The notes beneath the pieces are model-generated. The model saw only the letters and a program-made list of their open reading frames with translations, was not told where the DNA came from and ran no database searches. DNA of 56,205 nucleotides, counting the filler, from Dugesia japonica (Eukaryota): assembly GCA_001938525.1 (NCBI GenBank). It is 5 parts of 5 records of this genome, joined end to end, with 100 filler letters (N's around TTAATTAATTAA, not from the genome) between each part and the next. Parts side by side here need not be neighbours in the genome. Positions count along the whole stretch, not along the records: positions 21,681 to 35,670 come from MQRL01487508.1; 4 more parts are not named here. One strand, written 5' to 3'. The position numbers were made by a program, and so were the translations under genes. Positions 1-56,205 of the stretch are shown here, piece after piece. How positions within the stretch are numbered: the first letter of the stretch is position 1; every line of letters starts with the position of its first letter.

Positions 1-33
1 AATTTTACAGTTTATTCTTCCAGGCGTATTCAA

Positions 34-95
34 TTTTCTAAATCAGATTTTAGTAGTTTATTTTAGAATTTTAAGATAGTAATTTTTAATCGGTT
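34..95 (+). repeat. Left arm of a 62-bp inverted repeat (partner 1680-1741) bracketing the Polinton capsid fragments
   Basis: TTTTCTAAATCAGATTTTAGTAG...TAATCGGTT is the reverse complement of 1680-1741 with 1 mismatch in 62 nt. Confidence 0.9.
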
Positions 96-107
96 TAGTA
101 GTTAATT

Positions 108-843
108 TTAAGTATAAAATTTTCTTTTTTTTCTCATTTCCTTGGATCTTATTGGATAAACTGCATTTTGCTTCTTTAATCCAATTTGATGTCCTGTCAG
201 TACCGATGATTCAATTCGAACTCTTCTAACCATCAATTTTGCATCAAGTAATTGATATTGAGGTTCATCCCTTACAGATTCCAAACATAATCTTGAAGTT
301 GCAATTTTCATTCGAATGTGAACATTAACATCAGGAATAAGATATTTTGGTTGATCCATGAAATCAAGTTGCAACGATCCACCTAGAGACAATGCTTTAG
401 AGGCTTTAATATACTTTTTTCTATCTTCTTTATCTACATATCCAATTGCTGCAAGACAAAATTTCTTCCTGTCTCCATTATAATTCAAAATAGTTTTGTT
501 CATTACCTTTTGAATATGAGTTTCATTGCTCCCTTCAAGTTTGATTTCATTTAATGCCAGAATAACATCTTTGGACAGAGCATAAAACATAAAGTTTGTG
601 GGTGTTATATCAGATGTTTCAGTCGAATCCTTTTCATTTTTATCAACAATTTTAACCTGGACATACAATAAAGTATTATTCAAATCCAAATATTCTGTTT
701 GCGATCCACTTATAAAAAACATTACATCCTTTCTCGAATCAGAAATTGAATTAATTGGAAACATCTTCAAATGATTCATATTCAATAACAGCTTCAGGTG
801 ATGGGNGGTCGAAAATACACAATTCAGTTTTTCCACAAATCAT
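108..843 (-). pseudogene. Polinton/Maverick (adintovirus-like) major capsid protein, N-terminal about half; frameshifted and 3'-truncated
   Basis: ATG at 843 gives MICGKTELCIFD.PSP. After a frameshift: FFISGSQTEYLDLNNTLLYVQVKIV, ITPTNFMFYAL, LQLDFMDQPKYLIPDVNVHIRM, LLDAKLMVRRV, NAVYPI. These match the F54H12.2-like Polinton double-jelly-roll MCP family. Confidence 0.85.
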
Positions 844-1214
844 TTTTCAAATATAGTTCCATAGCCATTCATTTCTTTGTTTATACCTGGTAGTTTTGAT
901 TTCTTACGCTTTATTCCAGCACGATTAAGATTTGTTTAATTTTTTAACATCATTTTTGAGAGTTCGTCTCAAGACATAAAATTATTGAATTCAGACATTG
1001 CATTTGCTTTTAATGATGGTATAACTTTTGCATTATTTGATATTACATCTTGAGTTGTTTTCATACCAATAGCTCCAATACGTCTAAGAATAGGCAAAAA
1101 AAATCGACCAATTGTTTGCAACAATCAATACCCATACTGTTTTCCCACAAAGTAAGGTAATTCTCCACCAGCTTGACTGGTACTATATAATGCTACAATA
1201 TCAGGATTAGACAT
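840..1214 (-). pseudogene. Polinton/adintovirus small virion core protein (protease-cleaved), degraded
   Basis: MSNPDIVALYSTSQAGGELPYFVGKQYGY*LLQTIGRFFLPILRRIG shows QxGG/QxGxG-type motifs and an amphipathic helix; it lies between penton and MCP as in Polintons. Confidence 0.65.
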
Positions 1215-1640
1215 TTACTTTTCTAAAATGTAGGGTTAAATGAGTTTTTGAGTCTTCAGCAAAGTTAATTAAATAACCGTTATCATCTCACATATTGATT
1301 TCTATATTGTTTATACATGAAGTAGCAACTGGTAGATACACTGGATTCTTGACTATTATCTGAGCTACTTGATCATCTTAATAATTCTCCAAACATACAG
1401 ATTTCAACAAAGGAACACTAACATCGCCAACAATAACAGGTTAAACAATATTACTATATATGAATATTTCATGATGATAGTTCAACAATTTCAGTTTTTT
1501 AGGTGCAATTAATTCAATAGTTCCTTGAGTTGTAGTTATTTCGCTCTGGAAATACTTTTGTTTGACTAATCCAAGTGTTTTTGTTAAGATTTTATCAAAA
1601 TTTACACTTTTAACATTATCCAACTGCGAAAATCGAAATG
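1207..1640 (-). pseudogene. Polinton minor capsid (penton) protein, C-terminal part, with stops
   Basis: IFIYSNIV*PVIVGDVSVPLLK...KNPVYLPVATSCINNIEIN..DDNG...THLTLHFRK is the typical penton C-terminus. Confidence 0.8.
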
Positions 1641-1679
1641 TTTCATACGTTTTTAGATAAAGCGTTTTAAATATATTAT

Positions 1680-1741
1680 AACCGATTAAAAATTACTATT
1701 TTAAAATTCTAAAATAAACTACTAAAATCTGATTTAGAAAA
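1680..1741 (-). repeat. Right arm of the 62-bp inverted repeat; runs into an N gap
   Basis: Reverse complement of 34-95, 61/62 identical. Confidence 0.9.
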
Positions 1742-3030
1742 NNNNNNNNNNNNNNNNNNNNNNNNNNNNNNNNNNNNNNNNNNNNNNNNNNNNNNNNNNN
1801 NNNNNNNNNNNNNNNNNNNNNNNNNNNNNNNNNNNNNNNNNNNNNNNNNNNNNNNNNNNNNNNNNNNNNNNNNNNNTTAAAATTTCCTATTTATTATTAT
1901 TTTGTATTTGTAATTATTATTATTTTGTATTTTTATTATTATTATTATAACTAATAATATTATTATTATTATTATTTTTGTATTTAAAAGTATGTTATAT
2001 TTTGTTTTTGTTATGTGTTTCTAATTGTCTTATAATTTATAATTATTATTTCTTATTTATAAAAATATTTATAAGATTTAAAATATTAAAGTTTATTATA
2101 AATTAAATTGAAATATTAAAACAAGGGAAAATTCCCTATATAAATTTGAAATAATTTTAAAATAAATTTAGAATTCTATATTTAGAAATCTATAGAAAGT
2201 AAACTGACATCTTGGCAGTTTTTGTGACATGAAATATAAAAGTAATATGATTAACTAATTAATCGTTCTTGGTAACATAGTCAAAGCAGATAAAGTCTAA
2301 ACAAAATAATTTAATTACTTTATAAAAATTGGTATTCTAAATGATTATGTTATTTCAAATAATTATTCAAAATTTCATAAACTTTGAATATTAATTTGAA
2401 ATTACATAATCAATTTAACTTTATAAATAGTTTGTTTTAAAAGATTTATATTAGCGCGCTGGCAGAGTCCCGAGTTAGGTAATATTTATACGGTTTCAAA
2501 AGTTTCATACAGTTTAACGTTATCATATATACAGTCACTGTGATAGGAATTCATAAATTTCATTACGTAATAATTATAATACCCTGTAATATTTAATGTT
2601 ACATAATACATTTTATTGTGCACTTATTACGCCACCGGTTACGTAATTTAATTTCTTGTTTAAATAAAGTTAAATTAATGGTTTTTGTTTAGATTTTCAG
2701 ATTTTAAAAATTTTTAAAAAAATAATTTTTATGATCAGATTTCAAAAATTTTTATATCAAACAATTTAGAATTTTACAGGGATCATTTTTGGTTTTTACA
2801 ATACTTTACAGAATTTTTCGAAAAAAAATTTTATTCTCAAATTCGATCATCAAAGTATCTACTCGATGTATAATTGTTCGCTATCACGAATTAAATAACC
2901 TAAATTCATCAAACCTTATACACAAAAAGTTAAATCAATAATAGAAGTACTTAATATTGATACTTGAAAAACATTTTACAACATGAAAATACATAATAAA
3001 TAACAAAACAACTTTTAAAATAATATTTCT

Positions 3031-3261
3031 TCAAATGAGACTGGTTGAATTGTCTGCACTCTGTTTATCATCTTTTAACTTGGATCGTACTTTCAATCTG
3101 AGAACATCCTCACGACACACGAGACATTTCCTACCACTACACATTAAACCAATTTTCAAAAGTTCATTAAAATCTAACAAAACTTCTTCTATGTTCAATT
3201 TTGTCAGATTTTTAACCTTTTCCCAATATTTGCTATGTCGACAACTTTGATTTATCTTCAA
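3031..3261 (-). pseudogene. Possible Merlin/ISXO2-like transposase N-terminal zinc-finger fragment
   Basis: LLKIGLMCSGRKCLVCREDVLRL..KLKDD resembles the L..GL....C..C...M.L.....D pattern at the N-terminus of Merlin transposases; no DDE core seen. Confidence 0.4.
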
Positions 3262-6076
3262 AATCAGTAATTAACTTTTTCAATAATAAAAGATTATTAT
3301 AAACTATTTAATTTTTAATTTACCTTATTAATACTTTTTGTTTAGGACTCTATAACTGTTAAGCATTGTCTTTACAACTTACTGATTTCTGAAATCAGGG
3401 AATATGATCAAACGACTCTAAGTGAATTATTTGTAAGAATCGTATGAGTAGATACATATGAACGCACTAGCCCAAACACCCCAGGATTATTGATGTAATG
3501 AAATTTAATCACCATGTTTTTAGTTTGGAATTTATGTCATTTTTCACCTCATTTTCTCTATATTTCTCTATTTTCGGGTTATTTACTCTAATTTTGTACT
3601 TTTCGTTATTTTTGTCCTATATTGCCCTATTCTACACTATTTTTCATAATTTCTTCATATTTATGTATTAAGTTTATTAATGACTCATTTTGTATTTCAT
3701 TGATTGATAGGGTAAATTACTTAATATGTCCGACCTTTATTAATAACTCACGTTTTTTTTGGCAAAAGATTAAAAGATAAGTTCATTACAAAATTAAGAT
3801 TAATGGAGTATATGAATGTCACTCCCGTTACATTCTACCATCATTCAAAGGAAATTTAAGTTTCAACATGAAAAATAGTGGTTATCTAGTGAAATATAGG
3901 CATTTTTTTCGATAAAATCCTTAATTATCGGTTTGCATCTTTACTATTAAGAAGATGTGAGGGCATCAGATCATCCACCATAGCGAAAATACATAACTGA
4001 TCTGAAAAAGTGAGCTACTGGTTATCGTGGATTTATTGATTTATGAATTTTTATTGGATCAAATTCGAAAAATTTTTAAGTTGTGGTTTAAATTCATGCG
4101 GGATTTTAGCGAGAATTTTAAATTTTCTTTTACTTTTTTTGAATTTTTTAAAAATTTTATTTCTGGATTTGTAGGTATTGCGGGTATTGTGGGTTGATGG
4201 TATTGTGTGTGAAAAGTTTGGATGTTTATTTGGATGAAAGTTGTGTTTGTGTGAGTGCGTNNNNNNNNNNNNNNNNNNNNNNNNNNNNNNNNNNNNNNNN
4301 NNNNNNNNNNNNNNNNNNNNNNNNNNNNNNNNNNNNCAAAGGTAACTATGGGTGAAAATGGGTCAGGGGCTCTGATTTGGATTTATGAATAAAACTTGTA
4401 TGATTTATGTTTAATGAAGAAAAAATCTTTGCGTTTATGATTCTTTAAAAAAGGTTCTTTGCTTTATTATTCTACGAATAAAAGTTCCATGCTTTTTTGA
4501 TTTTGTAAAGAAAAGTTCCACGCTTTTATAATTTTTTGAAGAAAAAATCCATGTTTTTTTGCAGAAAATTTCCATACTTTATAATTTTTTAAAAACGTTT
4601 AAGACATTATTATACTTATGTGGATAATATAACATCGGATTTGTATAATTTAATTGAGAAAATATGAATCTTTGTACTATATTGTACATAATAGGCATGT
4701 AATAGATATGCAAGTATGTTGTAAACATGTTATAGGCATTAATAAAGTACCAAAGAATGTAATTTGATAGCGTGAGTCATTCAAATTAGTATATAAAACA
4801 TTTCAATAAGGAAAATGATTTACAGATTAGATGGATTATTTGTAATGAATAGTCAAATAAGTGGATTAATTACTTGGACTTGGAAAAATAAAATGTAGCT
4901 AATAAAACTTATAGGTTGAGTGTTATTTGAATATTTTCGGCTATCTACGATAATATTGCAAAGAAATTGCTAAGACAAATACGGTTTCAACTCACTGAGC
5001 AGAAAGTAAAGGTTGTCCAAAAACTTTTAATTAGTGTAAGATGTGATATTGTAAAGTCGCACTGGACAGGGAAATGAAGGAGCATGATACAGAGATTCAA
5101 TAAATGCTTTAGGATTCTTGGTTACCCCTAAGATAGTTAGTGAAACCAACAATTATGTGAACGCAAGTGAATCAAGAATAAACGTTAGTAGCAAATCAAA
5201 ATCCAAGAATCCCGACGGAATTTTAGATTCAAATATTTGATTAATTGTGATTGTGAGTTATGATAAATATATCATTCCTTATTTACACATGAAATAGATT
5301 ATTTGAAATCAATTTCTCATTATTTTTGTTAAATCAGTTTTATTGGTCGACTAAGTAAAGTCATTATTTTATATATAGATGAAATAACTTTGTTGTTAAC
5401 AGAAAATATATATTGAAGATAGTTAAAGATAATTAAGCTCCATTAACTAGATTTTTGATAATTAATCCAATAACCATAGCTTTTTGATAATTGCCACGTC
5501 ATAAAATATTGATCACCAAAAAAAACCAAGGTATAAGTTCACAAAATTCTTATCGTTTCATCAAATGATAGCTTTTATTCCGTCTATTGATTACTGGGTT
5601 GGATAAAGGATTGCTAATTATTTTGATTTGTTGTTTTTGTTATTTATATGTTGCATTGTTGTATGTACGTGCCTTTATTGCTGACGGACCCAATAAAAAG
5701 AAGAAAAAATCAGTAAAGTTAAAAAAAAGATCAAACTGGGACTTTTGGTCAAAACCAAAACTCTGCTCTCTCAATACTGATGTATTGCTGAACAAAGAAA
5801 ATCGGCTTAATGGCATGATTCGATGCAATGATGGATACTGTTTATTTAAGTGATTTAATATTTTCCAGTATTTTCAGTCAAAATAATATCAATATTATCT
5901 AATTATTTTTTCCGCAATTTCTTTATAATTTTGTGGATTATTTGACAATTTTACTAAAATTACAAACGTAAATTGCATATTTAAAAAAGATAAATTAATC
6001 AGTATTTATTTATAAAAGTTTGAAAACGGCTGCTCTACAAAATGAAATTCACTTTATGATACAATTTCTTAATTTA

Positions 6077-7374
6077 TTAGGTGTGTGGATTAATTTTAAA
6101 GGTATTTTCTACAAAGTTTTACAAAAAGAAAAGTCGAGAAAAACAGCTGTATTATAAGAAATGGATACAAATTGTTCATTCTAAATATTGATCATCGCTG
6201 GACACTACTCTCTTTCATCTTTACGGCAAAAAGTAGATTTCACGACGAAAGAAGGAAGCATCTTGTGAGGCTATCCAGGAATCCAACCATTTTTTCGTAT
6301 CCTCATAAGAATGAAAACACTGATCCAAAAGGGCATAGGTCATCGATCTGAAGAGGTGAAAATCCGAAGAAGCAATATCTGGGGAATATGGCGGGTGTGG
6401 TAGTATTTCCCAGTTCAGGTTTTCTAAAGTGTCCTTTACAACTTTCCCGTATGTGGGCCAGGGTTGTCATGCCATAAAATAAAGCTGTCGTGTCTTCCTT
6501 TATAATCTAATGTTTTTACCTGTAACTCTTGACTCAGTTGTTTTTTTTGGTGTTTGTAGACTTTTGATGTGATAGTTTCGTTGGGTTTGAGCAGTTCGTA
6601 ATACACGACCCCAAGCTGATCCCACCAGATAGACAACATTAGTTTGACACCATGGATATTTGGTTTGGCAATCGACTGTGATGGTTCTCCCTGTCTGCAC
6701 CATGATTTTCTGCGCTTCGGGTTGTCAAATCGTACCCATTTTTCGTCACCTGTGAGGATACGATGTTAAACGTTTTTCTTTGATGCCTTTGGAGCAGCAA
6801 TTCAAATATAAATTTTTTCAACGGCTCTGGACTTCAATTTATAGGGTAGCCAATTTCCTTGTTTTTGTATCATTCCAATTGACTTCAGGAGTCTATAACT
6901 TGTGCTTCAACTAACATAATGATTTCGCAAGTTCTTCCTGCATCGCAATTGGGTCTTGATTGACTAAAGCCTCCAATTCTATATCATTCACTTTCGTAGG
7001 TTGTCCCAGACATATATTATTCTAAGTATCAAAATCACTACTTCTAAAGCGGCGATACCAGTATTCGCATGTTAAAATCGATGGGCTATATTTTTCATAG
7101 GCTTCTGACAGCATTTGGTGACTTTCCGCAGCGTTTTATTTCAAATTGAAGCCAAAAAGCAAACATTCCTGCAAATGGCTTTTTGTTGGGACAAATATTG
7201 ACATTTTGTTTGCTAAAAATAAAAATATCTTATGAGTATTTTTTAATGAAAATTATTGATTAGTATAATTCGGTAATTGGAAATCACAAGGGAACACAAA
7301 AATTTTGTCCCATTTCATATACTGCGTATAACATCATCAACTGCATGACCTTTAAAATTAATGCACACACCTAA
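6077..7374 (-). mobile_element. Full-length (about 1.3 kb) mariner, Mos1/mauritiana-like, defective
   Basis: 27-bp TIRs TTAGGTGTGTGGATTAATTTTAAAGGT / ACCTTTAAAATTAATGCACACACCTAA (1 mismatch), flanked by TA on both sides. Confidence 0.95.
6176..7204 (-). pseudogene. Mariner transposase with stops and frameshifts
   Basis: MSIFVPTKSHLQECLLFGFNLK, MLSIWWDQLGVVYYELLKPNETI, HDNPGPH, PPYSPDIASSDFHLFRSM. Confidence 0.95.
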
Positions 7375-8600
7375 TAATTGAGATTTTTTAAAGTATCAAT
7401 CAGAATGATTTAATGAAAATTCCATTAACAATTAAATTTAAATATAATATAAAAATCGTATTTATTAGTAGTACAAATTAAAAAATAGAATATTATAAGC
7501 ATTATATATAATTAGAAAACGCAATTTTTAAAGATTTATATTTGCAAGAAGGAAGCAGGTAGATAGTGGCGAACTGCACGAAATCCCCTCAGGATTACAT
7601 ACGAACAAAGTATTCCCAGTGTATTTAGTTGTGACTTTTTATGATTTCATATTAAGTAATGATTACGTAGCTGTGCACACCATTTGTTCAGTTGTTGGGG
7701 TATAACACCCAAGTAGAAAAATAAAATACGCAAGGACCTCCAAACCAGTCAGAAAATAGCTAAGCAATAAATTAAGGATATTAATGCAGAAAGGGTCCAA
7801 ACTGTATAAATAATCAATTAATCAATAATAATTTTGCATCAAATCAAAAACGAGAATAATTACAATAATTAAACCAAACACTGTTGAAGAAACCAGAAAA
7901 AGAATAAAATTAATATGGAAAATAATTAGAACCTATAAGAAAACTAACGGTAATTTATAATTAAGGAAATATTCAGAAAAGATCTAAAATCAGTTAATTT
8001 TATTAAAAAGAAATCAAGGATAATACAGAAAAAATTAATTAATAAGTGCAAATAAAAGAAGTTCATTAACGCAAAAAGTGTAAAAGACAAATTTCTTTTT
8101 CCTGGTAACACAAAATCAACGGGATAAGAAAAAGTGAACAGCTCTCGATAAAAGCAACCCAATTTTATCAAGAATAAAAAGTTATCATTTTCAGGGGAGT
8201 AAAAGGCCAATAAGGTATCACGAAAATTACGAAAGACAAAGAACTAAGAACTCTAAATAACCAACAATAGAATTTAAAGAAATTGTATAAAAACACAAAA
8301 TTCAGATAGGGAGATAATAAAGAGTCAAAGAAAGAGTCCAAAAATAACAGACCAATTGAGAGAGAGGTAGTATGTTATAAAAATACTATAAACATACTAG
8401 AGGAATGCGTGTGGTTATGGTGTCGTCAACGCCTAAGTCCCCGACTTCATACAACGATGGACATTATGAAAATTATTAAAATGCTGTATTAATCATATAG
8501 TTTGGCCTAATGCATCCTTTTTGTTCTGTTATTTTATAATTACAATATATCACAATCATTGAATCTTCTTGATTAATTGTTTTATCATCACTTCATTTAG

Positions 8601-9410
8601 TGAACTCTTCCAGCTCCAGGTCGGTTACCCAAATAAGAAATTACGCCTAGATAGTGAGGAACTGATTTCTACCGTTTTACCAAGCGAAATTAGGAAGCCC
8701 AAGTCTCTAAAGAGAAATCGAAAAACAAAAGCTACAAAAAGAGATGTCGTGAATACCGACTCGAGGCCTAACTCTCCCACTCGTAAGAGAGAGTTTGGAA
8801 GATCCAGTTTGAGTCATTCGAGAAGATCATTCGGTCACTTATCGAAAGAAAAAAAATTGGTCACCGACATGATGACCCTGCGTAAGCGGATACCTTTCGA
8901 GTCTTTGTTGATCGATAAGGCCTTGCAATCCCGTAATGACTCTGTATTTATGTGAATATATCTTTCTTTGTTATAATTTCAATTATTGAGTTCATAAAAT
9001 TTCCAGCTGCATTATTCTTTTATTACCTATTACCTATTAACTATTACCTATTGTAGTGCCTCGTATTTAATGCCCACGAAGTTTGAAACGCTGCCACAAG
9101 CTATTGCGCAGTCTTATAATCGAACGGTACTATGCCAAAAAGTGTGATCCTTTTCGCTTACGTCATATTCAACAGAAAAACCAACTCATCAAGAAAATAG
9201 AGTTAATATCAAAGAAAAAATTGTCATCACACACCAAACTGCGAATAAGCTCTTTAATAAGGTCAACTTCCTGACCCAGTATATCGCAGACTTAACAGAA
9301 CGCCAAAGCATAGCAGTGTTAAAATCTTGGAATGATAATGATGATGAGGCCACGTTCAATTTCACGGATAATGCGCCGGTCCGAATGGACTATGCCGAGA
9401 ACGCTTGATC
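8601..9410 (+). other. Unassigned coding-like stretch (basic Ser/Arg-rich ORF plus a downstream piece); possibly spliced exons or a TE accessory gene
   Basis: Higher GC than the flanks; ORF 8569-8955; candidate acceptors (catttag near 8600, cctattgtag near 9056); no recognisable domain. Confidence 0.25.
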
Positions 9411-10849
9411 ATTTTGAAATAAATATTTTTTGATGTGTTTTGATAGTTGTCTTAGTGATAAACTATAAAGGAAATTCTTGAACCCAAACCAAAGGGATGC
9501 GTGTTCTTACTCTAACTAGGGGTTGAGAGTCAACAGCTCCATTCCGAAAACCTAAGTAAGGGACATTAGGTCAAATTCTTAGCTGGTTTTCACTGAGGAC
9601 TGATCAACCAGTCAAAAATTTTAACGCCCGACTCAGATGGGACCCCAGCACAGTAATTAAGAAATTTTACACTTTTTTATATAATTTTTAGAATTTGTTG
9701 CGTAAGGTTAGTAGGTAGATCCAGGCGCACTGTACCACCTTCTCCCGCTGAAAACTTAGTATAGAAATACAGTGGTATAGATTTTAATCTGGTAAAGAAA
9801 TTTAGTGGTTTGATTTTTCATCTGGTGCTGAAATTCATATATAGAAATACCTCTGCGGCAATTCAATGTTTTTTTTGAATTTCCACGTAAATACTTCGTC
9901 GTACAGGTATCACCATGGGATTGTTGGATGACGCGGCGGATCCTCGATTCAATAAAGAGTGACGGTGTAAAAATATTAATGATGAAAGATTGATAACTTG
10001 CTCTTTTTTGAAAAGAACACAATAAGATTAATTTTATTTCTATTTTTAATTATTTATTTCTATATTTTCTGAAATAATTGAAATTATAGAAATTTTCCTC
10101 TATCGTATGGAAATGATTTAATTTTCAGATATCACTTTCAAAATTGAAAATTTTGTAATGTACTACGAAAATTTTTTTATCTAATTACACTAAAAATCAA
10201 AAACTGAATTTCATTTTAAATTCGTCAATAAAGATGTCAATTCAAAATACATAGAAGTCGACCCAGATTACAAAGATTGCTCAAATTACCTGAATTATGT
10301 GTATATGTATGTATCAATAAATTATGATTAAATATTACATGCAACACAAATGCAACATAAATGTATTTCAACAGTTTTAACAATCTTTTTTAAATAAATT
10401 TTATCAATTTACAATTTTTAAGTAGTTAATTTTTTTCATTTTTTATTCAGGTTTAAATTTAATCGGCGTATATCTCGCTACCTAATCGTCAAGCTCATTT
10501 GAAAACATGACAGATGTATTTTTCATCTCATTACTATTTAAATGGTATCAGGTTTGATGTATTTTGATTAAGAAAAGGTACGAAAAATTTATTTTTTAAA
10601 GTTTTTTTATCCTTTTTATGAATTTCTCGTAAATTATGCATTTTCACATATTAATCCTTTATAGGTAGTTTAGAATTGTCTACTCAATAGTAAAATTCAT
10701 GTTTTCATCATAATAATTGGAGGCTAGCAAGATTTTTAAACTTTAAAATTTTAAATATTTAATATCCCACCACTAAAATCTCAGGTTGAAATTATGAGAT
10801 AGCAGTTATGTTCCTTAAGCTTTTTATAAAATGAAAACTTAAAATATGG

Positions 10850-11030
10850 TATTTCATAAACATAAGAAAAAGCTTCGATCAAAATAAAATTTATTTGTAA
10901 AAAAGTTCAAATTTTCGACAATAGTCTTATTAACCTTATTTATTTTCATCGAAGCTTTTTCTTATTTTAATGAAATCTCAAATACGATCAATGGTTAAGT
11001 CCAACAATTATTCTCACAATAATTGTAATT
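10850..11030 (+). repeat. Interspersed repeat with an internal hairpin (other copies at 38750-38914, 42730-42850, partial near 53160)
   Basis: AAGCTTCGATCAAAAT...ATTTTCATCGAAGCTT inverted arms followed by TTTAATGAAATCTCAAATACGATCAA..TAAGTCCAACAATTATTCTC, shared with the other copies. Confidence 0.75.
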
Positions 11031-11149
11031 ATAAAATTAAAATATGGTTGTCAAAAAATATTTCAATATTCTTTTTCAATAAATAATTTATATTATCATT
11101 TATTAATTATATCCAACAAAGTTTGAGGGTAAAGAACATAATGTTCTCT

Positions 11150-11500
11150 ACATCATATAATGCAAAATATTTAAAGTAGATAGATTTCATCAGAAAAATA
11201 TTAACTTTAGTACCACAAGAACGAAATTATGCGGCGAATATTGATTTAAGGCAAGGATTTTGTCGATTCATTAACTCCATTCCAGACAATAATCTGATAT
11301 TTATGACGAAACCAGCATTAATCTTCATTAAATAAAAATTATAGATATCCATTAGAAAACACTAAATGCTTTATAACTTCTCCAGCTAATTAGGAAAGAA
11401 AAGTTTAATATTGGCTATCAGTGTAAATAGAATTATTGGATTTGAAATAAAAAACGGGTCATTTAATGGCAATTTATTTATCTATTTTTTAAAAAATATG
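11150..11500 (+). pseudogene. IS630/Tc1-like (DDE_3) transposase fragment
   Basis: RKILTLVPQERN...LRQGFCRFI...NLIF(x)DET-like segment; AISVNRIIGFEIKNGSFNGNLFIYFL. Confidence 0.65.
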
Positions 11501-11504
11501 TTAA

Positions 11505-12250
11505 AGACTAATTTAGGTGTCTTGGTAAAGTGTTTGCAAAGATTGGAATCAAGTCTGATTTTCTTGTTGAGGATTTTGCTTGATAGGTTTAGTTTCTTAA
11601 CTTTCAGATTACGAATGAGTAGGATTACTTTAGTGAAAGATTTTTCGATGGAGTCACAGCTTTCACAATAAAGATAATCATGACGTGTCGAGGCTTCATT
11701 GAGACGATAATAAAAGGTAGAAGAGGAGCAGTAGCGATTTATTTGAAGGATAGGTCCCTTGGTGTCTGCTAGGGTAGGTGAGATCTTTCTTTTAATAGTG
11801 AGAAGATCAATTTTTTGTATGGAACTGCTTTTAAAAACGTTTTTAAGATGTCCACAAAGGAAAAATCCAGATTTTTCAGATTTCTTTGTAACTTCATGAA
11901 GAGGAAAACAGTCTTGATAAATAGATTGATCATTTAGAGTATTGAGATGAAGATTTGGACAGAGGTCTTAATCCTTATTCTTTTTTCGGGATTTGATATG
12001 GGATCAATCCAGAAAGACGATTATTGAAAAAAAAGGCCTTCCAAGAGCGGCATTCATCGATTATTTGGCAGATGAAAGTATTTTTCTGAAAGAATTGTTT
12101 ATAAGATATTTTCAGCCGAATGAATGTTTCATCATTTCTAAGCAGGCTTTTAAATGATTTACAGTCCATAACTGAAAATATTGATGATTTGATCGTTTCT
12201 GAGTTTTTAAGGTTCACGGGCTCCCTGACACTCCAGAGTAAATTATAATT
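11505..12250 (-). pseudogene. Degraded basic ORF, possibly the N-terminal region of a Penelope-like or other retroelement
   Basis: Frameshifted coding-like run (CRSWKAFF..NRLSGLIP, KVKKLNL); no catalytic motif visible. Confidence 0.25.
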
Positions 12251-12978
12251 AGATGCTCTTACTCCAGGGGGAGCTACTGGAACCCCATATGAAATTTGGG
12301 TAACTAAACTCCTTGGAGGACCGCTCCATGAATAAAAGTCCTGGCGTTAACCGAAATCTCTGATCCTTTCCACTACCCCTTCGACTACCGGCAGGTTATA
12401 ACGGTCCGTTAAGACCCCTGCGTCTCTATTGTATGGGTTGTTGTAGCGCCTGAAAACCACTCGCCGGGTCTGACAATCCTTGACTTGTTCCCATCGATGC
12501 TCCACTGAAATAGAAATAGGCATTATCACTGAGAATGATATTTTCAACAAATATTGGTTGATTAAAATAATAACAGAAATATAACAAGAAAAAAATAAAA
12601 TATGCAGTTACGGATCACGATTTAAATCAACTCCATATTCCAACGAGAACATCTCTTTAAAACAACTTAAATCAGTCTCATTGGGGTGCTCCACTAGCTT
12701 GGGTAAAAGAAGGTGTACTTTCAACTGTTTTTTCAATGATCTCTTCCTCTCGTCGAATTATTTGTAATTTTGCCATGAAAATATTGGACATGCCTTATGA
12801 GTACAATATAACCGAAACGTAATAAACCCGTAAACTCTAATTATTAGTAGAAAATAATAGAACAATTCAGTCTAGACTACTTTAGTAAAAATAAAAATGG
12901 GACATCCGGTAACCACATAATAAACCTGAAACCTGACGAAAATTTAATATAAGCTTTAGGTTTGTAAATCAAATATCA

Positions 12979-12979
<1 letters not shown>

Positions 12980-13045
<66 letters not shown>
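12980..13045. repeat. (TAA)n microsatellite at contig end
   Basis: Perfect trinucleotide run. Confidence 0.98.
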
Positions 13046-13145
13046 NNNNNNNNNNNNNNNNNNNNNNNNNNNNNNNNNNNNNNNNNNNNTTAATTAATTA
13101 ANNNNNNNNNNNNNNNNNNNNNNNNNNNNNNNNNNNNNNNNNNNN
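13046..13145. other. Artificial contig linker 44N-TTAATTAATTAA-44N
   Basis: Exactly 100 bp; six-frame stop spacer; identical at four sites. Confidence 0.97.
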
Positions 13146-13289
13146 CTTAATTTTAATTTCTGAACTGATCTTGGAAGATTTGAAAAATATTTTCCATCAT
13201 GAAATAAAACAGTGATATCTAAATCACACAATAGTCAAATCAATAAAGAAGTCACAAATTTCTGAGTGTTATTTTCATTTTTAAATTTG

Positions 13290-13960
13290 CGTAGTGCTCT
13301 TCTGCCTTTGGTCCACGATTTTCACATCTTTACACTTTACTTCTTGGCACAATCTTTCCATATGGCTAACCTTTCCACAAACAAAGCATGTTGTTAGTTT
13401 TTATCTTTTCACACCGACTTAGATGTTCTTTATTATGACAAGTCCAACATTCAGCTACGTGTTTCGTCTGACAATTTGATTTAGCATGCTGATATTATGT
13501 CATAAACAACATTCAATATTTCGTTTTTCCTTCTTTTGATCTACATTTCTCCTCACTGTTTAATTTACAGGTTTCTGATATTTTTGACTTGTAACTCTTT
13601 CGTAACTTGAAACCTCATCAACTTAATCTTTTTTTCTGTACTCGATCTACTAACTTCACTGTTTCTTCCATTTCTCCTATATTCTTTCGTATCAGCAAAG
13701 TCTCATCTTCATCAATTTTATTTGTTATCGAAACAATAAACTACCACTTTGTTACCATTTTCCTTCTGTAAAATCTTTATTTGTAAATAATCGTTTCACT
13801 TAATCTTTTACATTCTTACAATAAAATTGAATCTTTTTATTTCCACGCTTGTAGTTAATTAAACTTCAAAAATCTTTGATAACATCTTTCTCTTTCTCAA
13901 ATGCCAAACGAAAATGAGCCTCAAACCCGACAACCTTTTTCAACGTCTTTGCATGTTCTT
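13290..13960 (-). pseudogene. Gypsy-type gag remnant with zinc knuckles
   Basis: CWTCHNKEHL and CFVCGKVSHMERLC knuckles; upstream FEAHFRLAFEKEKD..LNYKRG segment resembles the gag remnant at 50640. Confidence 0.55.
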
Positions 13961-13965
13961 CCAAC

Positions 13966-14061
13966 AATTATAAAGATGATCAAGTAGCTCAGATAATAGC
14001 CAAGAATTCAATGTATCTACCAGTTGCCACTTCATGTATAAAAATATAGAAATCAATATAT
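13966..14061 (+). pseudogene. Second Polinton penton fragment
   Basis: GATGATCAAGTAGCTCAGATAATAG...CTACCAGTTGCCACTTCATGTATAA..ATAGAAATCAATAT is a near-identical reverse complement of about 1290-1385. Confidence 0.85.
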
Positions 14062-14959
14062 CCCAACCAATTTCAAAATTAATAACCAAAATTAATCATC
14101 GCATATTCTTCCAACAAAAACATTTGTAGGGACACTTGGGGTGTAGGTTGTGTAGAATTTATGTCAACTTGAATCGAAATTATAAATAAATTTTACTAAC
14201 AATTTTTTTACTGGAATATATAATAGCAATATAAAATAATTGAAAACAAAATTAACTGAAATTAATTTTTAACAAATTTTATTTACAAGATAAAATATTT
14301 ACTGTTTTTATTTGATTATTTATCAATTCTCCCAAAATTTATATTCAATTTTTTCTGTAGGATGCCAAGCACGTTTGATTTAAATTCTTCAAATTTCAAT
14401 TTGATTATTTCTTTTATATGTTTTATCGGTGGTTCTCAAGATTTTTTAAATTCAAAATTATTATTCTTATTTTTCTGTCAATAATTATTATTGACCATTC
14501 TTGCCATTTTTTAAATATTTTTTCTATTACTATTATACATATACGCGTGTATATGTATATACATAAACAAGTAAGTAGATTGATCAGCATGACCTCACTA
14601 TTTTGATTGATCAATTTTAAACGATTATGATTAGTCAATTCGGAATGATCTTGAAATTTGATGGACAAAAGTAACAAAAAGATAATATTGTTTAAATATT
14701 CAGTAATTGTTCAGTAATTTAATAAGTGTTGTTAGATATGTGGTAAGGACAATCATTTTTTTAATAATTGTAGCTTATTGCAAAATAACACAAAAATGTT
14801 CAGTGTATTCATGAAGAAAATAATTCAGACGATCTAGCATATAGTAATGACGATATAAAACATGATGAAAGCAGAGATTTCGAAGAGAAAGATATTGGAG
14901 CTTTTACATATGATCAAAACACAAACAGACAAGATCATAATTTAAACGACAGACGCTCC

Positions 14960-15370
14960 ACGGCATACATTTCGTCTGTGGAGTCGTTGAATTAAATGCT
15001 GCAAATGCAGGAAATCGAAATGCTATGATGTTCAAGAAGCCAGATGGTAGATGGTGGAGTTTGATTGAATGTTGTGGAAAGATGATAGAGATGTTATTGG
15101 ATACGGGCGCAGCAGTAACGGTGATGTCAGAAGATAAGTGGAGAATGTGCGGAAATCCGACATATCTCTTAGAGGAGCATTTGGTGCTAAAGCAATAACA
15201 TGTTTACGAGAGTTTAAAGCTTTGGTTAGTTGGAATGGAATGATTAAGAATATCCATATTACGTAGTTAAAGACATATAAATTTGTCGGTGGTATGAATA
15301 TTATTTCAGCTTTTGGATTGAAGCTTTTATAGAGAGTTGCAATGAATTTGATAGATTCGGAAGTCTTAGG
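14960..15370 (+). pseudogene. LTR-retrotransposon aspartic protease remnant
   Basis: EMLLDTGAAVTVMSEDKWRMCGNP..LRGAFG..VGGMNIISAFG. Confidence 0.75.
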
Positions 15371-15380
15371 TTTCACATAT

Positions 15381-15560
15381 GTAATGATAAATTAGTCTAT
15401 CCGATAGAGAATCTTATTTTGAGTAGGGAAAACATAGTTACAAATCATCAAACCTTGTAGATAAAAAGGTGTAAAGATAAAACAAAGTGAAAAAATAGTC
15501 ACTATTAGGAATCGAACCACCACTGATGAGTTGTAAAAACTGATATTACTACTGGACCAA
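15381..15560 (-). mobile_element. tRNA-derived SINE-like repeat, copy 1
   Basis: About 180-bp inverted copy of 17607-17789; A-box-like TGGTCCAGTAG and B-box GGTTCGATTCC on the minus strand. Confidence 0.7.
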
Positions 15561-15949
15561 GCAGTAATTATTAATTAATTTAAATTATGTGAAAAGTATA
15601 CTTTTTTAATAATAATTAAAATAAACGGTGAGCATTTAATAAAAGCATCAAGTTCCACTTGATTTCATTACATTTTTCATATAATTCTTAAAATCGTGAG
15701 CATAATTTTTGTTTTTTAATGGTCAAGTTGAATGGATGGTGAAAATCTAATGAAATCCAAGAAAGGTTATGGAACTTAGTATATTTATTAAACTTTTATA
15801 TAAATTTATTAAAATTTTAAGTAACTTAAAAACAATTTACACATATTTTAAAACTTAGTCTTCATTTTGTATTTGTAATTTTTAAAGCAAGTCAAATTTA
15901 ATTTTGAAATATGAAAAGTTTACATTTATTGCAAACAATACTTCAAAAA

Positions 15950-16820
15950 AACCACAATATAAGCATTTCATTTGAATTATGAATTAAACTTGCACTTGAC
16001 AACTAATATGTATGGTACAAATACTTACAATCTAAATTCTTGGAATAGCTTATCCAGAGAAATTCATAAATCTTTATTTCGGTCTTTGTGGAAAAATGGC
16101 AAAATAATACTATCAACCAATTCATTATTTCAGCAATAAAATTATCTCCATTTACAAATAAACTCATTTTTAAAAGCTAAATAAATGAATTTGGATGGAA
16201 TTTGTTTCACAAAGCTCGAACTAATGGACTGTCAACAAGAGCACGACCATGGAATAAAACCACTGAAGAAAGATGTTGTCGAAAATGTCATTTATCTCAT
16301 GAAACATTGTGTCATGTCATACAAAAATGCAATTTAAATCTAGAAATTATTAAACAAAGACATAACAGAGCTTAAAGTTAATAACAAATGAATTGAATAA
16401 CCGTGCATTAATTGTTGTCGTAGATCATATGTGCTCTTTAGTTCCAGAGTCAAAGGAGAGAGTCGATTTGATGATTACCAACATAGAAAAGAAGCAAATT
16501 TTGTTAGTAGACGTTAAATGCCCAATTGATTTAATGCACAATTTTGAGAATATTGATAAAGCAAATCTTGAAAAATATGCCAAATTGAAACTACAAATTC
16601 AAACGATTAAATAAGATTTCAAAGTAGATTTATTTACCTGTATCATAGGATCACTTGGCTCTATACATCATTCAACAGAAAAAATTCTTATAAAAATTGG
16701 TGTGCAGAAATCCCAGATTAATAAGCTTCTAAAATCATGTGTAATCTCAAACATTGCATTCTCAGCAAATATTTGGAAATTTCACAAAACTGGAACTTTT
16801 ATCACGGAAAATATTAATTA
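15950..16820 (+). pseudogene. 3' part of a non-LTR retrotransposon with CCHC finger and restriction-like endonuclease (NeSL/R5/R2 group)
   Basis: KARTNGL..CRKCHLSHETLCHVIQKC..RHN, RVDLMI..LVDVKCP, NLEKY, IIGSLGS, IWKFH. Confidence 0.88.
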
Positions 16821-17606
16821 AAATTAGTTAAAACTTAAAAAGACATTATTAGTATTTTGTTTTTTAAAAAGGAAATGTTTATCAACATTTTAAAAATGAA
16901 AATTAAGCCTTAATATTCGAGTAAAAATAAAACCTTTCAAAATAAAATCAATTTAAGATAACTTGTTAATCTCTAAGATTTTATAAAATTTAATAAAATT
17001 ATAGTTATTGAAATATTTAGTAATTTTTAATGAGACGAATGCTACTATTTTGTAAGCTAACTGAGTATAATAATCTAAAATTTTCAAAATAGAAAATAAA
17101 AATAAATTGTAAAAAGGGAACAAATTTTAAAATGAAATGAAAATTAGATAATTTGAAAATATTTAAAATTGTCTAATAATTTTATTGAAGTTACTTACAC
17201 TAGTATTGATTATTGTTGGTATTGATATTTGTTATCTGTAACTCAGTTCTAAGCTGCACTCAATATGGAAACTGATGGAAATAATATATTATTTTTTTTA
17301 ACAAATATTTTAAATCGATTTATACATTTTCAAATTTTAATAATATTATGCAAAATGAATCAGCAGACACCAATCGGTTATGTTTCCAAATCAGTTAATA
17401 ACCAAACTGTTTCAATTAAAGAAAGAATTGCAATCTTAGAATCCTCAAATAATTCGATGATGTCCAAATTTCAAATGCTCATGGACTTGTTCAAAGTATT
17501 AACATAAATCAAAATGAAAGTTGAAGTTTAAATTAGTTCCAAGCAGAACTCGATATAAAACTACTGAAAATGAAACAATTTGTTATATTTAATAAATATT
17601 TTAAAT

Positions 17607-17789
17607 GTTCCAGTGGTAATAACAGTTCTTTTACAACTCATCAGTGGTGGTTCGATTCCTGTTAATGACTTTTTTTTCACTTTGTTTTATCTTTACATCT
17701 TTTTATCTACAAGATTTGATGATTTGTAACTATGTTTTCCCTACTCAAAATAAGATTCTCTATCGGATAGACTAATTTATCATTACATT
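17607..17789 (+). mobile_element. tRNA-derived SINE-like repeat, copy 2
   Basis: CCAGTGGTAA...GGTGGTTCGATTCC head; body matches 15381-15560. Confidence 0.7.
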
Positions 17790-18055
17790 CCAGTTACTCT
17801 TTCCAAAATTCACAATTCCCTCCCTGATTCCCAAAAATGAAGTACATGTTTTTTCTATTTTACTTTTTATGTATAAGGTTTGTTGATTTTTAACTACGTT
17901 TTTCCTACTCAGCTTTAAATTCTCTATCTAATTGATACATTGATGTTCAAATTTGAGTTACTCTTTCCAAATTTCATAATTCCCTCCCGGACTCCCAAAA
18001 ATAAAGTACATGTTTTTTCTTTTTAACTTTTTATCTATAAAATTTGGTGATTTTA
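17720..18055 (+). repeat. Imperfect tandem duplication, unit about 165 bp, continuing the SINE body
   Basis: GTTACTCTTTCCAAA.TTCA.AATTCCCTCCC.GA.TCCCAAAAAT.AAGTACATGTTTTTTC at about 17793 and about 17958. Confidence 0.8.
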
Positions 18056-18884
18056 GGTCTAGATATTTAGAACCAGTGAAAGATTCCCTACCTGATTAAT
18101 ACCTCATTGACCAATTTGAGAAACATTTTGAATTTTCGAAAAAAGTTACCAAATCCGGGAGGACAGCTGAATATCTTCGTTAGGAAGCATTTTTACAGAG
18201 ACGATATTTTAACTTTGCATAATCACTCAGTAGGAAAACTCATGAGTAAAATAATACCAAATTTGAAACCATACGAGTTATGTACGCAGAAAAAATTGAG
18301 AACCAAAATTCAAAATTTGAGATTTTTCACCACAAAATCCTATTTATTTCATCGGATATTAACTTTGACGATTTTAGGTTTATATATTTGCAATCAGCAA
18401 ATAATTCTCTATCTAATGGATATGATTACTTTATGTAAAAATGAGAAATAATTTTTTCGAAAAATTTTTATTTGTGAAAAATACTTACCATTGAATTCTC
18501 CATCGATTCATGTAAAAATATTGACAAAAAAAATTTTCCTAAAATTTTCGAAATTTCGGATGTTCTACCGGATGCCTATAAAAATTTGATTTAAAAATTT
18601 TAAAAATCTGAAAATTTCAACAAAAATGACTTAATTTCATCAATTTAACACAAAAGTTTAAAATAATTTTAAAAACTTGAAATATTAAACAAATTCAAGT
18701 TTTTCGCCTAAAAATTACCCAAACTGACGAAACCTGAGGACAAATATGACCAAGATTACCTAAACCGAGTAAATAACTGACCATATTCGACCTAACCGAA
18801 AAAATTCTCAACTAAATACTCATGAAAAAATCTACTGCTTAAAAAGCCTATAAATATTTTCCCAACTAAATACACAGTAAAAAT

Positions 18885-19148
18885 AAAAAATACTGGATCC
18901 CTTAAGTAATAATCTCGCGATGAAACTAATCGCGCACACATGATTTTTGTTTTCGCCTAAATACGCGTAAAAAGTACTGGATCACTTATGTAATAATCTC
19001 TCGCTGAGATTAATTACATTATATAACGCACACAAATGTGTGCCGCCGCCTATTTACTTTAAAAAATACTGGATCACTTATGCAATAATCCGATTACGTC
19101 AACGAGAGGGTGCGGGGGAAGGGTCATCCAGTCTGCTACTATCTACCT
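18885..19148. repeat. DNA-transposon-like end: three subterminal repeats about 85-90 bp apart plus a putative terminus
   Basis: AAAAxTACTGGATCxCTTAxGxAATAATC x3, then ..CAGTCTGCTACTATCTACC, whose reverse complement resembles GGTAGATAGTGGCGAACTG at 7557. Confidence 0.55.
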
Positions 19149-19305
19149 ACTCTACAGTTCTTAAAGAAAGGGAGAGTAATAATAATATAATATTGTTTAA
19201 ATATTCAGTAAATGTTTTATAATAAATTTTTGAAAAGCTTATTATTATCTAATGTGTCAAGATGGTATTGTAACTACAAAATTCAACATATTTTCTACAG
19301 TCTCA

Positions 19306-19353
19306 CCCAAGTCGAAAATACGTGACAGTGGGGTTTGTGACCATATGAGTTAA
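19306..19353 (-). repeat. piggyBac-like terminus (TTAA) of a non-autonomous element; related end at 20675-20720
   Basis: Reverse complement TTAACTCATATGGTCACAAACCCCACTGTCACGTATTTT vs ATAACTCATTTGATCGCAGACCCCACTGTCATGTATTTT. Confidence 0.5.
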
Positions 19354-21086
19354 GTAACAGTTGCGTTGTAATTCCTTACAACTTTGCGGATCCGAGTTTA
19401 GTCAACTATTGACGATGATGACTGATTGTATCTAAACAATTGTGGGGGTGTTCAATCTATGTCCGAATGTGTACGGACGGAAGCACTTCTACCAGAGATG
19501 CACATACAGTAATCGAGCTTAGCTTAGTTAAAGCTACGCAAGCTGATCGATAAGTTTAATTATGAACGGACTCGATGGGATGCTAACAGACCTTGATGAA
19601 TTCACTCCGTCGCATTGTACATGTCGGAGGAGGTAATGTAATATTATGGAAGAAACAAAGACTGTTTCTAAGACAATGAATCAAAATAAATAATAATTAA
19701 TAATAATTTATTAATTTAAACTTTTAACTTATAAAAAATTTAATAAATGTCTTATTTCATATTTTTAAGCTCGTAAAGTCATTAAAAATTTACTTGAAAC
19801 TCAATTTTGCAACACAAAAGCTGCATGCATGCAATACACAAACATTTTAGCACATAGCTACCTTTGGAAACCTATAGATCAATTTCAATGGCCTAGTAAA
19901 ATCTTGCATTGAAACCTAAAAATCAAAAACGGACACCCATTCTGTCGCGATTTAAATTTTTTAAATATTTAATTACACACATGCACACACCATCACCTAG
20001 AAAATATCAAACCTTAACACCATTATCTGTCCTCATTCTTTCTTTTTCATTCAAACCGAAATTTATCTAAATCCAAATAAAACGTGCAACACTAAATCTT
20101 TTAAACTGAAAAGCGATAACGCGTCACTGTAACCAACAGCAACATTTTTGTAAATAGTTATCTATGACATTTATTACAGATTTACAAGACATATTCGAAT
20201 ACATCATCGAAACCTAAAAAAAATTTTAAAAAAATTTATAGAAAGATTAAGAAAAAGATTAAAAAAATTAAATGAAAAAGGAAAGAAAAGAAAACAATTT
20301 AAATTTCCGGCCAAAATAAAATAAAACAAAATTTTAAATTTCTCCACAAAGCAAAATTTGAAATTCCTGCTAAATCTACTTATTAATTAAAACAAAAAAA
20401 TTTAAATTTCCGGTAATTAGATTTAAATAAAACAAATATACGATTGATTAATCAGAATGACCTCACTATTTTGATTGGCCAATTCGGAATGATCTTGAAA
20501 TTTAATAAATCAATTAAACTCCTCTCCTCCCTTGCCTCATCTCCCTGCAACACTCTAAACAAACAAACAGATAAAAATCAATAATCAATCAAGAATTTGC
20601 ACTTGCACTTGTCCTTGTACTTGCAATTGAACTTGAATTTACACTTAGAAAATCAATAATCAATAAATGCGTGATAACTCATTTGATCGCAGACCCCACT
20701 GTCATGTATTTTTTTGAGGTTGGATAGAAAATTATTTTTCGACCAATCAAATTTCTAGGTCATTCTGAATTGACCAATAAAAATAGTGGGGTCATGCTGA
20801 TAATTGTACCTACTCTCTCTCACACACACATATATACATAAACTATTTTTAAAAAACAATAAAAACAATAACATTAAAGACGTATTAGTACACTTGGAAT
20901 GCAAACAGCTCAAAACGTAATTTCAAAAAATGGAAACGTTTTGCCATCATTGAAAGTAAATGCAGTGTCTGAATTCAGCAATTTCATGTTTTTGAACAAA
21001 CATTCAAAACGGATAACAACAAGCTTAACTCTTTAATTGTTCATCTATTATAGTTGATTTCTCATTACTAATTTTTTGACGATCTA

Positions 21087-21580
21087 TTAGGTCTAAAAGT
21101 TAATTTTGTGGATTTTCTTTGTTTAAATATTTCATTTTATAAATAATAATTTATCAATTTTTTAAAATAAATTTTAGATAAGTATTATTCAAGCTTTTAA
21201 AAAAATGATTGGTATGATTTGTAAAAGTTTAATTTTATTTTGATTCTCATTTTAGTATTACCATGTATAAACCAACTAAAGAGCACTTGTGGCATTCATT
21301 GTTATTATTATTTAACCTAAAGAAAACAACTGCTGAAAGTTACCGTCTAATTCTGGAAGCATATGCCAATTTGGTTTTATCTCAAGACACATGTGAACGG
21401 TGGTTTAACCGATTCAGGAATGGAGATTTTGACTTGAGTGACAAGGTTCGCCCTGGTCAAGCAAAGAGATTTGAAGATGAAGAATTAGAAGTCATATTAA
21501 CTGATTTAACACACAAACACAACAACAGATAGCTAAGCTATTAAATGTTTCTCAACGTGCCATTTCTAGTCGTCTACATC
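21087..21580 (+). mobile_element. 5' half of a second mauritiana-like mariner, cut by a linker
   Basis: TA + TTAGGT.. TIR; ORF 21263 MYKPTKEHLWHSLLLLFNLKKTTAESYR..TCERWFNRFRNGDFDL. Confidence 0.92.
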
Positions 21581-21680
21581 NNNNNNNNNNNNNNNNNNNN
21601 NNNNNNNNNNNNNNNNNNNNNNNNTTAATTAATTAANNNNNNNNNNNNNNNNNNNNNNNNNNNNNNNNNNNNNNNNNNNN
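21581..21680. other. Artificial contig linker 44N-TTAATTAATTAA-44N
   Basis: Exactly 100 bp, same as the other three. Confidence 0.97.
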
Positions 21681-21724
21681 ATACTACAGAAAAATGGGTA
21701 CTCCCACATTTAGGAAGAGATAAC

Positions 21725-21850
21725 CTGGCGTTAATTAGGAAGAAATTAAGGAAGTATTACAGGAAGATTAAAGGAAGACTTAATTAAGGAAAATTAAAAG
21801 GAAGATTAAAGAAAGACTTAATTAAGGGAAATAAAAGGGAAAAATTAAGA
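21725..21850 (+). repeat. Short purine-rich tandem repeats in the element leader (LTR/5' UTR)
   Basis: GGAAGATTAAAG.AAGACTTAATTAAGG.AAAT repeated twice, plus degenerate copies. Confidence 0.7.
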
Positions 21851-22204
21851 AAGGTGGTTGTGGGAGCTGTAATTACAAGTGTAGAGCAGCATGATATTAA
21901 AATAAGTTTAAAATCAGGAAGAGGAGTGATTGTCTCTTAAGTAAAGACAATTAGAAGTAAATTTTTATTCTAGAAAGTAAAACTACAAAATAGCACAAAA
22001 GCAAACCGAAGCGGATTAAGAAACCAAAAAGCCGGACTCTGACAAAACAGATTGCGACTCGGAAAATAAAAAACCACTTACAAGGTCTAACACATCCGGA
22101 TTATCTACCCCAAATTCAATTCTCAAAGAAACCCAACTTACCCGACCCAGGTCATCAAGGAAGCAAAAGAAATCGTCACTCTATTTGGACCAGGAAGAGA
22201 ACAT

Positions 22205-23700
22205 TTGTTCGCTCAAGAAAAAGAATTCGACAAATCAGCCTCCTTATCCAAAACTAAAACTTTAGAAACCATCAGTTCAAACAGTAGTCCGAATGACAAA
22301 GAAAACCAAACTAACCTAAAAACAATATCCAGTAAAACCCCAGAAGTTAGTAACAGATCAAGTGGAATAAGTTATACATCAGAGGAATCAGAAATCATCG
22401 AACTAATAACTAGTAATCAAGAAAACACCGACTCACTGATAATAAAACCAAGAGACTTAGGAAACGAAACACCCTCAACAATAAATAAAAACCCAAAAAT
22501 AGAATTCAATCTCAAAAAAGACAAAAACATGACCACTAAAACTGAAAACCAACGACCGGAGTGGAAAATAAAATTCGATAGCGAATATTTAAGTGGAATA
22601 CCAGAAAAGTTGGATGAATTTATCCAAAATTACGAAATGTATGCCAAAACCTGTGGCTGGGACGAGGAAGCGAAAAGAAAGCGGTTACCAGTTTACTTAA
22701 CGAGAGTAGCCCAAACCGTGTTTTAGGATCACACCAAGGGCATGGAAGCCATCCCCGAAAAATGGGAAGATATAATAAAGATATTGACGGACAACTTCCA
22801 AAATTTAAAACTGACTGGTCAGGATTTCGAGCAATTTACCAACCGGAAACAACAGCGAGGGGAAACCCCACAAGCTTATATGATGGAACTCAAGAGTCGA
22901 GGCAAACTGGCCTTAGGAGATAAACTAGAAGACATTCAAGTGTTAGCTATATTCTTAAATGAATTACGCGACGAGAACGCAAAGCTAATGGTAAAGTGGA
23001 GTAAGCCAGTGACTCAACAGGACGCCTTGGTCACGTTGCGAATTGTAGCAGATAGACCATCCGAACGAATATTCAAAGTAGAAGGACAGACAGAGGAAAC
23101 TACACCGCGGATATCGGATTTCATACCAAACACACAATCTATGATGAAAACCCTGACCCCAGGGCAGGAACGGAACAGCAGAAATGATAGATCTAACTAC
23201 CCCCGAGGAAATGGCGGAGGATTTAATGCACCTCGTCACAATTGGCAAAATAACCGGAATATACAATGTAATTCCTGTGGAAGGAGGGGACATATAGCCC
23301 GAGATTGTAGGAGTAGAGGCAATAATAATAAAAACAATTGATTTTGTACTTACTGCAAGAAAACCAACCACAATGTAGAAACATGTTTTCTGAAAATCCC
23401 CACTGTCTGTTATAAGTGTAACAGAAGAGGTCATCTGGCAAAAGAATGTCCAAACGGAAACCAAAAAAATTATATCCGAAATCCGAATACAAATCTGGAT
23501 AATCTAATGCAGGAAAATGAGAGATTAAGGCAACGAGTAAACCAAAACANNGGACAAGTCAACTTAGTGCAGCAGAATACTTTTGACGACGTGTACCACA
23601 AAGTCCAACAAGAAAATGATTAGCTCAAGTGGCAAAACCAAGATTTGCAGGTGCAGCAGGATAGACTAGGAAAAAGAAACTGGCTAAACGAACCACACAA
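22205..23700 (+). pseudogene. gag: Gag: capsid domain, three CCHC zinc knuckles and a coiled coil; has stops and a frameshift
   Basis: LDEFIQNYEMYAKTCGWDEE..LPVYL, W..I...L...F, RKQQRGETPQAYMMELK, FLNEL; knuckles CNSCGRRGHIARDC, CTYCKKTNHNVETC, CYKCNRRGHLAKEC. Confidence 0.93.
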
Positions 23701-23974
23701 GAATCAATGTAATATGGTCAGAACACATAGACTTATTTATAATTACCGAAATGGAGGACACTCGGAAATGAATACTGATTACGTCACCAGAATTCGAGTG
23801 GACCAATGAAATCATCCATAAAACAACAAAAACATCAATGACAACCGCCGGAAGAAGACGAGTGATGAATCAGTTACTCCGGTTATATCAGCACCCACAA
23901 GTACATGGAAACGTCAAAGCAAACTGGCAGAAAATAATATCAGATTACATCACTGAGCTCTATAAAGAAACTAA

Positions 23975-26900
23975 GTTAGATGATTACAAATTCGAAATTG
24001 AATATGTATGACATAATAACCCGAAGGTAATTCCGAAACGATTAAAGCTATCACTAAAGGGATTGACAGTACGACACTTGAAAGAAGCCATTAACGAAAT
24101 AAAATGGGCGAATTAGACGGTATCAAATGTATAACGGTAAACCCGTTTCTTGATTTACCACCGTTTACCGATCAACATCAGTGGAATGGAAAGTGGAACA
24201 GGCATAGATTGCAAATAGGTAATATAGGAATCAACATTCTTCCCGATGATAAAAATCTAATTTACTACGGGGCACGACCCCATGAAACAACAGTAATAAA
24301 ATTGATAAATCGTGGTTTGGTATTCAGACCACAGATAGTAATTCAAGAAATAGAAACTGATGAGTTATATCATAATCTCGAAGAAAAATTTTTTAAAGAA
24401 ATCGTTCCCACCACGGCTCAAAACTACTTACGAAAACGATTCGAGAAGGTGAGAGTGATGAACTATCCGGACATGAGACAAAATGAAGCATCACGATTAT
24501 CGCTAGCCCAAATTGATGAGATACTAATAGCCTCCAAGAAACTCCATTATACAATTAGGAGGGAAGTATACCTACAGTTGACTAATCGATTGGTAGAGTT
24601 ATTGGAAGTTATAAAATTGGTCACCGATTTTGAAAGTGATTAGACAGAATGGTTACCAGTACATTATGATTGGGTAATAGCCAACATGGGATTATCAGAT
24701 TACCAAGTATTGTTGTATAACCCAGAAGGAAATAAGAAACTGACACTCGCAGGATTAATGGTGGAAGATCTAGAATTAGCACTGAATCGAGCAGGCCATC
24801 CAAATATAACAGATAAGTTCGTATGTACTTCAAGTGCTATAGTAAATTTTAACGCCAGAAAAAGCCATTTGTACGACTTTGGGGTAAATCGAAATCGTAA
24901 TATTGGATAAACACCCTGGTATCGACTACGACGTATGGGTAACGAAAACTGGAAGATCGGCACTGAAAATCATGGGGAAATGGAATACCTATATAAACAA
25001 GAAGTAGAACCTATCAAAACAAAGATACTTTCCACGGTACTGGGAAAGAAGGACAAACTGACAAAGGAGGAAAGGAAGCAGTTATTGATGACGCGTAACG
25101 ATTTCCTCAAACAAGGATTCGAGAGAAAAGAGGGTAAATGCAAAATGATAAGGATGCGGCAAATGCCGTTAAGGGAAGTAGTAGTGATGCGTAAAGTGGA
25201 GGAAATGATTAACAAAGTACAGGTAGAGAAGGAAATGTTACCCCGAGAAACATATTGATGATATATAACGGGTTGGAAATACCGAAAGAAATTGAGGATC
25301 AATGGCTCATGATTAAACAGTAGTATGCCGAAGAAATATTGGCAACGACCAAAATTCAGGACTATAAACTATATTTGAATATAGTTTAAAATGAACAAGA
25401 AATGACTAAGTACAGCCACCTAAGGCCACAAAGAATAACCATAATGGATCTGGCGGATGCCATTACCGATTAGTGGCAAGAGTACGGATTAAACATGGTA
25501 CCTCTATTCATAAACAGCAAATTGGTCGCGACGGATGACGAGGACAAACACATTCCAATGCCATGCAAAACCCAGAGAAATATGCGAATTAGATGTAGAG
25601 GAGGAGCCGCAGATAGCCCAGTCACCAGAACTTGAGGATCGAATGGAAGAAATAACGGAATTATACGTGTCCGAGGTTCTGACGGGTATTAAGTAACAAG
25701 TAAAAGAAAACCAGAAAAAACAGAATATTGATAACCTACCAATAATTACCACAAAATCAGTTGAATTTCCGGAAGGGACGCCGACAATACGTGATATTCG
25801 GATGAACTACACGAAACCTATAACGGAGGAATCCGCCACGTTTCACGCTATCAAGATCTACTAAGAGTAACACGAGAAACTCGACCAGTAGTGAATATCA
25901 ACGTATATTGGAAAATGATGAATAACCTACGAGATTTGGCAATCTATGGACAACTCAGTTTGTGGGCCAGAGCACAATGGTGGAAAGAGAAAAACCTATA
26001 TGAAGAGGAAGTACAAAATACATCCGCTATATCTGACTATTCTGTCAGAGTGAGATACCTCAGCAAAGAATGAAGTATGAAGAAAGTAGATATGATAACC
26101 CTAGAAGGATTAACTATCCGCCATATCAGAAAACCAATCAAGAAATGGTTATGGCCAAAATCAATCAAGTCATATAAAATGCAGGCGGGAGCAACAATGA
26201 TCATACTAGCCAAAAAAGAAGATCACATCTTCCTGTACGATATTAAACCAGGAGAAATCACGGAAATTAAATTATCCCCGCGGAAAATGACAATAGACTT
26301 TCCGATACCAAAAATGCCGGATACAGATCAGCTTATATTCAACATGATGAGTCTTTATATACAGGAAATATTACCAGTGAAAAACGAAGTGAAAAAAACA
26401 CGTTTGGAGAAAATAAAGTGCAAGTAAACATGGTTAGGAATAATAATTTCAAAACCACGGTCATGGTATCAGACGAGGATGAGGAGGAGGAAGAAATCGT
26501 TGAAGACACAGTCAAACCAAGACTATTACCATTTAAACAAGAATTCGTTACCCCTTTTAGTTCCCCTCAAGCAAAACGTATATCAAAGATAATCTCTGAT
26601 TTCTGGTATTTTCTGGAAAGAATACCTAGGGCACCATTTTGAAAGGCATTAAATTTGTTGATGGATTTGTCGAAATATACCAAAATAGCAAAAGAAGAGC
26701 GCGACAAATGAGAATTAGTGCTCAAGCCGTATATTGGTGCAGTTAAGACAAGGGAGAGGATTTCCAGGTCACTATAGAATATCAGACACCGAGTAAAAAA
26801 CCCAGAAAGGAACCGAAATTGGCTCTAATGCATATACCACATTTCAATAGTACATTAGCTTTGGAATTACAGTAAATTATAGAATCACTGGATATAGCTG

Positions 26901-28285
26901 ACCAACATAAAGGCTATATAATCACCAGCGACCATTTGAGATTCCCTATAAAGCTCGAAGGGAAACAACATTTAATGGACATAGGATTAATACCAGGTAA
27001 AAATATCTTTCTCCAAATACAGAAACCGGAAGACTACGCCCCAGGCCCAGTAAAGTACATGGGAGATGTGCTACAACAATTAGAGGATTTGCACGAGCAA
27101 GAAATCAACAGTGGTAAACTGTTTGAAGAAGTCGACGATAGAACAATGGAGATAAATATCGAGTTATGTGAAGACAGTAAAACATGGAGGAGTCTGGCCC
27201 GGGTAATAATGATAATACTACTGACCCTTGAAAAGAATTTAGAATTATTAAGGGATGACACAGTCATACAACTAATCATGAAATTAAATCAGCTACGAGC
27301 CATTAGCCGTATGCTAGGAGACGTAATGAATGCAATATTATATAAAGTAGTTCGAATGATAACTAATGAAGAAGTCGCCTTAATAATCAGATTTCCGGAT
27401 GAAAGTGGAATTCATTGGCAGATCCAAATGAATGATCAATGGTCCAAATTCCGAAAAAGGATTATAAGATTTATGAATAAACAATGTAATCTTTACGAGG
27501 AGGGGACCGGAACACAACCATTATGACAGGAATACGATATAGTACTCTATTACAATCAGGTAATAGAACCAGACCAAATGAGGTTGCCGGTGAAATATAT
27601 GGGAGTTTGGCCAGGTACTAAATTAAAAATCTACGTAACGGCAAAGGAGGAGGAGAGACGGCGACCACGGGTCTCGGAGGAAAAGTGGAAGCAGGAAGCC
27701 AGAGAAGTAGTGGAATGTTATATAGAAGAGATCCATCTATTAGTACTCGCAAGAGCCAAGCTTCCTAAACAAGAACAAAGTAAACAACGAGTGAAGATGG
27801 TAGCAGCTCTGACCAACACACTAATCAAAAATGAGAATCCAGAAGACAATTTACCAAAATTATTCGAATTGCTAGTGGGTGATAAGTTAATAAAGCCACA
27901 GATCATACGTCGATCCAATATAGTCCTACAACACGATCTGGCAGTAGATCTAAGAAAGCTACGACGATTAATTATGGCCGTCAAGGTATCTCATGTATGG
28001 GTTCCGATTCAGCTTAATAAAACTTTGGTTAAATGGCGGAAAGCGGAGATGGGACAAACGACTCCATTAGCAATCAAATTCAGAATAATCAATCCGGAAG
28101 GAGATAGAATTACGGTTAAGATACCAGTATATAATACGGTAAAGCATCTACGAGATAAATTGCCATTTAAGCCACCATATAAACTCTTGGACGAAAATGG
28201 GGTAGTGGACGAAACCACTTCAATTGGGCTAATGAAGATAGATTTAATCAAATCCAATACTTTATGGATTTTCCCAGAATTATGA
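23975..28285 (+). pseudogene. Accessory region with about 7 divergent ubiquitin-like (beta-grasp) repeats separated by helical spacers
   Basis: Recurrent xDYxhxhxY...hxLxGLThRHh...I...DxxLxxYxhxPxxxhxh pattern, e.g. LPDDKNLIYYGARPHETTVIKL, KEDHIFLYDIKPGEITEIKL, LEGKQHLMDIGLIPGKNIFLQ, LPVKYMGVWPGTKLKIYV. Confidence 0.6.
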
Positions 28286-28848
28286 GGTACCCTTACTCGG
28301 AAAGAAGCAGACCCTTATAAAGCAGCAGATAAAACAAGACCAATAATGGGAGAAACCTTAGGGATGTTAAAAGCATATAAACACCGTACACAACTAGTGG
28401 CTAGACAAATATTAAGACTTACAACAGACCAGTCAGGAAGTACAGAAACCTCCCGAGAAACGAAAGGAACCCCTAAAACAACTCAAGATTGGGAACGTGA
28501 AATATTCGGATCCCCATCAGCAGATGAATTAGCAGAAGATGGGAATGAATTGCAAATCACAAGACATTCACCTCCAACGAGAAAAAGTGGAGAACTACAA
28601 GCATATAGCCAACACGAAGCAAAAAATATGATCCTAGCAAGGTAGATTTAGACGAGGAAGATGCATTAGAAGAACAAACATTATAACCAATATTGAGTAG
28701 GATGGCAAAAGAATTGCCATCATTAGTAATGGATGACTTAATGGATACAAACCACCCTTTAGAAATGGAAAATCCTATGGAGACAGAAGAGGAAGAAGTA
28801 CCACCGAAACCAGTGCACACCAGAGTGGATGCAGAAACGATTACTGAA

Positions 28849-28878
28849 CCTAAAAAAAGAGGAAGGCCAAGAACGAAA
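28849..28878 (+). other. AT-hook/NLS motif in a disordered acidic linker
   Basis: PKKRGRPRTK. Confidence 0.7.
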
Positions 28879-29013
28879 CCTCCAGGAAACCTGGAGGAAG
28901 AGGAAGCATTAAAACAAAAGAGACGAGCAACATCAGTAAATCAACAGACGAAGCGAGAATCCAGGAGATGATGACAGACTCATACTGAAGTGGTAATACG
29001 GCAATTATAGCTA

Positions 29014-29388
29014 ATGCTTTATCCAGAGCTAAAGATTTGGATTGGTAAATTTCAACTATCAGATAGTCTCAGACCACTAGCAAAAGAAATAGAAGCAGCC
29101 ATTAAGAAATTTCACGCTACTAAAGGTACTAGTCATGGCACGAGAGACAACTTGGAAGGAGTAATGGATGATTTTTTACAGGATCAGTCAACGAAAGGAA
29201 GAATAGTAGTATCTATAGCCCATTTGATTAATCAAGCACATCTATCAATGGCCAGAAGCAAGCCGTCAAAAAACTTCATTCTAAAGCAGAACAAAATAGT
29301 GCCGTTGATAAAGCATCATGGGGGATGGAAAAAGTTTATTGAGGTCATATGCCATAAGCCTCAACCATCTCATGAAAATGCAACTTGA
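29014..29388 (+). CDS. Bcl-2-family-like domain (part of the decayed polyprotein)
   Basis: BH3-like LSDSLRPLAKEIE, BH1-like LEGVMDDFLQDQSTKGRIVVSIAH, BH2-like LIKHHGGWKKFIE, with family-like spacing. Confidence 0.72.
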   Translation: MLYPELKIWIGKFQLSDSLRPLAKEIEAAIKKFHATKGTSHGTRDNLEGVMDDFLQDQSTKGRIVVSIAHLINQAHLSMARSKPSKNFILKQNKIVPLIKHHGGWKKFIEVICHKPQPSHENAT

Positions 29389-29466
29389 GTAATCAGGATT
29401 GTAAGAGATCAGTTAAATGAGATTGAGAATGGATGGACACGTGGGCCTCGCCGAAATTCATGGTAG

Positions 29467-31480
29467 GCATTAACAACTACAATACTCTTATTATTCTTAT
29501 TGATGGGCAGAAGTGAAGCCATATTAGCATATGGCTGCGATATGATGCAAGTTGGGAAGGAAGTATTCTCATTAGTAGATACTGAAGAATGTCCGTACGC
29601 GAACCCAGAAAAAATTTCACTCCGAAATAATTCCGTGTACCACCTGTATCAGGAGTCGGATTATTATAAGGCCCAAGTACGCGAATGTATAGTAACAATA
29701 AAGACGTTCATATTCCATTGTGGTTACCACAGTTACACCTCAATAATTGATCCAGGAATGGTAAAACCTCGTACATTTAACGGGACAACAATGTGACGAA
29801 GGATTCACTACAGGTAAAATTACCATCAAACATGGGACTCAAGTTGTCGCCAAAAGGGACATGTAATCGACCAACCAATAGAAGCAGCAGGAAGCATATC
29901 CTAACATATAGACAACTGTGAATATGGTACCTACACTATACGAAGAAAAGTACGGCAGTATGCGGTGGCAATCGAAACTTATACAGTGGAGCTCAAGGAA
30001 TACGAAGCATTCTTTGATGCACAAGATCTGAAAATGAAAGGAAGATCGTATTGTAAAGCAGCGGACGGATCATGTAATACAGGTACATCAACTCTAACAT
30101 ACAAAATAGACCACGAGGACTGCAAGCTAGCTCATCTAAAAGAGGCACTGTCCAATGAATACCAAGGACAGTGGGCTATAGCACCTATTGACCAATCTCC
30201 AAAAAAAGGTAATCTAAAGGATAGAGGAAACGATAAGATAAGGCCCAAAATCATACGATTATCAATGGCACGCAACTCCCACGATGCTAATGTCCTCAGA
30301 ACAGGATGAGACCATCCGCCTAATTAAACGAAATTCTATGTCAAAATGTGGACAAATAGTGTATAAAACAAACTATAAAGGAATATTCGTATCAGAACAT
30401 CGAATGAAAACCCCACAGGCCGCAGTAATGTCACAAGATATCAAATTACATCTATATGCCAATAATAAAATGGACAACTTATTCCACCGGATGCAAAATA
30501 ACATCGGACGAATGTACCACGATCTCATACAAAATGAGTGCAGGTTAAATAAGAAAATACTGAAGACAAAGTTAGCAATGGCGGTTACGAATCCAGATAG
30601 TGTCACCCCACTAATTCCCTTGAAAAAAGGACAATTTGGTCTAGTACTAGGAGAAGTAATGTACCTATATTACTGTAAGGCCGTAGATGCAGAGTTTTCG
30701 TCCAATTCAAAACATTGCTATAATGAAATAGAAATTATCCATAACAATGAAAAACGTTATGTACAACCAATTACTCGAATAATATCACCACTGGGTTATA
30801 GGCCGAATATCATAAACTGCTCCAATGTATTTGGACCACAATACGTAATGACAGACGTGCCATGGATAGGATTTCCACAACGTATGGCAGTTGGAGTTGA
30901 GCCAAGAAAATTCTCAAAGTTATGATTTAATGGCGGTATGCAGTTTTCTCCGATTGATGTAAATAAAGGCGGAATTTACAGCAGGGAAGATCTAGAGAAA
31001 TCTAGGGAATATATGCTGTTTCCAGTCTGAAGAATGCAAATTCTATCAAATATAGTACAATTAACCTGTGGAACAAACATAGACGGGCGCGTAAATTATG
31101 ATGCATTATTGTCACCCGATCATTTCCAGAAAGCCACGGAAAACGTCATGCGGAAAATGTGGGGCTGATTTATACTATTTGGTCAGGCAATGGCAGGATT
31201 GCTGGGAGTGATTTTGATAATTTCAGGAGCACGAGTAGTGATTACCCAATTGTTTGCATGTTTCGACATATACAAAAGAGAAAAGAAAGTGAATTAGAAA
31301 ATGCTAACCGGAATATTCCCATTCTTAGCCAAAACCATGGTGCTTAATAGCCACTCAAAAGAGATTGACAGGGTAAAACGATATATCCGTAAGCTCGGGC
31401 AAAAAAGAGGATCGGACAAGAAGGTTATAATGCAACTTCGATTGTTGTGTGAAGAAGAAAATATTGTATTTTAGCCAACT
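29467..31480 (+). pseudogene. env: Envelope glycoprotein, chuvirus G-like (class III fusogen type), with frameshifts and stops
   Basis: Signal ALTTTILLLFLLMGRSEA, then ILAYGC..FSL..EEC, LYQESDY..VRECIVTIKTFIFHCGYHSY, LYANNKMD, MYHDLIQNECRL, GEVMYLYYCKAV, CYNEI, YVQPITRII, GGIYS; C-terminal TM near 31160-31270. Confidence 0.85.
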
Positions 31481-31974
31481 CAAAAACAAAGGTTTAAGTA
31501 CAAAAGTGAAAGTAGCAGCAGCAGCGATGATGATAGAAAAGAGAGCAGTGGAACGCCACATTTACCCAGTTATAAAACCGCCATGGAATACGATGCGAAG
31601 TTTAAAAGACAACAATATGAAAGAATCAGTAAAATGCAACGACTAAGAAATGCATAAAAATTCGTAGGAAATGAAATTACACCAGCACCAGCACAAATGT
31701 ACTACAACGCCTATCCACAACATGGTTGGCAACCCATGAATCAACAGCCACAACAGGTATGGGCACCAGGTCTCATGTACAACACTCCTTATATGAGTCC
31801 ATCACAAGCTCCTAATATGGCATTATTAACAAAAAATAATCTAACCACCATTGACAGAAGAACTACGGACCAAAATTTGCGTTCTCCGAATAACCAGATC
31901 ACTGAAAACGATAAATTAGAAACCCAAATCGTATGTATGATGATTTATCAGAAAGCGAAACTACTACAAAAAAG

Positions 31975-32215
31975 GATAAAAATTGACAGAAGATTGGTAA
32001 TAGCAATTATCGATACGGCAGCAAGTACGACTTTAGTTCACAAAAGAATATTAGAAGATTATCGACAATTCCGAATAATCATTACTAAAGGAGTTATCAT
32101 CACGGCTTCTGAAGAAAAGATATCACCTGTCGGGGAAGTAATATGTGCAATAGAAAGTGACGGAATCCGTCTATGGCATAAAGTGCCTACTGGGATTAGA
32201 TCTCTTACCACGTCT
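31975..32215 (+). pseudogene. Aspartic protease domain 1 (DTA variant)
   Basis: IKIDRRLVIAIIDTAASTTLV..IITASEEKISPVGEV..CLLGLDLL (last motif after a frameshift). Confidence 0.8.
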
Positions 32216-32559
32216 ATGCTCAGAGGGAATACTAGATCTGAGGAAACTAACAATACGAGAAATTCACGATCAGGAATACACACCACAAGGTTACTAAAAG
32301 ACCAGGATAATAATTGCACGGAAACGACCAACAAAATGGAATCAAACAACCCCTAACCAACGGCCTCAACTCTCGTCATGCAGGGGTGAACAATATAATT
32401 CGAATCAAGGTCGTCGAAAAACCACCAATACCTCCATTATGATAAGAGACTATTGAATACGGTTTCAGGAACGGGAACCAAGGTGGAAAGAGAAAAAACC
32501 ACAGAATACAAATTATAACCCTTTGGATATGGTGTACGCAGGTCTCGGCGGTGGATCTG

Positions 32560-32840
32560 TGTTAACAATTATAGTTAAAATCAACGGTAGACCTACAACT
32601 GCTTTATTGGATACAGGAGCAACAATCTCGTTGCTATCAATAGAAGAAATCCCGATAACAGAATATAAAACATACTACTCACCAATACCACAGCAGATGT
32701 GGCAAACCGGAGTAGACTTAAAATTTTTGGAGAACTAACATGTGAAGTAGAATATTTGGATAACAAAATTAAGCACAACATGATAATAGTAGAGATGGCT
32801 GGACAGTGCATTTTGGCACGGACATTCTCCCAATTCTGAT
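32560..32840 (+). pseudogene. Aspartic protease domain 2 (canonical DTG)
   Basis: VKINGRPTTALLDTGATISLL..VANRSRLKIFGEL..CI(L)GTDIL with frameshifts. Confidence 0.88.
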
Positions 32841-32939
32841 GAAAAATGGCATATTGAACTTCTCAACGTTACGGTTACAATCTCTGGAGGGATATACTCA
32901 CGTTAAAGATCACGAAGTATTTACAACAGAGGAAATATT

Positions 32940-33800
32940 GGTATGTGTACAGCTACAATGCATACCATTCCGTTAACAGACGAAACCCCGGTTAAACAAA
33001 AACAATATGCAATGACTGTGGAAAAGAAGGAATTTGCAAATAAGGAAACAGCTAATTTAGTGAAAATCGGTGTAATAGAACCCAGCTGCTTGCCATGGCA
33101 GTCCCCAGTGGTATTAGTGGATAAGAAAGATGGGACACAACGATTCTGCATTGATTACCGAAGATTAAATGCACAAACTAAGAAGGACATATATACGTTA
33201 CCAGACATCAATGAATTGCTACAATCATTGTGTAATGCCAAAATATTCACTACATTGGACCTGCGAAGTGGGTATTGGCAGGTACAGATTAAACCAGAAG
33301 ATAGGGAGAAAACAGCTTTTTCTACAGGCAAAGATTTATATCAGTTCATCCGCATGCCATTTGGACTCACTAATGCACCTGCCTCATTCCAGAGGATGAT
33401 GAATTATGTAACACATGGTATCTCGCAATGTATGGCATACATTGACGACTTGCTGATATATTCACTAACGTTTGAAGGACATCTCAATGATTTACATAGT
33501 GTGTTCATTCGATTACGAAAATGGAATTTGAAAGTGTAACTTACCAAATGTGAAGAATAAAGTAACGTATTTTGGTCACTTAATATCCGATAAAGGAAAG
33601 GAGCCAGATCCGAGAAACACCGAGAAAATCAGAAATCTAGCACCTCCTAATTGTGTGCTCAAAATACAAAGGTTTTTAGCCTCGCAAATTACAACCGCAA
33701 ATTTATCAAATACTTCGCAAAGATTGCAAAACATATACAAGAATTGGTCAAACAGGATACCGCATGTATATGGGGACCGGAGCAACAACAAGCATTTGAA
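32940..33800 (+). pseudogene. pol: Reverse transcriptase, Ty3/Gypsy type
   Basis: HTIPL, PWQSPVVLVDKKDGTQRFCIDYRRLN, LDLRSGYWQ, KTAF, RMPFGLTNAPASFQRMM, YIDD. Confidence 0.97.
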
Positions 33801-33819
33801 ACGTTGCGGGACAAATTAT

Positions 33820-34230
33820 TAACTGCACCAATTCTGGTGCATCCAGATTACAAAAAGCCATTTATATTAGCCACTGACGCTAGTGGATATGCGATGGGTG
33901 CTGTATTAAGTCAACTGAATGAACAAGGTAGAGAAAGGGTAATAGTATATTTTAGCATATTTTAGCAAGAAAAAGAGCAGAGTTAAATTACAGCACTACA
34001 GAGCGAGAAATAATGGCTATTATTAAAGCCACTAAACATTTTCGATCACTCATACATGGTCACAAAGGTGTTAATCTATACGGATCACTTACCAATCACT
34101 TTTATGGCTCAGAAACCATTACGATGGAATAGAATGGCAAAATGGCAATTAGCAATGCAGGATTATTGCCCTCTATTAAATTTTAAAACGGGTAAAGCCA
34201 ACATAAATGCCGATTGTCTGTCGAGAATCG
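33820..34230 (+). pseudogene. pol: RNase H
   Basis: APILVHPD..PFILATDASGYAMGAVLSQ, NYSTTEREIMAI, IYTDHLPI, GKANINADCLSR. Confidence 0.95.
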
Positions 34231-34529
34231 GTGGACCAGAAGCTACAGAAAGTACCCCGGAAGATACGGAAACGTTTACAATACGTGAATTATTAGAGAA
34301 AAAAGTGGGGATGGTATACTTCATTTCAGCCGAGGATCAAAATTTTGATGGGCTGAAACAAGCATAGGCTGACGATGAGAAAATCAAGATCATCCCGAAA
34401 TATATTGAAAGTTACAATTTAGAGAAGTTAGACTGCGAAGCCAAAATGAAAGAGCACGTAAAGAAAAACGGCGGTAGTTATGCATTTATCAAAGGATGGT
34501 TGACTGCTCAGGACGGAGAAAATACTGTA

Positions 34530-35610
34530 TTAGTCATTCTTAAAGCAAGACGGGACAAATTACTCGAACAATATCACAATGGAGTACTAGGAGGACACAT
34601 GTCCCATAAGAAAACCGAGTCAAATTTAAGACAGAAATACTACTGACCATACATGACGGAATCAGTAAAGGAATGGATCGCTAAATGTCTGGTATGTGCT
34701 GCCAGAAGAGGAACAGGCAAACGAGTAAAAGCATTATTAAAACCAATTGCCGTCCCCGCAGCACCTATGGAAATAATCGCCATGGACGTAGTTGGACCGC
34801 TATCACCAACGCTGAGCGGGAATATATATATATATATACTAACAATCATGGATTACTTGTCAAAATTTCCAGAGGCATTCACTATGAAAAATCAAAAGGC
34901 AACCACAATAGCAGATATTCTAGTACGAAAATTTTTCAGCAGATATGGCACACTCATGAAAGTATTGAGCTATCAAGGAAAAAACTTTATGAGCAACATA
35001 CTGGCACAGATATCAAGCTTTCTCTGGATACATCAATTATGGACATCGCCTTATCATCCTCAAACAGACGGACTAACGGAACGATTTAATAAAACATTGA
35101 TCAATATGCTGTCTAGTTATGCACAGAAAGAACAGAATAATTGGGANNNNNNNNNNCAGCTATGTCTATTTGCATATCGAATAAATGTGCACCCAGCTAC
35201 AAAATACACTCCATTCGGTCTTATGTATGGCAGAAAGTGTAACATGCCAATTGATTTAGAGTTTTAGCCACCCATAACTCAATACCAAGACGAAACGGAT
35301 TTCGCTGAAAATTTGAAAGAAACTAAGCAGAAAATATGGAAACAGGCCAAGGAGAATGTAGGATTTTACCTAGAAAGCTATAAGGATTTGCACGATAAAA
35401 CTGCAATGCAACATTCATTTGAAAATGAAGACATGGTATTGATCAATTTTTTGACACTCATAGATATTTGTGTTGGCACTAGTTTGAAATAAAAAAGGCC
35501 ATGACAAAGGCCCTACGAAGTAATTGAGGTAACCGAAACCAATCTCAAAGTTCGGAAAAAAGGAAATCTCTTAGTGAAACCTAAAATATACCACACCAAC
35601 TTATGTAAAA
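34530..35610 (+). pseudogene. pol: Integrase (HHCC, DDE core with second D mutated to Y, GPY module)
   Basis: YHNGVLGGH..CLVC, MDVVGPL, DYLSKF, SYQGKNF, PYHPQTDGLTERFN, GPYEVIEV. Confidence 0.96.
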
Positions 35611-48990: not shown

Positions 48991-50641
48991 AATGTTGTTT
49001 AGAAGTTAATATTAACTAAATAATTAATGGACATGGAAGCAGGGTATGCTTGCTTAAAGTGCCAAATACCTTAGCGCTGGTTATATATAAAAACAGTATT
49101 ATAATATTATATTATATTTATATAACCGCCTGAATCTTGAAATTCATCCTCATCTATGGAATGTCAATATATACATCAAATAATGCTAATAAGACTCAAT
49201 AAATGAAATTTACGATTTGTGAAAAATTATTCACACTTATTATTTTAATAACACTTCATTATCTACTCAAGTGTCAATTCATCAAGCGTGAAGTTAATGT
49301 GTAAAGTCAGTCAAGCATGAATGGCATTTTTCTTTGTTCTACTGTACTCACAACAACCTTACTACTTTGAAAATGTTTAGTTTGATGCCAAAATAATAAT
49401 AATCACTCCAATAATATTTATTGTTAACTTTACAGTTATACATTAATAATTAAAATTATAAATATTATATTTTTTTAAAAAAAAGTTTTTAGCATTTCAA
49501 GAAATCGAGAACTGAATATTTTCATTTAACTGCAGACTTGGTAAGATATGTTTGTTTCAATGGCATTCTATTTTGTGGTAATTACTTTTCTTAGTACCAA
49601 TTAGAATGTCTACAATACCTATATTTTCTTCATAAAAACCAACTTGATAATTTAATAAAATTTTCAAATAATCGACAAAACTTGATAGCTTTTTATTATT
49701 GTTGAAAAAAATAAAATTTTGATTGAATAAAATAGTAATTCATTTTCCCTTTCAGCTGACAACTCATGAAATGCAATTTACTGACTCTTTTATTCAAATT
49801 CTGCTTCAAAGAAAAGTGATCTGGAATAAATAGAATTTCTTTTAATCAAAATTCACGAATTTATGGCATTCAAATATTAATCGTTAAACAACATTTCATG
49901 AAATGTGTAAATTTATTATGATATTAATTTAAAATAATTAAAATTTTAAATTTTTTAAGAATAAATTATATTAGAAAATTAACAGAATTCAGATTTTTTG
50001 TGTAGAAAGCGATTGTTACATGTTCAATTTACATACCAACCAATCAAAACAAATTCATTAGTTTGTAACATTCATTAATAAAACAAAAAGCATTTCTCTA
50101 AATTTAAGTTTTAAATTTGTCCATATTCTTTCTGAATTCCACTGGAAAATGATTACAAGTTTTATGAATAAAATTATCAGTATAATAATAATCAATACAT
50201 ACGATGATTAACATTATTAGGTAATTTTAAAAATTCGTAAATATTTTTTAAATTTTATGCAATAATGTTTTAATATTTATATTCAAATCAATGTTTATTA
50301 GTTTAACTTTTTAAATGTATATTTGGAATTTAATTGTAAAACTTTATAAAAATGTTTATTCACAAAAGTTTTTAAATGTAAATATTCATTTGAAAAGTTA
50401 AATAATTAGATTTTATCGTTTAATTATTTTTAATTCGAAAGTTTTATATTTGTAAAATATATTTTTAAATAAATATAATAAATTTGTTTAAGTTTATAAT
50501 TATTTAAAAATATAAATTGGGAAAGGCAAGTTTTGAAAAAAGCGTTCAAAAAGCAAGAAGAATTATTTGTATTTTAAATAAAGTATTGAATTAAAAGTCT
50601 TATTTTAGTTGACGGAAATGAAGAAAACAAATAGACCTAAT

Positions 50642-51270
50642 ATGGCGACTAACGCATCATTGGATTTGCTAAAAGAAACCATGAAACCTGGAATTTTCAA
50701 AATGGGCGATGATGTCGAAAAATTTATTTTGAAGACAACAAATTTTGTGATCTGGACAAAATAAAGAAAGGCCATTGGAATTTGGTTGCAATTGAATTCA
50801 TCGATAAAGATTTACGGGACATCTATGAAAATGAAGATCATTGGGATTTGAAGAAAGATACAGAAAGGCTTTCTTTAGGCCATCAACAATGATTAAATAC
50901 ATAGAAGAAGCTCTAAATTACCGAAGGAATGGAGAGCATGTCAGTATATTTAAAAAGATTTGGGAAATGGTAGATAATATAATGTCTTACAAATGGAACA
51001 AGGAATCTTTAACAAATTAACTAATAATAAACAGTTGCGATTATAATAAGATAAAGCTTAAAATCAAGTCTGGAAAAAAGCATAAAGCAGACGAGATATT
51101 TCAGACAATAAAAGACTGTGACAACTTAAAAGAAGAAATGAAAATGGATGATGCCAATATAGTACAAATCGATAAAAATGCAAAAGAGGGATTACCAGAA
51201 GAAGTAGAAAAAGATATTGAGCCCAAGGAGAAAACAAATGAGATTATTGGTAATTCATATTTCAAATCAT
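50642..51270 (+). pseudogene. Gypsy-like gag N-terminal remnant
   Basis: MATNASLDLLKETMKPGIFKMGDDVEKFI..EEALNYRRNGE; similar to 13290-13960. Confidence 0.5.
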
Positions 51271-51416
51271 AATTAATATTTTGAGACATAATTTATTTTA
51301 CTACAACAACACACGTTTCATAATATAAATAATATTGAATTACAAGAATTTCAATATTAATATTCAGATAACTCACTTTCTATTAGATGAGATTATTAAT
51401 TAATAATTATTTCCTC

Positions 51417-51465
<49 letters not shown>

Positions 51466-52680
51466 NNNNNNNNNNNNNNNNNNNNNNNNNNNNNNNNNNN
51501 NNNNNNNNNNNNNNNNNNNNNNNNNNNNNNNNNNNNNNNNNNNNNNNNNNNNNNNNNNNNNNNNNNNNNNNNNNNNNNNNNNNNNNNNNNNNNNNNNNNN
51601 NNNNNNNNNNNNNNNNNNNNNNNNNNNNNNNNNNNNNNNNNNNNNNNNNNNNNNNNNNNNNNNNNNNNNNNNNNNNNNNNNNNNNNNNNNNNNNNNNNNN
51701 NNNNNNNNNNNNNNNNNNNNNNNNNNNNNNNNNNNNNNNNNNNNNNNNNNNNNNNNNNNNNNNNNNNNNNNNNNNNNNNNNNNNNNNNNNNNNNNNNNNN
51801 NNNNNNNNNNNNNNNNNNNNNNNNNNNNNNNNNNNNNNNNNNNNNNNNNNNNNNNNNNNNNNNNNNNNNNNNNNNNNNNNNNNNNNNNNNNNNNNNNNNN
51901 NNNNNNNNNNNNNNNNNNNNNNNNNNNNNNNNNNNNNNNNNAAAGTAATAATAATATAGAAACACCTTACAATGCTTGATAATATCTAAGATATTCTTAA
52001 ATTTATAAATTTAAAACAAAAAAATTAATTTCCAGAATTTGAATATAAAATTTTAAATAACAATTTTTATTTATAGCAACCAATGGAAAATTCTACTTGA
52101 TAAAAAAGCGACTGAAGACAAAATCAAAGGGTTTTTTATTGAAAGTAAAACTTATAAAACAATAAAGAAAAAAGTATTGATTAATTTCATTCATTTATTC
52201 CGATTTTCTTAATTATTAAAATCCATTAAAATAGTTTATTGTCTAAATTTTGTTTATCACATAATCCAATGAAAATAAACATAGAGGTCTAATGTGTACA
52301 GTTAGTCAACTTAAATATTTACAAAAAGTCTCCAAAATAATTGCAATTCAATTCATATTTCTTTTCATTTCTCTCCACAATCAATTTCAGTAATAATTAT
52401 TAACAATAAAATATTTATAAATATTTTTAAATATTTCTTTATGTTGCTCTAGTTTCTAATAATAAATTGAAATATGAAACTGAAATATTAATGTTGAAAA
52501 TTAAAGAAATAATCTTAACACATTGGAATTATTGATTAAGTAATTATAATTAATATTAATTAATTTTAAAATATACAAAAATAACTTCAACAGTTCAAGT
52601 GCTTTTTGATGAAACTTTCATTTATTTTCTTATTTGTTTAGAAAGAAAATATTAATTAGTTAATATTTCTCAGTTCCAGA

Positions 52681-52992
52681 ATTATATTATATATTATATT
52701 ATATTATATTATATTATATTATANNNNNNNNNNNNNNNNNNNNNNNNNNNNNNNNNNNNNNNNNNNNNNNNNNNNNNNNNNNNNNNNNNNNNNNNNNNNN
52801 NNNNNNNNNNNNNNNNNNNNNNNNNNNNNNNNNNNNNNNNNNNNNNNNNNNNNNNNNNNNNNNNNNNNNNNNNNNNNNNNNNNNNNNNNNNNNNNNNNNN
52901 NNNNNNNNNNNNNNNNNNNNTATTATATTATATTATATTATATTATATTATATTATATTATATTATATTATATTATATTATATTATATTATT
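52681..52992. repeat. (TATAT)n pentanucleotide microsatellite spanning a gap
   Basis: Perfect ATTAT repeats on both sides of the Ns. Confidence 0.96.
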
Positions 52993-53819
52993 CACGTGTT
53001 ACAATTGCACATGTAATTATTTTCTTCGACGCTGATATTCGATATTTTGGTTCCATTTCCTTTATCAATCCATCGATTTTTAAAATAACTTTTTGCAAGT
53101 CAATTCCTGACGAAGACAAAGTCGAAATATAGAATTGTTATCAATATAGTAAAACTAAAAAAATAAATTTTGATCGAAGCTTTTAGTTTAAATGAATAGT
53201 AGAAACTGTCAAAATATAAATTCTGCTAGCAATTCTTTGAAAAATCTGAAATAATAATTTGGAAATTTTATACGGAATTATTTACAAAGATTTTATTATT
53301 TGAAATTCAAATTTTTTTGATGCTTTCAAAATTTCTGGTTTATTTGTTTCAGTTTTGTACCAAAAATTTAAAATTCATCTATTTTCCTCCAAAATCAGTA
53401 AAATGATAAAAAAAATTGTAGTATAACAAAATTGTGGGAATTTTACTAAAAAATTTACCTATTGATACATTGTTTCAATTTTGCTTTCATCAATATAGTA
53501 AAACATTTTATTGGATGGTAAAATAAATTTTAAAAATACTCTGAATTTTATCACTTTTAATATTAAAATAAAATTATGAATTATTATTTAAATAATTTTG
53601 AATTATTAATTGTAGCATGAAAAATAAATAGAAACATATTATTTTTTATTAATTTCATTTCTTTATTAATATAATAATTTTCTACGTATTTATGTAGGGG
53701 AATTCGTCTGTATCGCTCCAATATTTTAACAAATATATCAACTTGATAAAGTAAAATAGTTTAAAGTAATTTATTTTAATTTAAATTTAAAATATGATTC
53801 AGAAAATGTTTGTAAAATA

Positions 53820-54392
53820 TTAGGTTGTCTAAAATGTATTCGCCGATTTTGTGAATAGGACAAGAAAATATATATATATAGTTTTAAGGATTTGTTTAAA
53901 TATTTCAATTTTCAAAATCGTATAATCATTGCATTCAAATTGCTTTAAAAAGTTTGATATTTGATTAATAAGTAAAAATTTATTCTTCTTAAGGAATTGA
54001 TATAAATAATAAAGAAATTCGACACATTGAAATTTTATGAAAGACAAACATGATACGCAGGTTACTAAAGAGATTTATGTAGCTTCTGGTGCATACGCTG
54101 TATCTGATAGCACAGTCCGTGAATGGTTTGCTCGATTGTGCTTAGGAAAATTTAACGTCAAAGATGCACCTTGTTCTAGCCAACCAATCAATCAAAAAGT
54201 GGATCAAATCAGTTAGAAAGCAAAGAAAGACAGATTTATAAGTAGCCATAATTATCTCAGTATTTATCATCAAACCGTTTTGAACCATTGACAGAAAGCT
54301 GGATTTCAAAAAAGAAACAAAATCGAAAGATTTTTGAAACGCATCAATACAGATTACGGAAAAATGGATCAAGTACGATAACCATGTGTGAG
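53820..54392 (+). mobile_element. 5' fragment of a mariner from the same family as 39131-40396
   Basis: TA+TTAGGTTGTCTAAAATGT..GATTTTGTGAATAGG; AYAVSDSTVREWFAR..KWIKYDN. Confidence 0.88.
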
Positions 54393-56205
54393 GGCATAAA
54401 ATTATAGAATTAAGAATTTATAGTTGAAATGAATTCAAATTTTAATTTAAATAAAATTATAATGTAATTAAACTTTTTGTAAGTATGATGAAGTAACATT
54501 GTCTTAATAACACAAAAAAAATTTAAATTCTCAGTTATTCTTAAAAAAAAAAGTAATAAAGGCTTGGATCGAAAAGTAAAGAAACTATGAAAGTGCTATA
54601 GTAAATAAATCTTTTTTTTAAATTAAATATACCATGTGAAGAAAATTGAAGCTTTACCTTTAGATATTAGTTAACCAACATCATTTTTAAATAAAATAAA
54701 CATACGTATTCGTTTAAAAAATACGTAACTTAATTAATAATTTCATTGAAAGTATGTCGAATATCAAAGTGCAATACTCAACTAATCTATCAAGAACATC
54801 AATTTAGTAAACTACACATAATTAAAAATTTTAAATTTCAAACCATATAAATTTTAAGTGCTGCAACATATTTATTGTATACTTTAAATATTGTTTATTC
54901 AAGTTCTGTGACGAAAATTGTATTTTCAATGATGAATGGTGTATATTCTCTGATGAATCGTGTATTTTCAATGTTGAATTGTTTATTTCCAATGGCGAAT
55001 CTATAATTTTCCATGACGAAGTGCTTATTTCAATGTTCAAGTGTTTATTTTTAATATGAAATTAATACAAAATTTATTAACTTAAAAGTTCAATTATAAA
55101 ATTAGTAATTAACCTAAAATAATTTTTAAAATTAAAATTATAAATTACAATATACAATTGAAAATAATAAATTCGATAAAACAATAATTCAATTATCTAA
55201 AAAAATAAATAAATGAAATGAAATAAAAAGGATAATAACAAAAATAAAAAACGAATTATAACAATATTAAATAAAACAGTCATTTCGAATCAAATTAATT
55301 ATGATAACATGCGAAGATATACCACCCTCAGTGAAAAATAACAACAGTAGCATAAAGAACACAGCTTGAGTGGTGCTATCCAAAATACTATCATTGGGTA
55401 TAGATGACTCATGTGTTATTCAAATTTCTTATATGGTTGGGTAATTGATATTATTTATATACACCCATTGATATATGAGTTTTCAATAGCACATGACTCC
55501 TCATTACTCATTATCCATTACTTTACTATTGAAGTGTTTATCAATAGTTGTCCTTTAGGTAATGTATAGATAGTTTTTAATTCTGACTCGAAGGCAATCA
55601 AAATATTACCATCATATAGAACTAATACTATTATATATTATCTCGTGAATGAGGCAGTTTATGGTATTAGTCCTTTAAGCAATATATGGATAATTTTTTA
55701 TCCTGAGTTAAATGGACTTTGTCATCGATTTATACAAATAATTACAAAAATATGACAATTTAAATAAAACCAATAATTTCTCTTAATTTAAATGAAAATA
55801 AGTCATTCCACTTCATTTAAACAAAAATTATAGAAATCTTTCAATTAAAACAAACAAACTATGATTATCTAATAATTACATAAACGTTAAATAACCAACA
55901 TATACTTTAACGAATCAAATCACAGTAATTCAGCCACAATTACGTTATCGCTTGCACACCTTTTATCTATTTTAATCGTCCTACTAAATACACGAAAACT
56001 CTGACATCACTGTTACGTAATAATATGAACACATATTATCGTCCCATGAAATACACGTAAAATTCTTACACCATTTAATATTTTCTCCTGGGAGGGGTTT
56101 GAGTGGCAGTGCGCTACTATGTCTAGTTATTATAAATTATAATTAAGAAATTCTATTTATGTGATACAAGCAATTTTCGAATATTAAACATTAGTTTATA
56201 TTTTT

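Follow-up and report, generated by a model that had tools for sequence, protein, structure and literature searches.

A tandem array of putative ubiquitin-like units in a decayed Burro-like Ty3/gypsy element of Dugesia japonica

Introduction

Burro (GYPSM1) denotes giant Ty3/gypsy elements of planarians whose order, in the part of the account available to us, runs from gag through accessory domains, a Ubi2/SUMO-like motif and BCL-2 to env, protease (PR), a dUTPase-like segment, reverse transcriptase (RT), RNase H (RH) and integrase (IN) (Arkhipova and Yushenova 2019, PMC6431247). The same portion reports one Ubi2/SUMO-like motif before BCL-2, relates the neighbouring accessory domains to apoptosis and ubiquitination, and presents the in-frame env between gag and pol as the first of its kind (PMC6431247). 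In the excerpts at hand from two further papers, Burro1 is described as being under PIWI control (PMC8532177) and reportedly shields the stem cells of planarians from apoptosis by means of an IAP-like region (PMC13465017, citing Lee et al. 2026).

Another retrotransposon, Anakin, is described in the accessible parts of its sources as carrying a chuvirus glycoprotein (PMC12440569; PMC7642597). It resembles the element studied here in having a glycoprotein of negative-strand RNA virus type, and the partial descriptions compared show no ubiquitin-like (UBL) or Bcl-2 block in it. Anakin is a BEL/Pao element and belongs to a different superfamily. Literature searches turned up no report of a UBL array in Burro-type elements; Grohme 2018, Lee 2026 (Dev Cell) and the supplements of PMC6431247 may contain domain maps of Burro2-4 that already show one.

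Here, we describe an array of about seven putative UBL units in a window of 56,205 nucleotides (the whole stretch of DNA analysed, filler included) from Dugesia japonica (GCA_001938525.1), within which positions 21,681 to 35,670 derive from MQRL01487508.1. An earlier note on this DNA had proposed such an array downstream of gag, and the fate of its claims is reported where the relevant evidence is given.

Architecture of the element

The window is AT-rich, with a GC content mostly of 20-30% and abundant transposon fragments, and the block at 22-35 kb has a GC content of ~38-40% with a strong A skew. A decayed Ty3/gypsy element of high copy number occupies 22.1-35.6 kb on the plus strand, on which all features given below also lie, and its visible part is bounded by N stretches at 21581-21680 and 35671-35770. 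Pfam searches give the order gag, array, Bcl-2-like domain, Monjiviricetes-type env, protease, RT, RNase H and integrase, in which the array falls within a 4.8-kb region after gag that has no Pfam matches and precedes a weak Bcl-2 match. The gag (22091-23800, first ATG at 22529) is broken by stops and carries CCHC zinc knuckles (Pfam zf-CCHC, E 2.1e-9, in two stretches; three knuckle patterns by eye), and tblastn matches it to the gag of an intact relative, P0008 (see below), at E 1e-6. Behind the array lies a low-complexity linker (28286-29010) with an RGRP motif near 28.87 kb, which we take to be AT-hook-like; a short motif of the same type also stands ahead of the Bcl-2-like domain of P0008, with a local z of only 1.8. 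The Bcl-2-like domain (29011-29385) matches Pfam Bcl-2 below the cut-off (E 0.072) and aligns at z 12 to a stretch of P0008 that itself matches Bcl-2 at E 0.0015; no match was obtained for it among PDB sequences. The broken env (29467-31470), a Monjiviricetes-type fusion glycoprotein located between gag and pol, is recognised by PF24664 (E 1.4e-57 and 2e-21) and is 38-41% identical to P0008 and a second relative, P0009. Two aspartic-protease-like segments follow (31940-32840), the first sharing 32-34% identity with the proteases of P0008 and P0009 and the second matching Pfam RVP at E 2.8e-7, and the element ends with a broken RT, RNase H and integrase in gypsy order (32907-35600; Pfam RVT_1, RT_RNaseH, Integrase_H2C2 and rve), of which RT is 50% and integrase 52% identical to P0009.

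Between the first ATG and the N stretch, the coding span amounts to at least ~4,350 codons, with a similar degree of decay throughout. Breaks read as X number 13 in 1,601 codons of the array, 4 in 570 of gag and 6 in 704 of env and protease; because these densities are alike, the array is coding sequence as decayed as the rest of the element, and most simply it forms part of one large polyprotein. The window copy is dead, so the selection that the earlier note supposed to have kept the repeats is not readable from it.

The element shares with Burro a gag with two or three CCHC knuckles at the start of the polyprotein, a mononegavirus-like env between gag and pol, the series PR-RT-RH-IN, a very high copy number and, on the weak evidence given above (Pfam E 0.072; z 12 to the P0008 stretch), a Bcl-2-like domain directly before env. 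Where Burro has a single Ubi2/SUMO-like motif before BCL-2, the window element has the array, whose UBL character is suggested by Atlas leads and a profile test and not by a direct Pfam match; one reported motif in Burro thus stands against about seven UBL-like units, set apart by helical spacers that are themselves repeated. Between the N stretches (21682-35670), searches of all three forward frames gave no hit at E<=1 to BIR, ankyrin or MATH domains, and no Pfam match to a dUTPase-like segment occurs between protease and RT, a distance of 126 aa in the window element as against 271 in P0009 (~145 aa shorter). The element is filed as Burro-like and not as Burro1, an assignment set by domain layout; this layout and the base composition also suggest a planarian host. 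Burro furthermore has a single ORF of ~4,900-5,100 aa and long LTRs with a total length above 30 kb, whereas the window copy is decayed and is seen only between the N stretches.

In two DNA runs, searched at 85% likeness, 17,957 and 18,461 contigs fell on the element, mostly at 85-95% identity, and covered 30 of 30 bins, the array included; the summed contig depth does not equal copy number. This full coverage indicates that the array is a regular part of a high-copy family and not a one-off insertion. Two oligo-dT RNA runs, about a quarter of each of which was read, gave 68 and 8 reads on the element, almost all partial. None lay at 24,483-28,218, so that expression of this interval is not indicated, though silence is not proven either; no RNA record carrying the element was listed.

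Units and spacers of the array

Reading the three forward frames through stops and frameshifts shows all seven stretches that the earlier note had placed downstream of the CCHC gag. Their limits were set by eye, following the coordinates of that note. The full repeat measures ~680 nt (~225 aa) and consists of a unit of 80-90 aa followed by a spacer of 110-150 aa, the unit being beta-rich and the spacer mostly helical as judged from a crude periodicity analysis. Unit 1 (23973-24322) is interrupted by a single stop and, near 24.1 kb, by a frameshift; compared with unit 4 it contains ~27 inserted residues, and it is followed by helical spacer 1 (24323-24688). Unit 2 (24689-24937, one stop) precedes the broken helical spacer 2 (24938-25347); unit 3 (25348-25606), with stops and a frameshift near 25.55 kb, precedes the broken spacer 3 (25607-26025); and unit 4 (26026-26289, one stop) precedes the broken spacer 4 (26290-26755). 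The series continues with unit 5 (26756-27028, one stop), helical spacer 5 (27029-27367), the weakly linked unit 6 (27368-27643, one stop), helical spacer 6 (27644-28060) and unit 7 (28061-28285), for which a SUMO/UBL-like character is suggested by lead only. The earlier note had overlooked the repeated spacers, as well as the Bcl-2-like domain and the env behind the array.

Four of the 21 possible unit pairs gave alignment scores reached by at most 3 of 2,000 shuffles (units 1 and 4, z 8.7; 3 and 4, z 5.7; 2 and 5, z 5.3; 1 and 3, z 4.2), and three weaker pairs (units 1 and 2; 2 and 4, z 3.4; 5 and 6, z 3.2) were reached by 21-25 of 2,000. Unit 7 aligned with none of the six others. A leave-one-out profile search over all six frames of the window (~2,100-2,400 places) put the first half of unit 1 and unit 4 in first place, gave units 3 and 5 rank 11, and placed unit 2 at 71, the second half of unit 1 at 126, unit 6 at 368 and unit 7 at 534, so that the recovery of units 2, 6 and 7 is not convincing. 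By pairwise alignment, units 1-5 are mutually related, with unit 6 weakly linked. The earlier note had proposed an array of about seven related units and had named significant alignment among them as one of its tests: relatedness held for the first five units and, weakly, for the sixth, but not for the seventh.

Motifs add to this picture. The start pattern claimed in that note for the first five units holds, in that D[YF]x-hydrophobic-x-hydrophobic is found five times in the element's coding frames (4,232 codons), and every one of these occurrences opens one of units 1-5 (23982, 24698, 25360, 26035 and 26759). A second motif, [YFH]xxE[IV], occurs ten times, nine of them in the array, and lies ~20-25 codons past each of units 1-6 (6 of 6; in the spacers at 24389, 24992, 25664, 26356, 27092 and 27719), which links units 5 and 6 to the rest of the series; both motifs were chosen after inspection of the sequence. 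The spacers themselves align weakly (spacers 1, 2 and 4, z 3.7-3.9, with spacer 4 reaching z 3.9 to spacer 1 and 3.7 to spacer 2; 2 of 28 pairs above z 3). No DNA-level repeat in register with the units was found in the array, in agreement with the same note, and this loss of DNA similarity points to duplication long ago.

For a resemblance, the TFIIS N-terminal (Med26-type) domain was considered as a candidate for the helical part, but Pfam, solved structures and Atlas all returned no match to it and we dropped it.

Intact relatives

When proteins of 2,393-7,616 aa were searched with the env region, two intact polyproteins were obtained from 694 candidates, P0008 (2,713 aa) and P0009 (4,029 aa, from a 20-member cluster). 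In both, the stretch between gag and env holds a helical domain with a domain of ~78 aa behind it, a pair present in two copies in P0008 and in a single copy in P0009. When the second such domain of P0008 was compared with the PDB, eight of the nine matches at E<=10 were UBL chains (best FAT10, E 0.044), as were 11 of 15 matches of a joint P0008 and P0009 profile (best Get5/MDY2, E 0.047), and the P0009 module matched two Pfam families, Rad60-SLD (E 0.016) and ubiquitin (E 0.052); these matches sit below curated thresholds. Chains of the kind matched include Get5/MDY2, the ubiquilins (integral type II UBL), and FAT10 and ISG15 (tandem UBLs). In contrast to the relatives' domains, the window units have no direct match to such proteins, and they differ from them in being separated by spacers and not set head to tail. 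The UBLs of Get5 and the ubiquilins are non-conjugated and are used for receptor binding. Within the P0009 cluster, divergence was 1.3-1.6 per 100 aa in the module and 3.0-5.6 in the linkers, in a comparison of 15 distinct sequences that fall mostly into two groups and are not independent.

Both relatives resemble the window element in having helical and UBL modules between gag and env and two or more protease segments; P0008 also has a Bcl-2-like domain, whereas P0009 gave no Bcl-2 match. They differ from the window array in having two modules and one, respectively, with the helical part before the UBL and with long acidic linkers, and the second UBL of P0008 ends in a di-glycine.

Wider searches returned little else. 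A phmmer search with units 5-7 and their spacers against 1.84 billion representatives gave one match (P0007, E 1.6e-4), a lipoprotein-like tandem repeat that we took to be spurious, and a word-index search with a 252-aa ORF found none among 2,964 candidates. Among shorter proteins, the env search gave one 173-aa fragment in 5,538 candidates, and when loci in viral and metagenome contigs were searched with env, 14, 422 and 143 matches came up, none of which was confirmed.

Ubiquitin-like identity of the units

Direct searches of the units (Pfam, PDB single-sequence and PDB profile) gave no ubiquitin-family match, and none of eight unit pieces matched PF00240, PF11976 or a solved UBL. The Atlas search returned low-score leads for spacer 6 with unit 7, namely Rad60-SLD (0.80), ubiquitin/Rad60-SLD (0.78) and CLU_N (0.78). 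For the earlier note's description of units 6 and 7 as SUMO/UBX-like, these low-score leads at 0.78-0.80 are all that speaks in favour, no family match having been obtained. In end-to-end alignment, ubiquitin itself scored none of the seven units above background, and in the same test two of the three UBLs of the relatives stood above it (ranks 5 and 2 of 255). An HMM built from 62 natural viral ubiquitins at 120 loci left the units unranked and also missed its positive controls, and was therefore without power; its apparent rank-1 match, close to unit 1, lay in the wrong frame and was discarded. Also set aside were staphylokinase, the top match of the first unit profile (E 0.53, not significant), and a ubiquitin-like RGG end at unit 3, which lies in a non-coding frame after the frameshift. 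The coding frames of the array contain no GG, which bears out the earlier observation that a C-terminal GG is lacking and supports reading the units as probably non-conjugated.

A profile of the seven units, with unit 1 entered without its insertion, was searched against the two whole polyproteins and placed the three UBLs of the relatives at ranks 1, 3 and 9 of 180 places, in register, a rank sum reached by 0 of 200 shuffles and by 0 of 60 sets of real spacer or linker segments. Subsets behaved unevenly: units 1-5 ranked the three domains 2, 3 and 6, units 1-4 ranked them 4, 5 and 6, and units 5-7 alone did so poorly (4, 22 and 66). Five of the seven drop-one sets kept all three at rank 10 or better, the exceptions being removal of unit 7 (10, 11 and 22) and of unit 1 (2, 8 and 89). 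Reversed units placed them at 1, 5 and 68; since two still rank high, part of the signal may reflect a strand/helix pattern and not ancestry. In end-to-end comparison with the relatives' UBLs (28 unit-template pairs), units 3 and 5 ranked 1 and 3 of 255 against the second UBL of P0008, and unit 4 ranked 4 of 255 against the UBL of P0009. The reverse search, with the relatives' profiles against the window, found no unit or spacer; hhalign probabilities were at most 14.5%, and the window spacers are not clearly homologous to the helical domains of the relatives.

Because several such tests were tried before one worked, we regard the profile result as moderate evidence, not proof, that the units are homologous to those domains of the relatives that match UBL structures. 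The ubiquitin-like identity proposed in the earlier note is thus favoured by the profile and by a position that fits the Burro motif, but not by any direct family or structure match. On this indirect support, a beta-grasp fold is likely for units 1-5 and somewhat more likely than not for units 6-7.

Discussion

The explanation towards which we lean overall, with modest confidence, is that of a Burro-like polyprotein array in which the UBL module has been expanded and which has a presumed host-directed function. The array would then represent a seven-fold expansion of the known Burro-type UBL module, of which a single copy at this site is already in print, and it may act as a decoy or an adaptor. 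Several other accounts can be given of the same observations.

Units with a beta-grasp fold might instead serve the element's own particle or polyprotein as folding aids, cleavage-site spacers or scaffolds that bind gag or RNA, an internal role comparable to that of the Ubl domains of coronavirus nsp3, and one that we consider unlikely. Such a role would suit their placement directly after gag on the same reading line, the coupling of each unit to a helical partner, and a divergence too great to score against ubiquitin, not necessarily to be expected if the units closely mimicked a host ligand; a number varying from one in P0009 and two in P0008 to about seven in the window is, however, odd for a fixed structural part, and the neighbouring accessory domains of Burro concern, in the portion of the report available, apoptosis and ubiquitination (PMC6431247). 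It is improbable, on our assessment, that units 1-5 (perhaps with unit 6) form one separately duplicated alpha/beta family that need not be ubiquitin-like, with unit 7 (perhaps with unit 6) as the ancestral UBL/SUMO-like domain. Unit 7 does lack a pairwise link and ranks 534 when left out, the only UBL leads from Atlas come from the stretch that holds it, and its removal is counted as weakening the profile test most, but units 1-4 or 1-5 alone still rank the relatives' UBLs within the first six places, unit 3 aligns end to end with the P0008 UBL at rank 1 of 255, and the spacing stays regular through unit 7. That the ubiquitin likeness is pattern-matching on decayed sequence, the region being instead some other repeat or several domains with no relation to one another, is very improbable: all direct library searches were blank and several tests preceded the one that worked, yet neither the shuffles (0 of 200) nor the real segment sets (0 of 60) reproduced the profile result, motifs recur regularly along the array, and its position matches that of the Burro motif and of the modules in both relatives.

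Within the preferred reading of an expanded, host-directed UBL module, a more specific mechanism can be tentatively proposed. A module of ~225 aa, consisting of a UBL and a helical part, would have been duplicated to about seven copies in the lineage of the window element, and the element's own protease would release the array, alone or together with the Bcl-2-like domain. Once free, the array would bind UBL receptors of the host as a multivalent scaffold whose UBLs, like those of Get5 and the ubiquilins, are not conjugated. Receptors of this kind in the host include proteasome subunits, SGTA/BAG6, p97 cofactors and proteins with SUMO-binding motifs. Such binding might shield the element's own proteins or redirect degradation, and the Bcl-2 mimic would meanwhile keep the host cell alive; receptor binding is modelled here because Get5 and the ubiquilins, the closest structural matches of the relatives' domains, are of the receptor-binding type. 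This mechanism as a whole is quite possible, if somewhat short of likely. The scaffold model would fit the adjacent Bcl-2-like domain and, as far as the accessible text goes, the stem-cell report on Burro1 (PMC13465017).

A bolder version, which we hold to be rather unlikely, is that seven differently specialised ubiquitin- or SUMO-like mimics on helical adaptors titrate several host UBL-binding systems at once. Their targets would be proteasome delivery, p97 and SUMO-dependent silencing, with the adjacent Bcl-2 mimic again keeping cells alive; if true, the transposon would encode a multi-target counter-defence protein.

The surprise of an array at this position is lowered by its context, a single UBL having already been described there, and the array offers discrete domains of 80-90 aa for work on folding and partners. 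Only a few transposons, the Burro-type elements among them, have accessory genes directed at apoptosis and ubiquitination in the host, and a BIR-less member that has enlarged its UBL module to about seven copies, from one or two, suggests that lineages of these elements use different, copy-variable tools on the same host pathways.

Other sequence features of the window

The four gaps between parts of the window (13046-13145, 21581-21680, 35671-35770 and 44926-45025), in each of which two runs of 44 N flank a 12-nt AT spacer, are scaffolding artefacts rather than biology. Remains of other mobile elements are scattered around the Burro-like copy, including mariner transposase fragments at 6221-6765 (- strand) and 21233-21580 (+ strand) (Transposase_1, E = 2.2e-24; HTH_48, E = 3.1e-17). 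Other gypsy-type elements are represented by a protease fragment at 14941-15198 (Pfam, E = 3.4e-4) and by the start of an RT at 47216-47506 (tblastn to P0009, E = 3e-9). An inverted repeat with 160-nt arms (15379-15538 and 17629-17788; 96% complementary and 2.1 kb apart) is overlapped by a 164-nt tandem repeat (17683-18054), and together they are probably a non-autonomous DNA transposon. A 243-codon ORF at 108-839 (- strand) gave no match in a Pfam search; we take it to resemble a Maverick/Polinton capsid-type protein.

Within the array of probable ubiquitin-like (UBL) units, one contig from each of the two DNA runs compared lacks 683 nt relative to window 24618-25302, which is approximately one repeat period. 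Because the short-side anchor of these contigs is only 21 letters, the skip is possibly due to chance.

Comparison with intact relatives

Two tandem aspartic-protease-like segments lie upstream of the RT in the window element (31940-32840), and the same number was found in the relative polyprotein P0008, whereas the second relative, P0009, has three, one of them 3' of the integrase. Past the integrase, P0009 (residues 3320-4029) continues with this third segment and then approximately 500 aa without a Pfam match, ending in a hydrophobic stretch; P0008, whose ORF lacks an RT, instead ends in ankyrin repeats.

Each UBL of the two relatives is preceded by a strongly amphipathic helical domain (P0008 residues 495-573 and 765-844; P0009 residues 591-671). 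We presumed a likeness to the TFIIS N-terminal domain, which found no support in any library searched. The second UBL of P0008 (residues 845-922) ends in a di-glycine that is internal to the polyprotein and is a candidate deubiquitinase-type cleavage site; di-glycine is absent from the window's units.

Follow-up and report, generated by a model that had tools for sequence, protein, structure and literature searches.

Homologs of Bcl-2 are typical of large DNA viruses, and the locus described here raises the question of whether a planarian retroelement carries one as well and, if it does, what such a domain could do for the element or its host cell. The window, a 56,205-nt stretch of Dugesia japonica DNA (assembly GCA_001938525.1) joined from parts of five records, contains four identical 100-nt spacers (13046-13145, 21581-21680, 35671-35770, and 44926-45025), each made of 44 N, six-frame stops, and another 44 N. 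Since spacers bound the piece that holds the element (MQRL01487508.1), the DNA that flanks it in the window is not taken as its genomic neighborhood. That DNA has debris of its own, recognized by eye: mariner transposase-like fragments at 21233-21580 (+) and 6221-6765 (-), a retropepsin motif (14941-15198, +), a non-LTR endonuclease-like fragment (16366-16614, +), a gypsy RT fragment (47294-47506, +), and a 243-aa frame (108-839, -) that has no Pfam match and recalls Polinton/adintovirus-like capsid proteins. Within the element, all of whose features discussed below lie on the plus strand, the sequence at issue is an open frame of 124 codons at 29014-29388, in which the initial annotation had recognized a retroelement-encoded Bcl-2-like domain from three peptides; the frame carries all three.

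The piece (21681-35670) is the internal coding part of a decayed Ty3/gypsy GAG-ENV-POL retroelement, purine-rich and of ~38% GC versus 20-30% around it, with many stops and frameshifts throughout and no LTR. Its gag region (22529-23450) encodes three CCHC zinc knuckles (at 23267, 23345, and 23408 by motif scan; zf-CCHC, E 2.1e-9) and gives a Retrotrans_gag match that falls below the cut-off (E 0.014). Downstream, ~4 kb of coding remnants (24095-28057) persist as long stop-poor frames with no Pfam match better than E 0.04; in Burro, a planarian group of giant gypsy-like LTR retroelements, the corresponding region reportedly includes MATH or midasin-like parts. A candidate ubiquitin-like domain (28058-28282), picked out by eye, occupies a position that fits the Ubi2/SUMO-like motif of Burro; neither Pfam nor PDB sequence searches returned a ubiquitin match there. 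Beyond the Bcl-2-like domain lie remnants of a gB/chuvirus-type envelope glycoprotein (29521-31222), with two matches to PF24664, Monjiviricetes_fusion (E 1.4e-16 and 4e-35), 47% identity to P0002, and, by hydropathy, a C-terminal membrane span near 31166-31222. The pol region comprises a retropepsin protease with a DTG motif (32457-32735; RVP, E 2.9e-7), reverse transcriptase and RNase H (32907-34364; RVT_1, E 1.9e-27; RT_RNaseH_2, E 1.2e-22), and integrase (34647-35264; rve, E 2.1e-9), and the whole coding span, from gag via env through pol, comes to ~4527 codons. A class III fusogen env located between gag and pol, together with the pol order PR-RT-RH-IN, is the arrangement of gB-type errantiviruses (Metaviridae), and the retroelement setting that had been assigned to the domain is confirmed by Pfam matches across the element. 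MATH, BIR, RING, ankyrin, and dUTPase domains gave no Pfam match in the scanned segments of this decayed copy, and the piece may omit accessory ORFs. The retropepsin is the second of two protease-like motifs in tandem and the only one with a Pfam match; the first, a candidate found by motif scan that carries DTA (31958-32236) and matches no Pfam protease, may be a retropepsin that was duplicated or is defunct.

In this copy the domain is enclosed by stops on both sides, and a free-standing Bcl-2-like gene was considered and rejected, since in contigs of the family the domain forms part of the env frame. The element is one copy of a large multi-copy family: 26,349 contigs of DNA run X1 align to it at 80% likeness or more, mostly at less than 95%, and cover 30 of 30 bins. 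The stop that closes the frame (29386-29388) is replaced by a non-stop codon in 97.6% of X1 depth (55 contigs), and the next one (29464-29466) in 99.6% (51 contigs), depth here being summed over contigs and giving no copy number. At each of these stops more than 97% of the contig depth of the family is thus open, and the frame of the domain continues through the env signal into the ectodomain. Upstream, an acidic/basic linker (28636-29013) was traced by read-through in the same frame as the domain, after a frame change near 28640 in this copy; it contains a KKRGRPR sequence (RGRP; 28850-28880), which we take to be an AT-hook-like motif, and four stops, of which the one at 28684-28686 is a non-stop codon in 99.7% of X1 depth (19 contigs) and the other three lie at 28969-28974 and 29008-29010. 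The domain has no membrane anchor of its own. Forty-seven residues past its BH2 Trp, in the same frame and immediately upstream of where the PF24664 match begins, comes a hydrophobic signal-peptide-like stretch (29467-29520) that follows a basic patch and has the hydropathy peak of the 387-aa read-through (Kyte-Doolittle ~2); its cleavage site was placed by eye.

How much of a Bcl-2 protein is preserved? Translation places a BH3-like segment, LRPLAKEIE, at 29068-29094, a BH1-like segment, VMDDFLQDQSTKGRIVV, at 29161-29208, and a BH2-like segment, LIKHHGGWKKFIE, at 29305-29343, so that the BH3-BH1-BH2 order is retained. For comparison we used 21 Bcl-2 proteins fetched by motif, 18 of them from metagenome contigs (out of 62 matches, the remainder being non-Bcl-2 or near-duplicates) and 3 viral; in one of the viral motif searches, 2 of 115 matches were Bcl-2. 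Identity to these references is 12-24%. The distance from the BH1 Gly to the BH2 Trp is 43 residues versus 48-51 in 20 of the 21 references, the last having been mis-parsed by the pattern, and the alignment has gaps of ~12 residues in the α3 region and ~7 in α5-α6. Among 27 consensus columns (agreement in at least 15 of the 21 references), 12 are kept, including D57, G62, R63, I64, V65, I99, G103, G104, and W105, and 15 are lost. The losses include the Asn and Trp of the NWGR signature, which reads TKGR here, just as the initial annotation had noted, with the Gly, Arg, Ile, and Val in place; as the references were selected by their BH1 motif, the constancy of NWGR across them follows from the selection itself. 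Some viral Bcl-2 members also deviate from NWGR. In BH2, I99 and the GGW triplet (G103, G104, and W105) are kept and the first Trp is replaced by Leu. Death-promoting BH3 motifs contain a Gly-Asp that the BH3-like LRPLAKEI lacks; the segment is similar to the cnidarian-like references, which are of the LRRLADQI/LVRKLANEI type. At the N-terminus, a helix is predicted by low-confidence models in the place of BH4/α1, local alignments stop short of BH4, and this copy has its stop at 29008-29010. Viral Bcl-2 proteins (EBV BHRF1, ASFV A179L, and grouper iridovirus GIV66) and cellular Bcl-2/Bcl-xL (PF00452) thus share with this domain the ordered BH3/BH1/BH2-like motifs, an all-helical prediction, and a hydrophobic stretch downstream, whereas the planarian version is part of a retroelement polyprotein, has TKGR for NWGR, has lost the first BH2 Trp, bears two deletions, and possesses no clear BH4.

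We lean, with modest conviction, toward a Burro-type gypsy element, now broken, whose env frame includes a degenerate Bcl-2-like domain. The domain is likely an old capture from an animal Bcl-2 gene and, in intact relatives, is likely to be released as a membrane-anchored damper of host-cell death. We posit that intact relatives make one polyprotein of ~4500 codons, in which the element protease would cut upstream of the Bcl-2-like domain, freeing its N-terminus, and signal peptidase would free the C-terminus at the far end of the hydrophobic stretch. The env signal sequence would stay attached as a tail anchor and tether the domain to the ER membrane on its cytosolic side, in the topology of Bcl-2 tail anchors; there, the retained BH1 Gly-Arg could bind BH3 helices, and the death of particle-producing cells would be delayed.

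This last step depends on a binding groove that the two deletions and the lost residues could abolish. A Bcl-2 descendant that no longer binds BH3 could instead serve as a scaffold acting against innate immune or stress signaling, as several poxvirus Bcl-2-fold proteins do, or as an env leader that aids processing or budding. The pattern of decay is compatible with such a role, groove residues and α3 being lost while the BH2 GGW and core hydrophobic residues are kept, and so is the company that the domain keeps, fused as it is to the env signal region and near a candidate ubiquitin-like domain (seen by eye here and published for Burro). Against it stand the survival of the Gly-Arg pair, which in Bcl-2 BH1 engages BH3 ligands, and the presence of another apoptosis inhibitor in Burro1, considered below. 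We regard a scaffold or leader as an unlikely, though credible, description of the domain.

A more radical alternative is that there is no Bcl-2 ancestry at all and that GRIV and GGW occur by coincidence in an all-helical linker that precedes env. The Pfam Bcl-2 model, which had been suggested as a check, offers little against this: PF00452 is the sole family matched by the domain, at E 0.07 and 14.1 bits over residues 23-78 (13.4 bits for the longer read-through), under the cut-off of 31.4 bits, and because unrelated families reach E 0.04-0.2 on other element segments in the same 19-segment scan, this match alone is at noise level. Tests against Bcl-2 proteins themselves are more telling. HHalign pairs 92 columns of the 21-protein profile with the domain, spanning BH3 to BH2, at a probability of 68.9% and E 4.5e-5, and an HMM built from the same alignment scores the domain at 13.6 bits (P 2.5e-6), a score that none of 5000 shuffled sequences reaches (maximum, 10.5) and that the reversed sequence does not approach (2.1). 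When 3195 six-frame tiles of the window are scored, the top five overlap the domain, and the best unrelated tile has 3.9 bits; in single pairwise BLASTP comparisons, two viral Bcl-2 proteins match at E 2e-5 and 0.001. The three peptides and their likeness to BH3, BH1, and BH2 are therefore present, ordered, and above chance when judged against the Bcl-2 profile alone. Over all families and tiles, however, a P of 2.5e-6 is not rare and could arise by chance, and independent support is therefore needed.

Such support did not come from predicted structures. The initial annotation had named the absence of a Bcl-2 fold in structure prediction as grounds for abandoning the idea, and neither of two AlphaFold models shows one: helix limits fit α2, 4, 5, and 8, and TM to Bcl-2 is ~0.3 or less. 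Both models are of low confidence, however, and too poor to exclude the fold. The single-sequence model is all-helical (pLDDT 54, pTM 0.39); Foldseek found nothing for it at E 0.001, with 20 of the best 50 matches being Bcl-2-family entries, all at E >2, and VIA-align had no Bcl-2 entry among the 50 matches listed. The model built on the Bcl-2 alignment (pLDDT 67.5, pTM 0.42) reaches TM ≤0.30 and Z ≤2.7 against Bcl-2 structures, and because that input alignment makes the 16 Bcl-2 rows among 19 in its fold search circular, we give them no weight. A search of viral models with the predicted structure gave no significant match. Sequence searches for relatives of the domain were equally unproductive: in protein searches none of 74 longer and three near-length candidates scored, no RNA data set was listed as containing the sequence, a PDB sequence search returned one unrelated match (E 1.7), and related elements were found neither in viral contigs, where the one pattern match was not confirmed, nor among 148 candidates in metagenome contigs. 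A phmmer search of 1.84 billion representatives gave two matches, both to long repeat proteins with scores summed over repeats, and both were rejected.

The independent support that statistics lacked is supplied by the published layout of Burro. Arkhipova and Yushenova (PMC6431247) credit Grohme et al. 2018 with noticing a BCL2-like motif in Burro elements. It follows a ubiquitin/SUMO-like motif and immediately precedes an in-frame env related to the fusion proteins of mononegaviruses; the polyproteins measure 4873 and 5140 aa, and in Schmidtea mediterranea their Gag bears three CCHC knuckles. The Dugesia domain thus sits at the BCL2 site described for related elements (PMC6431247), and its three motifs are correctly ordered and almost correctly spaced, which together make a chance resemblance improbable, despite the noise-level Pfam match, the breadth of the search, and the lack of a fold match in structure searches. 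Bcl-2 ancestry, as initially proposed, is accordingly supported twice, by the profile tests and by the Burro layout, and we conclude from the sequence that the Bcl-2-like domain is real and sits where it should, though the match is weak. That the domain is instead pro-apoptotic or membrane-permeabilizing in the manner of Bax, Bak, or Bok and helps particles out of the cell is very improbable: BH1-BH3 are common to both classes, and our data place the domain in no subfamily, but its BH3-like LRPLAKEI, without Gly-Asp, is nearer to the LRRLADQI/LVRKLANEI type.

The preferred reading, a decayed Bcl-2-derived module of a Burro-type element, can be compared with known elements in some detail. With Burro1/GYPSM1 and Burro2-4, as presented in the available text of PMC6431247, the element shares a three-CCHC Gag, a BCL2-like motif immediately upstream of an in-frame mononegavirus-like env, the PR-RT-RH-IN order, and multi-copy status, and its ~4527 codons are similar in length to the polyproteins of 4873 and 5140 aa. 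It differs, in a comparison with the published description only, in being a 14-kb internal piece in which no LTRs or accessory ORFs were seen, where Burro elements with their LTRs exceed 30 kb, and in having two protease-like motifs. Troyka elements (PMC12440569) were considered as well and set aside, as this piece lacks LTR ends. The BCL2-like-before-env arrangement is thus already in print for Burro, a precedent that the initial annotation does not mention, and the idea is not new. A second point of reference is the report by Chary and Hayashi (PMC13524379), which, in the part available, describes GAG-ENV-POL errantiviruses with gB-type env from nematodes, bryozoans, and flatworms. Its Platyhelminthes C1a errantiviruses (Smed_errantivirus_1-6) have the same gene order, with published spans of 14.5-18 kb, and share with the Dugesia env the motifs YQESD, FHCG.HS..SII.PG, IETYTVELKEYEA.FD, and a TNYKG-type sequence, the closest by eye being numbers 5 and 6. 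The env described here, in a copy that is not intact, is identical to none of the six S. mediterranea sequences when compared by eye with the partial ectodomain sequences of eLife supplement 2, and neither "bcl" nor "apopto" occurs in the main text of PMC13524379 as available. The family may lack a name of its own.

Could the element protect, or bias the survival of, the cells that carry it, as the initial annotation supposed? For this copy, protection is impossible: it is broken throughout, a fossil that makes no Bcl-2-like protein. The family as a whole hardly appears in three RNA runs of unspecified tissue and strain that bear the same species label: X10, X11, and X14 contain 2, 10, and 2 family reads out of 10.5, 13.6, and 11.6 million, none of them 95% alike or more. 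Repression of Burro RNAs by PIWI proteins has been reported in the available text of PMC8532177. A survival role has been described for a different module, the BIR/RING module of Burro1 (B-IAP), which protects planarian stem cells according to a 2026 Dev Cell study as quoted in the accessible part of PMC13465017. By that second-hand account, B-IAP and the Bcl-2-like domain are alike in being apoptosis regulators carried by planarian retroelements, but B-IAP is a BIR/RING caspase inhibitor reported to have been tested and to be expressed in stem cells, whereas the domain described here is Bcl-2-like and belongs to a family nearly absent from RNA. The reported role in stem-cell survival would thus belong to B-IAP and not to the BCL2-like module; our literature searches listed no study that examines what a retroelement Bcl-2 domain does.

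The only report of a retroelement Bcl-2 that we found is the motif-level note on planarian Burro, which this copy corroborates with explicit statistics, and the use of an env signal peptide as a tail anchor is a topology that this copy suggests. It is doubtful that a planarian endogenous retrovirus family other than the Burro families with names of their own makes a minimal Bcl-2 that works and is anchored by the env signal peptide. If it did, every envelope made would also place one death inhibitor at the ER, a reverse-transcribing element would possess a functional Bcl-2, and the Burro1 IAP would be joined by a second module against cell death. If the Bcl-2 module works, then, given the reported Burro1 IAP, these elements would interfere with cell death in its mitochondrial arm as well as in its caspase arm.

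Follow-up and report, generated by a model that had tools for sequence, protein, structure and literature searches.

The question raised by this locus is whether a chuvirus-like glycoprotein sequence lying upstream of the pol region of a retroelement in the planarian Dugesia japonica is a recently acquired env gene, as the first-pass annotation had proposed, or an old and integral part of the element that carries it. The window, i.e. the whole stretch of DNA that was analysed, is 56,205 nt long, and the sequence encoding this glycoprotein (hereafter Env) lies in a decayed Ty3/Gypsy element of about 14 kb with the order gag-3xCCHC, accessory region, BCL2-like domain, Env, PR, PR and RT-RH-IN (Table 1). 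A Gypsy element as the carrier and a non-arthropod host had both been anticipated; the former is borne out by the order of the Pfam domains and by a Ty3-G match in the PDB, and the latter is likely.

Table 1. Features of the element and of its Env region, in positions of the window
Feature	Position	Strand	Evidence
Gag, low-complexity N-terminal part and capsid-like region, broken by a stop	22091..23260	+	Retrotrans_gag E 0.0072 on 22586-23002, stop read as X
Three CCHC zinc knuckles (nucleocapsid)	23267..23449	+	CX2CX4HX4C at 23267, 23345 and 23408; zf-CCHC E 2.6e-5, 6e-7
Accessory region, ~1,700 codons with numerous stops and frameshifts	23800..29010	+	GC and A-skew as in element; related contigs in every bin
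Likely ubiquitin/SUMO-like module (weak support)	28064..28282	+	12.2 bits, relatives-only profile
BCL2-like domain, directly upstream of and in frame with Env	29068..29343	+	Relatives-only profile E 2e-7
Signal-like hydrophobic segment, likely internal signal	29467..29538	+	KD19 1.67; core without preceding ATG; relatives alike
Class III (chuvirus G/herpes gB-like) Env ectodomain, pseudogenised; class by homology	29521..31165	+	PF24664; profile matches; gB via profile and P0006 fold
Env TM anchor, weaker second hydrophobic segment, start of cytoplasmic tail	31166..31474	+	KD19 2.31 and 1.09; PF24664 positions 544-578, E 0.009
First retropepsin-like domain, degenerate, DTAA motif, in frame of Env C-half	31973..32200	+	tblastn to P0178 protease E 3.5e-6; Pfam E 0.19
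Second retropepsin, DTGA motif, frameshifted	32535..32900	+	RVP E 1.5e-7
Reverse transcriptase and RNase H, Ty3/Gypsy type	32934..34210	+	RVT_1 E 2e-27; RT_RNaseH_2 E 1e-22
Integrase (H2C2 zinc domain, rve core); element cut by gap at 35671	34540..35650	+	Integrase_H2C2 E 2e-6; rve E 2e-9

All eight of the motifs from which a cysteine-rich ectodomain had been recognized are present where they had been placed, and the Env span (29467-31474, about 669 codons) agrees with the approximately 650 codons originally given. Two of the motifs, AYGC (29527) and CIVTIKTFIFHCGYHSY (29686), are read in frame 1, and the other six in frame 2, namely YANNK (30455), QNECRL (30530), GEVMYLYYC (30650), CYNEI (30716), QPITRI (30764) and GGIYS (30968). 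About three frameshifts, on either side of a short segment at ~29770-29860 and at ~30200, and five internal stops (29902, 30923, 31028, 31166 and 31295) interrupt the coding sequence, and this copy of Env is a pseudogene. Four of the six stop-free env pieces matched the Pfam family PF24664 (Monjiviricetes_fusion; E 1.4e-16, 0.013, 4e-35 and 0.0092), two of which (E 1.4e-16 and 4e-35) passed the curated cut-off of the family. With a profile built from 14 relatives whose sequences are unbroken (two being partial), matches were obtained in frame 1 (29476-30180, profile positions 7-243, E 1e-65) and in frame 2 (30227-31381, profile positions 256-636, E 9e-126). Moreover, when the alignment was matched by reading, each of the 14 cysteines conserved among the relatives had a counterpart in the Env of the element, one of them in the short frame-2 segment near 29790.

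Hydrophobic segments are found at both ends of Env (29482-29538, KD19 1.67; 31166-31222, KD19 2.31). The C-terminal one agrees with the transmembrane (TM) anchor of the first-pass annotation, and the N-terminal one supports its signal peptide in part: the hydrophobic segment exists, but no in-frame ATG precedes its core (the first ATG is at 29503), and for this reason it looks like an internal signal sequence of a polyprotein. The same signal-like segment occurs in relatives, there within a longer ORF. In-frame stops also lie just outside Env, at 29386 and 29464 before the signal-like segment, where they separate Env from the BCL2-like domain, and at 31472 and 31655 past the tail.

As to the type of glycoprotein, a family Env profile of 100 sequences, three of which were Env pieces of the element, matched herpesvirus gB only in the PDB (33 of 33 matches at E<=1, best 5e-4). 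An AlphaFold (AF2) model of the relative P0006, which is 39-46% identical to the three main Env pieces of the element, had a pLDDT of 81.6 and a pTM of 0.58. This model matched HSV-1 gB with E 3e-14, all 39 among the matches listed being herpesvirus glycoproteins; among viral models, its matches included glycoproteins of chu-like, xinmo- and qin-viruses besides that of Tacheng tick virus 4 (E 3e-42, 21% identity). Since matches to herpesvirus gB and chuvirus G were obtained with both the family profile and the folded relative, the Env of the element is predicted to be a class III fusogen, an assignment transferred by homology from the profile and the model of P0006. The comparison with chuvirus G and class III fusogens, suggested as a check when the locus was first annotated, therefore returned significant matches (best, the PF24664 match at E 4e-35), and the description as a chuvirus-like class III glycoprotein stands on PF24664, on the gB profile matches and on the P0006 fold.

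The element block (~21.7-35.67 kb) has a GC content of 38-39% and a strong A-skew, and the surrounding flanks have 24-29% GC. It is bounded by runs of N at 21581-21680 and 35671-35770, and paired N runs likewise occur at 13046-13145 and 44926-45025. In both gaps whose letters were read, two N runs surround a 12-base spacer, TTAATTAATTAA; we take this arrangement to be an assembly join marker and not biology. Among the repeat families listed, no long direct repeat pair was found around the element. Within the block, Env (GC 0.385, AT-skew 0.21) has the composition of pol (GC 0.38, AT-skew 0.21), both being unlike the flanks, and neither a composition break nor host-like flanks were found at the Env borders. 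A position of Env between gag and protease is confirmed; its novelty is not, since the layout has been published (PMC6431247 and PMC13524379, in the parts available). Gag does lie upstream, but it ends about 6 kb away, and the immediate neighbour of Env is the BCL2-like domain. The gag region itself was matched by tblastn to the Gag of relatives (P0155, E 1e-8; P0005, E 5e-9).

A BCL2 profile made from the element and three relatives matched Bcl-xL with E 1.6e-5, all 60 among the matches listed belonging to the Bcl-2 family; the BCL2-like piece of the element alone gave no match in the PDB, Pfam or Atlas, so the assignment is a profile-based one. No Pfam match reached the cut-off in the accessory region (23800-29010). 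Near its 3′ end, one candidate ubiquitin-like module (28073-28162) scored 12.2 bits, compared with at most 5.8 for shuffled and 4.9 for reversed controls. Atlas feature matches to ubiquitin/Rad60-SLD clusters (0.83-0.85) provide a lead only, and Pfam ubiquitin did not match 28064..28282 on its own. An array of about seven ubiquitin-like repeats, suspected by eye in the accessory region, was rejected as unproven: a window-only profile and Pfam found none, and just this one module exceeded the shuffled and reversed controls. A mixed profile of the element and four relatives did match ubiquitin, probably owing mostly to those relatives. Other segments of the region look ubiquitin-like by eye, one of which ends near a Gly-Gly at ~25605. 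No homologues of the piece 27527-28282 were found among longer proteins, and a single-sequence fold of 26876-28642 (pLDDT 33.6) was unusable.

Downstream of Env, the two protease motifs are located at 32006 and 32604, and the succession RVP, RVT_1, RT_RNaseH_2, Integrase_H2C2 and rve is that of Ty3/Gypsy elements (Metaviridae). The best PDB matches of the RT had E 1e-41 and 1e-40, the latter being named Ty3-G Gag-Pol. A Pfam scan of the element pieces found this Gypsy-type set and no BEL-typical families. Compared with its relative P0182, the element lacks about 130 codons between PR and RT, at 32943-32946 (~32945), which is consistent with a deletion in this copy because contigs of the sequencing run X6 show loose ends at 32942. 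In the relatives, the PR-RT spacer (~130 residues in P0182) has a weak dUTPase match (E 0.066) in one of the two spacers compared, and no match to the PDB was found.

A phmmer search with a 210-aa stop-free Env piece returned 665 proteins at E<=0.001, of which 14 reached E<=1e-30. Thirteen of these best 14 were scanned, and in eight the ORF continues past Env into PR and/or RT. In a quick maximum-likelihood Env tree of 150 rows (the element and 149 of 176 proteins, 20 having been dropped as short and seven having no match), the element falls within a 24-row clade with an SH-aLRT support of 96; this tree, like the RT tree, is unrooted. PR and/or RT occur in the Env ORF of 14 of the 23 relatives in the clade (six are short fragments), and Gag-like or BCL2-like sequence lies upstream of Env in three; among proteins outside the clade, PR or RT was found in none of nine scanned. 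Two named chuviruses, Hardyhead chuvirus and Guangdong red-banded snake chuvirus-like virus (named among 10 look-ups), are placed outside, and a more careful tree of 10 rows set its eight element rows apart from them with 100/100 support. Among seven shared relatives two groups are resolved, and for these the Env tree concurs with the RT tree; in the latter the D. japonica element sits, unplaced, on a long branch. Judged from these comparisons, the nearest relatives of the Env are retroelement polyproteins rather than viruses. A Chuviridae endogenous viral element was accordingly discarded as a candidate, Env grouping with retroelement polyproteins and the two named chuviruses falling outside.

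The closest overall relative, P0182, consists of one 4,099-aa ORF with the order BCL2-like-Env-PR-RT-RH-IN and is identical to the element at 47% of positions in the C-half of Env and 44% in pol. P0153 encodes Gag-CCHC-BCL2-Env-PR-ankyrin within one ORF, the single ORF of P0023 encodes Env-PR-RT-RH-IN and begins with a Gag-like N-terminus, and tandem proteases are common in the clade. P0151, one ORF of 4,844 aa, contains up to seven retropepsin-like stretches together with ankyrin and C2H2 zinc-finger motifs, and in P0151, P0154 and P0182 the ORF runs on for ~600-1,500 residues past integrase, with hydrophobic segments that are possibly a second membrane protein; the extensions of P0151 and P0154 contain additional protease-like motifs. 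One polyprotein of the clade with the order Env-PR-RT-RH-IN (P0004, HBK71150.1) appears in the databases as a hypothetical Flavobacteriaceae protein from a MAG and most likely represents animal DNA contaminating a bacterial bin. Two more PF24664 lineages, the P0033 and P0107 clusters (757 aa and ~1,139 aa, with several members each), form a separate clade, distinct from the named chuviruses as well as from the element group. Viral contigs, metagenome contigs and prokaryote genomes yielded no related loci, and there was no phage match.

The Env stretch is partly present in 11 of the 24 sequencing runs listed, with at most 43% of its words, and no RNA run is among the carriers listed. Two contig sets were aligned to the whole element (23,442 and 17,921 pieces, mostly 85-95% alike), one from a run guessed to be DNA and one of unrecorded kind; depth in them is not equivalent to copy number. 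In both sets, related contigs cover 30 of 30 bins of the element, those of Env included. The element belongs to a repeated family, with Env present throughout it, and since related sequence extends across the whole element, Env is not a one-off insertion; the scenario of a gene present in this copy only, raised in the first-pass annotation as a refuting outcome, is thereby contradicted. Two RNA runs yielded 63 and 8 reads, all partly aligned and none 95% alike, and are uninformative for this copy. Outside the element the flanks are AT-rich and strewn with mariner; a scan of 71 ORFs found no host gene. Such flanks, the Burro-type layout and the resemblance to the Schmidtea errantivirus rows make a triclad flatworm the likely host. 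Mariner transposase remnants are located at 21233-21529 (+) and 6439-6765 (-) (HTH_48 E 3e-17, Transposase_1 E 2e-24), and other retroelement fragments comprise an RT-like piece at 47123-47535 (+) and an aspartyl-protease-like piece at 14941-15195 (+; E 3e-4).

Taken together, the locus is very probably a decayed copy of a repeated, giant Burro-type Ty3/Gypsy element, in which a class III Env would be an in-frame domain of a polyprotein of ~4,500 residues with the order Gag-accessory-BCL2-Env-PR-PR-RT-RH-IN. Because the Env of this copy has flanking stops and repeated frame changes, the single ORF is deduced from relatives that are 30-47% identical. In the relatives Env is an in-frame domain and not a separate gene. 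One could still argue that the lineage and the old Env are as described but that Env is expressed in the manner of insect errantiviruses, as a gene of its own made by read-through or translated from a subgenomic or spliced RNA. The in-frame stops before the signal-like segment (29464) and past the tail (31472, 31655) would fit such an arrangement, and PMC13524379 treats GAG, ENV and POL as ORFs, polyprotein or in-frame wording being absent from the part available. We nevertheless consider this unlikely: the hydrophobic core has no preceding ATG, similar stops are scattered over gag, env and pol alike, and therefore indicate decay, and in P0182 and 13 other members of the clade the frame stays open from Env into PR/RT.

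If Env is such an internal domain, synthesis of the polyprotein could be pictured as follows. Translation would begin in the cytosol with Gag and the accessory domains, after which the internal hydrophobic segment following BCL2 would thread the Env ectodomain into the ER, signal peptidase cleaving immediately ahead of the conserved A-Y-x-C start. Transfer would then be stopped by the C-terminal TM segment, which would return PR-PR-RT-RH-IN to the cytosol, where these domains would stay on the Env tail until freed by the element's own retropepsins. A trimeric Env might, by analogy with gB and chuvirus G, let enveloped particles fuse with another cell. These topology steps are drawn from established membrane-protein biogenesis and are laid over the observed domains, their order and breaks, the ORFs of relatives and the modelled fold of one of them. 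A literature search, weak in that subscription journals, bioRxiv supplements and figures lay outside it, found nothing on the membrane topology or processing of a Gag-Env-Pol polyprotein of this kind. The D. japonica copy itself can make none of the proposed products.

A fairly recent, independent capture of a Jingchuvirales glycoprotein gene by a Gypsy element, upstream of pol, which was the central proposal of the first-pass annotation, is largely refuted and in our judgement very improbable. It could draw on the PF24664 membership, on the best viral structural matches being glycoproteins of chuviruses, xinmoviruses and qinviruses, and on the published capture by mosquito BEL/Pao elements (PMC7642597, in the part available), to which the first-pass annotation had also pointed; furthermore, the trees are unrooted and the ultimate origin of Env may be an RNA virus. 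Against it, the best viral identity is ~21% (for the folded relative) as opposed to 34-48% for the top retroelement-type matches, Env lies in a clade of retroelement polyproteins with the two named chuviruses outside, its composition is the same as that of pol, and the layout is already published and common to many divergent elements. A passive endogenous viral element that landed inside a dead Gypsy copy is the least credible reading, for in spite of the heavy decay of the copy and the many chuvirus-like glycoprotein EVEs reported near Gypsy fragments without clear capture (PMC10084718, in the part available), it is refuted by intact relatives collinear in the order BCL2-signal-Env-PR, by related contigs covering the Env bins like the rest of the element, and by Env borders that have neither host-like flanks nor a break in composition. 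The association of Env with Pol in the Burro-type element is likely to be an ancient one that was transmitted vertically and did not arise by recent capture.

That Gypsy elements of non-arthropod hosts can have a chuvirus-like env ahead of pol was already published, and this element adds a family, not a concept; it is regarded as a family member rather than a new kind because the layout has been described for planarian elements. More speculatively, and with the odds somewhat against it, Burro-type elements and the gB-type errantiviruses of flatworms might be one lineage, whose Gag, BCL2-like domain, class III Env and Pol would form a membrane-threaded polyprotein comparable to that of flaviviruses, with Pol on the Env tail. 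Should this be true, Pol would hang on the cytoplasmic tail of Env instead of on Gag, in a 1:1:1 stoichiometry and with a packaging route not known from any other reverse-transcribing element; release of the enzymes would fall to the tandem proteases, and survival of the producer cell would be secured by the BCL2-like domain. Two questions are sharpened by the element: how an LTR element could assemble infectious particles when a translocated glycoprotein splits Gag from Pol in one chain, and whether such particles move from cell to cell in a regenerating animal.

Among known systems, the planarian elements Burro and GYPSM1 are the most similar. According to the available part of PMC6431247 (which cites Grohme 2018 and Jurka 2007 for the Burro elements), Env lies in frame between BCL2 and PR in Burro/GYPSM1, and Burro ORF1, of 4,873 aa, encodes a Ubi2/SUMO-like motif besides three CCHC and BCL2, its env preceding PR in the same frame. 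Burro1-4 and GYPSM1 of dugesiid planarians thus share with the element a three-CCHC Gag, a long accessory region, a BCL2-like domain, env before PR, and RT-RH-IN; the coding span of the element (~13.5 kb) compares with the size of Burro ORF1, and Burro copies with stops and frameshifts, decayed like the element, are reported there too. In the element the three CCHC knuckles in Gag, of which Burro-type Gag has two or three, and the BCL2-like motif directly before env (by profile) are both found; the Ubi2/SUMO-like feature upstream of BCL2 is represented by the one module above controls, the window-only profile being negative and the mixed profile with relatives positive; and the single giant ORF around env is broken, while it is continuous in P0182, P0153, P0023 and others. 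The MATH, BIR and ankyrin motifs of Burro were not found by Pfam in the element pieces. The element differs from Burro, whose total length with LTRs exceeds 30 kb, by its two protease motifs, by the absence of the dUTPase-like PR-RT spacer from this copy and in having no LTRs in the assembly. It is therefore of Burro type, i.e. it works like Burro, and is not filed under Burro1-4, because MATH, BIR and ankyrin are undetected and the PR-RT spacer is missing in this copy. The Env described in PMC6431247 is, in the part available, not termed class III, and the class of the Burro1 env itself is not certain, since mononegavirus glycoproteins, gypsy Env and F-like proteins are all named there as relatives of Burro env.

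The errantiviruses of Nematoda, Bryozoa and Platyhelminthes are the second point of comparison. As set out in the available part of PMC13524379, these have a gB-type Env only and the order GAG-ENV-POL, and six gB-type errantiviruses of Schmidtea mediterranea (Smed_errantivirus_1-6, cysteine group C1a) are given in the supplements; the likeness of errantivirus Env to Chuviridae envelope genes is noted there, an ancient association is argued, and 114 arthropod elements with a chuvirus-like G beside Gypsy pol are counted. Like these GAG-ENV-POL HSV/gB-type elements, the D. japonica element combines a Ty3/Gypsy pol with a gB-type Env upstream of it, flanked by signal and TM segments. Env is located between gag and pol and is predicted to be gB-like class III, the fold being taken from the relative P0006. 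The listed gB-type loci span 14.5-18 kb. By eye, domain I-II motifs are visibly common to the element Env and the supplement rows for gB-type errantiviruses, including an exact run of 13 residues shared with the Smed_errantivirus_5 row, and, as regards the C1a cysteine-bridge pattern of Platyhelminthes, the 14 conserved cysteines of relatives are all present. The likeness to Burro1-4 and to the Schmidtea errantiviruses is thus judged from descriptions and by eye, not from a computed alignment. Unlike those elements, the broken copy studied here would fail the intactness filter of PMC13524379.

More distant are the non-canonical nematode ERVs (Sacco et al. 2022, as described in PMC13524379), which are metaviruses with an RNA-virus-like glycoprotein before pol in another host phylum. 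Anakin, a mosquito BEL/Pao element with chuvirus G, carries a glycoprotein of the same broad family as the element Env; it is BEL/Pao and not Gypsy, it is read as a capture within Culicidae, and no BCL2 domain or accessory polyprotein is described for it in the available part of PMC7642597. In the parts available, an arthropod survey reported no clear Gypsy capture together with many chuvirus-like glycoprotein EVEs beside Gypsy fragments (PMC10084718), and PMC12440569 lists both BEL/Pao and Gypsy captures. Chuvirus G (Jingchuvirales) and herpesvirus gB share with the element Env the PF24664 family, the class III fold (according to the profile and the P0006 model) and conserved cysteines; identity to the folded relative is ~20% for chuvirus and 10-12% for gB, and here Env sits inside a retroelement. 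No mention of Burro, in-frame fusion or a polyprotein occurs in the main text of PMC13524379, in the part available, so that the element links two descriptions left unconnected there, Burro and the gB-type errantiviruses, and points to class III for the Env that this lineage carries in frame and next to BCL2.
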